Below the pieces are notes generated by a model. The model ran no database searches, was not told the DNA's origin, and saw only the letters and a list, made by a program, of their open reading frames with translations. Made by a program: the position numbers and the translations under genes. A stretch of DNA of 64,000 bases from positions 124,579,418 to 124,643,417 of the forward strand of contig NC_068985.1 of the NCBI RefSeq assembly GCF_001194135.2. Direction: 5' to 3'. Source of the stretch: Octopus bimaculoides (lineage: Eukaryota). The number at the start of each line of letters is the position of its first letter. The first letter of the stretch is position 1. Shown in pieces: positions 1 to 64,000 of the stretch.

Positions 1-27
1 ATATATACATGTATACATATATATATA

Positions 28-241
28 CAGTGTACATTTAATCACATAAGAGGTATCCGTCATAGGATTCCTGGCATGCTAGAAGGAATAGCCAAAGTCC
101 CTCCAGGAGATAGATGATAAATGTTTTTATTTTTCTTTCCCTTCTAATTTTATCCCTAATAGTGGTTTGGATTTTGTCTATTCCTTCTAGCGTGACAGGA
201 ATCCTATGACAGATACCTCTTATGTGTTTAAATGTACACTG
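28..241. mobile_element. Tc1/mariner-type MITE (about 75-bp TIRs, TA target)
   Basis: 28-~100 (CAGTGTACATTTAATCACATAAGAGGTATCCGTCATAGGATTCCTG...) is the near-perfect reverse complement of ~167-241. TA on both sides, no ORF. Confidence 0.8.
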
Positions 242-468
242 TATTTATATGAATAATATATAGTCTATTGACTAATTTTTCTACATGTAGGCCACTGGTA
301 GTAGAAATTTCTAAAATTTTTATTACCCTGATGTTATTAATTATATATATATANNNNNNNNNNNNNNNNNNNNNNNNNNNNNNNNNNNNNNNNNNNNNNN
401 NNNNNNNNNNNNNNNNNNNNNNNNNNNNNNNNNNNNNNNNNNNNNNNNNNNNNNNNNNNTATATATAC

Positions 469-507
<39 letters not shown>

Positions 508-514
508 CACATGT

Positions 515-900
515 GCCAGAGTGGCGGTGTGGTAAGTAGCTTGCTTACCAACCACATAGTTCCGGGTTCAGTCCCACTGCATGGTACCTTGGGTAAGTGT
601 CTTCTATTATAGCTTCGGGCTGACCAGAGCCTTGTGAGTGGATTTCGTTGACAGAAACTAAAAGAAGCCCATCGTATGTGTGTGTGTGTGTGTTTGTGTG
701 TCTGTGTTTGTCCCCTCCCCCCACCATCGCCACTTGACAACCAATGTCGGTGTGTTTACGTCCCCATATCTTACCAGTTTGGCAGAAGAGACAGATAGAA
801 TAAGTACCAGGCTTACAAAAAATAAGTCCTGGGTCCATTTGTTCGACTTAACGCAGTGCTCCAGCATGGCTGCAGTCAAATGATTGAAACAAATAAAAGA
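515..900 (+). mobile_element. tRNA-derived SINE (octopus-type, with internal CA/TG tract)
   Basis: A-box-like GTGGCGGTGTGGTAAG, B-box-like GGTTCAGTCCC, body GGTAAGTGTCTTCTATTATAGC. Related copies at ~29365, 33160, 38400 and 43930. Confidence 0.75.
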
Positions 901-3419
901 ATACACATATATATATACATGCATGCACACACACACACACACATACGTATGTATTTGTGTTTCCACGTGTCTTTATATTGACACTGTTTGAACCATAGAA
1001 TCATTTCTTCACATCTTCCATGAAAGTGTAGCTCAGCACTTTTATCAGTTTCAAAATTTGAAGACCAGCCAATTAAAAATATCTTAGTTGAAACAACAAC
1101 AGGAAGGACTTCCAGTCATAGAACACTCAATAAATATCTTCCGACCCATGTCAGTATGGTAAAAATAGATGTGAAAAACAACACAGCTCCTCTCACTCTG
1201 CTTTCCCTATACATCGATAATGTTGAACAATAATGAGGATTTTAACTCAGGGAGTTGAGGGATGAAACTAAATAACATATATACTCTCTTCTCCCACCAT
1301 GCCTGCCAACTCCCACCCACTCACTCACTCTTGTTAATAATACTCCTTAATGCTAACAAGCTACTGATTAGTATAGGATATGAAACTGCATGTTCGTACT
1401 TGCAGTCATAACTGCCTCTCCTTTATATATTAGTGTCCCCTTGGGATCTTGTTTCCCCTCTCTCATTCTGTTTCTCTCTTCCTCCCTCACTCTCTCTTTC
1501 CCTTTTTGTCTTTTTTTTTATTCAAGATTGGGAGGAGTTTTGTTTTGGTTAGCTGTTAATAGTTTAGATTATATCTATGTGCATGTCTCTTTGTGTGTGC
1601 TTGTATGTACAAGTTTTATAACGTATCTGTTTATATGTGTATGTGCTTTGTGTGGAGAAGAGAAGGGGCAGCTGTAATTGTTTTTACTTGCAACTGTTTT
1701 GTGGTACAAATATCGATTTGATTTAAAGGATGGTTTACTGGAGAATGATGTTGTGTATGTATATGCATATGTGCATACATACATACATGCATGCACATGC
1801 CTTAAAATAGGTCAACCGAATGGAGAACGTGTTTTTTAACAATGTTTTTTAGTGTAGTGTTTTCATTCAAAGAGGAAATGATTGAGCTTCCATGCAGTAG
1901 CCCTAGTTTCTAGAAATAGCAGCAAAATTGCCTCAAATCATGTTATTTTTAAGAAGAAAAGAGAGAACATGTCAGATAATTTAGTCCCTGGCATACAAAA
2001 GGTTCATTGCTGAAACACCTTTAATAATAGATCTATCCAATCTGGATTGGACAGGGTCTAAACAACAGCTTGAGTTGGTGAGTCAATAAGCTGCCACTTT
2101 AGCAGTTGATGGATTGGCAAAGGAAGGGGAAAGGGTTGAAACTGGTTACTGGCGCTGCATTCTATTAAAATCAAAGGCAATTACCTCGCAGCATCATAAT
2201 CCATCTATTTGTAAATAGATGCCTATTGTGTACTACTGCTCTCTGTTTTAAAGTAGCGAATGTTGCATAGAAATTAAGGAATTTTCCATTAGTTTGTAGA
2301 AGTGAACTCAACTTTTGCTACAGTAAGTGGGAGTGTAACTTGAAGAGGGTACGGGCTCCTTTTGTTTGATTTGCCTAAGATACATTGAATCCACCCATTG
2401 GATAGTGAATGCCCAAGTGGATAATGAAAAATCTCTGCCTCCACCACTAGATTCAAGGTGAAAGGAAATTGCTCATAACTTGTTTGGGATATGACTTAGA
2501 CAGAAGATGGCCTTTCCACACATGGCAAGACATCCAAGCCTAGTCAGAAGAAGAAGAAGGAACTACAACTCAGTTTGGAATCTGGCTCTAATACCTGTAA
2601 AAGAATCATTTCGCTATTGGCACATAATGGGCCAGTGGTGGCATTAAATTGAGTGACAGTATCTACTTTCCAATGGGCTTCCATGCAGTTTCTATCTTCC
2701 TAATTTCACTCACATGGTTTGTGTCAAGGTGCTGTACAGCAGGATCCAACTTGGAATCACAAGCTTACAAAGGAAATTGCTCTACCATACAGCCGTACCT
2801 GAAAATTGTTACAGTTGATGTAGATTCTGAAGAATTAGAGGTTCATATGTATTATAGAAACGCATCTGAAGAAAATGAGCTGAAATAAGGCATTGATTTT
2901 CGATATAACAGCTTACACATAATGTTATATTACTAACATTAGGAAAGGCAAAGGGTATATAGGATGGAATGTGGAACAGTAGTATCAACAAAAGGGTTTC
3001 ACTGTAGATACAGCTTCCATATGGTCTTGTGCCTCTGAATCCAGCTAGCTCTTATTCTCATGCAGCCAACGTTGAGTGGTATATTCCCTACTAGGTAATG
3101 ACTTAGCAGCTATAAATGATAAAAGCTTACTATCATCAATATCTGATGATAAGTTGAGAAATGCTAAAGTTATACCATTTAGTCTACATTTCGAGTTCGA
3201 ATACAAATAGGATTCACTCTGCCTTTTAATCCCTCCGTTGTCATTAACATTAGCACCAGTGATACACTAAGATCGATTTAGCCACTTCCATACAAATCTG
3301 TGGCCTCCTACCAATGTAAAATTGTTTTAGGACAAGGCACCGAATTAGCTTTGTTTGCAGAGAATGAAACTATAGCTGGGTTGAAGAGAATATCTCTTTA
3401 TTACTGGTAGTTACTTTTA

Positions 3420-3479
3420 TTCACACTCACTCACCTGCCCACACTCTTTCTGCATAGCAGTTGTTGTTTGTCATACAGA

Positions 3480-3510
<31 letters not shown>

Positions 3511-3985
3511 CCACACTGGAGCAAGAGAAAGAGAGAGTGGGAAACAGCAAGGGTACAAAAGAGAGCGAGAGGGAGATGGTGGTGAAGTGCAAAGACATTC
3601 TCACAAGGAAACGGGGATCAGAATATAATTGGGAATGGTAAAGAAAGAGAGAGATAGGTGATGGCAAGTAGCAGAGCATACCCCCAAGGTATGGACAGCA
3701 TATATAAGTGGCAGGGTATTGCCAAAGAAGCATAAGGGCCAAGAGTAGTGCAGTGACTGGTGAACACCTGGGTATAAAGAGGGGGTGAGGATTATGGGAT
3801 AGCAGTGATACAGTGAGCAGGGCCATAAGGACAGGACAAGATATAAGCCTAGTGCATGGAGAGGAAATGAGAGGAAGGGAAGAGATGTAGTTTGGTTGGT
3901 TGGGGTAGGATGTGTGTGGAAAGTTTTGTTGTTATGTGTTGGTGAAACACACAGCACTTCTAGAACTCAGTTTCACTGATGTCCA
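3420..3985 (-). mobile_element. RTE-LINE 3' UTR remnant
   Basis: Reverse complement resembles 25590-26100 (CATCAGTGAAACTGAGTTCTAGAAG...), which follows an RTE coding end. Confidence 0.55.
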
Positions 3986-5349
3986 GACTGAGTTCTAGCT
4001 GCTGCAATATGAAAGATATCTCAAGATAATCTCTATGACTCATACAAGTGGTAGAATTTATCTGTTTCCCACTTTAATTCTGGCACTTGGTTGATTTTAA
4101 TGGAGCCCACTGTGTTGCAATCATTCAGACTAGTTCTTCCTCTCTTCCTCCTACACCAGACTCAAGATCACTTTAAAATATCATGGACACCACCCTTCCT
4201 CCTTTGAATAAGATATTTTTTTTTTAAAACCATTCACAAAAAGCCTCTGACATTCATCCATCTAATATTTGGGACAATCTTCTTGATTCGAGGAAATCTT
4301 TTGTTTTGATTCCCCAAATAGATTACAGTATAATTATAATTCTGTTGGTGTCATAAAGAAAATTCTTTTACTTTTTTGAAATAGTTGATAAAATGTAAAT
4401 TGTTCGTGAATATGTTATATAATAAACCATCAGAAGGCATAAGAGCCACAATGCAACATGCACTACAAACAAAAACATATATAAAGAAAATGTATGAATT
4501 GTTAATTGGGAACCATTGAGCTACATAAATGAAACATTCAACATTCAATTTTATAACAATCTCTTGTCACTTCCTTTCTCTGTGTAGCAGTGGCTCACAG
4601 ACTCACTGATTAGATTTCCCTTTAAAAATATAAATATTTAATGAAGCAGCTATTGTTTGCACTTATGAAAGATAATGTGTTTTACGAGAGAATAAAAATT
4701 AAAGTATCTATAAAAAGAGAAAGAAAAACACCTTTCTATCCATTACGCAGTATTTAAAAGGTTTGTTGATGATAGGTGTGGCATTCATTTAGTTATGAAT
4801 GAAGCATACACTTCCATTAATTTCTATTTGGTAATATGTGTTCTAATGAGGCGATTACATATCATAACATGTAATTTATTAAATGCAATATATATCTATG
4901 TAAATATTTATTAAACTAAAATTTTTTTTTTTTTTTACATAATTAAATTTTTATGTTTTTACATGGGCTGGTCTTTTTTTTTTTTTTTTTTGTCTGAGTT
5001 ATTTTGTCGATTTCTTCTCACTGAAGGAATTGAATTTTGGTGATTATTTTCTTTAACCATTACTTTCCCTAATAGTTGCTTTGTTTACTACCAGGTACAT
5101 TAATGGCTATAATCTGCATGTGTCATCATAATTATTTCATGTCCAATTTGCCTGGATTTGACAGGTCTTCTCCACCACTGCATCACATCTATTGCGCTAC
5201 TTTTTAATTTTCTTCATGAGATTTAGCATCCTAAGACTAACCTTCAGCATTTCTGTTCTTATCTTTCTAAGTGTTCCTCATCCCCATGTCCATATTAGTT
5301 CAATTTTCTTTTTTACATACTGCAGTCAGTTCCTCTTACACCCAGATTG

Positions 5350-6660
5350 ATAGCAAAGAAAGAGACATTTGTAATGATCAAAGACCATTAACCAAACTTT
5401 GCTTCTAACCCCAAATGCCATTTGATCAACCTTGCAAAGTCTGAGATTGGCTTCGTAAGCAAGTAGCTGATTAGAAGGATCAACAATGAGGCCTCACTCT
5501 CTGGTATAACACCAACAAGGTCATCACATGGTTTAAAACCAACAGCAGCAGGAGTAGATCAAGGTTTACCTAATTTGATATTGTGGATTGTTGCCTGTCT
5601 GCATCAAAGGTGTTATTGTATAGGGCACTGGATTTGGTAGTATCTATACTGAGATTAGAGATGAAGATGAAAGCATTATCATGCATGCCAGAAAGACTCT
5701 ACTCATCAACAAGGGTTTGGCTTGGACCAAATGCTCTAGACCAGAAGGCTCATTTGATTTAGCAAGGGGGGCATTTCATGAGGCTGACGTGTATGATTTT
5801 ATTGGGTGTTTATTTTTTTTTGTCCTGAGCTTACTTAATAAGTTCCCTTCTACTAGCTTTGCTCTCTACAGGTACAATGCTTTGACAATATCAAGAGGAG
5901 TGAATTATCATACATGCAATAGACTTAGGAAGGACCTCCCTTTCCATGAATTCTCTTGAGCCCAAGATCACAATAGAAACCAACACGAAGACAGTTAATT
6001 TTCTTCATATGACATTGAACTTGGAATCCAGTGCCTATAGGTTCTTTAGGAAACTGAATGAGAGGCTGACATACGTTAACACAACTTTCTGTCATCCAGC
6101 CATAGTGTTCAGGAACCTAGTAAAGGGGGTCAGCAGAAAAATCTCTAGCTTGTCTTCAAGTAAACAGTTTTGATGTCACTGCCCCCTACTATAATGAAGT
6201 TCTAATTGTCAGCAGCTTTAAGGATAGGATTAGTTACATGCTAGATCCTAACCCCTTCTAAGAAAGAAAAAATGCACCACCAGAAAGTTTTGTGGTTCAG
6301 ACCCACTTTCTCCCTAAAGAGAAGTAAGTTTTTCTTTAGATTAGTGGATAAATACTTTCCTCATATGAATAGGTTCTGTAAAACTTTTGATTGTCATACC
6401 TGAAGAGTTTCTTTTCGCTGTGCACCTAATGTGAAAAAATATATCATTAAGTAGGCCCACACCTGAAGCAGAGTTAGAATGCTCATGCAGAGGCAACATA
6501 GAGACACTTGTATATGAGGCAGGGGTAACATCAAAGAGCCCCAGTGTCAAATATGGGAAAGTTTATGGACACAACAGAATGTCCTTACAGAGCCAAATTT
6601 AACATTTTATTAATGAAGTAAATAAGTGTTATTATCATGGATGCTGTTCCAAATGCTAGT
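5350..6660 (+). mobile_element. Decayed Penelope-like element (RT and start of GIY-YIG), old family
   Basis: Frameshifted translations KDH*PNFASNPKCHLINLAKSEIG, HARKTLLINKGLAWTK...FDLARGAF, KITIETNTKTVNFLHMTLNL...HPAIVFRNLVKGVSRKISSLSS match PLE RT motifs recalled from knowledge. Many stops. Confidence 0.8.
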
Positions 6661-7289
6661 CTGCAAATGAGGTATATCATCTTGTGTAGAACAGGCATAA
6701 GTAAACAGAGATGTTTCTTCAGTAAAAATCTCAAATAATTGACTGTGTGTTATGTAATGGATAAATAGCTAATTAAAATAAAGCCTGTATTATGTAATAG
6801 AGTAAATATTTATTTAAAACAAAGCCTGTCATCAATAATTAAAAAAAAAAACCTCTCCTCAAAATGATATTTCTCCCTTCAGTGCTCTAACATACTCTTT
6901 GTATTAACAGTGAAGAATGTCTAAGAAGCCCTTTGACTGCAGGTAAAATTTTACCTACCTTTAAATTTGAGACTGCCATTAACAAATTTCTCTACAACCC
7001 TATATGAAAGAAAAAAGGTTCAAGCCTTCAAACCAAGCAAGTAATTTAATATAGATTAGATACCTATCAATTTGTAAAATTAAAGGGACATTAGTTTTTT
7101 CAGTACATATGTGTACTGAAAATACCTGCAAGTGTACAGGTTCTTGTACACTTGCAGTTCACTCTGAATATTAAAAAGACCCCTTACCTGCTCCACTGTC
7201 ACAGAACCTGCTAGAAATATGAACTTAATCTCCTTTAAATCACTTAAAATCATTTTTGAAAAAAATACAAGGATACATTAAATAATGTA

Positions 7290-7488
7290 TTTACATTATT
7301 TACATTTGATGGATATTTGTCCTCAACGTTTTGGCTGATATACCCTCCAGCCTTCATCAGGTGTTTTGGGGAAATTTCGAACCTGGGTTCTCATTCCTAA
7401 GGTATTTTTCGATGTTGGATATATGGCGTAGTGGTTAAGAGCACGGGCTACTAACCCCAAGATTCCGAGTTCGATTCTAGGCAGTGAT

Positions 7489-7522
<34 letters not shown>

Positions 7523-7695
7523 TCGAAAAATACCTTAGGAATGAGAACCCAGGTTCGAAATTTCCCCAAGACACATGATGAAGGCTGGAGGGTATATCAG
7601 CCGAAACATTGTGTTAACAACAAACAAGATGAGGACAAATATCTGTCAAATGTAAATAATGTAAATAATTCCTCATCTCTTAAATATAGAACTGT
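7290..7695 (+). mobile_element. Non-autonomous PLE-derived element A: inverted pLTR arm + tRNA head + (AAT)n + forward pLTR arm
   Basis: Arms ~7290-7416 and ~7521-7680 are inverted. Head TGGCGTAGTGG...GTTCGATTC at ~7417-7490. 13-bp TSD ATTAAATAATGTA at 7277-7289 and 7696-7708. Confidence 0.85.
7570..7615 (+). ncRNA. Degenerate type-I hammerhead ribozyme (element A forward arm)
   Basis: GACAC-ATGATGA-A-GGCTG..CAGCC-GAAAC-ATT-GTGTT: core C3 changed to A and stem III G changed to A versus the intact copy at 18278. Confidence 0.6.
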
Positions 7696-8569
7696 ATTAA
7701 ATAATGTAGTTTATAGATATATTGTGTATAAAAAACAAAAGAAAAGGTGATGGTCCAGGCCAGAATTCCTTTGAAGTCTGCTTAATCATGGTTGACCTAG
7801 TGTTCAGCAACAACAATTTCATTCGTTTTGACTTTCACTAAATTGGCATTTGCTAACATAAGCCTTTTCTATTAGTCTCTATAAATTTTCACCCTACCTT
7901 GCTTTGGATCCATAATTGCTGCAGATTTTGGCCTGCAACAGTTTAAATAGAACATTGATGGTATCAAGCTCTCCAGCTGTTAAGAACAGTGAGACTAGTG
8001 AGTTTGATGTCATTAGTGTTCATGGAAATTATCTCTTCCTCCAGACTTAGCAAATATAAAAGAAATGGGCTTGCTACTGTTTCTTATAGTGTCTTAGATG
8101 GGACCTACACCAATTCAGATCAGCCACAGCTGATTTCTTCTAGAAAGAGAGAACTGGTACTTTATTAATTGACCTCTTGGGCAGGACTACTCCCTCATTT
8201 ATTGAACCTCGAAAGAATGAAAAGCAAAGTCAATGTCAGTGGAACTTGAACTCAGAATGCATAGAGCTAGAATGTCTCAAAGTATTCTATATGATGCTCT
8301 AATGACTCGCAATATGCAGCCCATGAGGTCTTGTAATCATCAATGGTTTAATTAAATCTGTTTTTTGAAGAAGTTTTCTGTAGAGCTTCCCAATTAAGAG
8401 GTCCCCATAGGAACATTGTGTATATGTACATATGTGAGTCTTTAAAACATGTAATCACATGACTATCTATCAGCTCTCAAACTGAAAATGAAGCAATGGT
8501 TTTTGCCATGTGTTAATTGATGCTCTACAGAACAGCTTGCCACCCTGTTTGTCGGTCACAGGCGTGCAC

Positions 8570-8666
8570 GCACACACACACGCACACACACACACACCAA
8601 CCACCTTACTACAATAATCATCCACCCACTTATTCACCTATCTGCTGTCAGTCACTACTTTACTCA

Positions 8667-8701
<35 letters not shown>

Positions 8702-9007
8702 GCTAAAACTGGCCACAACTATTTTTTCAAGCACTTTAAATGAACTGGTGATGTTGATGACAACGGTAGTGCTGTTGGTGATGCTGATGTTGGTGAGAGT
8801 GGTGGTGTTGTTGTTGTTGTTGTTGTTGGAGGTGGTGAGTGTGAGAGGAGGTGCCAGAGAAACAATTGATTTTATTTTGTCCTCTTGTGATTGGATTGAT
8901 ATAAGCCAACTGTCCAAATTGGACTTGGGGTGGGAGATGAGTCGGGTAGAGGTGGATTTGGGTGTGCAAATGTTACAGTGGGCAGGGGAGAGGGTGGACG
9001 TGAGACA

Positions 9008-9052
<45 letters not shown>

Positions 9053-9345
9053 TGAGTAAAAGAGAAAGAGAGAGAGAGACAGAGACAATGACAATAGGTG
9101 GAGTGTGAGTGATAAGAGTGAATGGTTAATGAAGAGCATAAATAGGAAAAAAGCTCATGAAAATAGTGATCTGAGGAGCCGATGATGAGGATGATGATGA
9201 TGATGATGACAGTGATGATGATGACAGTGATGATGATGGTGATGAAGATGATGATGGTGATGATGGTGATGATGATGGTGATGATGATGACAGTGATGAT
9301 GATGACAGTGATGATTATGATGGTGATGATGATGTAATGATGATG

Positions 9346-9377
<32 letters not shown>

Positions 9378-9799
9378 GGTGATGATGATGATGATGATGG
9401 TGATGATGGTGATGATGATGATGATGACTGATGATTATGATGGTGATGATGATGATGATGATGACAGTGATGATTATGATGATGATGATGGTGGTGAGGA
9501 TGACTGTGGTGATGATCATGATGGCTGTTACATATGATGTTGATGGATTTTCTATGCAACAATCAAAAGCAAATGAATGAATGAATAAATAAATACACTG
9601 AAAGAAAATCTGCAACCTTTTTGTACGGTGGGTGGTGGCGGGGAGTGGACGTTTATTTATTTTTTTTTACTTTGTGTTCATTTATATTTGTTTATCTGTT
9701 TGTTGTATATCCTTTTATCATTGTGATAAATTTGATGTTTACTGATGTGTTTATGTATATCTCTTGCTCTCTCTCTCTCGCTCTCTCTCTCTCTCGCTC

Positions 9800-9835
<36 letters not shown>

Positions 9836-11270
9836 CACAAATGCATACATGCATTTACTTCCACACAATCATATAAGATTACTCATAAACCCATTAACAC
9901 ACCCTCACAAACTCATGCACACACACACATACACACACACACACACACACATACACACACACTGATACAATCACACACACACACTCTCTCTCTATACTCT
10001 CATTCATTCACTCAAACATAGAAATATACACATATTGTATACAGTCACTTTAATCCGACACACACATTGGTACACCCATACACACATATATACACACTAT
10101 ACTACATATTACACATTGTCATCAATATGTGATGGAAGGTATTCCATACTTGTCCAGGTGGGTGGTGGAAAGGGGTAAATCAGGTTATGTATGTGTTTTA
10201 TTTCTGTTTCTGTTTTTTTCTTGAATTTCCATCTATCCATCAATAGAAGGAAGAAATATATGTACATATGTGAATAGATATGTATATATACATGTATGTA
10301 TGTATGTATGTATGTATGTATGTATGTACGTACGTATGTATGTATGCATGTATGTATGCATGTATGTATGCATGTATGCATGTATGCATGTATGTGTGTG
10401 TGTATGTGTGTGTGTGTCTGTCTGCTGTATGTGATAGCGGCAAAGGTACAATTGACAGAAACAGTAAATGTTTATGAGAGCATGTTGACTGGACCAGACT
10501 GGATAGGATCAGGCTAGACAAAGCCACCAAACAAAATTGACCAGACAAAACAAATGCACATCTGATCTAAACTAATACTGTGGGTTTGGATGTTCAGTCA
10601 CCACAAGCATACCCTGCCTCTTGATTATCTAACTGTCTGTCTAACTAGCTAGATAGCCATCCATCTATCTCTCCATTTGTCTACCCTTCCATCTAACTAT
10701 CCTTTCATTTATCTACCCTTCCATCTATCTATCTTTCTATCTGTCAATCTTTATATCTATTTATCCTTCTATCTATCCATCTATATATCTATCCTTCTAT
10801 CTGTCCATCCACTTATCTATCAGTTGAACTGTCTTATCCTTCTACCTGTTCATCTATCTGTCCATTTTTCTATCCATCCCTCTCTCTCTATATATATATA
10901 TATATATCCACCCATCCATCCAGGTAGCTAACATTTCATCCTTTTATTTATCTATCTTTCCATCCATTCATCCAGCTAGCTGACTATCCTTCCATCTTTC
11001 CATCCATCCATCCATTTTTCCATCCATCTATCCACCTTTTTGATAGACTGATTTAAGATTTTTACTTCAAACTTTGTTTCTCTTCCACCCATCATAACAC
11101 ACATTCACGCGCCACTCTCACACACATGCACACCCCATACACACTCACACACCAGATACACATCCATCACGTCACACACACCACACACACCAGATACACA
11201 TCCATCACGTCACACACACACCACACACACCAGATACACATCCATCACATCACGTTACACACACACAAAC
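8570..11270. repeat. Microsatellite mosaic: (CA)n, (CT)n, (GAT)n 9180-9535, (TATG)n, (TCTA/TCCA)n, and a ~38-bp x3 minisatellite at 11145-11255
   Basis: Directly visible simple repeats. They explain the poly-H/poly-M/poly-D ORFs in the track. Confidence 0.95.
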
Positions 11271-11865
11271 TGTCCATTATTTGAAACACTGCACGGAAGT
11301 ACCAGGATCATATTTTATTTAATCAAACTTGGATACTAGCCTAAACTTCCCTGGATTTTCCATGATTTATTCTAAATCTTTCTTGGACCTTTACTAACTG
11401 AACTTCTCTTAGGTCTTTCTTGGATCTTACCCTAAACTTATCCTGGATCTCTGCTAGCCCTTAACAAGAGATCTGTCTTATCCGTTTCCGGAGTTTACCT
11501 GCACTTGTCTTTTTTTCTTTTATTTTTACACTTCTTGATTTAAAAAGTTATAATCAGTTGGGTGGGGGGTATTATTTTTAATTTGTGTGTGTATATGTAT
11601 ATGAATTTCTCTTATCCTTCGTTCCAGGCACCTTTCTTTTTATGTCCCTACTTACCCATCCCCTATTTCTTTCTTACTTTGCTGGCACATCCTCAATATT
11701 GATGACAATACCTTGCCTAAGATCTTTCACCAAATGTTTGGGCCTTCAAGATGTTCTGGTCGTTAAGGGGTAATTAAATGATTTTTTTTTTTTTTTCATT
11801 TTTACATGCTGACATTTTTTGTTAAATATTTATTTTAACATTTTTGTTAATAATTGTTGTTGCTG

Positions 11866-11897
<32 letters not shown>

Positions 11898-13734
11898 GAC
11901 ACATGCCTAGTGGTTAGAATGTTCATGAGTTTTAGAAGGCTCACATAAGGTTACAAGTTTGATTCCTGGACTGGTTGGTACATTGTGTCTTTGAGCAAGC
12001 CTCTCCATTTCACTTAATTCCAGTCTACTCAGTTGAAAATGAATACCAGCCCCGTACTAATACAGCCCTTGCCACCTCCAGCTGTTCCATCCTCATTATT
12101 TCACTGAATCAAGGGCAGGGGATCCAAGCAGATGCCTTTGCTCACAAAAACAATTAGCAAAAACATGGTACTTGCTACTAGGTCATCCTCACATGTGGAT
12201 GATTGCTATATTTTTGTTTGTTTATTTGCTTTCTGTTTAGTTTTTTTTTTTTTATCAAAGGTTAATTGTGATTATTAATCTCCTGGTCATCCTTGACTGG
12301 GGTGTCCTTGTCTTGTTTAAAATGAAAAAGTGTGATGTAGATGAGATTTAGCTTCTATGTTTAGCAGGTCAAATGACCACAAGTGACTCATTCCTTCCCT
12401 CATTAAATTCTCTAAGGCTTATGTGAATGGCAGGTGTGGTGTAGCACCAGACAAAAGATCTTACTGTAATATAATTTCAACCCTTTATTTTCACCATCAT
12501 CATCATCATCTCATCTTCATCATAGTCGTATTAGATCCACTTTTCCTGCATCGGTCGAACAGGTCATCAGTTCTTATTTGTAGTTTTTGTTTTAGATAAG
12601 TCAGAGGACCAGATCTCACTTGTATGTTCCATATTTGACCTGGTTTCTATTGTTGAATTCCCCTCCTAACACCAACCACTTTATAGAGTGTACTGAGTGT
12701 ATTTTATTGTAGGACCAGCACATGATGTGTGTTCAAATTCTATCAGTATTCACTTTCTCTTTCTTGACATACAATAAACAGCAGTGCAATGTTGAGGTTG
12801 ATCCCACTAACTCTCCATAAATGATATAAACCTAAAGGATATAAAACCCTTAAAAGACTAACCTTTTCTTATAAAGTTACAAGATAGTTCAAGACTTAAA
12901 ACCAAAGCAACAATTTAAAATTACCTTTCTATGAATTTGTTAAATTAGCAATTCATTATTGTTTTCAGCACAGATGTATCACCACCACAGAATCGTTTGT
13001 ATTGAGTACTTGCTACTGATACTAAAAAGTTTCCTCTACTACTGATCTAAGATACTCGGGCCATGACCATCTCGTCTTGTTTTTTATATTTATTTCTTAT
13101 CTTTTGCAAAACACTGTGTTAAGAATATTTGTCTTGCCTATGCAAATATGAGAAAAGACATAAAATGGTAATGTTGATGCAGGTACCCTGTTATACTTTA
13201 TCTAATGTCTCCTTTTTTTTTTAAGAGAGTAGAATGTGGTTCAAGGAAGATTTAGCTGTTGTTTCTAGCAAGTTGAGTGTGTTGGCTCATGTAGTTGTCG
13301 GTTGAATGATTGTGATCCGCAGAGAGATTCCACTGTTTAAACATGGTTGAGAGCCACATTACACACTCTTGATATGCAGTACCATATTATTGGAGATTCA
13401 CTGCCTATCATTCTCAGTTGAACAGCTTGTCTGAAATTTGTTTTTGATTATAAACATTGTTGAAAACACTTGTTCACAATGATAAGTGGATGTGAACAGC
13501 AAAAGGCTTTCCACATATTTTCTAGACATATAATTTTTGTTTAGTTGGTTGTGTTTACTTCAAAATTTCTGTTTTTTTACAAGCTTCACATACCCCAGTT
13601 CGAGAATCCCTGTTTTAGACTCTCAGTGTGAAATGCTATACGTTGCTGATGAGATTAGCTTAAGGCCAAAACATGCCCAGGTAAATAGTATTTAGTTTTT
13701 TCCTAACCTATTATATATATATATATATATATAT

Positions 13735-13994
13735 TTAAGAATTTAAGGAATGGAGAAAACGCATGTTATAATTGCATACTTTATTCCTACATATGTTTCA
13801 AAGGATTACAACCTGTGTGATCCATAGAGATCTTTGATATTAAAATTGTAACCTTCTCATCAGGGAAAGCATGGGAATCATCTTAAATGTAAGACATTAT
13901 GACCGATTATGTTCTTTGCTACATTGGTTTCTATTAACCCATTTATTCTATCAGAAGAATTTTTATTCATTAAGATAGAAGAAATACACATAAT
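13735..13994 (-). mobile_element. PLE 3' end/pLTR fragment between two (TA)n tracts
   Basis: Carries the hammerhead below, preceded on the minus strand by a short coding-like tail ending ...GHNVLHLR*. (TA)n at ~13713 and ~13995. Confidence 0.55.
13784..13867 (-). ncRNA. Type-I hammerhead ribozyme, second family
   Basis: Minus strand TTCC-CTGATGA-G-AAGG-TTACAA..TTGTAA-T-CCTT-T-GAAAC-ATAT-GTA-GGAA: intact core, long stem II, palindromic stem III (ACATATGT), GUA site, 4-bp stem I. Confidence 0.75.
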
Positions 13995-14989
13995 TATATA
14001 TATATATATATATATTCAATTCCATCATAGGCAAATGGAAACCGGCAACCATGAACCATATAACCCAATACTACTTGGTTAGGGTTAGGGTTCAGTGACT
14101 AAACCAGCCCTCAACTAGTCTTGCCTAGTGAAGAGAATGTGTGGGCATACAACAAAATTTAAAAAGCAAAATCTGCCAAAGGTTGGTGAGCTCCTTGAGA
14201 GCTATTGATACTTATATCCGAGAGAAGAAGTGGATGTCGTCAGGGTTATCAAGCCCAGTGGAACACTTGAATGAGAGTTTGACTCATATTTATTTAATCT
14301 CATACTGGACCATTTGGGACCAAACAATGTATAGAGAAAGTCAAGACTGAGAGGAGTGAAAAATATTGGCAAAAAATTTCATGTACCCCACTGCAATACT
14401 GCTATGGGAATAACTTGATATTCAAATAATTTATCATTATATTATATTACATTAGTTCAGATCCCAATACAGCTCACTTTGCATTTCTCCTGTGAGGATC
14501 AATAAATGAGTTCCAATTAATTAAGGGAATTGATTCAATTAATTATATCTCATCCTTATAATTTATGATCTTTAACCTTCTGCCATGTGAAGATCTATAA
14601 TGTAATCATGTTACATTTATAAATAATTATATACCCATAAAGTTTTGTCATATTTTGCTTCCTTAAATCATATTTGACAGTCTCTTCTCAGTTGAATGTA
14701 TCTGTGTGTGTGTGTGTGTGTGTGTGCACACGTGTTTGTATTGACGTGTTTAGCCCTTGGTCAGTTTTGATTAAACAGACCTATGATCAAAGTGTTCCAA
14801 TCATGACCATTCCATTATATTTCAGACAACATTTCCAGAACTACATTATCCAATTTGTTCTTCCTATTTTAAGATAAGATGTGGTTTAAGGAGAATTTTG
14901 CTACTATTTCTATCTTCTCAAGCTACCATGTACAGGCTCCCACTGTTGATTCGGTATGTGTACAGTGTCTGTTTCTACAAGCCAAATAG

Positions 14990-15108
14990 CAAATGGATCC
15001 TTTGTCAGTTTCAACAATGAGTATTCCAGTTATTCAGTCAAATGAACTGTCTTTACGACCTCCATCCTCACGGCTATATCACTTATACATCTGCATTTGT
15101 ATGCACAG
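14990..15108 (+). CDS. Candidate first coding exon of FAM149 (boundaries uncertain)
   Basis: Frame QMDPLSVSTMSIPVIQSNELSLRPPSSR weakly resembles the FAM149 N-terminus. Several possible donors (14953, 15098, 15108, 15136); none can be chosen from sequence alone. Confidence 0.3.
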
Positions 15109-16256
15109 GTCTTAAGCATACTTTTACAGATACAAGGTCAGTCTTTTCTTTGGGAAACTGGTGGTTGCTTATGCATGAATGTCTCCTTTCTCCTTGCTAT
15201 GAATGTTTACTTAAAGAAAATGTCATCAACCCATGTTGACACAGCTTAGGATCAGTGTTGTCACTGGCATTGTTGACAGAGTGTAAAGAACCAAAATAAA
15301 CACCACAAAGCATCTTGCCTGAACTGTTTGCAGTTCTACCTATCTGTCACCCTAGATAGGTACATTTTTATCAACCCCAAAAGAATTAAAGACAAAGTTG
15401 ACCTTGGCTTCATTTGAACTCAGAGCCCAGAGCGATAGAAGAAATACTATGACACATTCTATCCAACACTTAGCCAATTCTACCATTTCCCCACCTATTT
15501 GTTCTAATTATATTGAAGTGAAAGTGGCTCGTTATCCCACAGACATTTGCATTCTTAACATAGTCAAATCTTCATGTAGAATCACTGTAAGACAGAGTGT
15601 CCCAGAGGTAACCTTTTGCCATCTAGCCAATAGACTTCCATGTAGAGAAATAGTAACCAAATCTCCCTTAAATCACATCTTAAAATAAAAAAAGGTATAC
15701 ATCAGGTGATGAAGACTTTGAAACTATGTCTGAAGAAAGGACAGGATTATGTCAGTTGCAATACCTTTGATTATTGGTATAGTCATGTGTGAAGGGGCAC
15801 AGAACCTAGTGGTCAGGGTGCTCACCTCACAACCATGGAGACCTGGACCAGGCAACATATTGTATCTATGAGCAAGGCACGCATTTTTCCTGTCTGTTTG
15901 GCTTTACATGAGTACCAGCCAGGTACTGGTGCCACTCTCTTTTCCTCCAACTGTCACATCATGGATGTTGCTAAGGTAAAGGTGATGGAGACAAGAATGT
16001 GAGGGTGTCATCTGATCGTGACAGCTTAGTTATCTAAAAAAAAACACCTAACAAAAAACACAATACATGTCACCAGACCATATTATTGGCACTGTACAGC
16101 CAGCATATAATGTAACAATAGTATATGCTAGTTGTACTTGTACTACTGATCTTCTCAGTCAGAGTGGACCTGGGGCTAGACAACAACACACACACTCTCT
16201 CTCTCTCATTACAACTCTATTGACCTTTATTTATTTGTGTTCTATTTTTCTTCAAG

Positions 16257-16349
16257 ACAAGGTTTATCTAGGTCACTGCTAGAAAAACATCCACCACCAG
16301 ACCAGCAGGAAGACCAAGAGCTGACTCCAGATTTTGAAGAAGGGTCCAG
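16257..16349 (+). CDS. FAM149B1: FAM149-like exon (QGLSRSLLEKHPPPDQQEDQELTPDFEEGS)
   Basis: ttttcttcaag acceptor, CAG|gtagtg donor. Resembles human KGITKHALNHHPPPE. Alternative acceptor at 16262. Confidence 0.75.
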
Positions 16350-16429
16350 GTAGTGTACCTCCTCCTCTATCTCCTACTTTATTTTTCTTCTTGCTACTGA
16401 CTTATCACCTGTTCTTGTCTAGTTGGATT

Positions 16430-17580
16430 TTACCTTTCATCTTTTCAGGGTCAATAAAATAAGTACCAGTTAAATACTGAGATTGATGTAATCAACTAGC
16501 TCCTTCCTCAGAACATTCCGGCCTTGTGCCTAGAGTAGAAAGGACTATTATTATTACTATCGCGACTATTATTTTTATTTTCATTATTAAGGCAGCAAGC
16601 TGGAAGAACCATTGGAGCATTAGACAAGATGTTTAGCAGCATTTCTTCTGGCTCTTTCAGGTTGATAAAATAAGCTAGCCTTGTATCAAAATTATAAAGA
16701 AACGATTCTTATTATTATCATCATTATTATGAGAACAGTGTTATGACAGAATTGGTTGGCTGACAGGCAGTATTTAGCAACATTGCTTTGCATTGCTTTA
16801 CATTCTGAGTTCATATACCCTCATAGTGAAGTGTTTAGGGCAGTATATAATGATCCATTTCCTCCTCCAAAAATTATACTGCTGCATTTATGAGGGAAAG
16901 TTTTCTTTAGAAATAACTGCTTTGCTGTCTTTCTTTCATGTCTGTGCTTTAGTTTCACTAATACCAGGCAACAAATTCTGTAGAAAGAATCAGTTAATTA
17001 AATTGATCCCAGGGTATTAAGGGGATCGGTATATAATTTCATTAACATCCAAAGGCATAAAAAGCAGAGTCGACTTTGATGAAATTTGAACTTAGAACGG
17101 AAAGCAATGACATGAAATACTATTGGGCCTTTAGTGCAATGCTCTCTTATATCTAACACTTGTCTACCTTATTAATAATGATTTCTAACATAAATAAAGA
17201 CTACACACTTGGAGGAAGCAAACAATGAATTATTTCAGCCTCAGCAATTCACTGGTATTTATTTCAGAAAGGTGAAAGGCTAAGTTGACCTTGGTAAGGT
17301 TTGGACTCAGGAAATAATGTATTGCACCATTACACTATTGATAATTGCTTCGAATTTAGACACGATGTCAGTAATTCCAGGAGGAGATTGGGTTCGAGTG
17401 GGGTAGGTGATTACATTTGCTGTAGTACTTGATTGGTACTTTATTATTCCTGAAACGATGGAAAGCAAAGTTGATTTCAGGGGGAGTTGTACTCAAAACA
17501 TAGCTGGAAGAAATGCTGCTAAGCATTTTGTTTGATATGCTAATGATTCTGCCAGCTCACTATCTTTCCATAATCAATAA
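16430..17580. mobile_element. Cluster of AT-rich SINE copies in both orientations
   Basis: Repeated GAGTTCA(A/T)AT...AAGTACCAG motif with (ATT)n linkers. Confidence 0.65.
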
Positions 17581-18277
17581 TAACGATAAGATGATAAAAC
17601 CTCTTAACATGTCTAACAGAAAATTTTTCAAATTTCTAGATATTTCATGTCGCACTAAAGTAAAATGAAATAAAATAGCAATTATAATAAAACCAACATT
17701 AATTATTACTTGAGAACAACTGAGTGGTACTATGTAGAAGATGTTGAGGATAGTTCTTATATTGGGAGAATGGCTTTATAAGAACTGGCTGTGAAATAAG
17801 ATAATTTAGTGCTTACAAACCAAAGACAACAATCAACAATGTCTGTGTTTTATAAATGCCGATTTTCTCTACCAATATACATTTTTGAAATGTGTTTTTG
17901 TATAGATAATACAAAAGAGTTACAGCTATATTATAAGACAAACTGAAGACAGATAAATGTCATAATACCTAGTGCATATATTCTCCTTCTTTCTCTCAGA
18001 TACTCTTTCTCCCCACACACACACACACACACACTCAATGTAACATCTGCACTATAGAGTGGTACATATCTGCTTAACAGTCAGGTTTGTAATATAGTTT
18101 TGACACCCAGTCAAGGTATCTAACTTAACTCACAGCTATTATCTTTCTCTCAGATTAAAAGGGCTTAACACCTTTCACAACAGACCTTCTTCACATCACA
18201 GTTCTATATTTAAGAGATGAGGAATTATTTACATTATTTACATTTGACAGATATTTGTCCTCATCTTGTTTGTTGTT

Positions 18278-18323
18278 AACACAACGTTTCGGCTGATATA
18301 CCCTCCAGCCTTCATCAGGTGTC
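18278..18323 (-). ncRNA. Intact minimal type-I hammerhead ribozyme (element B left arm)
   Basis: GACAC-CTGATGA-A-GGCTG-GAGGGTATAT-CAGCC-GAAAC-GTT-GTGTT: stem I GACAC/GTGTT, 5-bp stem II, palindromic AACGTT stem III, GUU site. Confidence 0.8.
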
Positions 18324-18613
18324 TTGGGGAAATTTTGAACCTGGGTTCTCATTCCTAAGGTATTTTTTGATGTTATTATTGTTATTATTATTATTATTCA
18401 GGTCACTGCCTGGAATCGAACTCGGAATCTTAGGGTTAGTAGCCCGCACTCTTAACCACTAGGCCATATGCCCATGGGCATATGGCGTAGTGGTTAAGAG
18501 CATGGGCTACTAACCCCAAGATTCCGAGTTCGATTCCAGGCAGTGATCTGAATAATAATAATAACATCGAAAAATACCTTAGGAATGAGAACCCAGGTTC
18601 GAAATTTCCCCAA

Positions 18614-18659
18614 GACACCTGATGAAGGCTGGAGGGTATATCAGTCGAAACATTGTGTT
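18614..18659 (+). ncRNA. Hammerhead ribozyme, CpG-decayed (element B right arm)
   Basis: Same fold with CAGTC (G-U wobble) and GAAACATT (stem III mismatch). Confidence 0.6.
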
Positions 18660-19017
18660 AACAACAAACAAGATGAGGACAAATATCTGTCAAATGTAAA
18701 TAATGTAAATAATGTACTTCTTCACATTCCTTAGAATGTGACTCAAGTAAAAACCAAAGACCCAATCTTCCGGAATGCTATACTTTCACTTTTTAAAATT
18801 ATTTTTGTTTTATTTAATTATTTAAATGCTAATTAACAACATAAAGTAGTAGTACAAAGTCACAGTTTCCACCAACTCAGTATCATTTCAGTTTTTGTTT
18901 CATTTTTTTTTTTTTTACAGCAGTAAATAACTTAACGAAAAAAATGGGAGATTTTATTTCCACATTTAGTGATAAGTAAAATTAATGTAATTCATTTGTT
19001 TTACCATCACCTAACAG

Positions 19018-19150
19018 GTATCAGTCGGTGAAATCCAGCCCTAGCCTGAGTAATGTATCACTGAAAGAAGGCTCTCACAATTTTACACGCACCTTAACTG
19101 GTAACACAACAGACAGAAGCAGTGTTGATGATCCTTTCTGGGGCAATGAT
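19018..19150 (+). CDS. FAM149B1: FAM149-like exon (YQSVKSSPSL...TGNTTDRSSVDDPFWGND)
   Basis: ctaacag acceptor, GAT|gtaatt donor, phase 2 to 0. End aligns with human SSDFSWGYG. Confidence 0.85.
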
Positions 19151-19323
19151 GTAATTTTACTTTTATATTTCATGTGTGCTTGCATATTACTTTGTGTGGA
19201 GAATTAGCGATATTAATTAATCATATTTGCTATTGCCAGTTCTTCACTGAAGATAAATATAACTTGATAGAAAACTTGTTGTGTAGCTTGATAGAAAATT
19301 TGTTGAGACATCTGTAGCACACT

Positions 19324-19358
<35 letters not shown>

Positions 19359-19744
19359 TCATCATTATCATCCTTTTATATCAGCTTTCCATGCTGGCAT
19401 GGGTCAGCTGAGATATCACAGTCCAAGTCAGTTTTTATTCAAAGTTACTATCATCCGCAATGATTCAGAAGAGCATGCCTCACCCATGTGTTCCAATTTA
19501 GTGGAAGAAAGGGCATTCAGTTGTAGAAACAATGCCAATAATAGAATATATACTCTGCAATTCACTTTGCAGATTACTTCTTTCAGAAAGACCAAAGAAA
19601 AACAAAAAAACTGACACGAAGCAGAAGGAATCCTTTAGCCCTCTTTGCACAGGACAACTTCTTTAGTGCTGATGGCACTATAAAATGTGCACTCCAGTAC
19701 GCTCTGTAGGTGCTTTGTGATAGGAAGAGCATCTTGTCATAGAA

Positions 19745-20340
19745 AACATAGTAAACATACTTTCTGTACAATCACTACAATATCAAATATGAACATTGTC
19801 ACTGTAACATCATAGACAACAATTTTCTGTATAGTCACCACAGTATCAAGCAGAGTGAACACATTTTCTGTAAATTCATCACAGTATCAAAAGTAGTGAA
19901 CATACTTTCTGTATAGTCACTATAATATCAAACGTAATGAAGATTTTCTTGTATAGCTATCATTGCATCAATCACAGTAGCGAAAATACGTTCTTGTATA
20001 GTCACCACACTATCAAACATATTGAACACATTTTCTGTACAGCCACCACATAATCAAGGATAATAAACATACATTTTATATTCTCATCCTGCCAGCAAAC
20101 ATAATGAATATACTTTCTGTATAGACACCACAGCATTAAGCATTGTGAACATACTTTCAATATAGTCATGACACCATCAAATATAAGAAACATACTTTCT
20201 GTATAGTCACAGCAGTATCAAACACAACAGTGAGCATGTGTGATGTCACTGCAGCATTGATCATATTTTCTGTAAAGTCACAACACCAAATATAGGGAAG
20301 ATATTTTCTCTATAGTCATTGCTACATCAGATATAGTGAA
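19745..20340. repeat. Degenerate ~41-bp tandem minisatellite
   Basis: Roughly 14 diverged units of AACATACTTTCTGTATAGTCACCACAGTATCAAACATAGTG. Confidence 0.8.
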
Positions 20341-20344
20341 TGTA

Positions 20345-21561
20345 TTGGATTAGAACAAAAGTTCATACCTTTTTTCAGTTGGTGGCATTTAAACACATGG
20401 TTTCATTTCCTATATGACATAAGCATAGACATAAATATTTTTTGAACAGTGGTATTTTAACATGTCTTTCTATGCAATTACTGTGTATGTAGTTTATTTC
20501 TATTGTTTTTGCATTACTACTTAAAATGGAGGAAAATGGAATACATTTTCATCATTTGATGCTCTTTATCTTAGGAAAGAAAAAAACACTGTCCAGACAA
20601 AAAAAAAAATAAGTGAAGTTTATGGAGATTGTGCCATATCTAAGAGGATTATTTGTAAGTGGTTCATTAGATATAGGAGTGAAAATTTTGACCTGGAAGA
20701 CCAGGAGAATTCTGGTAGGCCTATAGATGTTGATAATGACCAAATCAAAAATGCTAATCAAAAGTAATCCTGGTCACACAACACAAGACATTGCAGAAAT
20801 ACTCTACATATCTAAGGTGATGTTTGGGTGCCTCATAATTTAATGAAAATCATTTAAAGGGCCACATTCTCTGTTCAAATGTTACAAAAACTACACATTT
20901 TTGAAAAAAACAATCATAGGTAAAGAAAGATGGATTGTTTACAACAAAATGGAGTGAAAATGGTCCTGGAGAAAACAAAATTAACCACCTTTAATTTCTC
21001 CAGAAGCCAGTCTGTATCCAAAGATGACACTCTGTATCTGGTGGGATTGAAAGGCTATTGTGTATTTCAAGCTCCTTCCATAAAATCAGACATTAAATTT
21101 GAATAATTAATGTTCCCAGTTTGATCTATTAAAAGAGGTACAACGTCAAGAATTAATCAATCAGATGGTGTCGTCTTCCTTCAGGACAATGCTAGACCTC
21201 ATGTTTCCTTGCAGAATCATCAGAAATTGGTACAGCTTGGCTTAGATCTCTTACCACACCACACCCACCATACTCACCTAACCTTATGCCTTTGGATTAT
21301 CATATATTTCAACCTCTACAAAATTTTCTTAATGTGAAAAACTTCAATTCTTTGGAAGACTGTAAAAACCATTTACAACAGTTCATCATCCAAAAGGATG
21401 CTAAGTTCTGAGAGGATGAGATCATGAAGCTGCTTCAAAGATGATGAAAGATAGTGAAACAAAATGGGACATATATGGTTGAATAAAGATATGTACAATT
21501 ATCTAAATATTGTTTTTGAATTTTAGTCTAAAAAATTGGTATGAACTTTTGTTCCACCCAA
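20345..21561 (+). mobile_element. Decayed mariner DNA transposon
   Basis: TIRs TTGG(A)TTAGAACAAAAGTTCATACC and GGTATGAACTTTTGTTCCACCCAA. Broken transposase from ATG 20526 to TAA 21486 with WVPHN, QDNARPH and HPPYSPN motifs. Confidence 0.9.
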
Positions 21562-22833
21562 ATGTTTTTGCACTGTGATCATAGCAGCTGGTATTTATTG
21601 TGATCTCATTTTATTTATCATGAGTTCTGTATCATTCTCTCTTTTAACAAGAACATTTGATAAAGCAGAGAACAATTTTTCTGTATTTAGCCTACAGTAT
21701 CTGAAATGGCAGTAAATATTATTACTTTATTATTAGGTAACCATTTTCTTTATTTTTATTTATTATTAGATAAAGATAACCATGCACATACCTCCACTAC
21801 ATAACTAAAATTCCCATTTGAATGAGGTTCAAACTTTACAGCAATGAATGTATTCACAAACTCTCTCTCTCTCTCTCTTATTCAAATTCCAACATATTCA
21901 TTTTCACTGGTCTCTAGCTAGTAAATTTACATAGTCTTTATATGGTATCCAGTGTTGCCATGTAAACATAAGTTTTACTTAAAAGGAAAGTATAACAACC
22001 CAGTTGAAAATCTATTTGATTGTTGTCTGAAGAATTGAGAGCATATATTCCATCAACCAATCTTGTCTATAACCAAGACATTTAATACTCAAAAGTTCCA
22101 CATTACCTATAAGCAGGTGAGGTTTATTACTGCAAGGAGCAGGAATATTGTATAATTGAGAAGTGTTTCCTAGACTTGCAATGTTGCATTCAAATCCTGT
22201 CACAAATGTAACTCACAGAAATGTAAGTTCTTCCTAGCAGACACTCTATGAAGAGGAAGTCTTCAGTGGTGCTCCAGCAACTCAGTGCCTTATGGAACTT
22301 ACCAGTCACTGCCAAATTATTTGAAAAGAAAAGTAATTATGAAATAATTGTTCATGTCTTACATAGGTAAAAGGCTACATATTTAGCAAGTGGGTATAGA
22401 TTATTATATTAACACTGATGCTTGATTTCTGTATTATTTTATTGAACCTAAAAGAATTTGAAGTCAAACAGTAAAAGTTCTAAACTAAATATGGCAAGAT
22501 ATTCTGTCTATGATTCTACTAATTTCTGATAGTAAATTATAATTTGATTTCCTTCAATCAACCCGATATATGACTGGTTCCTCTTTATTTTATTGTCCTC
22601 AGAGTGCTGTAGAAGACAAAATAAACCATGCAGTATTTAAGACAACTATAACACATGTTTTAGTTTGACACCCTACCGTTTCTGTCCATGAAAATTATTA
22701 TAATGATAGATTAGATTTTATTTAAATTGACTTTTGTTTGTTTTATGTTTGTTCATTGGTTTTTCTTTTGTTGTTTTTATTGTATTTCTATTTTTCTATC
22801 ATCTTTTTATTCATTTGCCTCTTCTCCACAAAG

Positions 22834-22976
22834 GAATCGGAAAAAAAAGCTGCTGGTAAAATTCAAGTTTTGTTCAATGAAATCAATGAAATACTCTATG
22901 AACAACAGAGACCCATTGGTTCATCTGACATGTACCATGAGTGTGAAGAATGGAGCTTACAATTCCCACATCTCAG
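22834..22976 (+). CDS. FAM149B1: FAM149-like exon, DUF3719 core (ESEKKAAGKIQVLFNEINEILYEQ...ECEEWSLQFPHLR)
   Basis: Strong resemblance to human [24 protein letters not shown]...ECQQWTASFPHLR (recalled). AG acceptor and GT donor. Confidence 0.93.
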
Positions 22977-23870
22977 GTTTTCATTAACATTTTTTATAAT
23001 CATTTATTAATTCAATACCATTGTCATCTTTTTTACTCAATCAATTAATTGATGTGATATAATTGGTTGTTTTGAGCACCATCATTTGAAAATTTGTCTT
23101 TCATTTATTAAATAGCTTAGAATATATTCCCATAGCCCAAAAAAGAATTTGGCAGCAGATGGGTGGAATTGTTAGTCAAATACTGTTCATTTGTTTAGAA
23201 CTCTTGCTGATTACATAAGGAAACTGTACCTCACTGTTTGGTATTTATTTCAGTGAGAGAGACTTTGAAATGTCTGTACAATTTCTGTTTTTAATATAAC
23301 AGCAACAACAAACAAACGCTATTGATGTAGTATATAAACACAATTCTACACCCATCAAAAAATAATGCTGTACACATGTCAGGACCATGGAAGTGCACCT
23401 GGTATGACAGTAGAAACTTTCATAAAACTTTTATTGGCTTCAAAGGCTCAGTACATTAAGGGCAGCAAAAAAAAAATACAAAAAGATGAAAAAGAACCAA
23501 AAATAAAAGATTTCCTCTGAGTAAAAAGATGAAATCAACAATAACAACAAAAACACATAAACAAATAACAATAAATACCAATGGTAATAGACAATAACAA
23601 AACTACAAGAAAGGTTTTCATTTCTTCAATTTTACGTCTGTTTTACTGTGTTTGACTAGTATATTTTAGAATTATTGTTTCATGGTTGGATGCCTTTCTT
23701 TCCTTAACCCTGACCTGTTTTTCAAGTCAGAGATTTTTTTATTCTCCATCTTTTCAATGATGCAAAGTCAATACATGATTTGTTGACAAAAGAAATAACA
23801 ACAAAGTCACAGCTTGTGGTTCAGCAATGTTTGGAAATGTATAAATATAAACAGGCACTCACATGCTCAT

Positions 23871-23929
<59 letters not shown>

Positions 23930-25099
23930 TACATACATCCATGCATGCATTTGATAGGTTTCTTCAGTTTCCTTCTATCAAATCCACATACAAAGAGCAA
24001 TTACATAATGTGATTCAAGGCAACCCAAGACCTTGTCATGAAAAATAGAAATTCCTTCCTTCCTGTTCTTTCTGCAAATCTACAACTGCATGATTAGAAT
24101 AAACCTATTTAACCATGCCAATTTCACTGCTTTCTCCCTTCTTTCATAAAATTTACTGGAGGACAGCATCTCTTTCTTTCTCCTCCTAAGGCCTTCCTCT
24201 TCGAGTGGTACTTGATGAAGTTGAAGATTTGTCATTAGAGTCAAAGTTCTATCCACAAAGCTTCAACAGCAACCACCATACAGTAGCTAAAAGACAGAGG
24301 AAAACTAACCCCCTCTTCTTTGCCAAATGGTTTGTGAAGACTAGAAAGAAATGAAGCAAGCATGCTCTGCAGAATGTGTAATGTTAGTGCACATGAACTA
24401 CATGGCACAGTTGAGCTGAGAGTAAATCCAGACATAAGAAAAATCAGATGTTGTGTACAAGAGAGAGGACTGCAGTGATATGAGCATATGATGTGTAATA
24501 TCGCCATTTCTATATTAGATGGAGGATTAATATCCATAGGAAGCCTCCATCTCCTTCCTTCCTTTCTCTTTGATGCCCTTTCATCTCTCCATCACTAATC
24601 TATCACTCACCCTTTCCTTACTCACCTTCATCCTACTCACTACCTTTCCTATCCATTGTACCTCACTCTGTACATCTCACCATATCAGTATCTCTACTAT
24701 TACTCCTTACTACCTGCTCACCCTAACCTTTTCCCCTATCATGTTCTTACTCCCTTCATACACTCACCCTTCTTATGTCATCCGTCTTCTATTCACTTTC
24801 TTGGTCATGATGCCTCAGATGAATATTGAGACATCATAGAGTAGTGTCTAGTTTGGAGGACTCTTTGGCCTTGCTGGGCACAAGGTAACTTCAGTAACAT
24901 CCATGCCATGATAAACACACCCAATATATTCCTGTAAAGAAGCTGATATCAGGAAGGACATCTAACCATAGAAACCATACCAAAAATGGAACATTTTGAG
25001 GGGTATGTGGTCCTCCAACCTGTTGGTAGAAGGGCAGAATGATGATGATAATTACATTGTTTTACATCATTTTATTCTCTCAGGAATAATACCAATCGT

Positions 25100-26400
25100 G
25101 GAGGATGCTCTGAAAGTATTGTTTCTAGAATAAGAATTGGGTGGAGAAAGTTCAGAGAGCTATTACCTCTGTTGGCAACAAAAGGACTCTCTCAGAGTGA
25201 AAGGTAGACTATATGATGCTTGTGTGCAAATGGCTATACTCCATGGTAGTGAGACATGGGCCCTGAATGCAGACTGGTGAGAAATAAAGGTAATATGCTC
25301 CATTGGATGTGCAACATCAGTGCACATGTATGATAAAGTCCAAATGTATTGAGTGAAAAGTTGGGTATAAGAGAGAAGACTACATTGGTTTGGACATGTG
25401 ATGTGTAGGAATGAAGACAGCTGCATAAAGAAGTGCTGATCACTGAAAGTGGATGGTACCTGCAGAAGAGGGAGACCCAGGAAGGTGTGGGATGAAGTGA
25501 CAAGGACCGGTTTCAGGATGTTGGGCCTCTCAGAGGAAATGACAATGGACTGAGATGTCTGGTAATATGAAGTTCTTGAGAAGACCTGCCCACATCAGTG
25601 AAACTGAGTTCTAGAAGCACTGTGTGTCTCACCCACACTTAACAAGAAAACTTCTCACACACTCTACTACAACAAACCAAACTATGTCTCTACATCACAT
25701 TTCCACATCATGCATTATCCTTACCTCCTACTCCCTAATTCTGTCCTCTTGGCCCTGTGCTACTGTATCATTGCTCTCTGCTAGTCCCTGATTTGTGTGT
25801 TCCACCCACATATAACAAGAAAACTTTTCACACACCCGACCCCAACAAACCAATCTATATCTCTACATCTCTTCTCTTCCTCACATTTCCTCCCTCATAC
25901 ACTATGCCTAGCTCTCACTCCCCAATCCTATCCTCACGGCCCTGTTCCTCTGTGTCATTGCTATCCGGTAGCCCCTCTGACTCTATATATATATACCCAG
26001 GTTTTCGGCACTCACTTCCCCACATCCACTCTCTTTAATCACACTTCCTTCACAATATCTTACTACTTATATTGACATTCAAATCTCAAGTGTATACCCT
26101 GGCACTTGCCACCATCTGTATATCTCTCTTCCTTTACTCAACCATCCCGTTTATATTCTGATCCCCATCCCATGTGAGTATGCTTGGCACTTTGCCACCC
26201 TGCTGTCTCCCACTCCCTCTCTCTCTCCTTCTCCTGCACTTCCCTCAGGTTGGGTAACCATGTATTTCCTGATCTTTCTCTCTCTCCACAGACGGGTAAC
26301 CCTCTACCTCCTCTACAGCAAGACACCTCTTTCTGTCTCACTATAACCTTTCATCATCCACAAGATCACCTCCTCCAATGCCCCCTCCCCTCTCAACAGA
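25100..26400 (+). mobile_element. RTE-clade LINE 3' fragment with long 3' UTR
   Basis: GCSESIVSRIRIGWRKFRELLPLLATKG..RLYDACVQMAILHGSETW, later RGRPRKVW. Frameshifted. Confidence 0.85.
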
Positions 26401-26429
26401 CATTTTTTTTTTGTCTTGCAAGTACTTGA

Positions 26430-27030
26430 CCCTGTCAGTGCAGGCACCAATTAAAAGCACCCAGTCCATACTGTAAAGTGGTGGTTTAGAAGGGCATCCA
26501 GTCGTAAAAACCTTGCCAAAATTGACCTCGCCTGTGCTTGAGCCATGTAAAAAGCACTAAGTCCACTCTGCTGAGTGGTTGGTGTTAGGAAGGTATCTAG
26601 CTGTAAAAATCCTGCCAAAACAGTTACAGAAGTCTCGTGCAGGCTTCTGTCTGGCCGGCTCTTGTCAAACTGTCCCACCCATGCCAGCATGGAAGGTGGA
26701 CATTAAATGATGATAGTGATATATATATATATATATATATAAAATCATCATCATCATTATTGTTTAACATCCTTTTCCATGCTGGTTTAACTGAGGACTG
26801 GCAATCTGATCTGGCAAAGTTTCTACAGCTAGATGCCCTTCCTAATGCCAACCATTCCAAGAGTGTAGTGGGTGCTTTTTACGTGCCACCAGCACGAGGG
26901 CCAGTTCGGTGGTACTGGCATCGACCATGCTTGAATGGTGCTTTTTGCATGCCACTGGCGTGGGAGCCAGTCAGGTGACACTGGCAACGACCACGCTCGA
27001 ATGGTGCTTTTTACATGCCACTGGCACGTC
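26430..27030. mobile_element. Two RTE-type 3' tails, tail-to-tail around (TA)n
   Basis: TTAGGAAGG(G/T)ATC(C/T)AGCTGTA and CATGCCAGCATGGAA on both strands, each ending in (GAT)n. Confidence 0.75.
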
Positions 27031-27092
27031 TGTCTGTCTGTATGTATGTATGTATGCTATTTCTTCTGACATGTGCATTTTTCGTTTTTCAG

Positions 27093-27242
27093 AGTACTTG
27101 GTCAACAAATATTTCCATCTGAGGAGCAAGGATATGATGCTGTACCACGCCTGCCTTACCATGCAACATCTACTGCCCATCTCATTGAAGATGACCAGTC
27201 TTTTTCCAATAGTTTCACACCTCTTGACTCAGATCTTCAGTT
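27093..27242 (+). CDS. FAM149B1: FAM149-like exon (VLGQQIFPSEEQGYDAV...DSDLQ)
   Basis: tttttcag acceptor, gtaagt donor, phase 2/2. Matches human ILGRQIITPSEGY. Confidence 0.92.
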
Positions 27243-28414
27243 GTAAGTTAACTTTTATATTTACATCATTATATCATCATTTTTAAAATTAGAAATCATT
27301 AGTATTACTGTTGTTTACAGGGATTAGTGATAGTCAGTCATAGGACAGCAAGCTGACAGACTCGTTTGTGCATTGGAATAAATATTTTGCTGTATTTGAG
27401 ATCAACTTTATCTTTCATTCTTAGGATCAATGAAATTAAGTACCGATCAAGTACTGAGAATTAATGTTACTGACTAACTCTATACCCTCAAAACTCGTGG
27501 CCTTGTCCTTAAATTAGAAACAATTGTTATATTATAATCATATCCATGTTGTACAGCATGCCTTGCAATATTTGTTCCAGCTTTTTTGCTCTGAGTTCAA
27601 AGCCTTCCAGATTTAACTTGTCTTTCATCTTTCCTGGATTGATTAAATGAATTACCAGTCAAAAACTGTCGACAATTTAATTGACTAACTCTTTTCCATA
27701 AATTTCTGTCCTTGTGTGTTTTCTTAGAAGTTATTGTTATTATTACTATGAGAGTGGGAGATTAGCAAAATCAATAGAGCACTAGACAAAATGCCTTATA
27801 GTTGTGGAGTATTGGATGAGAATAATAGGTAGAGCAGAGAGCAAATGTTTTGTGGTATTTAGCTGGATCTCTTCACACTCACAGTTCTAAATAAATGGGT
27901 ACAGCCCGCATTTATGGTTCATTAAGACTCACAGTGCAAGCACTTCTCACATTTATGGCTCACTAATGCTGCTATGCCACACTCAAAAAGAAAACCATCT
28001 GACAAACACACATTCACTAACACCTTTTCATCTGTGTAACCTTTTCTGCTGCTACTTTGACTTCACTGAACCAATTAGCTGTATACCTCATCCACCCAGA
28101 CCAGCTATCGTCCAACACCTCTGTATCTTGATTATACAACACTCCTACTTTGTCTGCATTTATCTCTTTTCCTAATCATTCTTCTCCCTCACAACAGCAT
28201 CCCTCTGGAATTTCCTCCCCAATGATATTTTTGTTGCAGATTTTGACCTATGGAGGGATAACTGTAGGTCAATGTCTCTACATTAATGTCACCAGTATGT
28301 GAGAACCAACAAAGGTCCTCATCCTCCTTCTCCTCATTCTCATCAAAAGCTTCACTTTTAACTAACAAACTAAAAGTTCCTGTCCTTTATAAACTTTATG
28401 ATTTTATACTTTAT

Positions 28415-28617
28415 TATTATTGAGAAGGCAGCGAGCTGGCAGAATCGTTAGCATGCCAGGTGAAATGCTTAGCAGCATTTTGTTTACCTTGACATTCTGA
28501 GTTCAAATTCCGCTGAGGGTCAACTTTGCCTTTCGTCCTTTCAGGGTCAATAAAATAAGTACCAGTTGAACAATGAGGCCAATGTAATTGACTCATCCCC
28601 TCTCCCAAAATTTGAAA

Positions 28618-28651
<34 letters not shown>

Positions 28652-28975
28652 GGACAAAATGTTTAGTTGGTTTTCATCCATCTTTTTGTTCTGAGTTCAA
28701 ATTCTGCCGAGGTTCACTTTGCCTTTCATGCTTTTGTAGTTGATGAAAAAAGTACCAGTTGCGCACTGGGGTCAATGTAATTGACTTCACCATGCCTTAA
28801 ATTTGCTGGCTATATGCCAAAATAAGAAAGGATTATGAAATGCTTTGTGGCATTTTGTCCATCTTTACGTTTTGACTTCAAATTCCGCCAAGGTCAGCTT
28901 TACCTTTCATCCATTCAGGATCAATGAAATAAGTACCAGTTGCGCACTGAGGTTGATGTAAGTGATTAGCCTAAC
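28415..28975 (+). mobile_element. Tandem array of three AT-rich SINE units
   Basis: Repeats of GAGCTGGCAGAATCGTTAGC...CTGAGTTCAAATTCC...AAGTACCAGTTG with (ATT)n linkers. Confidence 0.75.
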
Positions 28976-29545
28976 CACTAGGCCATGTGCCTGCATGTTG
29001 AGCACCTTGATGGGTGTCAACACAGCTGATGCACGGTCCTTGGTTGAGAACAGTGTCGGTCGGGGAGTTTGACTGAAGTGGTATGTCTGTCAAACAGATG
29101 TGACATACTTGAATAAAGTATGAAGCCCTAAATTTATTATAAATAAACTACATTATATGTATGTCGTATTTCACTTTTATCTTTTTTCAGTTTACTTGTA
29201 TATTGTTTGGCCAAGAGAACTGCCATACTGAATATGAGACTCATATTTCTGGATGTGAAGCTTTATGTCAACCATGGTTGGTCACCAGAAACGTCTCCAC
29301 CACTATGATTTTGTTATCATCCACTCACTGCAAAAAGATGACTGGCAGATAAAATTTTATTGGGTGTGGCTGTGTGGTAAGAAGCTTGCTTCCCAACCAC
29401 ATGGTTCCAGGCTCAGTCCCATTGGGTGACACTTTGGACAAGTGTTTCTACTATAGCCTCAGACCAACCATTTGAATACTGGGGTCAATGTAATCAACTA
29501 TCCCCCTCTCCCTAATTTCAGACCTTGTGCCTATAGTAGAAAGTA

Positions 29546-29585
<40 letters not shown>

Positions 29586-31078
29586 ATGAGATATATAATG
29601 ACCCATTAAAAATACATAATAATCAGTAGACCTATGATACAGATAGCTGACTGAAGGAATAAGAGAAACTCACAGATCCTTTGCTCCAGTGATATAGACA
29701 TACAACATTCAGTTTCATTTTAAATTAACCAGTATTCTAGTTTGTCTTTAGACACCCCATTTATTCAGGTACAATGTAATCCTGAATATAATGCCACCCC
29801 TACATTTTGTATCCAAAATCAGTAATAAATTTCATCCTATATTTTATTTTTATAATTACTCTCAAGTATAATTGTTTCTAACTTAGGCACAAAGCCTGGT
29901 ATTTGTAGGGGGCAGGATTAGTTGATTAAATCAGCCACATCCCTGAAAGGATGAAAAGTAAAGTTTTCCTCAGCAGTGTTTGAATACAAAACCTAAGGTA
30001 TCATAATTAAATACCACAAACCAGTTTGTTCTAGGGTCTAACAATTCTACCATTTCACCAGCCATTAAACTCTCAAATATAATGCTAATTCCTAATTTGG
30101 ACCTTAACATTTTGTATTAAATGTCTCACCTATACAAGAAAGTACAGTAGGTGAGCTGCCACTCAAAAACATGTTGCTAGTGTGTTTGCTGATGGAGATT
30201 CTGATTTTACATTGAGCAAAGAGACTCCTTAGAATCCTCATTACAAATCTCAACATGTAATCAATAGACTGTATGTTGTATTTACAAAATTGTAGGGTGT
30301 ATTAGCAATGCTCTAAGAAATCTGAGAGGATAAGGTATTGAAATACTTGGCCATGAGTTTGAATTCATTGCTAGCATTTTGGTGTTCGGGGCAGAACACT
30401 TCACTTTTCATTCTCCCAATTTACCTAGCTGTCAGTGATAGGTTAAGCCATCTAATAATGTTCTGTGCCAGAAGACAGTACACAAATTTCTCTTGGTCTG
30501 CCTGACATTTTAAGTTCAGATCCATTTTATGGTGATGAATTGGTTGGATGTGGCCTGGTGTACAGCAGCCCATTCTTTGTTAACAAGTGTTCAACACCAA
30601 GTGGACAACAGCTTTAGTATGTGTGTGTGTGTGTAAGAATTTATTTATTATATACTTTATTAGTGGTTCTTTGTAGTCTAAGCTACTATACAGTATACCG
30701 AATACATTTTATTGTTGACTCCCTTACTTCAAGTAAGATATCCACGCAATGATGATTACTGACGTGGAAATGACTGCAATTAAAAGCAAAGTATGTAACA
30801 GAACTATTACAACTCCGACTTCAACAAAATGCTGATGGTGCATTTATGTGGTTGTTCAACTTGCTAGAAATAGTAACCAAATCTTGATCAGATTACATGC
30901 TACCAATTTGAAAGTGCAATAATGCATTGGATAACTTAGTTCTAGATATACAATCCCCTAGAAAAAGAATGCTCATGGCTGGAATTTTTGTGGTCATAGA
31001 TATGATCAGTCAGGGCACTAACCAGGGGTTACATTCTTTCTATGTCAACTATTAATTTCTTCTCTATTTAATCCAAAG

Positions 31079-31249
31079 GTTGAATATCACTGGTAAATCT
31101 GCAGAACGGCTCAAATCACAGTCTCAGACATACAGTGGATCACCAAGAGATACCAGCAGCACACAATCAAACCAAATTGATGCTTTTGAGGAAATAATTG
31201 AAAAAGATGGAAATGTCGAGGAGATCATTGCAATAGACTATCCAGAGAG
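31079..31249 (+). CDS. FAM149B1: FAM149-like exon (LNITGKSAER...EEIIEKDGNVEEIIAIDYPE)
   Basis: Phase 2/2, gttagt donor. Matches human GIRGKK...IIVSEGIIEEYLAFD. Confidence 0.92.
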
Positions 31250-32199
31250 GTTAGTATAATATTATCATCCCCATCATCATCATCATCATCATCATCATCA
31301 CCAATAAGATAGTTATCTATTAAATACTATGTGTCCTTAAATAGTTGTTACTCATTAAGTATGTAAACCCTTTTTGAGTCTGGTGCCTTTTTAAGTATTT
31401 ATTATCATCATCATTATTGAGGCAGAGAGCTGACAGAATCATTAGCATGCCAGGCGAAATATTTAGTGGCATTTCATTCATCTATTTGTTCTGAGTTCAA
31501 ATTCCACCAAGGTTGACTTTGCCTGTTGTCCTTTCATGATTGATAAAATAAGTACCAGTTGAACACTGGGATCAATGTAATTGACTTACCCCTTCCCCCG
31601 AAACTGCTGGCCTTGTGCCAAAAATGAAACCATTATTATTGAGTGAGAAAGCAGTGCATACTATCAAAGTGACACTGGGGTAAAATATACGAAGCCCAGT
31701 ATACCCATCATGACTACCCGTCTGATAAGGGTACACGAGGCACATGCATCACAACNNNNNNNNNNTCATGACTACCCGTCTGATAAGGGTACACGAGGCA
31801 CATGCATCACAACCATATGTGCGCGACATAGTGGTCTCATATCAAGATAAACAGCACATGTCTTTGCTGGTGAGGCACAGTTAGAATTTTCTTCATGTCG
31901 AGTAGCCCATCCTGCTCAAAAGGTCTTTGAATAATGGTTGTTTAAGGATGTTGAATGAAACACCCATGTTTCCAAAGGTGAACTATCCAAATCCCAAAGA
32001 ATTCCTCTCAACACATGGCTATGATGCTCCCACACTACTTCTGCTCATGATCAGGGATGCACATATCATCATCCACTAAAGGACATGCTCAACTGGTCAA
32101 ACAACTGACAAGCAAATCTGTGGTATTGAGCAGAATACTTGCTGTAGCCCGTCTTTTATACTAAGACAATTATTATCATTATTATTATTACTACTGTTG

Positions 32200-32700
32200 C
32201 TGTTAAGATGGTGAGCTGGCAGAATCATTAGCACGACAGGTGAAATGCTTAGCGGTATTTCACCTGCACTACATTCTGAGTTCAAATTCCCCCAAAGTTG
32301 ACTTTGCCTTTTATCCTTTCGGGGTCAATGAAATAAGTACCAGTTATGCACTGGGGTCAATGTAATCGACTAGCCCCCTTCCCCCAAAATTTTCAAGGCC
32401 TTGTGCCTAGAGTAGTAATAATTATTACTGTTGCTGTTGTTGTGACACGCTGGTAGAATCATTAGCTTACTGGAGAAAATGTTGAGTGGCATTTCTTCTG
32501 GCTTATATTCTGAGTTCAAATGCTGCCACGGTCAACTTTGCCTTTCATCCTTTGGGGGTTGATAAAGTAAGTACCAGTCAAATACTGAGGTTGATATAAT
32601 TGACCAGCATTAAGCCTATAACAGAAAGAACTATTGTTATTATGATTAGGGAAGAGTAGAGATTGATAGAATCAGTTGAGCATTAGATAAAATGACTAAA
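32200..32700 (+). mobile_element. Tandem AT-rich SINE units
   Basis: Same unit as 28415, head-to-tail with (ATT)n linkers. Confidence 0.7.
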
Positions 32701-32788
32701 AATAATAATAATTGGGTTTGCTGTACTGTAAATTAATCTATAAATGTATAAGAATTTTCACTTCACTCTGTTTTTTCCCCCAATTCAG

Positions 32789-32927
32789 AATAGACACTCT
32801 TCCTGATGGACAGAGACGCTGCCCAAAATCAAGCCATTGTTATCGAACTGGTTACCCTCCCATTACACCTCTAGCCTGTGTTCAAGAAAATATTGCCAGT
32901 GCAATGTTTGACTACACATGGAATGAG
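32789..32927 (+). CDS. FAM149B1: FAM149-like exon (IDTLPDGQ...GYPPITPLACVQENIASAMFDYTWNE)
   Basis: Matches human [25 protein letters not shown]. ttcag acceptor, gtaaga donor. Confidence 0.93.
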
Positions 32928-33323
32928 GTAAGAATGAAGTCATTGCTTACAATTGCTTCCTATATGCATGTATCATAGCTAAACTCTCTTTCTTGTGAGA
33001 ATACAACAGTAACTTAGCTATTGTAACTATCTTTTAATTTGTGTGTTGTAAATATCTTAATATTAAGGACTGTAACTGTAGCATTCCTGTTGTATGTACC
33101 CTAACTATAAAATTCCCTACTGTTACTTCTCTATTATAAATACCTAAAACACATGGCTATGTTGATGCAAGTATAGCCGTGTGGTTAAAAAGTTATTTTC
33201 CCAACCACATGGCCTCAAGTTCAGTCTTACTGCATGGCATCTGAGGTAAGTGTCTTCTACCATGCTTTGGCCAACCAAAACCCTGGATGTGGATTTGATA
33301 GATAGAAATTGAAAAGAGACTGG

Positions 33324-33380
<57 letters not shown>

Positions 33381-34315
33381 TGTGTATGTGTCTGTGTCTT
33401 TACATCTGCACCTGACTGTGCAAAAGTCATGCTGTTTAAGCAGTCTTCTTGGTACTTCTGTCAATTGTCTGACTACTTGTTTTGTGCATTTGAAGCTGTG
33501 TAGAGTAAGAGATCTGTTACTTAAAAGCAAGGAAGGATTAGCATCAGGAATGGCATATGACTGTAAAACAATGCTTCAATAACATATCTACCTAACCCAT
33601 GCTAGCATGGAAAAACAATCATGAAAACAAACAAACATACTAAATCAAAATAAACTATGGATATCACTCAGAATTAAATATGGTTTGGTAACATGTATCA
33701 TGCTTTCACTAATTGTTTTCGGTGCTTGTATCATCACAAGCAGATATAGACATCCTCTAGTCCCTCTTATCTTATATTCATATTATTGTTCTTATTTTAC
33801 AAATTAGTTTGTTACACAAAATGCATGTCCAATCTAAAGTGCCTATAACATTATATTTCTGTAGAAACATTCTTTAATCACATGTAATTTTTCAGATAAA
33901 GTATCACTCAGTTACAGTGAGCAGTTTTAAATGATTGATATTGGTGTCTCCCAGTCTTCTTTGAGTAAGAGACTCTGGCTGAGACTAAATCCTGGATGAA
34001 TTTTCTTGACGCTACTTGTACTTTAAAAGTTAATAAAGATATAAACCTTCAATAGCCATGATATTTCTATGAGGGGCAGTGACACTATGAAGTTTTAGCT
34101 TTGAAAGACATAATGGTGAAACAATATCATATATATCTTATAAATAACAAGATATGATGTGTTTGTCATCATGTGTATTGTAAGTTGGCAGAAGAACTCT
34201 CAGATCATCCAGACACACATCAGAATATCAAACATTCTATGCCTGTAATGCACTGTTGTGTTAACATTCACAGTAAATGTTATTTTTTTCATTACTAAAT
34301 ATTACTTTTTTACAG

Positions 34316-34367
34316 GTATTGGTCTGGATGAAAAATTTGCTCAGCATGTACTTTGAATATGTCAGAG
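34316..34367 (+). CDS. FAM149B1: FAM149-like exon (VLVWMKNLLSMYFEYVR)
   Basis: ttttttacag acceptor, gtaaga donor, phase 0 to 1. Parallels human VVSCMEQLTRSHW. Confidence 0.88.
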
Positions 34368-36054
34368 GTAAGACTGTTTCTTCTGTATTTTTTTCTTTTT
34401 GGTTATTTTTCTTTTTTTCCTTCCTCTTTCTCCAAATAACTACATAGTTAAAACATGCCATTGATTTCTGAATTATGTCGTTGTTGTTGTGTGCAGTCCT
34501 AATTGAGCAGATCTATACTCAAAGAATGACCATCCCAGCTTTTTTCTGGGACTATGCCCTCAGTACCATATTGTCCAATGTAGGACAGTATGGTATGATT
34601 TCAGGGAGACTTGATAGCTATTTCTAGTGTATCAAGTATCTACATAGAACTCCCTCATCAACTTATTGTTACATTGTATGTTATATAAAAGTGATTCATT
34701 GGACCAACAATACCTAAGAGAATTTGAATCTAGTATTGCAAACTGACAAAAGCTTTGGCAGTTTGGTGATATAGCTACTGTTTACAGCAAGGAGATACAC
34801 CAGACATTCAGATTAAGCCATTGACTGTCAAGTACCTTGACCATAGACACACATTACAGTGTCTGTATCAAGAATTTAACCTCACTTTTTTCTACAAATG
34901 ATACAACTTACTGCCAAACATATTATTACTTGCTTATCATTTGAGTGAATTATATTCTTTCATTGAGAAATGTTACTTTTTTGTGGGAATATATTCACCA
35001 TCACAGAGAGGACACTGGTGTAGCTGATGACTAATAAAGTTTAGATTTTCAGTAAAGGAGCTTCTACATGGTCACTCAATCAGCTAGAAATAGCAGTCAC
35101 ATCTACTTCAAATGTCACTATCTTAAAAAAGGAAGAACTCATTGGACATTGTGGTCTCTGATACATATAATATCAGGATTATCATAGCTGGCATGCCTTT
35201 GGACATACATTCACTTAATCAAGGCTGAGTTTAATCAGTAATTGATTGCTTGCTAAATGGATGAATAATAGAAACCTATTGGTCATTTGAACTGAGAAAA
35301 GCCTGAATTTCTAAGATTATTTCCAAGTTCTCATGTATTCAATAGATTGTATAGTTTTAGTTGAAGCAAATATATCAAGTGACATCTTGAATGTAGGACA
35401 AGTAAAGGTTAAATGTCTAAAAAGAAGCTTGTGAAACTCAATCTTATCAGGATACACATACATGCTTACATAACTGTACTAATTCTTTATAGTAATATAT
35501 AACTAGCTCAAAACTTTTGCTCTGAAATAACATTTTTATTGTAAATTCTTGAAAGAACATATGCATCTAACAACTGGGGGATGACCATTTCTAATCAGGT
35601 TTCATTTACTGTCAATACATTTAGACCCTCTTGTGTCTCTTCCTTTATCACAATATATATATTAGTCAACATCTAGCATAAATAATTTAGGAATGTTGGT
35701 TTAGAAATTAGTGTTTTTGAAACATTAATTAACATGACATATAGCATGTGTTTTATTCCTCTTTCAGGCACTGATCTGACATTTACTTTTCTTCTTTTTT
35801 GAGGCCCAAAATTTCCAAGTCTGATCTACTTTTTCACTAAGTACTCTTTGGAAATCATAGTTATATCTTCCATCCAGAAATCTACATCCATTCACATTAC
35901 TTGTTTATATTAGCATAGTCCTTTTATGCATGACCTCATCCAATGTCTTTGATATTCAGCTGCTTTCTCAACACATTTGTACCCAAGTTCTACTTTAAAA
36001 TTAAGATCTGCACAATGTTATAAGCTGGCTTTTCTTTCTCTCCATGTTTAACAG

Positions 36055-36149
36055 GTGTTGAGAAGGCCATTCTTCTTCCTTTACCGACCTATCGAGCTGA
36101 GATTCACAACATTTCTAGAGAAGCATCGAGTATGTATAATTATCCAAAG
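36055..36149 (+). CDS. FAM149B1: FAM149-like exon (GVEKAILLPLPTYRAEIHNISREASSMYNYPK)
   Basis: tttaacag acceptor, AAG|gtcagt donor, phase 1 to 0. Chosen mainly on phase fit. Confidence 0.78.
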
Positions 36150-36810
36150 GTCAGTTACTTAAGCTTTTGCCCTTTTTTTTGAAGAGCTAAGTTTTCACCT
36201 TCAAAATAATCAAAACAATTATCATTATTAGTATTATTATTACTGCATGACAGGAGAAAATGTATTGGATTTGTTTTGGTTTTTTTTTTGGGGGTTTTTT
36301 TTTTAGACAAAGAGAGAAAGGCAACACTCGTGACTTGTTTCTTTGGGGCATTTGTGACTTGTAGAAAGAGGAGCTTATCCTCAAACTAGAAACAAAATGA
36401 ACTCCATCAAAGGCACCCAAGACTCAGGTTAGGGTGTTAAACCAAGCAATAAATTTAGACTAACACTCAAAAACTCAAAATGCAAATACCTGAACAGACA
36501 TCCCATTTGATACACTGATAATTCTACTATTCACTATGATGGGCTGGTACTTTATTTTATTGATCCTAAAAGAATCAAAGATACAATTGACCTCTGTCTG
36601 ATTTGAACTCAAAATGCAGGGAACCAGAACAAATACCAAAAGGCTTTTTGTCCTGCACAGTAATGACTTTACCAATTTCCCACCTGTAAACCAATTTGCT
36701 AACTACTTTTGTTTGTTCTGACTAAACTAATCTATGATAAAGGGCATTTCAGCCATACCCATCTTTTTTTATTTTCAAGCCTAGACTTTCCAGTTACAGG
36801 TGGATTATGC

Positions 36811-36849
36811 TTCACTGATGAGGTATAATAATACTGAAACATGTCTAAA
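36811..36849 (+). ncRNA. Minimal type-I hammerhead ribozyme, third family (one stem-I mismatch)
   Basis: TTCA-CTGATGA-G-GTAT-AATA-ATAC-T-GAAAC-AT-GTC-TAAA: palindromic ACATGT stem III, GUC site. Confidence 0.6.
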
Positions 36850-37975
36850 ATTGTCACGCTTCTCATATTGTTAAGTATCAGACTCCTTCTCCACTACATT
36901 CTTTAAAATGTTACGATTGTCTCCCCTATCTTGACTAGAATTAGCTTACTTGGAAAATGATTGTTCTCATCACTAAGGATGTAAAGATGCATAAGTCATT
37001 AAAATTTTGGAACTTGTCTCCCTTTCGTTTCTTGCCAGAGTTTGTTATTTAGATGATGACTCTGTCAATATGCTAGCACCCATTTTACTATTGAGAGTTA
37101 TGTCAAGCAATCAAGAGAGGCTCCAATTAATATGATGTAGTTCGCTTACATATAATTATTTCAACTGTAAATTCTTTTAATGAGCTCAACTCTGTAAAAG
37201 TACTCTATGAAAATATATAGATATCTAATTTAATTTAAAATTCTGTTGTCAATGAATTGACCTTTTTCCCACTCACTGCTACTAAAGTACTATGTAATAG
37301 TTACATAATACTACCGACAGTACTAACAGTACTATATAGTGCTACATAGTATAAGGGGCTTCATTGGTGGAGATTGACCATATCTGCATCTGTAGGCACA
37401 GACCGTTGTGTTGTTTTGTTTTTTTTGTCGGAAGATTAGCAATTGTTTGTACATGCAAGTCTCCCCTCTTTATGCAATTCATGTTGTCCAAGAGAAAGGC
37501 TACTGCTTTAGGGTTGATATGACTTGATATCAATGTCATCACAGATGATTTTTTTCAGAACACCAAGGAGCTGTCACAGATACTGCAAGACAGTTTACCT
37601 GACCCCTCTAACAATATGAATCCACCACCCTGGATTCATTCTATTTTATTGACCCTAGAAAGATAAAAAGTACGGTTGATCATAGAGGAATTTGAACTCA
37701 GAGCAGAGACAGTTGAAACAATACTACAAGACAATCTATCCAATGCTGTAATGACTCAGCCAATTTGACACCTTCTACATAATACTAAACATGTTATTTA
37801 ATGGCTACTTAAGATTCTACAAAGCAGGACATACTTAAAAATGAAGAAAAATGTTAGTAATTTTTTACTTCATCTTTGGGTTTATCTTTCAAAACATTAG
37901 GACTGAATTTCAAGTCCTTCCCAACTTCTTGGAATGTTTTTCAATCATGATTGTTACCCTGATAACTCTCTGTAG

Positions 37976-38100
37976 GTCAGTCTGCCAACAAGGACACCAT
38001 CATTTATTACTAGCACTGCCAGTTGGAAACCACAGTCCCTTGATGGTATTCTTACTGTGAAACAGAAGGACATAGTTGAAAGACCAGGTGCCATATTACA
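37976..38100 (+). CDS. FAM149B1: FAM149-like exon (VSLPTRTPSF...QSLDGILTVKQKDIVERPGAIL)
   Basis: ctctgtag acceptor, gtgagt donor, phase 0 to 2. Parallels human NVNDLLVHGMPLQ. Confidence 0.85.
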
Positions 38101-38530
38101 GTGAGTACAAGCTTTCCTTTGTGTGCATTTGCATGCATGTCTGTGTGCATTTGTGTATTTGCTTATATATATTCTTTTACTTGTTCCAGTCACTGAGCTT
38201 TAATCATACTAAGATATTACTATTTATATATGTATGCCTGCACAATCATGATGAATGATAACATCCAACATTGCATTCTTTCATAACTAGAGAACCCAAT
38301 CCAAAAACTGGATTTTATTTCAAGTGGGGCATGTGTATGCAGTATTAATATACATCTGTGCATCCATATTTGTATATAAACGTATGTATGTACATACATA
38401 CACGAGCATGGCTGATTAAGAAATGCATTTCAGAAACCACACAGTTTAGAGCTTGCTCCCACTGTATGAATAATATCAATTAGACCCTTCTACTATAGTT
38501 GCAGCTTGACTAATGCCCATTGTGTGTGGT

Positions 38531-38568
<38 letters not shown>

Positions 38569-39000
38569 ATGCGTGCATAAGTGTGTATTCCTCTTGTCTT
38601 GACATGTGCACTCTGATTGCAAACAAAGAGTTACCATTCATACAGTGTCTTTTATTTGCAATTCTCTGCAAAGACATATCTTGTCTGTTCATTGTTTAGA
38701 GGACCAGGGTAAATGTTACCTTACTTGGAAATAGGTGAGGGTTAGCAACAAGAAAAGGCTCTGGACACAGAAAAAAATTGCTTCAACAATGATTCATCTG
38801 ACCCATACAAGCATGACAAAATAGATGTTAAAATGATAATGATAAAGATGATTGTATGTGTGGTTATTTTTACCGAATTATTCTAGAGAGATGAGGTACA
38901 CACATATAGACATTATAAAACTATGTCTTTTATTGTAACTTTACCATTTGCTGTAAATTATTTCTTACTTTTCACTTGGTAGAATTTTGTTTTATTACAG

Positions 39001-39169
39001 TGATGGTTCTGACATAAGTTTACCAACACCAAACTCTGTGGGCAGCAACTTCCCTCCACAAAACTTTAAAATGTCACGTCCAGGCAGTGTAAAATACAAC
39101 CGGTTGATAAAACCATTGCGCCTAGCACCCCTCCACAATGTTCAGGAAAGATCAAGAACACCTTGCATG
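39001..39169 (+). CDS. FAM149B1: FAM149-like exon (DGSDISLPTP...SRPGSV...LRLAPLHNVQERSRTPCM)
   Basis: ttattacag acceptor, gttagt donor. RPGS and RxLxPL-like motifs as in human MRPGSS and RTLHPI. Confidence 0.9.
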
Positions 39170-39479
39170 GTTAGTATATTTTATATGGTGTTTTACATGA
39201 GGGAGATGGAAGTAGAAAAGAGGCTGGCAAAAACGAAGGGGTTAATACGAGTTAAATTGGATTTGAACATGCTTTATAGAGATCAGAAAGCAGTGTTATT
39301 GGACAAAGACCGAATGGAAAGGATGGTAGAGTTGTTTCCTAGAAAGAGGATTGGAAAACAATCATAATTTGTGAAGAGGAAATGTGAGGAAGAGAAAGAT
39401 TCAGTTAGAAGAGGAGTTGTAATTCAGTTTCTTTGGGTAGAGTGGGTGAAAAGTGTGTTGTTACATGTGGGTGGGACAA

Positions 39480-39775
39480 ATCTTCTAGCACTCAGTTTCG
39501 TGGACAAGTCTTCTCTAGAACCTCATATTACCAAACATCTTGGTTGACTGTCTTTTCCTCCGTGAGCCCCAACATCCTAAGATCGGTCCTCACCATTTCA
39601 TCCCATGTCTTCCTGGGTCTCCCTCTTCCACGGGTACCATCCACTTTCAATGACAGACACTTCTGTATCCAGCTGTCTTCACTCATATGCATCATATGTC
39701 CAAACAAACACCTTCTCCTCTCCATCATACCACATTTAATCCCTCTTATGCCTAACGTTTCTCTCAACACAGATA
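39480..39775 (-). mobile_element. RTE LINE 3' coding end
   Basis: LRETLGIRGIKCGMMERRRCLFGHMMHM...LKVDGTRGRGRPRKTWDEMVRTDLRMLGL. Confidence 0.85.
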
Positions 39776-40285
39776 AACTGTCTGAAAAATGACAGGAAGG
39801 TTATACTAGAACATCTTTGGCTATAAGATCTGCTTGATCAGGGCTCTCCTGGAGCTAAACAACAACCTGGCAAACAATTTTTGAACCTGGCTACAACTTA
39901 CTTAACTCATCATTAAACTACAGAGACTTCTAACCTTTGTACTGTAGCTTGCCTGTTTCAATCAGATAGTCGCAATATCATCTTGCACTCACTGATGTCA
40001 TGGATCTTTGCCAAAACATAAATCCAGGTTTTCCATGTCTTTTGAAATAGTGGATCTGCACTTAAAAAATCTCTCTCCAATGTGTAAACCAAGGCACAGT
40101 AGAATATAAAAATCCCTTGGCTGAGAAACAAGTGAGGAATAGCAACAGGAAGCGCATTCAGCCATAAAATCGTACCTCAAAATCAGCCACCGACGGAGCC
40201 ACAAATGCAAAATATAAGTTAGTCCTAGAGCGCACAATCCTGAAGGTCAGCAATGGTCTTTCTCGGTCACGAGTGGATGGCCATC

Positions 40286-40353
<68 letters not shown>

Positions 40354-41055
40354 CTGATGTGCTCTCCTATTAGTTTCAATGTATGAGTAAACTGTTGGTC
40401 AATGGATTGACTGGTTTACTCATTGAATGAACATGCAAAGTGGCTGAGTATTCTACGGTCACATGTAACCTTAATGTAATTCTCAAATAAAATCTGTATG
40501 ACACATTGTGACAAGGCTGGACCTTTGAATTATAAATACAATCCATCTGATGAGCTTCTACACAGATTCTGTCTGCTCAAATTCAGGGTCTACCTGAGGT
40601 TATGATTAAGTGACTTATACAAGATACCATACTGTGGGATTGAACCCAAGATCTCATGGTTATGAAGCAACCTTCCTAATCAATCTTCTATGTGGGTGTG
40701 CAAATGTGAAGATGTACATGTAAGTGTACAAATTAAACAAAATATATCCATCTTTTTTTGTGTTAGTCACTCCTACAAACATTTCCAATATCCATTCCTA
40801 TTACATTAGCCACATTGTACATCCATGTGTGTATGTTTGCTGTAAGTTTTACACTGACAGCAGCATGTTTTTAAAATCACGAGCAGGGAAAAAGCTAGCC
40901 AGTAACTTAATCACTTCGGTCATCATCTTTTAATTATATCTGTAAAATAAAATGTAAAGTAGTTGAGATGATGTCATGAAATGTTGCCTTTGAAAGTATT
41001 TATATCATGTCATTGCTTTAGCAGCTGACTTCTTTGTGTTCTTTTTTCTTTTCAG

Positions 41056-41202
41056 GATGAAGAAGTTTTAAAAGTGACAAAACTGATGCCGGCAGGTAGT
41101 GAGAGTCTATCTTCTCCTCCAAGTCTTTTAGGGTTTCGTAACGGATGTCTTCCACCTATTTGCTCGACAGTTTCCCTTGAGACACCTGTAGGCCGTCCTC
41201 AG
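41056..41202 (+). CDS. FAM149B1: FAM149-like exon (DEEVLKVTKL...SLSSPP...RNGCLPPICS...PQ)
   Basis: Matches human EEILRGARV..DSLSSPSPTPLSRNNLLPPIGT. Phase 0/0. Confidence 0.92.
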
Positions 41203-43429
41203 GTATTGTACATTAACAGTTATCAATTGTTATAGCTATGAATTTGCAAAAGTTTAAGTGCTGGGTTAATTGTTATAAGTATCTCATTTAAACTTTCATG
41301 CCTGCTTAAAATGTAACTTGAGGTGATTCTGAAAAAGAAATATAGCTTTTTATCTTACCAGGAAATGAAATTAAATTAAATGCTAAAAATTATATTGGCT
41401 ATTTTATATGATGCCTGATTGAGTGATAAAAAAAATTAGGGTGGCTTAGGATTTGAAGGTCTCCAGATAACAAGAGGCAAGCAATAGACTGACCATGTGA
41501 ATATAATAATATATAAAACCTAAAAGTCTAGTTTAACCTAAACAACTGCATCAAACAGGAGGCTTATAACAGGAAAAAGGAATAAGAACAAAAGGATAAA
41601 TCTTCCAACAGGTTAACTATTTAATTTAGCAAGTAGAAATCATGGCCAGGACTAAATTTATTCAAATTTAGTTCACCAGAAGATTGTACATACTTTATGG
41701 CTTTACAAAATCAGTGCATTTGGAAATGAAAAAGAATGAGTATTACATTTTCTTTTAAGAGAGTAAGACATATTCAAATGTAATGCAAGAAATGATAAAG
41801 AGCCAACGCAGATTTTCATAATCTCTGTCAATTCATGCCAAGAAGTATAATAGAAAGTGCTAGAATAAGCAAGAGTTTGTTATATTTTTCTCTTTTTGTA
41901 AAGATGAGTTACAAGCCAGGTTACTCCAGTGAAAAATTATTCTCATTAAAAAGAATTATATGTATATACAATGAAAGAAAAAATAAGTGTATGCATCTGA
42001 CCTTTACGAGAGTTGTAATAATCTGTTCAGTAACAAAGAAAGTTCCATTCATGATGTCATTCCATATCTATGTCATGCCAGCACCTGATTTATTTTTAAC
42101 TATATGCTATTGTGTATTTCACAAGAAGAGATGTTGGCACTACGTTAGAGTGTCTCTAGCTGACATTATAGCAAAGTAAGCTGACTAAAGAGCAGGCAAA
42201 TCACATGATCTTCAAGAAGAGCAAACATTGTTTGCTACTATTCAATTGACTTTAACTCCCCTTTACAGATGAGATAATTATTACTAATTGACTACTCTTT
42301 TTTTTTTTATTAATTACAATTCCAATTTTTATATAGAAAGAATGAATGAATTATTCCCTGTAATTAATTCTTAGTTCATATTTGACTCTTCTTTATTTTA
42401 GTCTTTATTAGTAAATATAATATTGGCAATGGATTAGCATAACCATTAGAGTATCAGAAAAATACTTTGCAGTGTTTCTTCTGGTTTACTACATTCTGAG
42501 TTCAAATCATGCTGAGGTCGATCCTTTCTGGGATTGAAAAAATATGGTACTTGTCAAGTACTAAGGTTGTTGGTATCATGTAAATCCTTCCTCTAAAACT
42601 GCTGTCCTTGCCTAAATCAGAAACCATTATTAATAAACCTGATGAAAGCAGTAATTGTGCCTAAGCTAGTGGAGTGATGGTAAAGCATTTAGTTTTGTCC
42701 CTCTCAGTTCTCTGTTCATATCATAAAAGAACTCGATCACCTTTGCCTTTGATCTCTCTAGTGCCGATAGAATATATTGGAATTAGATACACGAGTGTTA
42801 AACCAATTCATAATAACACTCTTCCTAATAAAATTGACTCTAATACATCTAGATTAAAGAAATAAGAAGTTAGAGTTAGAGAGAGCAGTACCCTTAATTT
42901 TCTTGAACTTCTCTGTGAATGATGGATGGGTAGAACTGAAAAATTGCCTATATATGTATATGTATGTATATATATGTATANNNNNNNNNNNNNNNNNNNN
43001 NNNNNNNNNNNNNNNNNNNNNNNNNNNNNNNNNNNNNNNNNNNNNNNNNNNNNNNNNNNNNNNNNNNNNNNNNNNNNNNNNNNNNNNNNNNNNNNNNNNN
43101 NNNNNNNNNNNNNNNNNNNNNNNNNNNNNNNNNNNNNNNNNNNNNNNNNNNNNNNNATATGCGAGTAAAAATAAATACAAAAAAAGGGGGTTTTGTATGA
43201 TTGTGTATAGAGGAATATATTATTTTGTTTAAAAGAGTTCCAACACTGTCTGTTTTTTATGTTTTATTTATATTCCTGCAAAACCAATGTGGAAAATAGA
43301 ATATGGAATATACAATATATAATATAATATACAATATATAATATAAAATAAAAATGGATGGTACTATGAAATAAAGTATTGAATGTCATATTGAATATAT
43401 ATATATAGCAGCTCTCCATTGATAGTGAC

Positions 43430-43720
43430 AATGAGTGCTTCTGTTGATTCAATCAACAGAACAGCCTGCTTATGAAATTAACATGCAAGTGGATGAGCAC
43501 TTCACAGACATGCTCTCCCTGAGAATTTAACATAGTTCTCAGGGAGATTCAGTGTGACAAGGCTGGCCCTTTTAATTGCAGGTAAAATTCATTTTTGCCA
43601 GCTGAGTGGACTGGAGCAGTGAGAAATAAAGTGTCTTGCTCAAGGACACAAAGCATTGGCAGGCATGAAACTCATGACCTTAAAACCGTGATCCAAATTC
43701 CCTAGCCCCTAAGCCACAAA
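43430..43720 (-). mobile_element. tRNA-derived SINE, second family
   Basis: GTGTCTTGCTCAAGGACAC core. Better copy at 51262-51600, partial copy at 40370-40690. Confidence 0.7.
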
Positions 43721-45048
43721 AAGTACCAACACTGCATTGTTAAGAATGAATATGTGTTCAAAGTAATATAGTCTCTCTGTAAGAATATTATCTGTGGATA
43801 TTAAATATTATCTTAGGCAGCTAAGAATGAAGTATCCAATTGATTTCATCTCCCTTATCACCTGAGATTTATTTCACATTTCAGTTGGTGAAGTTACAAA
43901 ATCTATCTTCTGCAAAATATAAACAAAGACACAGGCATGGCTGTGTGGTTAAGCAGCTTGCTTTGCAAGTATGTGGTTAAAAGGCTCACTTTGCTGCCAC
44001 ATGGTTTTGGATTCAGTCCCGCAGCATCATGGACAAGTGTCTTCAGCTATAGCCCTAGGCCAGTCAATGCCTTGCGAATGAATTTGGTCAATGAAAACTG
44101 TGTGCATGCGTGTGTGTGTGTCTTTGTGCCTGTGTTTATGCCCCTCCTCCGACTGTTTGTGCTGGTTCATATATGTCCCTGTAACTTTGCAGTTCATCAA
44201 AAGTGACCAATAGAATAAGTACCAGACTTAAAAATAAATAGTGTGGTCAATCTGTTTGAATAAAACACTTCAAAGTGGTACCCCAGCATGGCTGCAGTCC
44301 AATGACTGAAGCAAGTAAAAGATAGACTATAATGGTATGGGGCTGAAAGTCTGAATTTAATGATACAAGTACCAACACAGCATTGATTTAATATAATAAA
44401 TGTGTATATGAAAATAATCATATACAGCATATTTAATAAACATATATACATATATATAATCTATTAGTCACACTATGGAAATATAATGTGCATAAATCAC
44501 TGGAGCAATGCTTTCATAATGGTCACTCTACTACCCACTGATGAAGGCAAAATGTATATATATAATTTTATATACTCAGCTCCACTAAAAACATGGTCTT
44601 TTATCCAGAGTAAATATACATAAAATATACAGGTTTGTTTTTAATATATTTGTATCTTATTTTCCACATGTCATTCTAATTTATTTATACTATATTAGCA
44701 GGACCCATGGAAATTCCATGGAATGAAAACAATTAAGAGAACTTTTTTAAGAAAGATAGGAAGATTTGCATATAAATGATAGAAAAATATACAGTAACAA
44801 TCTATACAATACTTAATGCATATATCATTTGTTAGTATTTAATTCTATTGAAACAACTTTAAATTATATACAATTAATGTACATGAAATGATATGGAGAA
44901 TATACACAATGTTTTTATTTCACTTGATTAGTTTCAGTTCCATTGCAGATTTTTAAAAATAACATCCACAGCTATTTTGCCAAGTTATTTCACTTCCAGT
45001 CACAATAATATATTATATTATTTTAGAATTTCCTTCTGCTAAACACTT

Positions 45049-45096
<48 letters not shown>

Positions 45097-45150
45097 NNNN
45101 NNNNNNNNNNNNNNNNNNNNNNNNNNNNNNNNNNNNNNNNNNNNNNNNNN

Positions 45151-45182
<32 letters not shown>

Positions 45183-45773
45183 ACTCTTTCCTTCCCTCTT
45201 ACTTCAAACTTTTAACCATGTAATTCCCCTCTTCATTTCATTAACGTTTCTCTCTTCCTCTTTACCTCTCACTGCCACTCACCATGCTGTCACGTTGTTA
45301 GTGGAAGTGGGTATCTGCTATTTCTCTTACTTCTCCTCCCTCTCTCTCACTCTCACACTGCCTCTCTCTGTCACTCTCACTCTACCTCCCCTTTCACTAA
45401 CAAAGCATAACATATGAATGAACAAACAAGTCGAATTATAATATAGATGTGTGTATGTATACATATGTGTGTGCACTGTTACATGAGATATGTAATGTTT
45501 TCAAGAATGTATAATTATCACCACTTTCCAAATTTCTTTCCTTGAACTCTTGAATATATTGTCTACATAGGATGTCATTAATTCTACAAAGTCCAGTTTG
45601 TTGAGGTGGTCATTTCAGGCTTATTATTTTCTTGCCTTCTTGTTCACTTTTATCATTTTTAAATGTCAGTCTATCATGGTCTCTCATCTCCCTCGCTCAC
45701 CATTCTCCCTTATCCTTTTTTTTTTTTGCCAAAATGCAAGGTGAAACTTTAAGGTCCCTCATTGTATTTTCAG

Positions 45774-45902
45774 CGGTATGTGGGGGGTTCTAACAGCAAT
45801 CGTATCAGCAGTGCAGTCGGAGACAAAGACAAGAGAAGTGGATCCTTCCTTCATAGGGAGAAATCAGCACTCTCTGCTGAGGGACGCCCAAACACAACAC
45901 GG
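45774..45902 (+). CDS. FAM149B1: FAM149-like exon (RYVGGSNSNRISSAVGDKD...EGRPNTTR)
   Basis: Matches human SSRAQSAVVDE...RPNTT. tattttcag acceptor, phase 0/0. Confidence 0.9.
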
Positions 45903-46209
45903 GTTTGTTAGATTTCAATTCTTAATATTAGAATTAGAAATATTAGTCTTAGTTGCTTCCCACAGTTGACATCTCTCACTTGACATGTTTTCTTCAGATT
46001 CTGATAAAGACCTGCAGAGAGCTTTTTTTCTTCTCTTTTTTTTTGTGTCAAGGTTTTCCCCTCAATGAATCCAAACATTTTGTCTTCAAAGATTTTACAC
46101 CATTAATAAAATATTTATATGCCATTGTAATAATCTAGCACATTTGGCGAGAAAAGTATTGAGCTGTATTAGGTGCTTATTATTGTAATTGCTGATGTTG
46201 TTGTTGTTT

Positions 46210-46727
46210 ATTACTATTATTATTATCATTAAGGTGATGAGCTGGCAGAATCATTAGCACTCCAGGATAAATGCTTAGCGACATCTCGTCCATCTTTATA
46301 TTCTGGGTTCCAATGCTGCAAGGGTTAACTTTGCCTTTTATCCTTTTAGGGTCAATAAAATAAATACCAATTGAGCACTGAGGTCAAAGTAATTAACTTA
46401 GCCCCTTCCCCCGAAATTGCTGGCCTTGTGTCAAATTTTGAAATCATTATTATTAGCATTATTACTACTACTACTACTACTACTAGTTCTAATATTATAT
46501 AAAATGGTGAGTTGACAGAATCATTACTTTGCCAGACAATTGACTGCATTTTTCTGGCTCTTTACATTCTGAGTTCAAATTCCACTGAGGTTGACTTTGC
46601 TTTTCATCCTTTTGGGATCAATACAATAATTATCAGTACTGGAATCAATGACAACAACTATCCACCTCCCCCAAAATTTCTGGCCTTGTGCCTTTAGTAA
46701 AAAAGAATTATTATCATTGTTATTTTT

Positions 46728-46760
<33 letters not shown>

Positions 46761-48010
46761 GAAGGCATCACACAATATATAATATTGTGATGTTGTAGAT
46801 TGAAAATATAGAGTGTACCAAGGATTTGTGTTGTCTAAGTCATAATAAGGGTCCCAGACAGACAGCACTTTACACACTATACGTGCAGCTCCAAGTAAAG
46901 CTGATTTTTGCAACACACTAAGATTGAAGGGTATTTCTAAGGTGTCCAGGTGTTTCTTTAGCTTGGGTGGTATTGAATCTAATTCTCTGATGACAACAGG
47001 AACAACCTTTATATTTGACTCACATGGCTGCAACATCTTGGCAATTTCTATTTTCAGGTTTCCATATTTATTGACCCTTTCTCTTTCCTTCATGACAATA
47101 TGTTGATCTCCTGGCACTGTCACATCAGTTATTAGGCACTCTTGTCTGTCCCTCTTAAAGGCTACTGTATCTGGCCTTAGGTGCTTAACACTTTGTCTAG
47201 ATGTCAAAGTCCTTGGGAATCTTTGCCTTATTATTATAATTATTATCATTATTATTGTGGTGAATTAACAGAGTCATTTGAAGTCATAAAAATGCCTTAC
47301 AGTATTTGTTTTAGCTTTTTACATTCTGAATTCGCATACCAGCAAGGCCAACTTTTCCTTTCACCATTTGTGGATCAATAAAATAACATGCCAATCTAAT
47401 TCTGAGATTGCTGTAATGCCTTGCCCATCTCCCTTCAAAACAGCTGGCTTTGAGCCTAAACTTGACACCATTATTATTAAAGAAGTGGAATGGTAATATT
47501 GGTAGAGCATTGGATAAAATTCTTTTTGTCTGAATTTCATCCTTCATTTAAAAGTGCTTTGAGTTTTGCAAGAACAATAGGAATGGCCTGAATACTTTGT
47601 GGTATTTAGTTAAATTGTCTTGGATTCCAATGTCGTCCACTTCGTTTTTCATTCTTTCAGAATCAATAAAATAAAATGCCATTCTTACACACCAGTCAAT
47701 AAAATCGTCTGACTTCCTCCCACCAAACTTCTAACTTTCTGCTTAATCAGATTTCAGAATTGTTACAACACTGGACAAAATGCCTTGTGATGTTTTTTTT
47801 TTTTTTTATGGTTCTTTACACTCTGAGTTTAAATCCTACTGAAGTCAACTTTGTTTCAATACCAACAGGGTCAACTTTGCCTTTCGTCCATTTGGGGGTC
47901 AAGAAAATAAAGCACCAATCATACCCTGGGTTCAATGTATTTGACTACCACCCCACTCCCTTCAAAATTGCTGCTCTAGTACCAAACTTTGAAACCCATA
48001 TTATTATTGA
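46210..48010 (+). mobile_element. Array of about six AT-rich SINE units interrupted by a LINE fragment
   Basis: Recurrent CTGAGTT(C/T)AAAT...AAAATAA..ACCA units with (ATT/ACT)n linkers. Confidence 0.65.
46727..47200 (-). mobile_element. R4/Dong-like (restriction-like endonuclease) LINE 3' end with (GAT)n tail
   Basis: LRPDTVAF...CLITDVTVPGD..IVMKERERVNKYGNLKIEI...VVPVVI...LQKSALLGAARIVCKVLSV. Confidence 0.8.
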
Positions 48011-48441
48011 AGTAATAAAAAACCACAAATATTAGTGAAACTGATGCAATGCCATTTGATATTTAGTTACATTATTTTGCATGCAGATTTTAGTTTTTAC
48101 CAGAGACTGAATTTAATTTACATCCTTCTGAGATAAATGATAAAAGTTCCAGTCATACAAGAGTACTGTTTAAACCAGCTAGACTTAATCTCAACAGATC
48201 TATTGTCTTATACTCATACAATTTAATTTCTGTTGTGCTGCACTGCTGTATAAACTTATTTTCATCTATCTTCAGAGTTCAAATCCTGTTAGGGTTGAAT
48301 TTTCCTTTCATTCTCTCATGGTTAATAAAATAAGTACCAGACCTACATTATCTCATTGAAGCTTTTTTGTTTCAAATTAGTATACTAGGGTTAACATTTG
48401 CCATTTAGTCATTTAAAGTTGTTGAATATAAATTTCTGACA

Positions 48442-49355
48442 TTGACGCATGCGTACGAACAGCCATGCTACATGGCAGTGAAACATGGGCTGTAACTGCT
48501 GAGGACATACGTAAGCTCGCAAGGAATGAAGCCAGTATGCTCCGTTGGATGTGTAATGTCAATGTGAATACCCGTCAGAGTGTAAGTATCTTGAGAGAAA
48601 AGCTGAACATTAGAAGCATCAGTTGTGGCGTGCAAGAGAGACGATTGCGCTGGTATGGACATGTGGTGAGAATGGATGAGGATAGCTGCGTGAAAAAGTG
48701 CCACACCCTAACAGTTGAGGGAACCCGTGGAAGAGGTAGGCCCAGGAAGACCTGGGNNNNNNNNNNNNNNNNNNNNNNNNNNNNNNNNNNNNNNNNNNNN
48801 NNNNNNNNNNNNNNNNNNNNNNNNNNNNNNNNNNNNNNNNNNNNNNNNNNNNNNNNNNNNNNNNNNNNNNNNNNNNNNNNNNNNNNNNNNNNNNNNNNNN
48901 NNNNNNNNNNNNNNNNNNNNNNNNNNNNNNNNNNNNNNNNNNNNNNNNNNNNNNNNNNNNNNNNNNNNNNNNNNNNNNNNNNNNNNNNNNNNNNNNNNNN
49001 NNNNNNNNNNNNNNNNNNNNNNNNNNNNNNNNNNNNNNNNNNCAGTACCGCCTGACTGGCTCCCATAGGATTTTCGAGTGAGATCGTTGCCAGTGCCCCT
49101 GGACTGGCTTGTGCGGGTGGCACATAAAAGACACCATTTCGAGCGTGGCCGTTTTCGTGCGGGTGACACGTAAAAGCACCCACTACACTCTCAGAGTGGT
49201 TGGCGTTAGGAAGGGCATCCAGCTGTAGAAACTCTGCCAAATTAGATTGGAGCCTGGTGTTGCCATCCGGTTTCACCAGTCCTCAGTCAAATCGTCCAAC
49301 CCATGCTAGCATGGAAAGCGGACGTTAAACGATGATGATGATGATGATGATGATA
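48442..49355 (+). mobile_element. Young 5'-truncated RTE LINE spanning an N-gap
   Basis: Open DACVRTAMLHGSETW...RRLRWYGHVVRM...GRGRPRKTW, then 3' UTR ending (GAT)n at ~49355. Confidence 0.9.
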
Positions 49356-50505
49356 CAAGGCCGTAAATTTTGAGAAGGGATGGTTAAAGTCACTTTAATG
49401 AACCAGAATTTGACTGGTATTTTATTTTATCAACACTGAAAGGATGACAGACAAATTTGACCTCAATGGCAGAATGATTCTGCAACTCCTCTATCACTAC
49501 CTTAGCCAAATGTAGGCACCATTAATATTCATTCAACCATAAACCTTTCCATTTTGGAAAAGTGTCCTTAAAAAAAAATCATAATTTGACTATTGTTGTT
49601 CTTATTGTTTAGTCTTAAGTGAACCTTGATCAAGTACACCTACAATCAGATGTGTCCTTCTCATTTTAAGCTTGTAAGGTGTGATTTGATAGAGATTTAG
49701 CTATTTCTAATGGTTGGAACAACTATACTGAGGTTCTCTTGTTGGTTTATTACAAAAGAATCATATCCTCTTAACTATTGCCAGGAATCCACCCCTATTC
49801 TATAGCATATAATACATAATATATCAACATAATGAATTTCGTATATTGTAATATGAAGTCATGGAATAGAGGTGAATTCTCAGAGATAGTTAATGAGATA
49901 TATTTTATAATTATCTTAATTTAAAATTAACTATCTTAAGACAGTAATAAGAGGAAAATAATGATCCCTGATGCTTCTGGATAGAATGTTACCAATTATT
50001 TTGTAGGAAGAAGGTAACTTCCTAAGAAATGCCTGAGACCTAAATTAAATAAAATAACTAGAATTAAGAGTCTTATCACTCAACACAAAGGAGAATGCTT
50101 AAGATTGGATATAAAACCAAAATAACCCAGGAATTAGTAACTCCAATGTCTTACTCTCTCTCAGTCAAACTATCACTCAGCAATACAAATGTCTCTCTAA
50201 TATATTTTTCTGAATATTTCATTGTGAACTCATTAGAACTCTAAAACTGATTTAGCTTTAATTTCAAGCTGAAGCCAATTCATTTCAGTTACAATGCTAA
50301 CACTCTTGGAAATGGTATTTTATAGCATTTCAGTTTTGCTTTTTGGAATATGTTTGTTCCTACTCATTTAAACCCAATATTATTAAAAATGTTTATTTAA
50401 GTCACCTAAAAAGACTATACATTTTGTTTCATGTGTTATACTGATACAGCCACTACACTAGCACTGTGTCATCCCTGATTCTGTTGTTTTCCTTAAAAAT
50501 TATAG

Positions 50506-50599
50506 TCTGAGACACCATTCAGTACACTGTTGATGCGTCGGTCCTCTACACCTCCTTGGCAACAGACTCTCAATTCCAGCAGAGGGCATTCACTGATAG
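50506..50599 (+). CDS. FAM149B1: FAM149-like exon (SETPFSTLLMRRSSTPPWQQTLNSSRGHSLI)
   Basis: ttatag acceptor, gtaagc donor, phase 0 to 1. This is the only open frame. Confidence 0.85.
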
Positions 50600-50953
50600 G
50601 TAAGCAACTGAGCTGAATCAAGTTTGATATATAAATTTAACTAACATATAACCACTTACTTAGATACATACATATTTATGTTTAGTACTTGTATTTTCTG
50701 CCATGCTATGGTTTTGATTTACAGTAGACATTAGTAATAGTTGCAAAAGCAAAAGGTATACTTGTTGTTTTACTTCTCCAACTATTACAAGAGTCTGCAA
50801 AACTTAAAACATGGAGCATGCTCCTTATATCAGGTTTTGTATTTAAGATGTGAAATATATAATTACCAACGTTAATGACCACAAGTTTAATGGCTATGTC
50901 TTTTAATTTCCACTGTCCAGAAGTATCCATTTTGCATGTCATTTTACTTTCAG

Positions 50954-51097
50954 GTGGTCAAAATGTAACTTTAGGAATCAGTGGCAACAGCCTACAGCCT
51001 TTTGTCAGTGGAGATATCCATTCACATATGTCTTTACCCCAAGAAGATATACCAGAAGCAGATGAACTCCACCCAGAAATTATTTGTTCTTCATGGG
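50954..51097 (+). CDS. FAM149B1: FAM149-like exon (GGQNVTLGISGNSLQPF...IICSSW)
   Basis: tactttcag acceptor, gtaggc donor, phase 1/1. Confidence 0.85.
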
Positions 51098-53214
51098 GTA
51101 GGCAGATTCAGTTTCTATACTACAGTGTCATTTCCATTATCTCTTGTCTTTTCTATTTTGTAAATAATGAGCTGGTATCACCAAAAAGTGACAGGTATAT
51201 TCAATTCACCTTATTTTGAATTAAATATCAATTTTGAATATTTTAGAGGAATTGACCTTGTGGTTATAAATGACTGGCACTCTGTCGGTTGCGATGACAA
51301 GGGTTCCAGTTGATCCAATCAACAGAACAGCTTGCTCAAGAAATTAACATGTAAGTGGCTGAGCACTCCACAGACACGTGTACCCTTAATGTAATTCTCA
51401 GGGAGATTCAGCATGACACAGAATGTGACAAGGCTGACCCTTTTGAAATACAGGGGCTACTCATTTTTGCCAGCTAAATGGACTGGAGCAACGTGAAATA
51501 AAGTGTCTTGCTCAAGGACACTATGCATTACTGGAACTGAACTCACAACCTTATGATCATGAGCCAAAATGCCCTAACCACTAAGCCATGCGCCTTCACT
51601 TTTATAAATGACTAAGTAAATATTAAATGCATTCACTCTTATTATATTTTGGGAGTTGGATGAGTGACAAAGTGTCTTTTTTTTTGTATTCTATTACAAG
51701 TACTAGTCGTTAGCTATTGGTTGTGAATCACTATGACTATCTCTAATGAATTATTCTTTAATCCTCATCCTGATTGGGCAATTCTGTGATGAAAGGTGTT
51801 CTAGTCATGATTGTCCCATTTGTCTCTCAAGTATTGTGCATCTAGTACTACATGTTCCTTTGATTTTAAGTTGTTAGTGTAATTTGAAGGAGATCAGATT
51901 TCTAGAAGGTCAAACAATCACGTTGAGGCTTCCTTGTTGGAATGTACCCCTATCAAGTAATTTTCTCAGAAGGTTGTTCCATCATATAATTTCATCAATT
52001 TTGTCATAATATTACAAAAATCTTGGCTAAAAAGTGCCTACCTAGTAAGCAGGTACTAATAAGTAACCTGCTCAGAACTTATTAAGATGACATCATATCC
52101 ACAAATACATCTCCAAATGCAGGAACAAAATCACAGCACATAAGTGGAAAATATATTTCCTATTTTTAAGAATGCCATTAATACCAACAGTTTTACTCAA
52201 ATATTTTTATTGTTAGTACTCCTATTTTTTTAGTAATTTGACCCAGATCATGCTCAGTGAGGGATGTGGTTACCCTGATCATCTTAATGCATATTCCAGA
52301 GCATTAAAACATTGTTGGTAATACTTTGTAATATGTAATACAACATTGCTGACAATGATAAACAGAAATTATATCTATGATCATGGATTGATTGAAAATT
52401 CATGACCTAATAAACTATTTGGTTCTGAAGAATGTGGCATTTTTTTTAAAGGTAATTATTGATTAAGTGACTGACCTTTTCAAGAGAAACCTTCATATTC
52501 TGATTACATCTTATAAATTTTTCCAACTTGTAATGAAAATTGGTCAGAATTGAGGATTAGGGAACTGATGCAAAATAACTGGCATGATAAAAGATAAAGT
52601 TTCAAATAAAATTGACCATCTGATACATGATTAAATTGTCATGTGTATGCCACACGAAGTGTGACTTGCTTGTTTTCATGATAAAAATTCATTACTCAAT
52701 GTTATATGTTTAAATTTATGCTAAAGAAGCTGAACAACTTAGTGGTACAGTAAAATCAAACAACAGTACAAAAATTTCTGAAATTTCATTAAATTATAAT
52801 AAAGTTTCTAATGATCCAAATCCAAATAAAAGTAATATAAAAATAGAATAACCAGTGGAAAAGTTATGTAAAAATATTATATCATCACAAAAAATTTGTC
52901 CATATTAGGATAAGATATTAATTTATATAGGAAAATTGGTTATTTAGCAAATGTATGCATGGCTATGATATCAAATATTACTATATGCATGCATCCTGAA
53001 ATTTTGGGGGAAGGGACTAGTCAATTACATCAACCTCAATGTCCAACTGGTACTTATTTTATCAACCTCGAAAGGATGAAAGGCAAACTCAACTTTGGCA
53101 GCATTTGAACACAGAACATAATGATGGATGAAATGTCACTAAGCATTTTGCCCAGCACACTAATGATTCTGCCAGCTCTCTACCTTGATGGAAGATATGA
53201 TGATGATATCATCA

Positions 53215-53470
53215 TCATCTTCATTTAATGTTTGTTTTCCATGTTGGCATAGGTCAGAATGTTCGACAGGAGCTGGTAAGGCCGAAGACGGCACCAGGCT
53301 CCATTATCTGTTCTGGCATGGTTTCTATAGCTGGATGCCCTTCATAATACCAACTACTTTACAGAGTATACTGGGTGCTTTTTACATGGCACTGGCACCA
53401 TCATTAGTGCCTTGTACATGACACCAGCACCAGTACTTTTTATGTGGCACCATCACCAGTATTAATTCTG
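53215..53470 (-). mobile_element. RTE-type 3' tail
   Basis: Starts at (CAT)n; reverse complement of the 49190-49355 tail family. Confidence 0.65.
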
Positions 53471-53744
53471 CTGTGGTGGATGGGTCTTCTTGAGTTCTGC
53501 AAGGTGCCAGATATCTCAGTCTTTTGTCATCTCCTTTGTAAGGCTCAGTGTCTTGAGATTGGCCTTCAGTACTTCATTCCATATCATCTTACTTCTCCTT
53601 CCACGAGTTACATCCTCTTGAAATTTGTTATAAATCTTCAACCCAATTAACCAATCATAAAAGTTTCAATTTTCATTTTATTCTATTAGTAGTATATATG
53701 AATCAAATATTGAAGCTAAATCAATATATATTCTTTTCTACTCT

Positions 53745-53945
53745 AGGCACAAGGCCCGAAATGTTTTTGGGGAGGGGGAGCCAGTCGATTAGATCGACCC
53801 CAGTATGCAACTGGTACTTAATTTATTGAACCTGAAAGGATGAAAAGCAAAGTCAGCCTCGGCGGGATTTGAACCCAGAACGTAAAGTCAGGCGAAATAC
53901 TGCTAAGCATTCCACTCAGCGTGCTAACGTTTCTGCTGGCTCACC
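53745..53945 (-). mobile_element. AT-rich SINE copy (relatively young)
   Basis: Full unit with partial CpG retention. Confidence 0.75.
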
Positions 53946-54276
53946 AACTTGCTATTTCAATACAAATTGGTTAAATTTGAATTAACTTCCAGCACCACTG
54001 GAACATTGATTTAAATACATATAAAAATATCTTTATTAGAACCTCTATCAACAATATTACATGATTATTGGAATAAAAATGTTCTAGTTGAAGGAAAATG
54101 CTTATTAAACATTAGAATAGGAAATAAACAACCACAAAATTTAGAAGCCTTTGTTAACAGTTCTAAAATGGGTTCAAATAAATTCACAGTTAACTGGTTA
54201 AAAACATTTAATATGTCACTAATACCTATGTTCAACAGTATTACTAATATAGTAAATTCAAATAACAAACAATTAC

Positions 54277-54632
54277 AAAACAGAGAGAAAAAAAATGAAT
54301 GTGAAGATGTGCACAAGAAACATTAATTTGATGCTCAGTGAAAGGAGTTCATGTTTCAAGCATAGCTCTTCATCAGAAAGAGAAAATTCCAAAGAAAAAG
54401 AAGGAAAAATAAGGGAAAATTGTCAGCAATCCATGTGTGGTTACATTTCAGAAATGTAATTGCATGTGGATTGTTGGCAATTTTTCCTTATTCTTCCTTC
54501 TTTCTCTTTGGACTTTTCTCTTTCCAATGAAGAGCTATGCTCAAAACATTAACAACTCTCTCCTTTCACTGAACATCAAATTAATATATTTCTTGTGCAC
54601 ATCTTCACATTCATTTTTTTTCTCTCTGTTTT
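54277..54632. repeat. About 355-bp palindrome of two inverted PLE-like pLTR arms with dead hammerheads
   Basis: Centre ACATTTC-A-GAAATGT at 54450. Arms contain CTGATGAAGAGCTATGCTTGAAAC (minus) and CCAATGAAGAGCTATGCTCAAAAC (plus). Confidence 0.8.
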
Positions 54633-55101
54633 TTTTTTCTCTGATTTGAATTGTTTGTTCTTTGACTTGACTATTCTACTTATTTTATATTCAAACTGGT
54701 CAGATCTGGCATCTCACACCAACCCTACATTATCATTCTAAAAATTAACAGTTGCCTCATCAAATTCTCAAAATTACAAAATGCATGATTAATTCAAAAC
54801 AATGTGAATAAATAAGCCTTACATTTGACAAAATAATGTGAATGCTAAAGGTTTAAACCATATGTATTGCAAATATATTAAATGAGATATTAATTGAATG
54901 GTCAATGTAGAATAGTGTATGTTCTAACCTATTATAACAGTTATTGTAGCACAAATAAAATTTTTGTTTCATTCCATGATTTTGCTTGAATCTTTGGCTT
55001 TCTTCGCCTTGTTGCTGCTTTCTGCCTCTCCTTTGCTATAGAGTTGTAATGTACAGGAACACAGTATATGTCACTCTTTATATACTTGACTCCTATTTCA
55101 G

Positions 55102-55169
55102 CTCCAGCTACAACCAGTAACAAACCCTTACGGAGAAACCAGCAGTATAGTACTACAGTTCAATCTTGA
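55102..55169 (+). CDS. FAM149B1: FAM149-like terminal exon (APATTSNKPLRRNQQYSTTVQS*)
   Basis: cctatttcag acceptor, phase 1 fits, TGA 55167-55169, AATAAA downstream. No homology support. Confidence 0.6.
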
Positions 55170-55386
55170 TGCTTGCAATTCAGGGTCCTTACAACTCCAG
55201 AGACATCATCAACAACAGCAACATATGCAGGGATGAAGATCCAAAACTTATGTTGCTTACACCATTCTCCAACTATTGTAACTTTCAGCAAAATGTACAG
55301 AGTTTTTGTGGGGTTTTTTTTTTTATCTATCTTTGTCTCTTTTTTTAAAGAGAAACTTTTTGATTAAATCAATAACAACGACAACA

Positions 55387-55392
55387 AATAAA
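55387..55392 (+). terminator. Candidate poly(A) signal of FAM149
   Basis: First AATAAA about 220 nt after the stop, followed by a T-rich tract. Confidence 0.4.
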
Positions 55393-55556
55393 TACAAAGC
55401 ACATTCAACTAATCATAACCATCACTGAAGCAATTAATTTTTTTTTTTTTTCTTGCTCTATATTTTTACAAACATCTTCAGTACCATTGTTTCCGTCCAA
55501 CATACTCACACAAAGGCACATGTACCTGTGTGTTTATCAATATGTATATACATTTA

Positions 55557-55595
<39 letters not shown>

Positions 55596-57329
55596 TAGTG
55601 TATGTGTCCATGTGTGTATGTCTTTATAAATGTATGTTTGCATGTGCATACCTATATATGCATTTAGGTACATTTCTGTATGTGTGTGTGTATTTACCGA
55701 TATGAATGAGTGTGTTTACTTAAATGAATGAAAGATTGTATGTATGCATGCATGTATGCACACACACATATACACATGCACATACACACACACCCATTGA
55801 ATACTAACACCAGATGTAGAAATTGTCTAAACTAATGCCAACATGAAAGTCCATATGAAAATCATTGGTTATGTAGAATAAGCAATAAAAGAAGAATCTA
55901 TTATTATATTTTAATTTTGTATCTTTGTTTTATTTGAAGTAATTTCTTTCTATTTCTGAACTCTTGCTGTTTAAGTGTAAAAACATTTAGTCACACCTTT
56001 GAACAACTTCTTGATAAAAACAAAAACAATACAAACTATTCTCATTGGTACATATAGACTCACACATGAAGAGTAATCTGACAGACAAGTACTGTATCCC
56101 TTTGGTGAGGAATGCATAATGTGTTTAATTTAAGTTAAACTGTAGAGAATAACCACACCATTTGATAATAATGACTTGATTAAGTGACTAAGTTTCCAGC
56201 AAAAATGAGAAGTTTGATGAAAATTTTTCGATGAAAATTTTTGTTGAAATTTTTTATGTTAGAGGGTGGCACTTCAAAGGGTGGCATTTTGAATTAAAAA
56301 AGGAGTTATTATTTTTGAACTCTACTATTCATGTTTTTAATAAATTTTCCAATTGACTAATAATTTGATATCAAATTAAGATGAAATAATTACTACAGTA
56401 AGCGTAGACAATGAAAACGGTAAGCAAGAAAGCTTTTATACGAAACTCTACCAACGTTAGGGGACTACACCAAAATATAAAGTAAAAGAGGAAATAAGCA
56501 TGCAAACAGCGGGGAAATTAATCTGATCTTTGGCGGACACAGTGACAAATCGAATAATGTTTAAATCGTCCTTCTTTGACTAAGTATAGTCTTAACCATG
56601 ACTTTTATTTACTTAAAAAGAATAGTCAAAGCCGTACACTTGTGTGACAAGGTAGAATAATGAGCGAGAGAAATTACTTTCCCATCCACATGGAAAATAA
56701 TTAGTAAAGTAGGCAATAATACATTGACAGGCTGGGGAGACAACTCCAACATATTCCCAATCTTCATTATCACTATTACAATTGAAATAGGAAGGGCAGA
56801 TAACTCATCAAAACTATTACCAAAATACGTCATTAGAGAAGTGTTTCCCACTTTGGCATGCTGAAAATAAATCACTTCAGGAAATCAAGGAATTCATGCT
56901 AAACTTTATTTTTGAAAACCTCACGGAAAATTTAAGGAGGGGAGGGTTATGGCTGATTCAGCTTGTCATCATATAGGGCACTGAATTTACAAAAGGTGAG
57001 GACAGCTGTTAGCATACAATATATTGTATATAATTATATTATATATTTTACTGAAATACTATGTTATTGTAGTATCTAACTATATATACTACAGTAGTAC
57101 TATATGACTGTAGCATCTAATAATTTAGCTGTAATTACGAACTCAGCCCTAATGTTTGTAAGAGAAGGGAAGAAGTAGTTTGGATCAAAAAAGATGCTCG
57201 GTCATAAAGTTGTGCTTGGACAAAACCTACTCGGACTTGAAGGGAAATGGGAAATATATGCAGAACTTCCATACTGGTGCAAAAGCTATCCAAATTTGAT
57301 TAATATATTAACGGACAAAAACCAGAAAC

Positions 57330-57430
57330 TGTCCTGTAGTCGAAATTGTGTGCCAGAATCATCTTGATTGAGTTAATAGCCTGTAGTAACGCTGTGCGCA
57401 TGCGTAGTCTCACGCATGCGTGGAATTCAA
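57330..57430. promoter_or_regulatory. Candidate promoter with paired NRF1-like palindromes
   Basis: TGCGCATGCGT and ACGCATGCGT 8-9 nt apart, ACTACA/ACTACG-like motifs on the minus strand, unique CpG-rich context. Confidence 0.4.
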
Positions 57431-57780
57431 CAACCAAGCTTTCCCGCTTCATTCTGTCTCTTTCTTGCTGGCCAGCGATTGAGCAAGGACGTGTTTAGCT
57501 GTCTCTCTCCATTTTTCGAACTTACGCTAGACAGCTCGCTCACATCTGCATACCAACGTCCCAACAACCATGCTCACACACACACAGAAGACATCTCAAC
57601 AAACAAAAGCTAAATATGTATATATTCCACCTTGAATAAATGTTGTTTGTGTTGATAGTCTGGAGTTCAGCGTTCCGTTAATTCTTGATTTTATATAGGA
57701 AAGTCAGGTATACATCTAATGATGTATAATCCACTTTCCTATAAGCCTTTTATGAAAGCCGAGTAGAGGAACAATGCCAA

Positions 57781-58270
57781 TTGACGGTGATAAAATATGA
57801 TGACCTGGTGAAAGAACTAACAAAGAAGGGGTACCGTCGCATAGCTAAGGCGGTGGGTGTTGGCACTTGGTGGTTTGTCGCAACGTTTATATGCCAACTA
57901 CTAAGTAACCTCGGAATCAAGAGTCGCAAAAGAATAGCGACGATGAACGCCTGTCGGAGACAACTGAAAAGAGTTCACTGTGTTTATGGGCGAAAAGGAA
58001 TGATGGATGGAACTGAGATACAGCAAACCTCTGGGAAGAAACCTAGTTTGAAAAACTTATAAGTGATCTGTGTGACTGAGCAATAAGCTCACATAAAAGT
58101 ATCTAGTTCAATCACTACTGAAGATGGAATTTAAATAACAGTAGAAGGATATCTAGGAGTCACTACCTAAGTGGTCTCGACTCCCTTAGAGTGTCGAGAA
58201 CTAACGGGCTGAAACACTTGTTTTGCAGGAGCTCTTCCTCTGAAGATTTCTCCTGCTGTCCGCTCGGCCC
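57781..58270 (+). mobile_element. HERO-like RLE LINE 3' end
   Basis: KYDDLVKELTKKGYR...AVGVG...FVA...LLSNLGI..RKR, then frameshifted ATEKSSLCLWAKRNDGWN*. Confidence 0.6.
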
Positions 58271-58639
58271 GTTGCGACTTTCCGCTCACTACTATAGAAG
58301 TACTATGTAATAACATGTATTACAGAAGATTGTTACTTAATCGACAAGTGTTTCAATAGCTTCCAGAACTCAGTTCAAATACTCTAGTAGATCAGTGAAA
58401 GTTGAGAAAAAAATCATTACAATGCATCCTTCTTTATCGAGAGAATTAACAAAATTACCAGGAGTCAACACTGTTTTCACATACAATCTGACTTCATAAA
58501 TCTAAGGCAGTATGTAGAATAGTACATACCAACCAAGGAGTCAATAACTTCTATTTCCTCATTAGAATTGTTTTGTCGTAACCAAAACGACTGAATCATT
58601 CAAACTGCTCTAAATAGATTATTTAATTATTATTTCAAA

Positions 58640-58845
58640 TTTTTGCCACAAGGGCAGCTTGCGGAAGATTGGGATGAGTCGATTACATTGACCTTAGTAT
58701 TCAACTGGTACTTATTTTACCGGTCCCGAAAAGATGAAAGGTAAATTCGACCTCGGCGGAATTTGAACTCAGAACGTAGCGACAGACGAAATACCGCGAA
58801 GCATTTCGCCCAGCGTGCTAACGTTTCTGCCCGCTCGCCGCCTTA
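58640..58845 (-). mobile_element. AT-rich SINE, CpG-intact copy
   Basis: TTCGACCTCGGCGGAATTTGAACTCAGAACGTAGCGACAGACGAAATACCGCG. Confidence 0.8.
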
Positions 58846-59347
58846 GATTGTTGCTTAATTATAATCAAAAGAAACCACTCATTTTTAGGAGCATCCTCGA
58901 TTACTTTTCTTTATGAAGACAGTTTTGCAGGAGATTTGCGTCCTCCAACTTCCTGTAGATAGAGGGACCGTATAGAAGCTCCTTAACGGTTGTAAAATTG
59001 GTTTGAATTGCCAAATATTTTATTTACCATTACACTGTATTTACATCATACGTACATTCAATAAATTATCATTGTGTGAGTCATGCAGGACATATGAATT
59101 ATTGCATATTATGAATATTCGTTGATTGAAACTACTAGTTAAGGTTTATGACCCGGAGAAAAAAAATAGGTTGAGAAACTACCATGGTAAAAATAACCAA
59201 CTCGCACAAATCCTGAAATAACTCCTTGATTATGTAGAATTTGCCAGGAGAATGACTCAGAAACTATAGAGCAGGGGTATAAAAAATAAACATAAACCGT
59301 ATATTATTTACATTTGACGGATATTTGTCCTCATCTTGTTTGTTGTT

Positions 59348-59393
59348 AACACAACGTTTCGGCTGATATACCCTCCAGCCTTCGTCAGGTGTC
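59348..59393 (-). ncRNA. Intact minimal type-I hammerhead ribozyme (CUGACGA variant)
   Basis: GACAC-CTGACGA-A-GGCTG..CAGCC-GAAAC-GTT-GTGTT. Confidence 0.8.
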
Positions 59394-59704
59394 TTGGGGA
59401 AATTTCGAACCTGGGTTCTCATTCCTAACGATGTTACTATTATTATAGTAGGAGATATTGATAAATCGGGTATAGCTGATCATGTATGGAAAAATGGAAA
59501 CCACATCCCCCTGTGGGATGAAGTTAAAATAATAGACAGGGAACAACACTGGAAAATACGAAAAGAAGCAGCACATATGCTAGGACACAACAACCTCCTA
59601 AGCAGACCGAGTGCAGATATGAATAGCATATGGGAACCGGTATTAAGGAAGGATAGAAAAATAATAGATTTATAAGCCTTAAAATTCACCCCAGAATTGC
59701 TTAC

Positions 59705-59780
59705 GGGCATATGGCGTAGTGGTTAAGAGCACGGGCTACTAACCCCAAGTTTCCGAGTTCGATTCACGGCAGCGACCTGA
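59705..59780 (+). promoter_or_regulatory. tRNA-derived Pol III type-2 promoter inside the Penelope pLTR
   Basis: A-box TGGCGTAGTGG at 59712-59722, B-box GTTCGATTC at 59757-59765, anticodon-like arm GGG-CTACTAA-CCC. Confidence 0.7.
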
Positions 59781-60959
59781 TTAATAATTAACAACAAACA
59801 CAATGAGGACAAATATCCGTCAAATGTAAATAATGTTAATAATTCCTCATCTCTTAAATATAGAACTGTATTATCTAATCGGTACGGAGCCGACATTAGA
59901 CTTCATTGGAGACATATAGAGAAACTCCATCAAAAACTAGCTCGTCTTTCAAACCATCTAACTTTCCTGTGTAGATGTAGAGACTCGAAGCTAATACCAC
60001 CTGGCTTGAATATAATGACACCAGAAAGAGAATCCAACAAGATCTAGGAAAATCGTACATGAAAGAATTTGAAACGGTGAAGACACGCCAGATTAAGAAG
60101 TTTATGAAACTCAAAGGTCAGAGAATGAAGACTGAAGTCCATCACCCACCTGTGAAAGCAGTGATTAATGGAAGTNNNNNNNNNNNNNNNNNNNNNNNNN
60201 NNNNNNNNNNNNNNNNNNNNNNNNNNNNNNNNNNNNNNNNNNNNNNNNNNNNNNNNNNNNNNNNNNNNNNNNNNNNNNNNNNNNNNNNNNNNNNNNNNNN
60301 NNNNNNNNNNNNNNNNNNNNNNNNNNNNNNNNNNNNNNNNNNNNNNNNNNNNNNNNNNNNNNNNNNNNNNNNNNNNNNNNNNNNNNNNNNNNNNNNNNNN
60401 NNNNNNNNNNNNNNNNNNNNNNNNNNNNNNNNNNNNNNNNNNNNNNNNNNNNNNNNNNNNNNNNNNNNNNNNNNNNNNNNNNNNNNNNNNNNNNNNNNNN
60501 NNNNNNNNNNNNNNNNNNNNNNNNNNNNNNNNNNNNNNNNNNNNNGTTGTCACAGATATTGATCAAGAACAAGGATCACTTCACACCAATGAAGTACAGA
60601 CAGCTGACTCTACACTACAGTAAACTACCACACATGTACGGTCTCCCTAAGATTCACAAGGAAGGTATTCCACTAAGACCTATAGTGAGCTGTAGGGGTT
60701 CAGCATGTCATCCACTGAGCCGCTTCTTGGTGGATATAATCAGTCCATTAGCAGGAAAGTCAACATCATGCGTGAAGAATTCCATCCACTTCACAGAATT
60801 GATCAAGAATACCCCCATTGAATCCAACCAGATGGTGAGTCTAGATGTGATAAGCCTGTTCACCAAAGTCCCAACTGGTGAAGCACTATCGGTGATTCAA
60901 GAAAAACTAGTGACAGACATCCATCAAAAAGAACGCACTAGTATACCAATAACACTACA

Positions 60960-61098
60960 GCGGCGAGCTGGCAGAATCGTTAACACTCCGGCAAAATGCT
61001 TAGCAATATTTCGTCCGTCTTTACGTTCTGAGTTCAAATTCCGCAGAGGTCGGCTTTGCTTTCATCCTTTCAGGGTCGATAAAATAAGTACCAGTTAC
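60960..61098 (+). mobile_element. AT-rich SINE truncating the Penelope RT
   Basis: GCGGCGAGCTGGCAGAATCGTTAAC...AAGTACCAGTTA, CpG-rich. Confidence 0.8.
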
Positions 61099-61440
61099 CC
61101 TGTGCCCCAACTGAACTATTTCTTCCAGCCTGTGGCGTTTGAGACGTTTGGAGGGACTGGGCAGCTAACGACGAAGTCTTCGTCATCGTTGGCGGCTCGC
61201 CTTGCTGAGGTGTCAGGTGATGTCCGTGAGGGTGCTTGGCTGTTCCAACGCCTTAGCCTCGAAATCGCCCGTGATAAGACCGCGATCGATTGAGGCACTT
61301 GGTGTTGAATTGGTGCTTTTTTACTCTTTTTTAATTTTTGCTTTTCTTTCCTTGTACCGCTTTCTCTATATTTTTTCTCCCGCTATTGGATTTATATGTG
61401 CAGTTACCCCCCCTTGACAGCGGGGTTAAACCAATTGAAC
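61099..61440 (+). mobile_element. CRE-like RLE LINE 3' end
   Basis: YFFQPVAFETFGG...LAARLAEVSGDVREGAWLFQRLSLEIAR. Confidence 0.65.
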
Positions 61441-61614
61441 ACTAAAAGACGTAAGCAACGTAAGGTTCAGAGACTCGTCTCTTCCTCTTTCTGCATCGAG
61501 ACACGAGATTGAAGACGTAACCTAACTGACCTTCTCTCACACCACACGCCAGTAGCAGATAGAAGTTAACGCAGAGAAGACCATGGCCTCCACGCATCAA
61601 ACCACATTTTCGCC

Positions 61615-62030
61615 GGCACTATCATGCTATTAGCTGTCAGAAGTGAAAGTTCGCGCGTCCGCGCTAGCTAGTCGTGAGTAGAAAACACAAATTTAATATA
61701 AAAACATATTTCCTGAAATTGCAAATTATTTAAAATATAAAAATATAATTTCCAACAGAGAGAATTTATCAAAATAGAAAACAAATGAAGTTTGAAGTTT
61801 AAAAATAATAGGATCGACCACTCACGACTAGCTAGCGCGGACGCGCGAACTTTCGAGTAATAGATAGAGAGAGAGAGAGACAGACAGACATATAGCTCGC
61901 TCCGGCCAGTCATGGTATTAGCTGTCAGTAGCCAAAGAATCAACAGGCATGCAGGCAGACAGGCAGACAGACAGATACTTCACTAGCAGTGAGCACTTTC
62001 ACTTCTGACAGCTAATAGCATGACAGTGCC
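61615..62030. mobile_element. MITE with 36-bp TIRs and 8-bp TSD (Merlin-like termini)
   Basis: TIRs GGCACT(A/G)TCATGCTATTAGCTGTCAGAAGTGAAAGT at 61615-61650 and 61995-62030. TSD TTTTCGCC at 61607-61614 and 62031-62038. Confidence 0.85.
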
Positions 62031-62072
62031 TTTTCGCCATAGGCGGTCTTTCGTTTTGAGAACAGTTTAGAT

Positions 62073-62428
62073 CACTTCTTAAAGCACGTGGGTTTGTTTA
62101 TATTTCTGAACAAGATCGTCGCTTTCCGTAATATTTTTTTTTTTTACTTATGTGGGGGGGAAGAGGGGATCTTTTGAAGTCGGCGTAAAAGCGAAAGGGA
62201 CACAGAGAGAGCGAGAGCGCGATTGGAAGAGGGAACTTATCTTTTGAAGTCGGCGTGAAGCGAAGGAAGTGATGTGTGTTTGATGGGGTGTGCGAGACAG
62301 AAAGTGTGGCGTGTATGTCTACGCCGATTTCAAATGATCCCTTCTTCCCCAAAGTAAGTAATTTTTTTTTTTACGGAAAGCGACGATCTTGTTTAGAAAC
62401 ATAAACAAGCCTACGTGGTTTATGAGTG
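62073..62428. mobile_element. MITE-like element with ~60-bp imperfect TIRs and internal repeats
   Basis: AACAAGATCGTCGCTTTCCGTAA in both orientations. Internal GGAAGAGGG..TTTTGAAGTCGGCGT x2 plus one inverted copy. Confidence 0.7.
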
Positions 62429-63040
62429 ACAGGTGGCCACATTAAAGGTATATAAAGTCGCAGCCATGTATTATGTATTCTTTATATTGGGTTTCCTGTC
62501 AAATGATATCACAGCCTTCTGAGTAGAGTCACATTAGATCGGTCAACAACCTATCCATCTAAAGATTTATATTTTTAATGTGGTTTTGTATTATATATGT
62601 ATCATATACATGTGTGTTATATTCCAATAAAAAGTAACAATTAAAAAATATATAATAAGTATCACTGGAATAGAATCGGTAGAGCAGCAAACGAAATGAA
62701 CATACAATATTTAATTACGTCTGAGTTCAAATCTTGCAATGCTTCCTGTAAGTTTTAGTAGGCAGAGTACACACAATCTTAGTGACAAAATATTAGTAAT
62801 ACAGTCATTGTGTGTGTGACAGCGTCGTAACATGTGGCAACACTGGTTCTGACGAGTCTACACAGCGACGGAGTAAAATGACAGCATAAAATTTCATTGC
62901 TACTATGGGAAATTATTGCTCTGCTTTACGAAATTTCGCTTAAAGAGCAGTCTCATTAACGTTTTTTTTTTTAAGACGTATTCCTCGAGTTCTGAGCGTT
63001 TCCTCACGTCTGCGACGTAGATATTTTAAATTTTGTATTT

Positions 63041-63108
63041 ATGTAGAGTCTGACGAGCTGTCCACACGGCTTTGCTTTGTGGATGTGAAACCTTGGGTAA
63101 CTCTATGT
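63041..63108 (+). ncRNA. Type-I hammerhead ribozyme, fourth family
   Basis: ATGTAGAGT-CTGACGA-G-C-T-GTCCACA..TGTGGAT-GT-GAAA-CC-TTG-GG-TA-ACTCTATGT: 9-bp stem I, stem III with 3-nt loop, GUA site after 63099. Confidence 0.8.
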
Positions 63109-63205
63109 CCAAGATTAAAATTTTTGTTGTAATAATTACTGCTCTATTCTTTAGAGTGCTTCTTTCTGATATATGTTTTTTTATTAGCTGGCTACACACA
63201 CACAC

Positions 63206-63236
<31 letters not shown>

Positions 63237-64000
63237 NNNNNNNNNNNNNNNNNNNNNNNNNNNNNNNNNNNNNNNNNNNNNNNNNNNNNNNNNNNNNNNN
63301 NNNNNNNNNNNNNNNNNNNNNNNNNNNNNNNNNNNNNNNNNNNNNNNNNNNNNNNNNNNNNNNNNNNNNNNNNNNNNNNNNNNNNNNNNNNNNNNNNNNN
63401 NNNNNNNNNNNNNNNNNNNNNNNNNNNNNNNNNNNNNNNNNNNNNNNNNNNNNNNNNNNNNNNNNNNNNNNNNNNNNNNNNNNNNNNNNNNNNNNCACAG
63501 AAGATGTAACCCAACGGTCTTTCATTTTATGCACATATAATGCAGGATTGATAACGAAACCAAAACAATCTGGGAATACGATTTTCGTCCATTATTTAAG
63601 CCAGAAATTATATAACAAAAGTATTTTACTAACAATTGAATTTTACAATTATCGTTTTCTTACAGAGGATTTGTATTTTATTTCATTGTTGATTTATATT
63701 AATATGCACTGTGTTGTGTGTGTGCGTGCATACGTACATACATACATACATACATGTGTTTGGGCGGGAGTGGGGGAAGTGATCGTCAAGTGTAATAACT
63801 TCAAACAACTGGGTTGTTCAGCAATTAAAAAGAAAAATCTGTATTAATGGCACTTAAAAGTGACTTTTAAGCGTTTATTGATTCGTTTCGTTATTTCGTG
63901 ATACCCATGTCTATTTTTGTATTTCCCCTATTTGTTTTGATTTCATTGGCAAGCTCTTAGTTATATGTAACCTAAGAGCACCGAGTAGGCGAAGGTAGCC

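Follow-up and report, generated by a model that had tools for sequence, protein, structure and literature searches.

Results

The pseudo-LTR of a Penelope-like element (PLE) lineage probably holds a Pol III-type promoter; this is the best reading of the locus described here, as judged from the order and conservation of its sequence motifs. In the window (the whole stretch of 64,000 nucleotides of Octopus bimaculoides DNA analysed), the locus is a decayed and rearranged copy of an endonuclease-positive (EN+) PLE, and the promoter would at the least launch SINE-like RNAs, running from head to tail, that are copied by the PLE enzyme. The window copy itself is dead: the hammerhead of its plus arm is deleted, its ORF has a frameshift and a stop, and the reverse transcriptase (RT) ends at 60955. 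Its parts are as follows.

59300 to 59343, minus strand: outer 'tail' (RT-initiation segment) of an inverted partial pseudo-LTR arm, from a 47-nt inverted repeat and a unit match
59344 to 59396, minus strand: minimal type-I hammerhead, predicted from the core pattern and a 13-copy alignment
59397 to 59446, minus strand: spacer (GGTTCGAA hairpin) and (AAT)n end of the inverted arm, from blastn
59448 to 59675, plus strand: C-terminal half of the GIY-YIG endonuclease, from a 5'-truncated upstream PLE unit (ORF listing, tblastn)
59669 to 59676, plus strand: TATA-like TTTATAAG, overlapping the stop codon, 34 nt upstream of the head start
59705 to 59777, plus strand: tRNA-related head, 73 nt, from the A..B box pattern and homologous heads
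59778 to 59787, plus strand: (AAT)n remnant and junction of a deletion of about 105 nt, from comparison with intact units
59788 to 59852, plus strand: AC-rich loop (AACAACAAAC) and 'tail' running into the ORF, common to the outer ends of the mini-elements
59853 to 60175, plus strand: N-terminal region of the PLE ORF (translations, tblastn to the relatives L001 and L004)
60176 to 60545, no strand: assembly gap of 370 N, equivalent to 363 nt (121 codons) in relatives
60547 to 60954, plus strand: N-terminal part of the reverse transcriptase, ending at 60955 (homologues, tblastn)
60955 to 61100, plus strand: unrelated SINE adjoining the truncated RT, outside the PLE, with an inverted copy elsewhere

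Organization of the locus

The segment at 59300-59343 forms a 47-nt inverted repeat with 59788-59834 (96% complementary) and matches the unit at 18476-18714 on the minus strand. The inverted arm to which it belongs ends short of the head, and 59446-59300 aligns with positions 77-232 of that unit at 90% (blastn). This arm (59300-59446) and its hammerhead were absent from the first-pass annotation. In the plus arm, comparison with the intact units (7421-7669 and 18476-18714) shows that the deletion of about 105 nt took the spacer and the hammerhead. The right edge of the deletion lies 3-4 nt from the predicted cut, which could make it the footprint of a hammerhead-cleaved RNA; we do not press this idea, because a comparable deletion in the relative L012 stops inside loop II.

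Downstream, the N-terminal region of the ORF has its frameshift near 60026-60045 and a stop TAG at 60045-60047. The flanks of the assembly gap are exactly 363 nt apart and in one frame in L001 and L004, versus 371 nt (370 N + 1) in the window, so that both sides belong, collinearly, to one PLE ORF, and the length given to the gap is roughly correct. The SINE that follows the truncated RT has its inverted copy at 58703-58846, and no PLE sequence is found beyond it.

What makes this element an EN+ PLE? The RT fragment (60547-60954) has at least 200 homologues with E<=1e-3 and is 61-77% identical to its relatives. Pfam gives no match on the window fragments; the RT block of the relative L007 matches RVT_1 at 30.6 bits (cut-off 29.6), and its PDB matches are a group-II-intron-like RT and telomerase RT. 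The RT is of the PLE/TERT-related type. The window keeps the C-terminal half alone of the GIY-YIG domain, 58-67% identical to relatives by tblastn. In L007, the motif CVYFIPCCCGKIYKGETGHPLKVRLEEH is followed by a segment homologous to window 59448-59672, which places a GIY-YIG at the C-terminus of the same ORF; this call is made by motif inspection, with no match from Pfam. The pseudo-LTRs are seen in the inverted arm and in the succession of upstream GIY-YIG fragment, repeat and ORF, and the relatives are organized alike. In PLEs, the RT is described as initiating internally, downstream of the hammerhead, at two sites that lie 30-40 nt from each other, with both strands cleaved and extended (PMC11167929). 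In the present family the tail can end at either of two points separated by about 30 nt (18714 versus 18198 and 7705), which match these two start sites, and the inverted dimers found in the window match the extension of both strands. Most of the relatives are from a single assembly (ERZ21867824), a narrow sampling in which the ORF is 5'-truncated or has an inverted arm in front; a head on the same strand upstream of the ORF is found in the window copy alone and in none of these sampled relatives.

The tRNA-like head

The head (59705-59777) begins 30 nt past the GIY-YIG stop codon (TAA, 59673-59675), where the first-pass annotation had placed it, and it does carry the two promoter boxes claimed: an A box TGGCGTAGTGG at 59712-59722 and a B-box-like AGTTCGATTC at 59755-59765. 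A search with the pattern TGGCNNAGTGG-N(25-45)-RGTTCGANNC gives four matches in the 64 kb, all of them in heads, and none in 100 shuffles, and the relative L003 retains TGGCGTAACGG...GGTTCAATCC. As in a SINE, the A and B boxes are internal to the head and spaced much as in a tRNA.

The description of the head as tRNA-like holds for these boxes and fails for the structure. ARAGORN finds no tRNA in the window or in six loci. Rfam, run both at gathering and at E<=10, gives one sub-threshold tRNA match and no hammerhead; this match is in the sister copy at 18483-18540 (13.5 bits against a gathering score of 29, E=4.2, positions 8-63), and L003 has no tRNA match. When the heads are folded, neither a cloverleaf nor an acceptor stem appears, and the energies are no better than those of shuffles (z from +1.65 to -1.3). 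The head has lost the tRNA structure. Since the tRNA and ribozyme finders are negative, the head and the hammerhead are defined here by motif, alignment and comparison.

The next question is whether the head belongs to the family or to this copy. It is present in 4 of the 4 window repeat arms that extend that far, and a homologous head is present in 9/10, or by another count 13/14, of the pseudo-LTRs reaching that far in four related subfamilies of another assembly. Its place is after the GIY-YIG stop and before the hammerhead in L001, L002 (two arms), L003, L004, L006, L007 and L010, while L012 has a homologous head in an inverted arm. Within the head, conservation forms islands at the A- and B-box blocks, the part between them has a 20-nt indel, and the TATA-like motif at -34 is kept in the window copy (W59), L001 and six copies of the L003 family (alignment A3). 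The 5' flank of the head (30-45 nt upstream) is homologous in the window and three other subfamilies, which makes the junction of stop codon, 30 nt and head a native one. No head joined to anything other than the PLE repeat is found. The element has inherited the tRNA-related module and conserved it, as seen in four subfamilies and two genomes.

These comparisons bear on two other explanations of the head. An unrelated tRNA-SINE may have been inserted in one PLE copy, or joined to it by a template switch, and the head would then be uninformative on the family. The rearrangement of the window copy (inverted arm, deletion, truncation) and the head-bearing ORF-less units nearby speak for such an event, but we give it next to no probability: both the insertion and the template-switch junction are rejected in view of the 5' flank conserved across subfamilies, and the head stands at the same position in 9/10 pseudo-LTRs from another genome, attached to the PLE repeat only. 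The head is thus no secondary insertion in a minority of copies, a case that the first-pass annotation had named as one that would go against its idea. Alternatively, the head could work at the RNA level, as a processing signal for RNase P/Z or a protein-binding structure that sets the RNA ends together with the hammerhead. The 5' ends of the units coincide with the first base of the head, and the head is placed between the ORF and the ribozyme, as this explanation would have it. We regard it as very unlikely, however. The folds disfavour a tRNA-like structure of the RNase P/Z type, the tRNA covariance score is far under threshold, and it is chiefly the A- and B-box blocks that are conserved; a head that has no stable or cloverleaf fold fits conservation as DNA, that is, as a promoter, and not as RNA structure.

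The minimal hammerhead

The pseudo-LTR contains a hammerhead motif, a ribozyme predicted by sequence. A pattern search finds its core intact at 59344-59396 (GACAC-CUGACGA-A-GGCUG-loop-CAGCC-GAAAC-GUU/GUGUU), and the pattern CUGAUGA-A-helix II-GAAAC-GUU with a helix I of 4-5 bp has 14 instances; the minus arm of the unit at 18198-18714 has a fully canonical core. In an alignment of 13 copies, 79% of the cells pair, versus 17-52% in slid registers, and helix II shows a UA/CG exchange. The Rfam hammerhead models give no score on the motif, which is to be expected, since it lacks helix III. Minimal hammerheads (min-HHR) of PLE pseudo-LTRs have been described (PMC4209133), and the window motif fits this description. 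Three headless PLEs (L008, L009 and L011) have their hammerhead about 100-140 nt past the stop codon, and in L008 and L011 a TATA(A)AAG is located about 32 nt upstream of it.

ORF-less units in the window

Three loci in the window are built from one unit in the order head, (AAT)n, minimal hammerhead and AC-rich tail. Besides the PLE copy, these are:

7288 to 7705, plus strand: ORF-less inverted dimer, with a minus arm that lacks the head and a plus arm of head, (AAT)13, hammerhead and long tail
18198 to 18714, plus strand: ORF-less head-to-head inverted dimer, with both arms complete from the first base of the head to the tail

The two dimers have no PLE ORF, and their hammerhead and tail are identical to those of the PLE repeat. 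Their heads start at 7421, at 18476 and, on the minus strand, at 18473. The AT-rich flank AAATAATGTA is duplicated on either side of 7288-7705, and an 11-bp target duplication, CTTCTTCACAT, is found at 18198-18714, where both arms start at GGGCATATGG. As SINEs do, these units are short and non-coding, have target duplications and share their 3' part with an autonomous partner; they run from the head start to the RT start sites of the PLE. Direct tandem arrays of hammerhead monomers, which would define retrozymes, are found neither in the window nor in the loci; the arrangements are inverted dimers or single arms.

Avoidance of T-runs and TTT codons

A run of four T residues is a Pol III terminator, and the first-pass annotation had claimed that the sense strand of the element is free of it. 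The count agrees: the 1139 nt of 59447-60175 and 60546-60955 contain no TTTT and ten A4+ runs, and the window copy has no T4 from the head (59705) to 61317. Likewise, 4/4 Phe codons in the RT segment are TTC as claimed, with two TTT in the N-terminal segment (60026-60175). Against shuffled sequence, the window alone does not bear out the idea that terminators are avoided, as dinucleotide shuffles predict 1.37 T4 runs and P(0)=0.21, which is not significant. The relatives do bear it out. No T4+ run occurs in the majority-rule sequence of five relatives of the L003 family (2292 nt, 2.9 expected), in L001 (2033 nt, 2.3 expected), in L010 (1669 nt, 3.4 expected) or in L012 (1802 nt, 1.7 expected), nor in the segment of L001 and L004 equivalent to the gap; the majority-rule sequence and the gap-equivalent segment, the places where by the first-pass annotation T4 runs might yet turn up, are free of them. 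In total, four head-bearing subfamilies and the window have 0 T4+ runs over about 7-9 kb with about 8 expected, a statistic of small expected counts in subfamilies that share ancestry, set against three or four headless comparators.

A shuffle of synonymous codons is uninformative here because it retains the codon usage that is already biased; it was replaced by a protein-preserving resampling from background codon usage, which gives expected numbers of 3.9 (P=0.009), 4.1 (P=0.007) and 1.7 (P=0.15). For Phe, the head-bearing elements have TTT:TTC at 3:32. In three headless PLEs the ratio is 28:30 (p=8e-5), and other ORF-like stretches at the same loci have 189:126. It is TTT that is specifically avoided; other NNT codons are not. 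GGG is also depleted, so a part of the triplet bias comes from coding constraints. In the three headless PLEs, T4 runs are as dense as expected and TTT is freely used, even in L011 with its lower T content. The other Penelope element in the window (5350-6660), which had been cited as rich in T4+ runs, has nine of them, about the number that composition predicts.

Discussion

Model of the pseudo-LTR

In this lineage the pseudo-LTR has a TATA-like motif and then the tRNA-related module with its two boxes; a spacer that is AT-rich or (AAT)n, the minimal hammerhead, an AC-rich loop with the 'tail' where the PLE RT would start, and the ORF follow in this order. The module is most likely an internal Pol III promoter, with the RNA starting at the first base of the head. 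Pol III RNAs that extend from head to tail would read on to the first T-run in the flanking DNA, 313-405 nt downstream. The PLE protein may then bind the hammerhead and tail, nick both strands of AT-rich DNA and start the cDNA internally, and with an internal start of the RT, read-through Pol III transcripts with ragged 3' ends would be usable as templates. The outcome would be SINE-like copies, that is, a SINE nested inside the terminal repeat of its autonomous partner. The purge of T-runs and TTT suggests that the same promoter may also read through the ORF in tandem copies. Several points count against a Pol III-type promoter in the pseudo-LTR: the tRNA models do not recognize the head, the TATA-like motif at -34 could steer Pol II to the same start, and the ORF-less copies, which lack the TATA-like motif, could be dead-on-arrival products of master PLE loci.

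How far would Pol III transcription extend? A bolder proposal is that Pol III, starting at the head of the upstream pseudo-LTR, transcribes the whole autonomous unit of about 2.5-3 kb up to the next RT-initiation site, that the hammerhead removes the tRNA-like leader, and that this is why T4 terminators have been purged from the coding strand. The element would then be an autonomous coding retrotransposon with an internal Pol III promoter of its own, a TATA-like aid, about 2.5 kb purged of terminators and a leader shed by the hammerhead. We hold this to be possible, with the odds somewhat against it. The complete absence of T4+ runs from the ORF and the gap-equivalent segment, the specific avoidance of TTT, the T4 runs and TTT kept by headless PLEs and the terminator-free stretch from 59705 to 61317 argue for it, and R2 sets a precedent of non-Pol II transcription combined with a ribozyme (PMC6765202). 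On the other side, translation of the ORF would need a special route; Pol III transcripts have neither cap nor poly(A). A same-strand head upstream of the ORF is seen in no sampled relative, the expected T4 counts are small, and the avoidance of U-runs could serve RNA stability or prevent premature 3' processing. Moreover, the SINE-like copies without an ORF, whose start coincides with that of the head, point to a more conservative job for the promoter. The element could instead be transcribed by Pol II, with the TATA-like motif at -34 setting the start at the head (a role that the TATA box ahead of the hammerhead would have in headless relatives), the head being an exapted or neutral 5' leader, and the avoidance of T-runs having some other cause. 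The conservation of the TATA-like motif, the comparable TATA(A)AAG of L008 and L011 and the inverted upstream arms in most copies agree with this, as does the description of PLE pseudo-LTRs as promoter-bearing (PMC6765202; PMC11167929). We consider Pol II transcription unlikely all the same: it leaves unexplained both the lineage-specific avoidance of T4 and TTT and why, in a head without tRNA structure, conservation is highest in the A and B boxes. Upstream TATA elements occur also in Pol III genes with internal promoters. The Pol III-type promoter within the pseudo-LTR is the reading we prefer.

Comparison with known systems

Internal Pol III promoters are a hallmark of non-coding SINEs. Autonomous retrotransposons are, to our knowledge, taken to be Pol II elements; R2, which uses Pol I, is an exception. 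The lineage described here is a concrete case in which a coding retroelement may be transcribed by Pol III, and its lineage-specific avoidance of T-runs supports this possibility.

PLEs of the PAc type have pseudo-LTRs, a minimal HHR, a 'tail' of 30-40 nt and AT-rich targets (PMC4209133, PMC11167929, PMC8557442). The present family is like the canonical EN+ PLEs (Penelope/Poseidon, with PAc of Anolis and Penelope of Drosophila virilis) in its partial tandem or inverted pseudo-LTRs, minimal type-I hammerhead, optional tail, RT start downstream of the hammerhead and AT-rich targets. It differs from them in the A/B-box module of 70-110 nt and spacer between the TATA-like motif and the hammerhead, and in a coding strand poor in T4 runs and TTT. 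The PLE literature searched mentions no tRNA or Pol III element.

Closer to the ORF-less units are Sm-alpha and Sj-alpha of schistosomes, short non-coding retroposons with a tRNA-derived Pol III promoter and a hammerhead (PMC2770079, PMC6765202). The units at 7288-7705 and 18198-18714 are of the same kind, a likeness of architecture only. Here, however, the terminal repeat of a coding PLE physically contains the unit, which identifies the partner; the hammerhead is of the minimal PLE type while theirs is canonical, and the copies are inverted dimers while theirs form tandem satellite-like arrays. PLEs are thereby identified as partners of SINE-like elements with tRNA head and hammerhead, as has long been suspected for Sm-alpha. 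With the tRNA-derived SINEs that have a LINE partner, the units have in common a tRNA-related head with an internal, here putative, promoter, the lack of an ORF, a 3' part identical to what the RT of the partner recognizes, and target duplications. In contrast to those SINEs, the partner is a PLE, the head is also found inside this autonomous partner, and, owing to the internal start of the PLE RT, it is the pseudo-LTR/ORF junction that unit and partner share. If the model is true, it shows how SINEs can arise inside their partner and not by chance fusion. Animal non-LTR retrozymes are likewise hammerhead-bearing, non-autonomous derivatives of PLE pseudo-LTRs (bioRxiv 10.64898/2026.07.22.740005), but they are direct tandem repeats with a cycle thought to involve circular RNA and no tRNA head described, whereas inverted dimers and a Pol III-type head are seen here.

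Should Pol III transcribe the whole coding unit, the nearest analogue would be R2, which is autonomous, uses a polymerase other than Pol II and has a ribozyme trimming its 5' leader (PMC6765202). R2 differs in its RT clade, its ribozyme (HDV-like) and its polymerase (Pol I), and it borrows the host rDNA promoter; the PLE lineage would then be a Pol III counterpart of the strategy that R2 follows with Pol I and an HDV-type ribozyme.

Layout and decay of the studied copy

The Penelope-like element (PLE) at 59303-60955 is made up of the following parts:

59300-59446, minus strand: partial inverted copy of the pseudo-LTR repeat, left of the GIY-YIG fragment
59448-59675, plus strand: C-terminal fragment of the GIY-YIG endonuclease, 76 codons, stop TAA at 59673-59675
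Plus strand: 29-nt spacer between the GIY-YIG stop and the head
59705-59777, plus strand: tRNA-related head with A and B boxes, 73 nt, beginning GGGCATATGGCGTAGTGGTTAAGAGCACGGGCTACTAACCCCAAGTTTCCGAGTTCGATTCAC
59778-59787, plus strand: short AAT remnant, directly 3' of the head
59788-59852, plus strand: AC-rich segment
59853-60175, plus strand: N-terminal region of the PLE ORF
60176-60545: assembly gap between the ORF N-terminal region and the reverse transcriptase (RT)
60547-60954, plus strand: N-terminal part of the RT

Further comparison extends a 47-nt inverted repeat (59303-59349 / 59788-59834, 96% complementary) to 147 nt. The residues flanking the gap are exactly 363 nt apart, in one frame, in both L001 and L004 (PLE loci from other assemblies), against 371 nt in the window. 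The sequences on either side of the gap thus belong to a single collinear ORF, and the assembly's estimate of the gap length is nearly correct. The ORF is already broken upstream of the gap by a frameshift and an in-frame TAG (60045-60047) in its N-terminal region. The partial arm is inverted, the upstream unit is truncated within GIY-YIG, and the plus arm, compared with two ORF-less dimers, has lost about 105 nt including the hammerhead ribozyme, while the minus arm retains an intact hammerhead core (59344-59396). The RT breaks off abruptly at an unrelated SINE (60955), and the window holds no further PLE coding sequence beyond 60954. This copy is dead.

Two independent internal deletions of the pseudo-LTR (window 59778-59787; L012 9640-9650) take out the head, the 5' half of the hammerhead, or both; the one in the window starts in (AAT)n and has its other edge 3-4 nt away from the predicted site of ribozyme cleavage, and the L012 deletion has its end within loop II.

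The SINE is of tRNA type, and two inverted copies (58703-58846, minus strand; 60955-61096, plus strand; 79-87% complementary) flank the PLE locus. Because the RT ends exactly where the right-hand copy starts and the remaining PLE is absent, the junction suggests a later rearrangement or deletion and not a simple insertion. Nested inverted repeats, perfect or near-perfect, surround an AT-rich core at 61615-62030 (61645-61679 / 61820-61854, 100%; 61615-61650 / 61995-62030, 97%). This region looks like a MITE or long hairpin, and its sole Rfam match is a chance-level MIR841 (21.9 bits; gathering score 200). Microsatellite tracts of (GA)n and (GACA)n (61866-61990) adjoin the foldback structure, and a 55-nt inverted repeat pair (62077-62131 / 62371-62425, 89% complementary, 239 nt between) is possibly another small foldback element.

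The head in related PLEs

The RT fragment leads to fragmentary homologues, on contigs mostly from one other assembly (ERZ21867824). The SINEs of the window hint at a cephalopod source. This assembly lacks the abundant one among them and is thus from a different taxon; its PLEs have 70-77% nucleotide identity to that of the window. We consider four head-bearing subfamilies: the L003 family (L002, L003, L004, L006, L007, L010), L001, L012 and the window family. All four follow the order GIY-YIG stop, 3' UTR, head, spacer, hammerhead, tail. The head is found in 9 of the 10 pseudo-LTRs that reach that far, the exception being the L012 3' repeat (330-nt deletion), and the inverted 5' arm of L012 retains a degenerate head. 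With this frequency and a conserved 5' flank, the head is neither a minority feature nor a secondary insertion, and its recurrence at the same position leads us to reject a private accident of the studied copy. The 45 nt 5' of the head can be aligned across subfamilies, including TTTATAAG at -34, a motif that overlaps the GIY-YIG stop codon in the window copy; the join from the stop through 30 nt to the head is thus original to the PLE, and a template-switch scar is rejected. The lineage is, we conclude firmly, an endonuclease-bearing (EN+) PLE whose pseudo-LTR includes a conserved A/B-box module.

Several L003-family copies (L002, L003, L007, L010) have the same 5' boundary within the ORF, with a short inverted tail in front of it (for example, L007 9784-9836), which suggests a 5'-deleted subfamily propagated as such.

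The first-pass annotation called the head tRNA-like with consensus boxes. The box pattern is indeed specific (4 matches in the window, all heads; 0 in 100 shuffles), but the tRNA likeness is only modest: ARAGORN calls no tRNA in the window and six loci, the Rfam tRNA model covers positions 8-63 with a score of 13.5 bits, well under the gathering score of 29, and the head folds no better than shuffles, with no cloverleaf. When the heads are aligned, conservation is concentrated in an A-box block (ATGGCGTARYGGTTAWAG) and a B-box block (GTTCRA..C), on either side of a middle part with a 20-nt indel. What is conserved thus reads as promoter-type sequence, not RNA structure, which speaks for a role at the DNA level, as a promoter, and makes one of the RNase P/Z type less likely.

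Three more distant PLEs from three other assemblies (L008, L009, L011; 44-53% amino-acid identity) have no head, and their hammerhead lies 100-140 nt past the stop. L008 and L011 have TATA(A)AAG about 32 nt 5' of the ribozyme, within CCTATA(T)AAAG (L008 7010-7060; L011 4700-4770, minus strand), consistent with a Pol II-type promoter of ordinary design; their hammerhead cores are variants (UUGAAGA in L008, CUGAGGA in L011). It looks as if, in the head-bearing lineage, a tRNA-derived piece and spacer (230-330 nt) had been put between the TATA-like motif and the ribozyme.

The repeat unit and its predicted ribozyme

The window contains four copies of the head sequence and six of the AC-rich tail. 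The full unit runs from the head through (AAT)n, a spacer with a GGTTCGAA hairpin and CUGAUGA...GAAAC to AACAACAAAC...GTAAATAATG(TAAATAATTCCTCATCTCTTAAATATAGAACTGTATTA). The unit makes up two ORF-less inverted dimers:

18198-18714: head-to-head, both arms starting at the first base of the head and extending to the tail; 11-bp duplication CTTCTTCACAT on both flanks
7288-7705: minus arm without head, plus arm complete

A purified PLE protein cuts both DNA strands at AT-rich sites and extends them; it begins cDNA internally, at an AC-rich stem-loop just 3' of the hammerhead, from two start sites 30-40 nt apart that account for the genomic 'tail' (Frangieh et al., PMC11167929). The units in the window stop at one or the other of two positions some 30 nt from each other (18714 against 18198 and 7705), are located in AT-rich or duplicated targets and are arranged as inverted dimers, all as that mechanism predicts. 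The ORF-less head-to-tail units, we hold firmly, were copied by PLE machinery.

The hammerhead consensus is GACAC-CUGAUGA-A-GGCUG-GAGGGUAUAU-CAGCC-GAAAC-GUU|GUGUU. All core nucleotides are present; helix I has 4-5 bp, one base 5' of helix II is unpaired, and there is no helix III apart from self-complementary ACGU. The predicted ribozyme is thus of the 'min-HHR' type reported from PLE pseudo-LTRs by Cervera and De la Pena, where opposite-strand motif pairs 100-700 bp apart also occur (PMC4209133). Pairing holds in 79% of cells against 17-52% in slid registers (gap-free alignment, 13 instances), and one helix II pair is U-A in the window family and C-G in relatives; the Rfam hammerhead models give the unit's hammerhead no score.

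Cores of the CUGAUGA...GAAAC type in which helix II can pair also occur at 54376 (minus strand) and 36815 (plus strand) (CTGATGAAGAGCTATGCTTGAAAC; CTGATGAGGTATAATAATACTGAAAC); they are candidate minimal hammerheads left by other PLEs. The (AAT)n tract has anywhere from 2 to about 13 repeats, depending on the copy (7480-7520, 18380-18400, 18545-18560, 59430-59446), and the inverted arm is joined at it (59446/59447); since ATT is the preferred cleavage motif of one characterised PLE endonuclease (PMC11167929), the tract may serve the element as a target of its own endonuclease. A second GGTTCGAA / GAGTTCGA motif is kept 10-25 nt 5' of the hammerhead in all subfamilies (window 18590-18605 and, on the minus strand, 59405-59420; L003 4890-4900; L007 12050-12062; L001 7118-7125), lies in a small hairpin in the window family, and might represent another B box or belong to ribozyme loop 1.

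T-runs and phenylalanine codons

The absence of TTTT (T4, a Pol III terminator) from the window's sense strand, noted at first pass, is real but carries no significance, being expected in 21% of shuffles. The relatives are more telling.

T4+ runs on the coding strand (sequence; length; observed; expected)
L003-family majority-rule sequence; 2292 nt; 0; 2.9
L001; 2033 nt; 0; 2.3
L010; 1669 nt; 0; 3.4
L012; 1802 nt; 0; 1.7
L009 (headless); 1999 nt; 13; 10.8
L008 (headless); 1202 nt; 3; 2.7
L011 (headless); 1560 nt; 5; 2.7
Other PLE in window, 5350-6660; 1311 nt; 9; 9.7

The four head-bearing sequences have none and the headless ones 3-13, and the other PLE of the window is as rich in such runs as had been claimed. 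With proteins fixed and codons drawn from the background usage of the same loci, the expected T4 counts are 3.9 for the L003 family (P=0.009), 4.1 for L001 (P=0.007) and 1.7 for the window (P=0.15).

Phenylalanine codons (TTT:TTC)
L003-family majority; 1:13
L001; 0:14
Window; 2:5
Other ORF-like stretches of the same loci; 189:126
Headless PLEs; 28:30

Head-bearing and headless PLEs differ at p=8e-5 (Fisher's test), to be read, like the T4 statistics, with small expected counts, few comparators, subfamilies of common ancestry and a depletion of GGG as well. The other NNT:NNC pairs stand at 78:57 in the L003-family majority; T-ending codons are thus not avoided in general, and the bias is specific to Phe codons.

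Transcription

The head module is likely a Pol III promoter, from which RNA would start at the head's first base, possibly aided by the upstream TATA-like motif. That base is the exact start of the complete arms of the mini-elements; counted from the start of the head, every mini-element and every 3' repeat has its first T4 at 313-405 nt. Such transcripts would dispense with a defined 3' end, because the PLE RT starts internally.

The first-pass annotation went further, having Pol III read the whole coding unit of the PLE, and this we consider plausible but less likely than not. Pol III transcripts are uncapped, which poses a translation problem, and the TATA-like motif could serve Pol II. The avoidance of T-runs and TTT speaks for whole-unit reading, as does the precedent of R2, whose non-Pol II transcript is trimmed by a ribozyme (PMC6765202); yet a same-strand head precedes the ORF in none of the sampled relatives, which have inverted arms or 5' truncations in its place.

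Our literature search found no description of a PLE with a tRNA-type module inside its own pseudo-LTR, or of T-run avoidance in a PLE ORF. In every tested respect the coding element of this lineage is a regular PLE. In architecture, the window's ORF-less units belong with the schistosome SINE-like elements Sm-alpha/Sj-alpha, in which a tRNA-derived Pol III promoter is coupled to a hammerhead (PMC2770079, PMC6765202).
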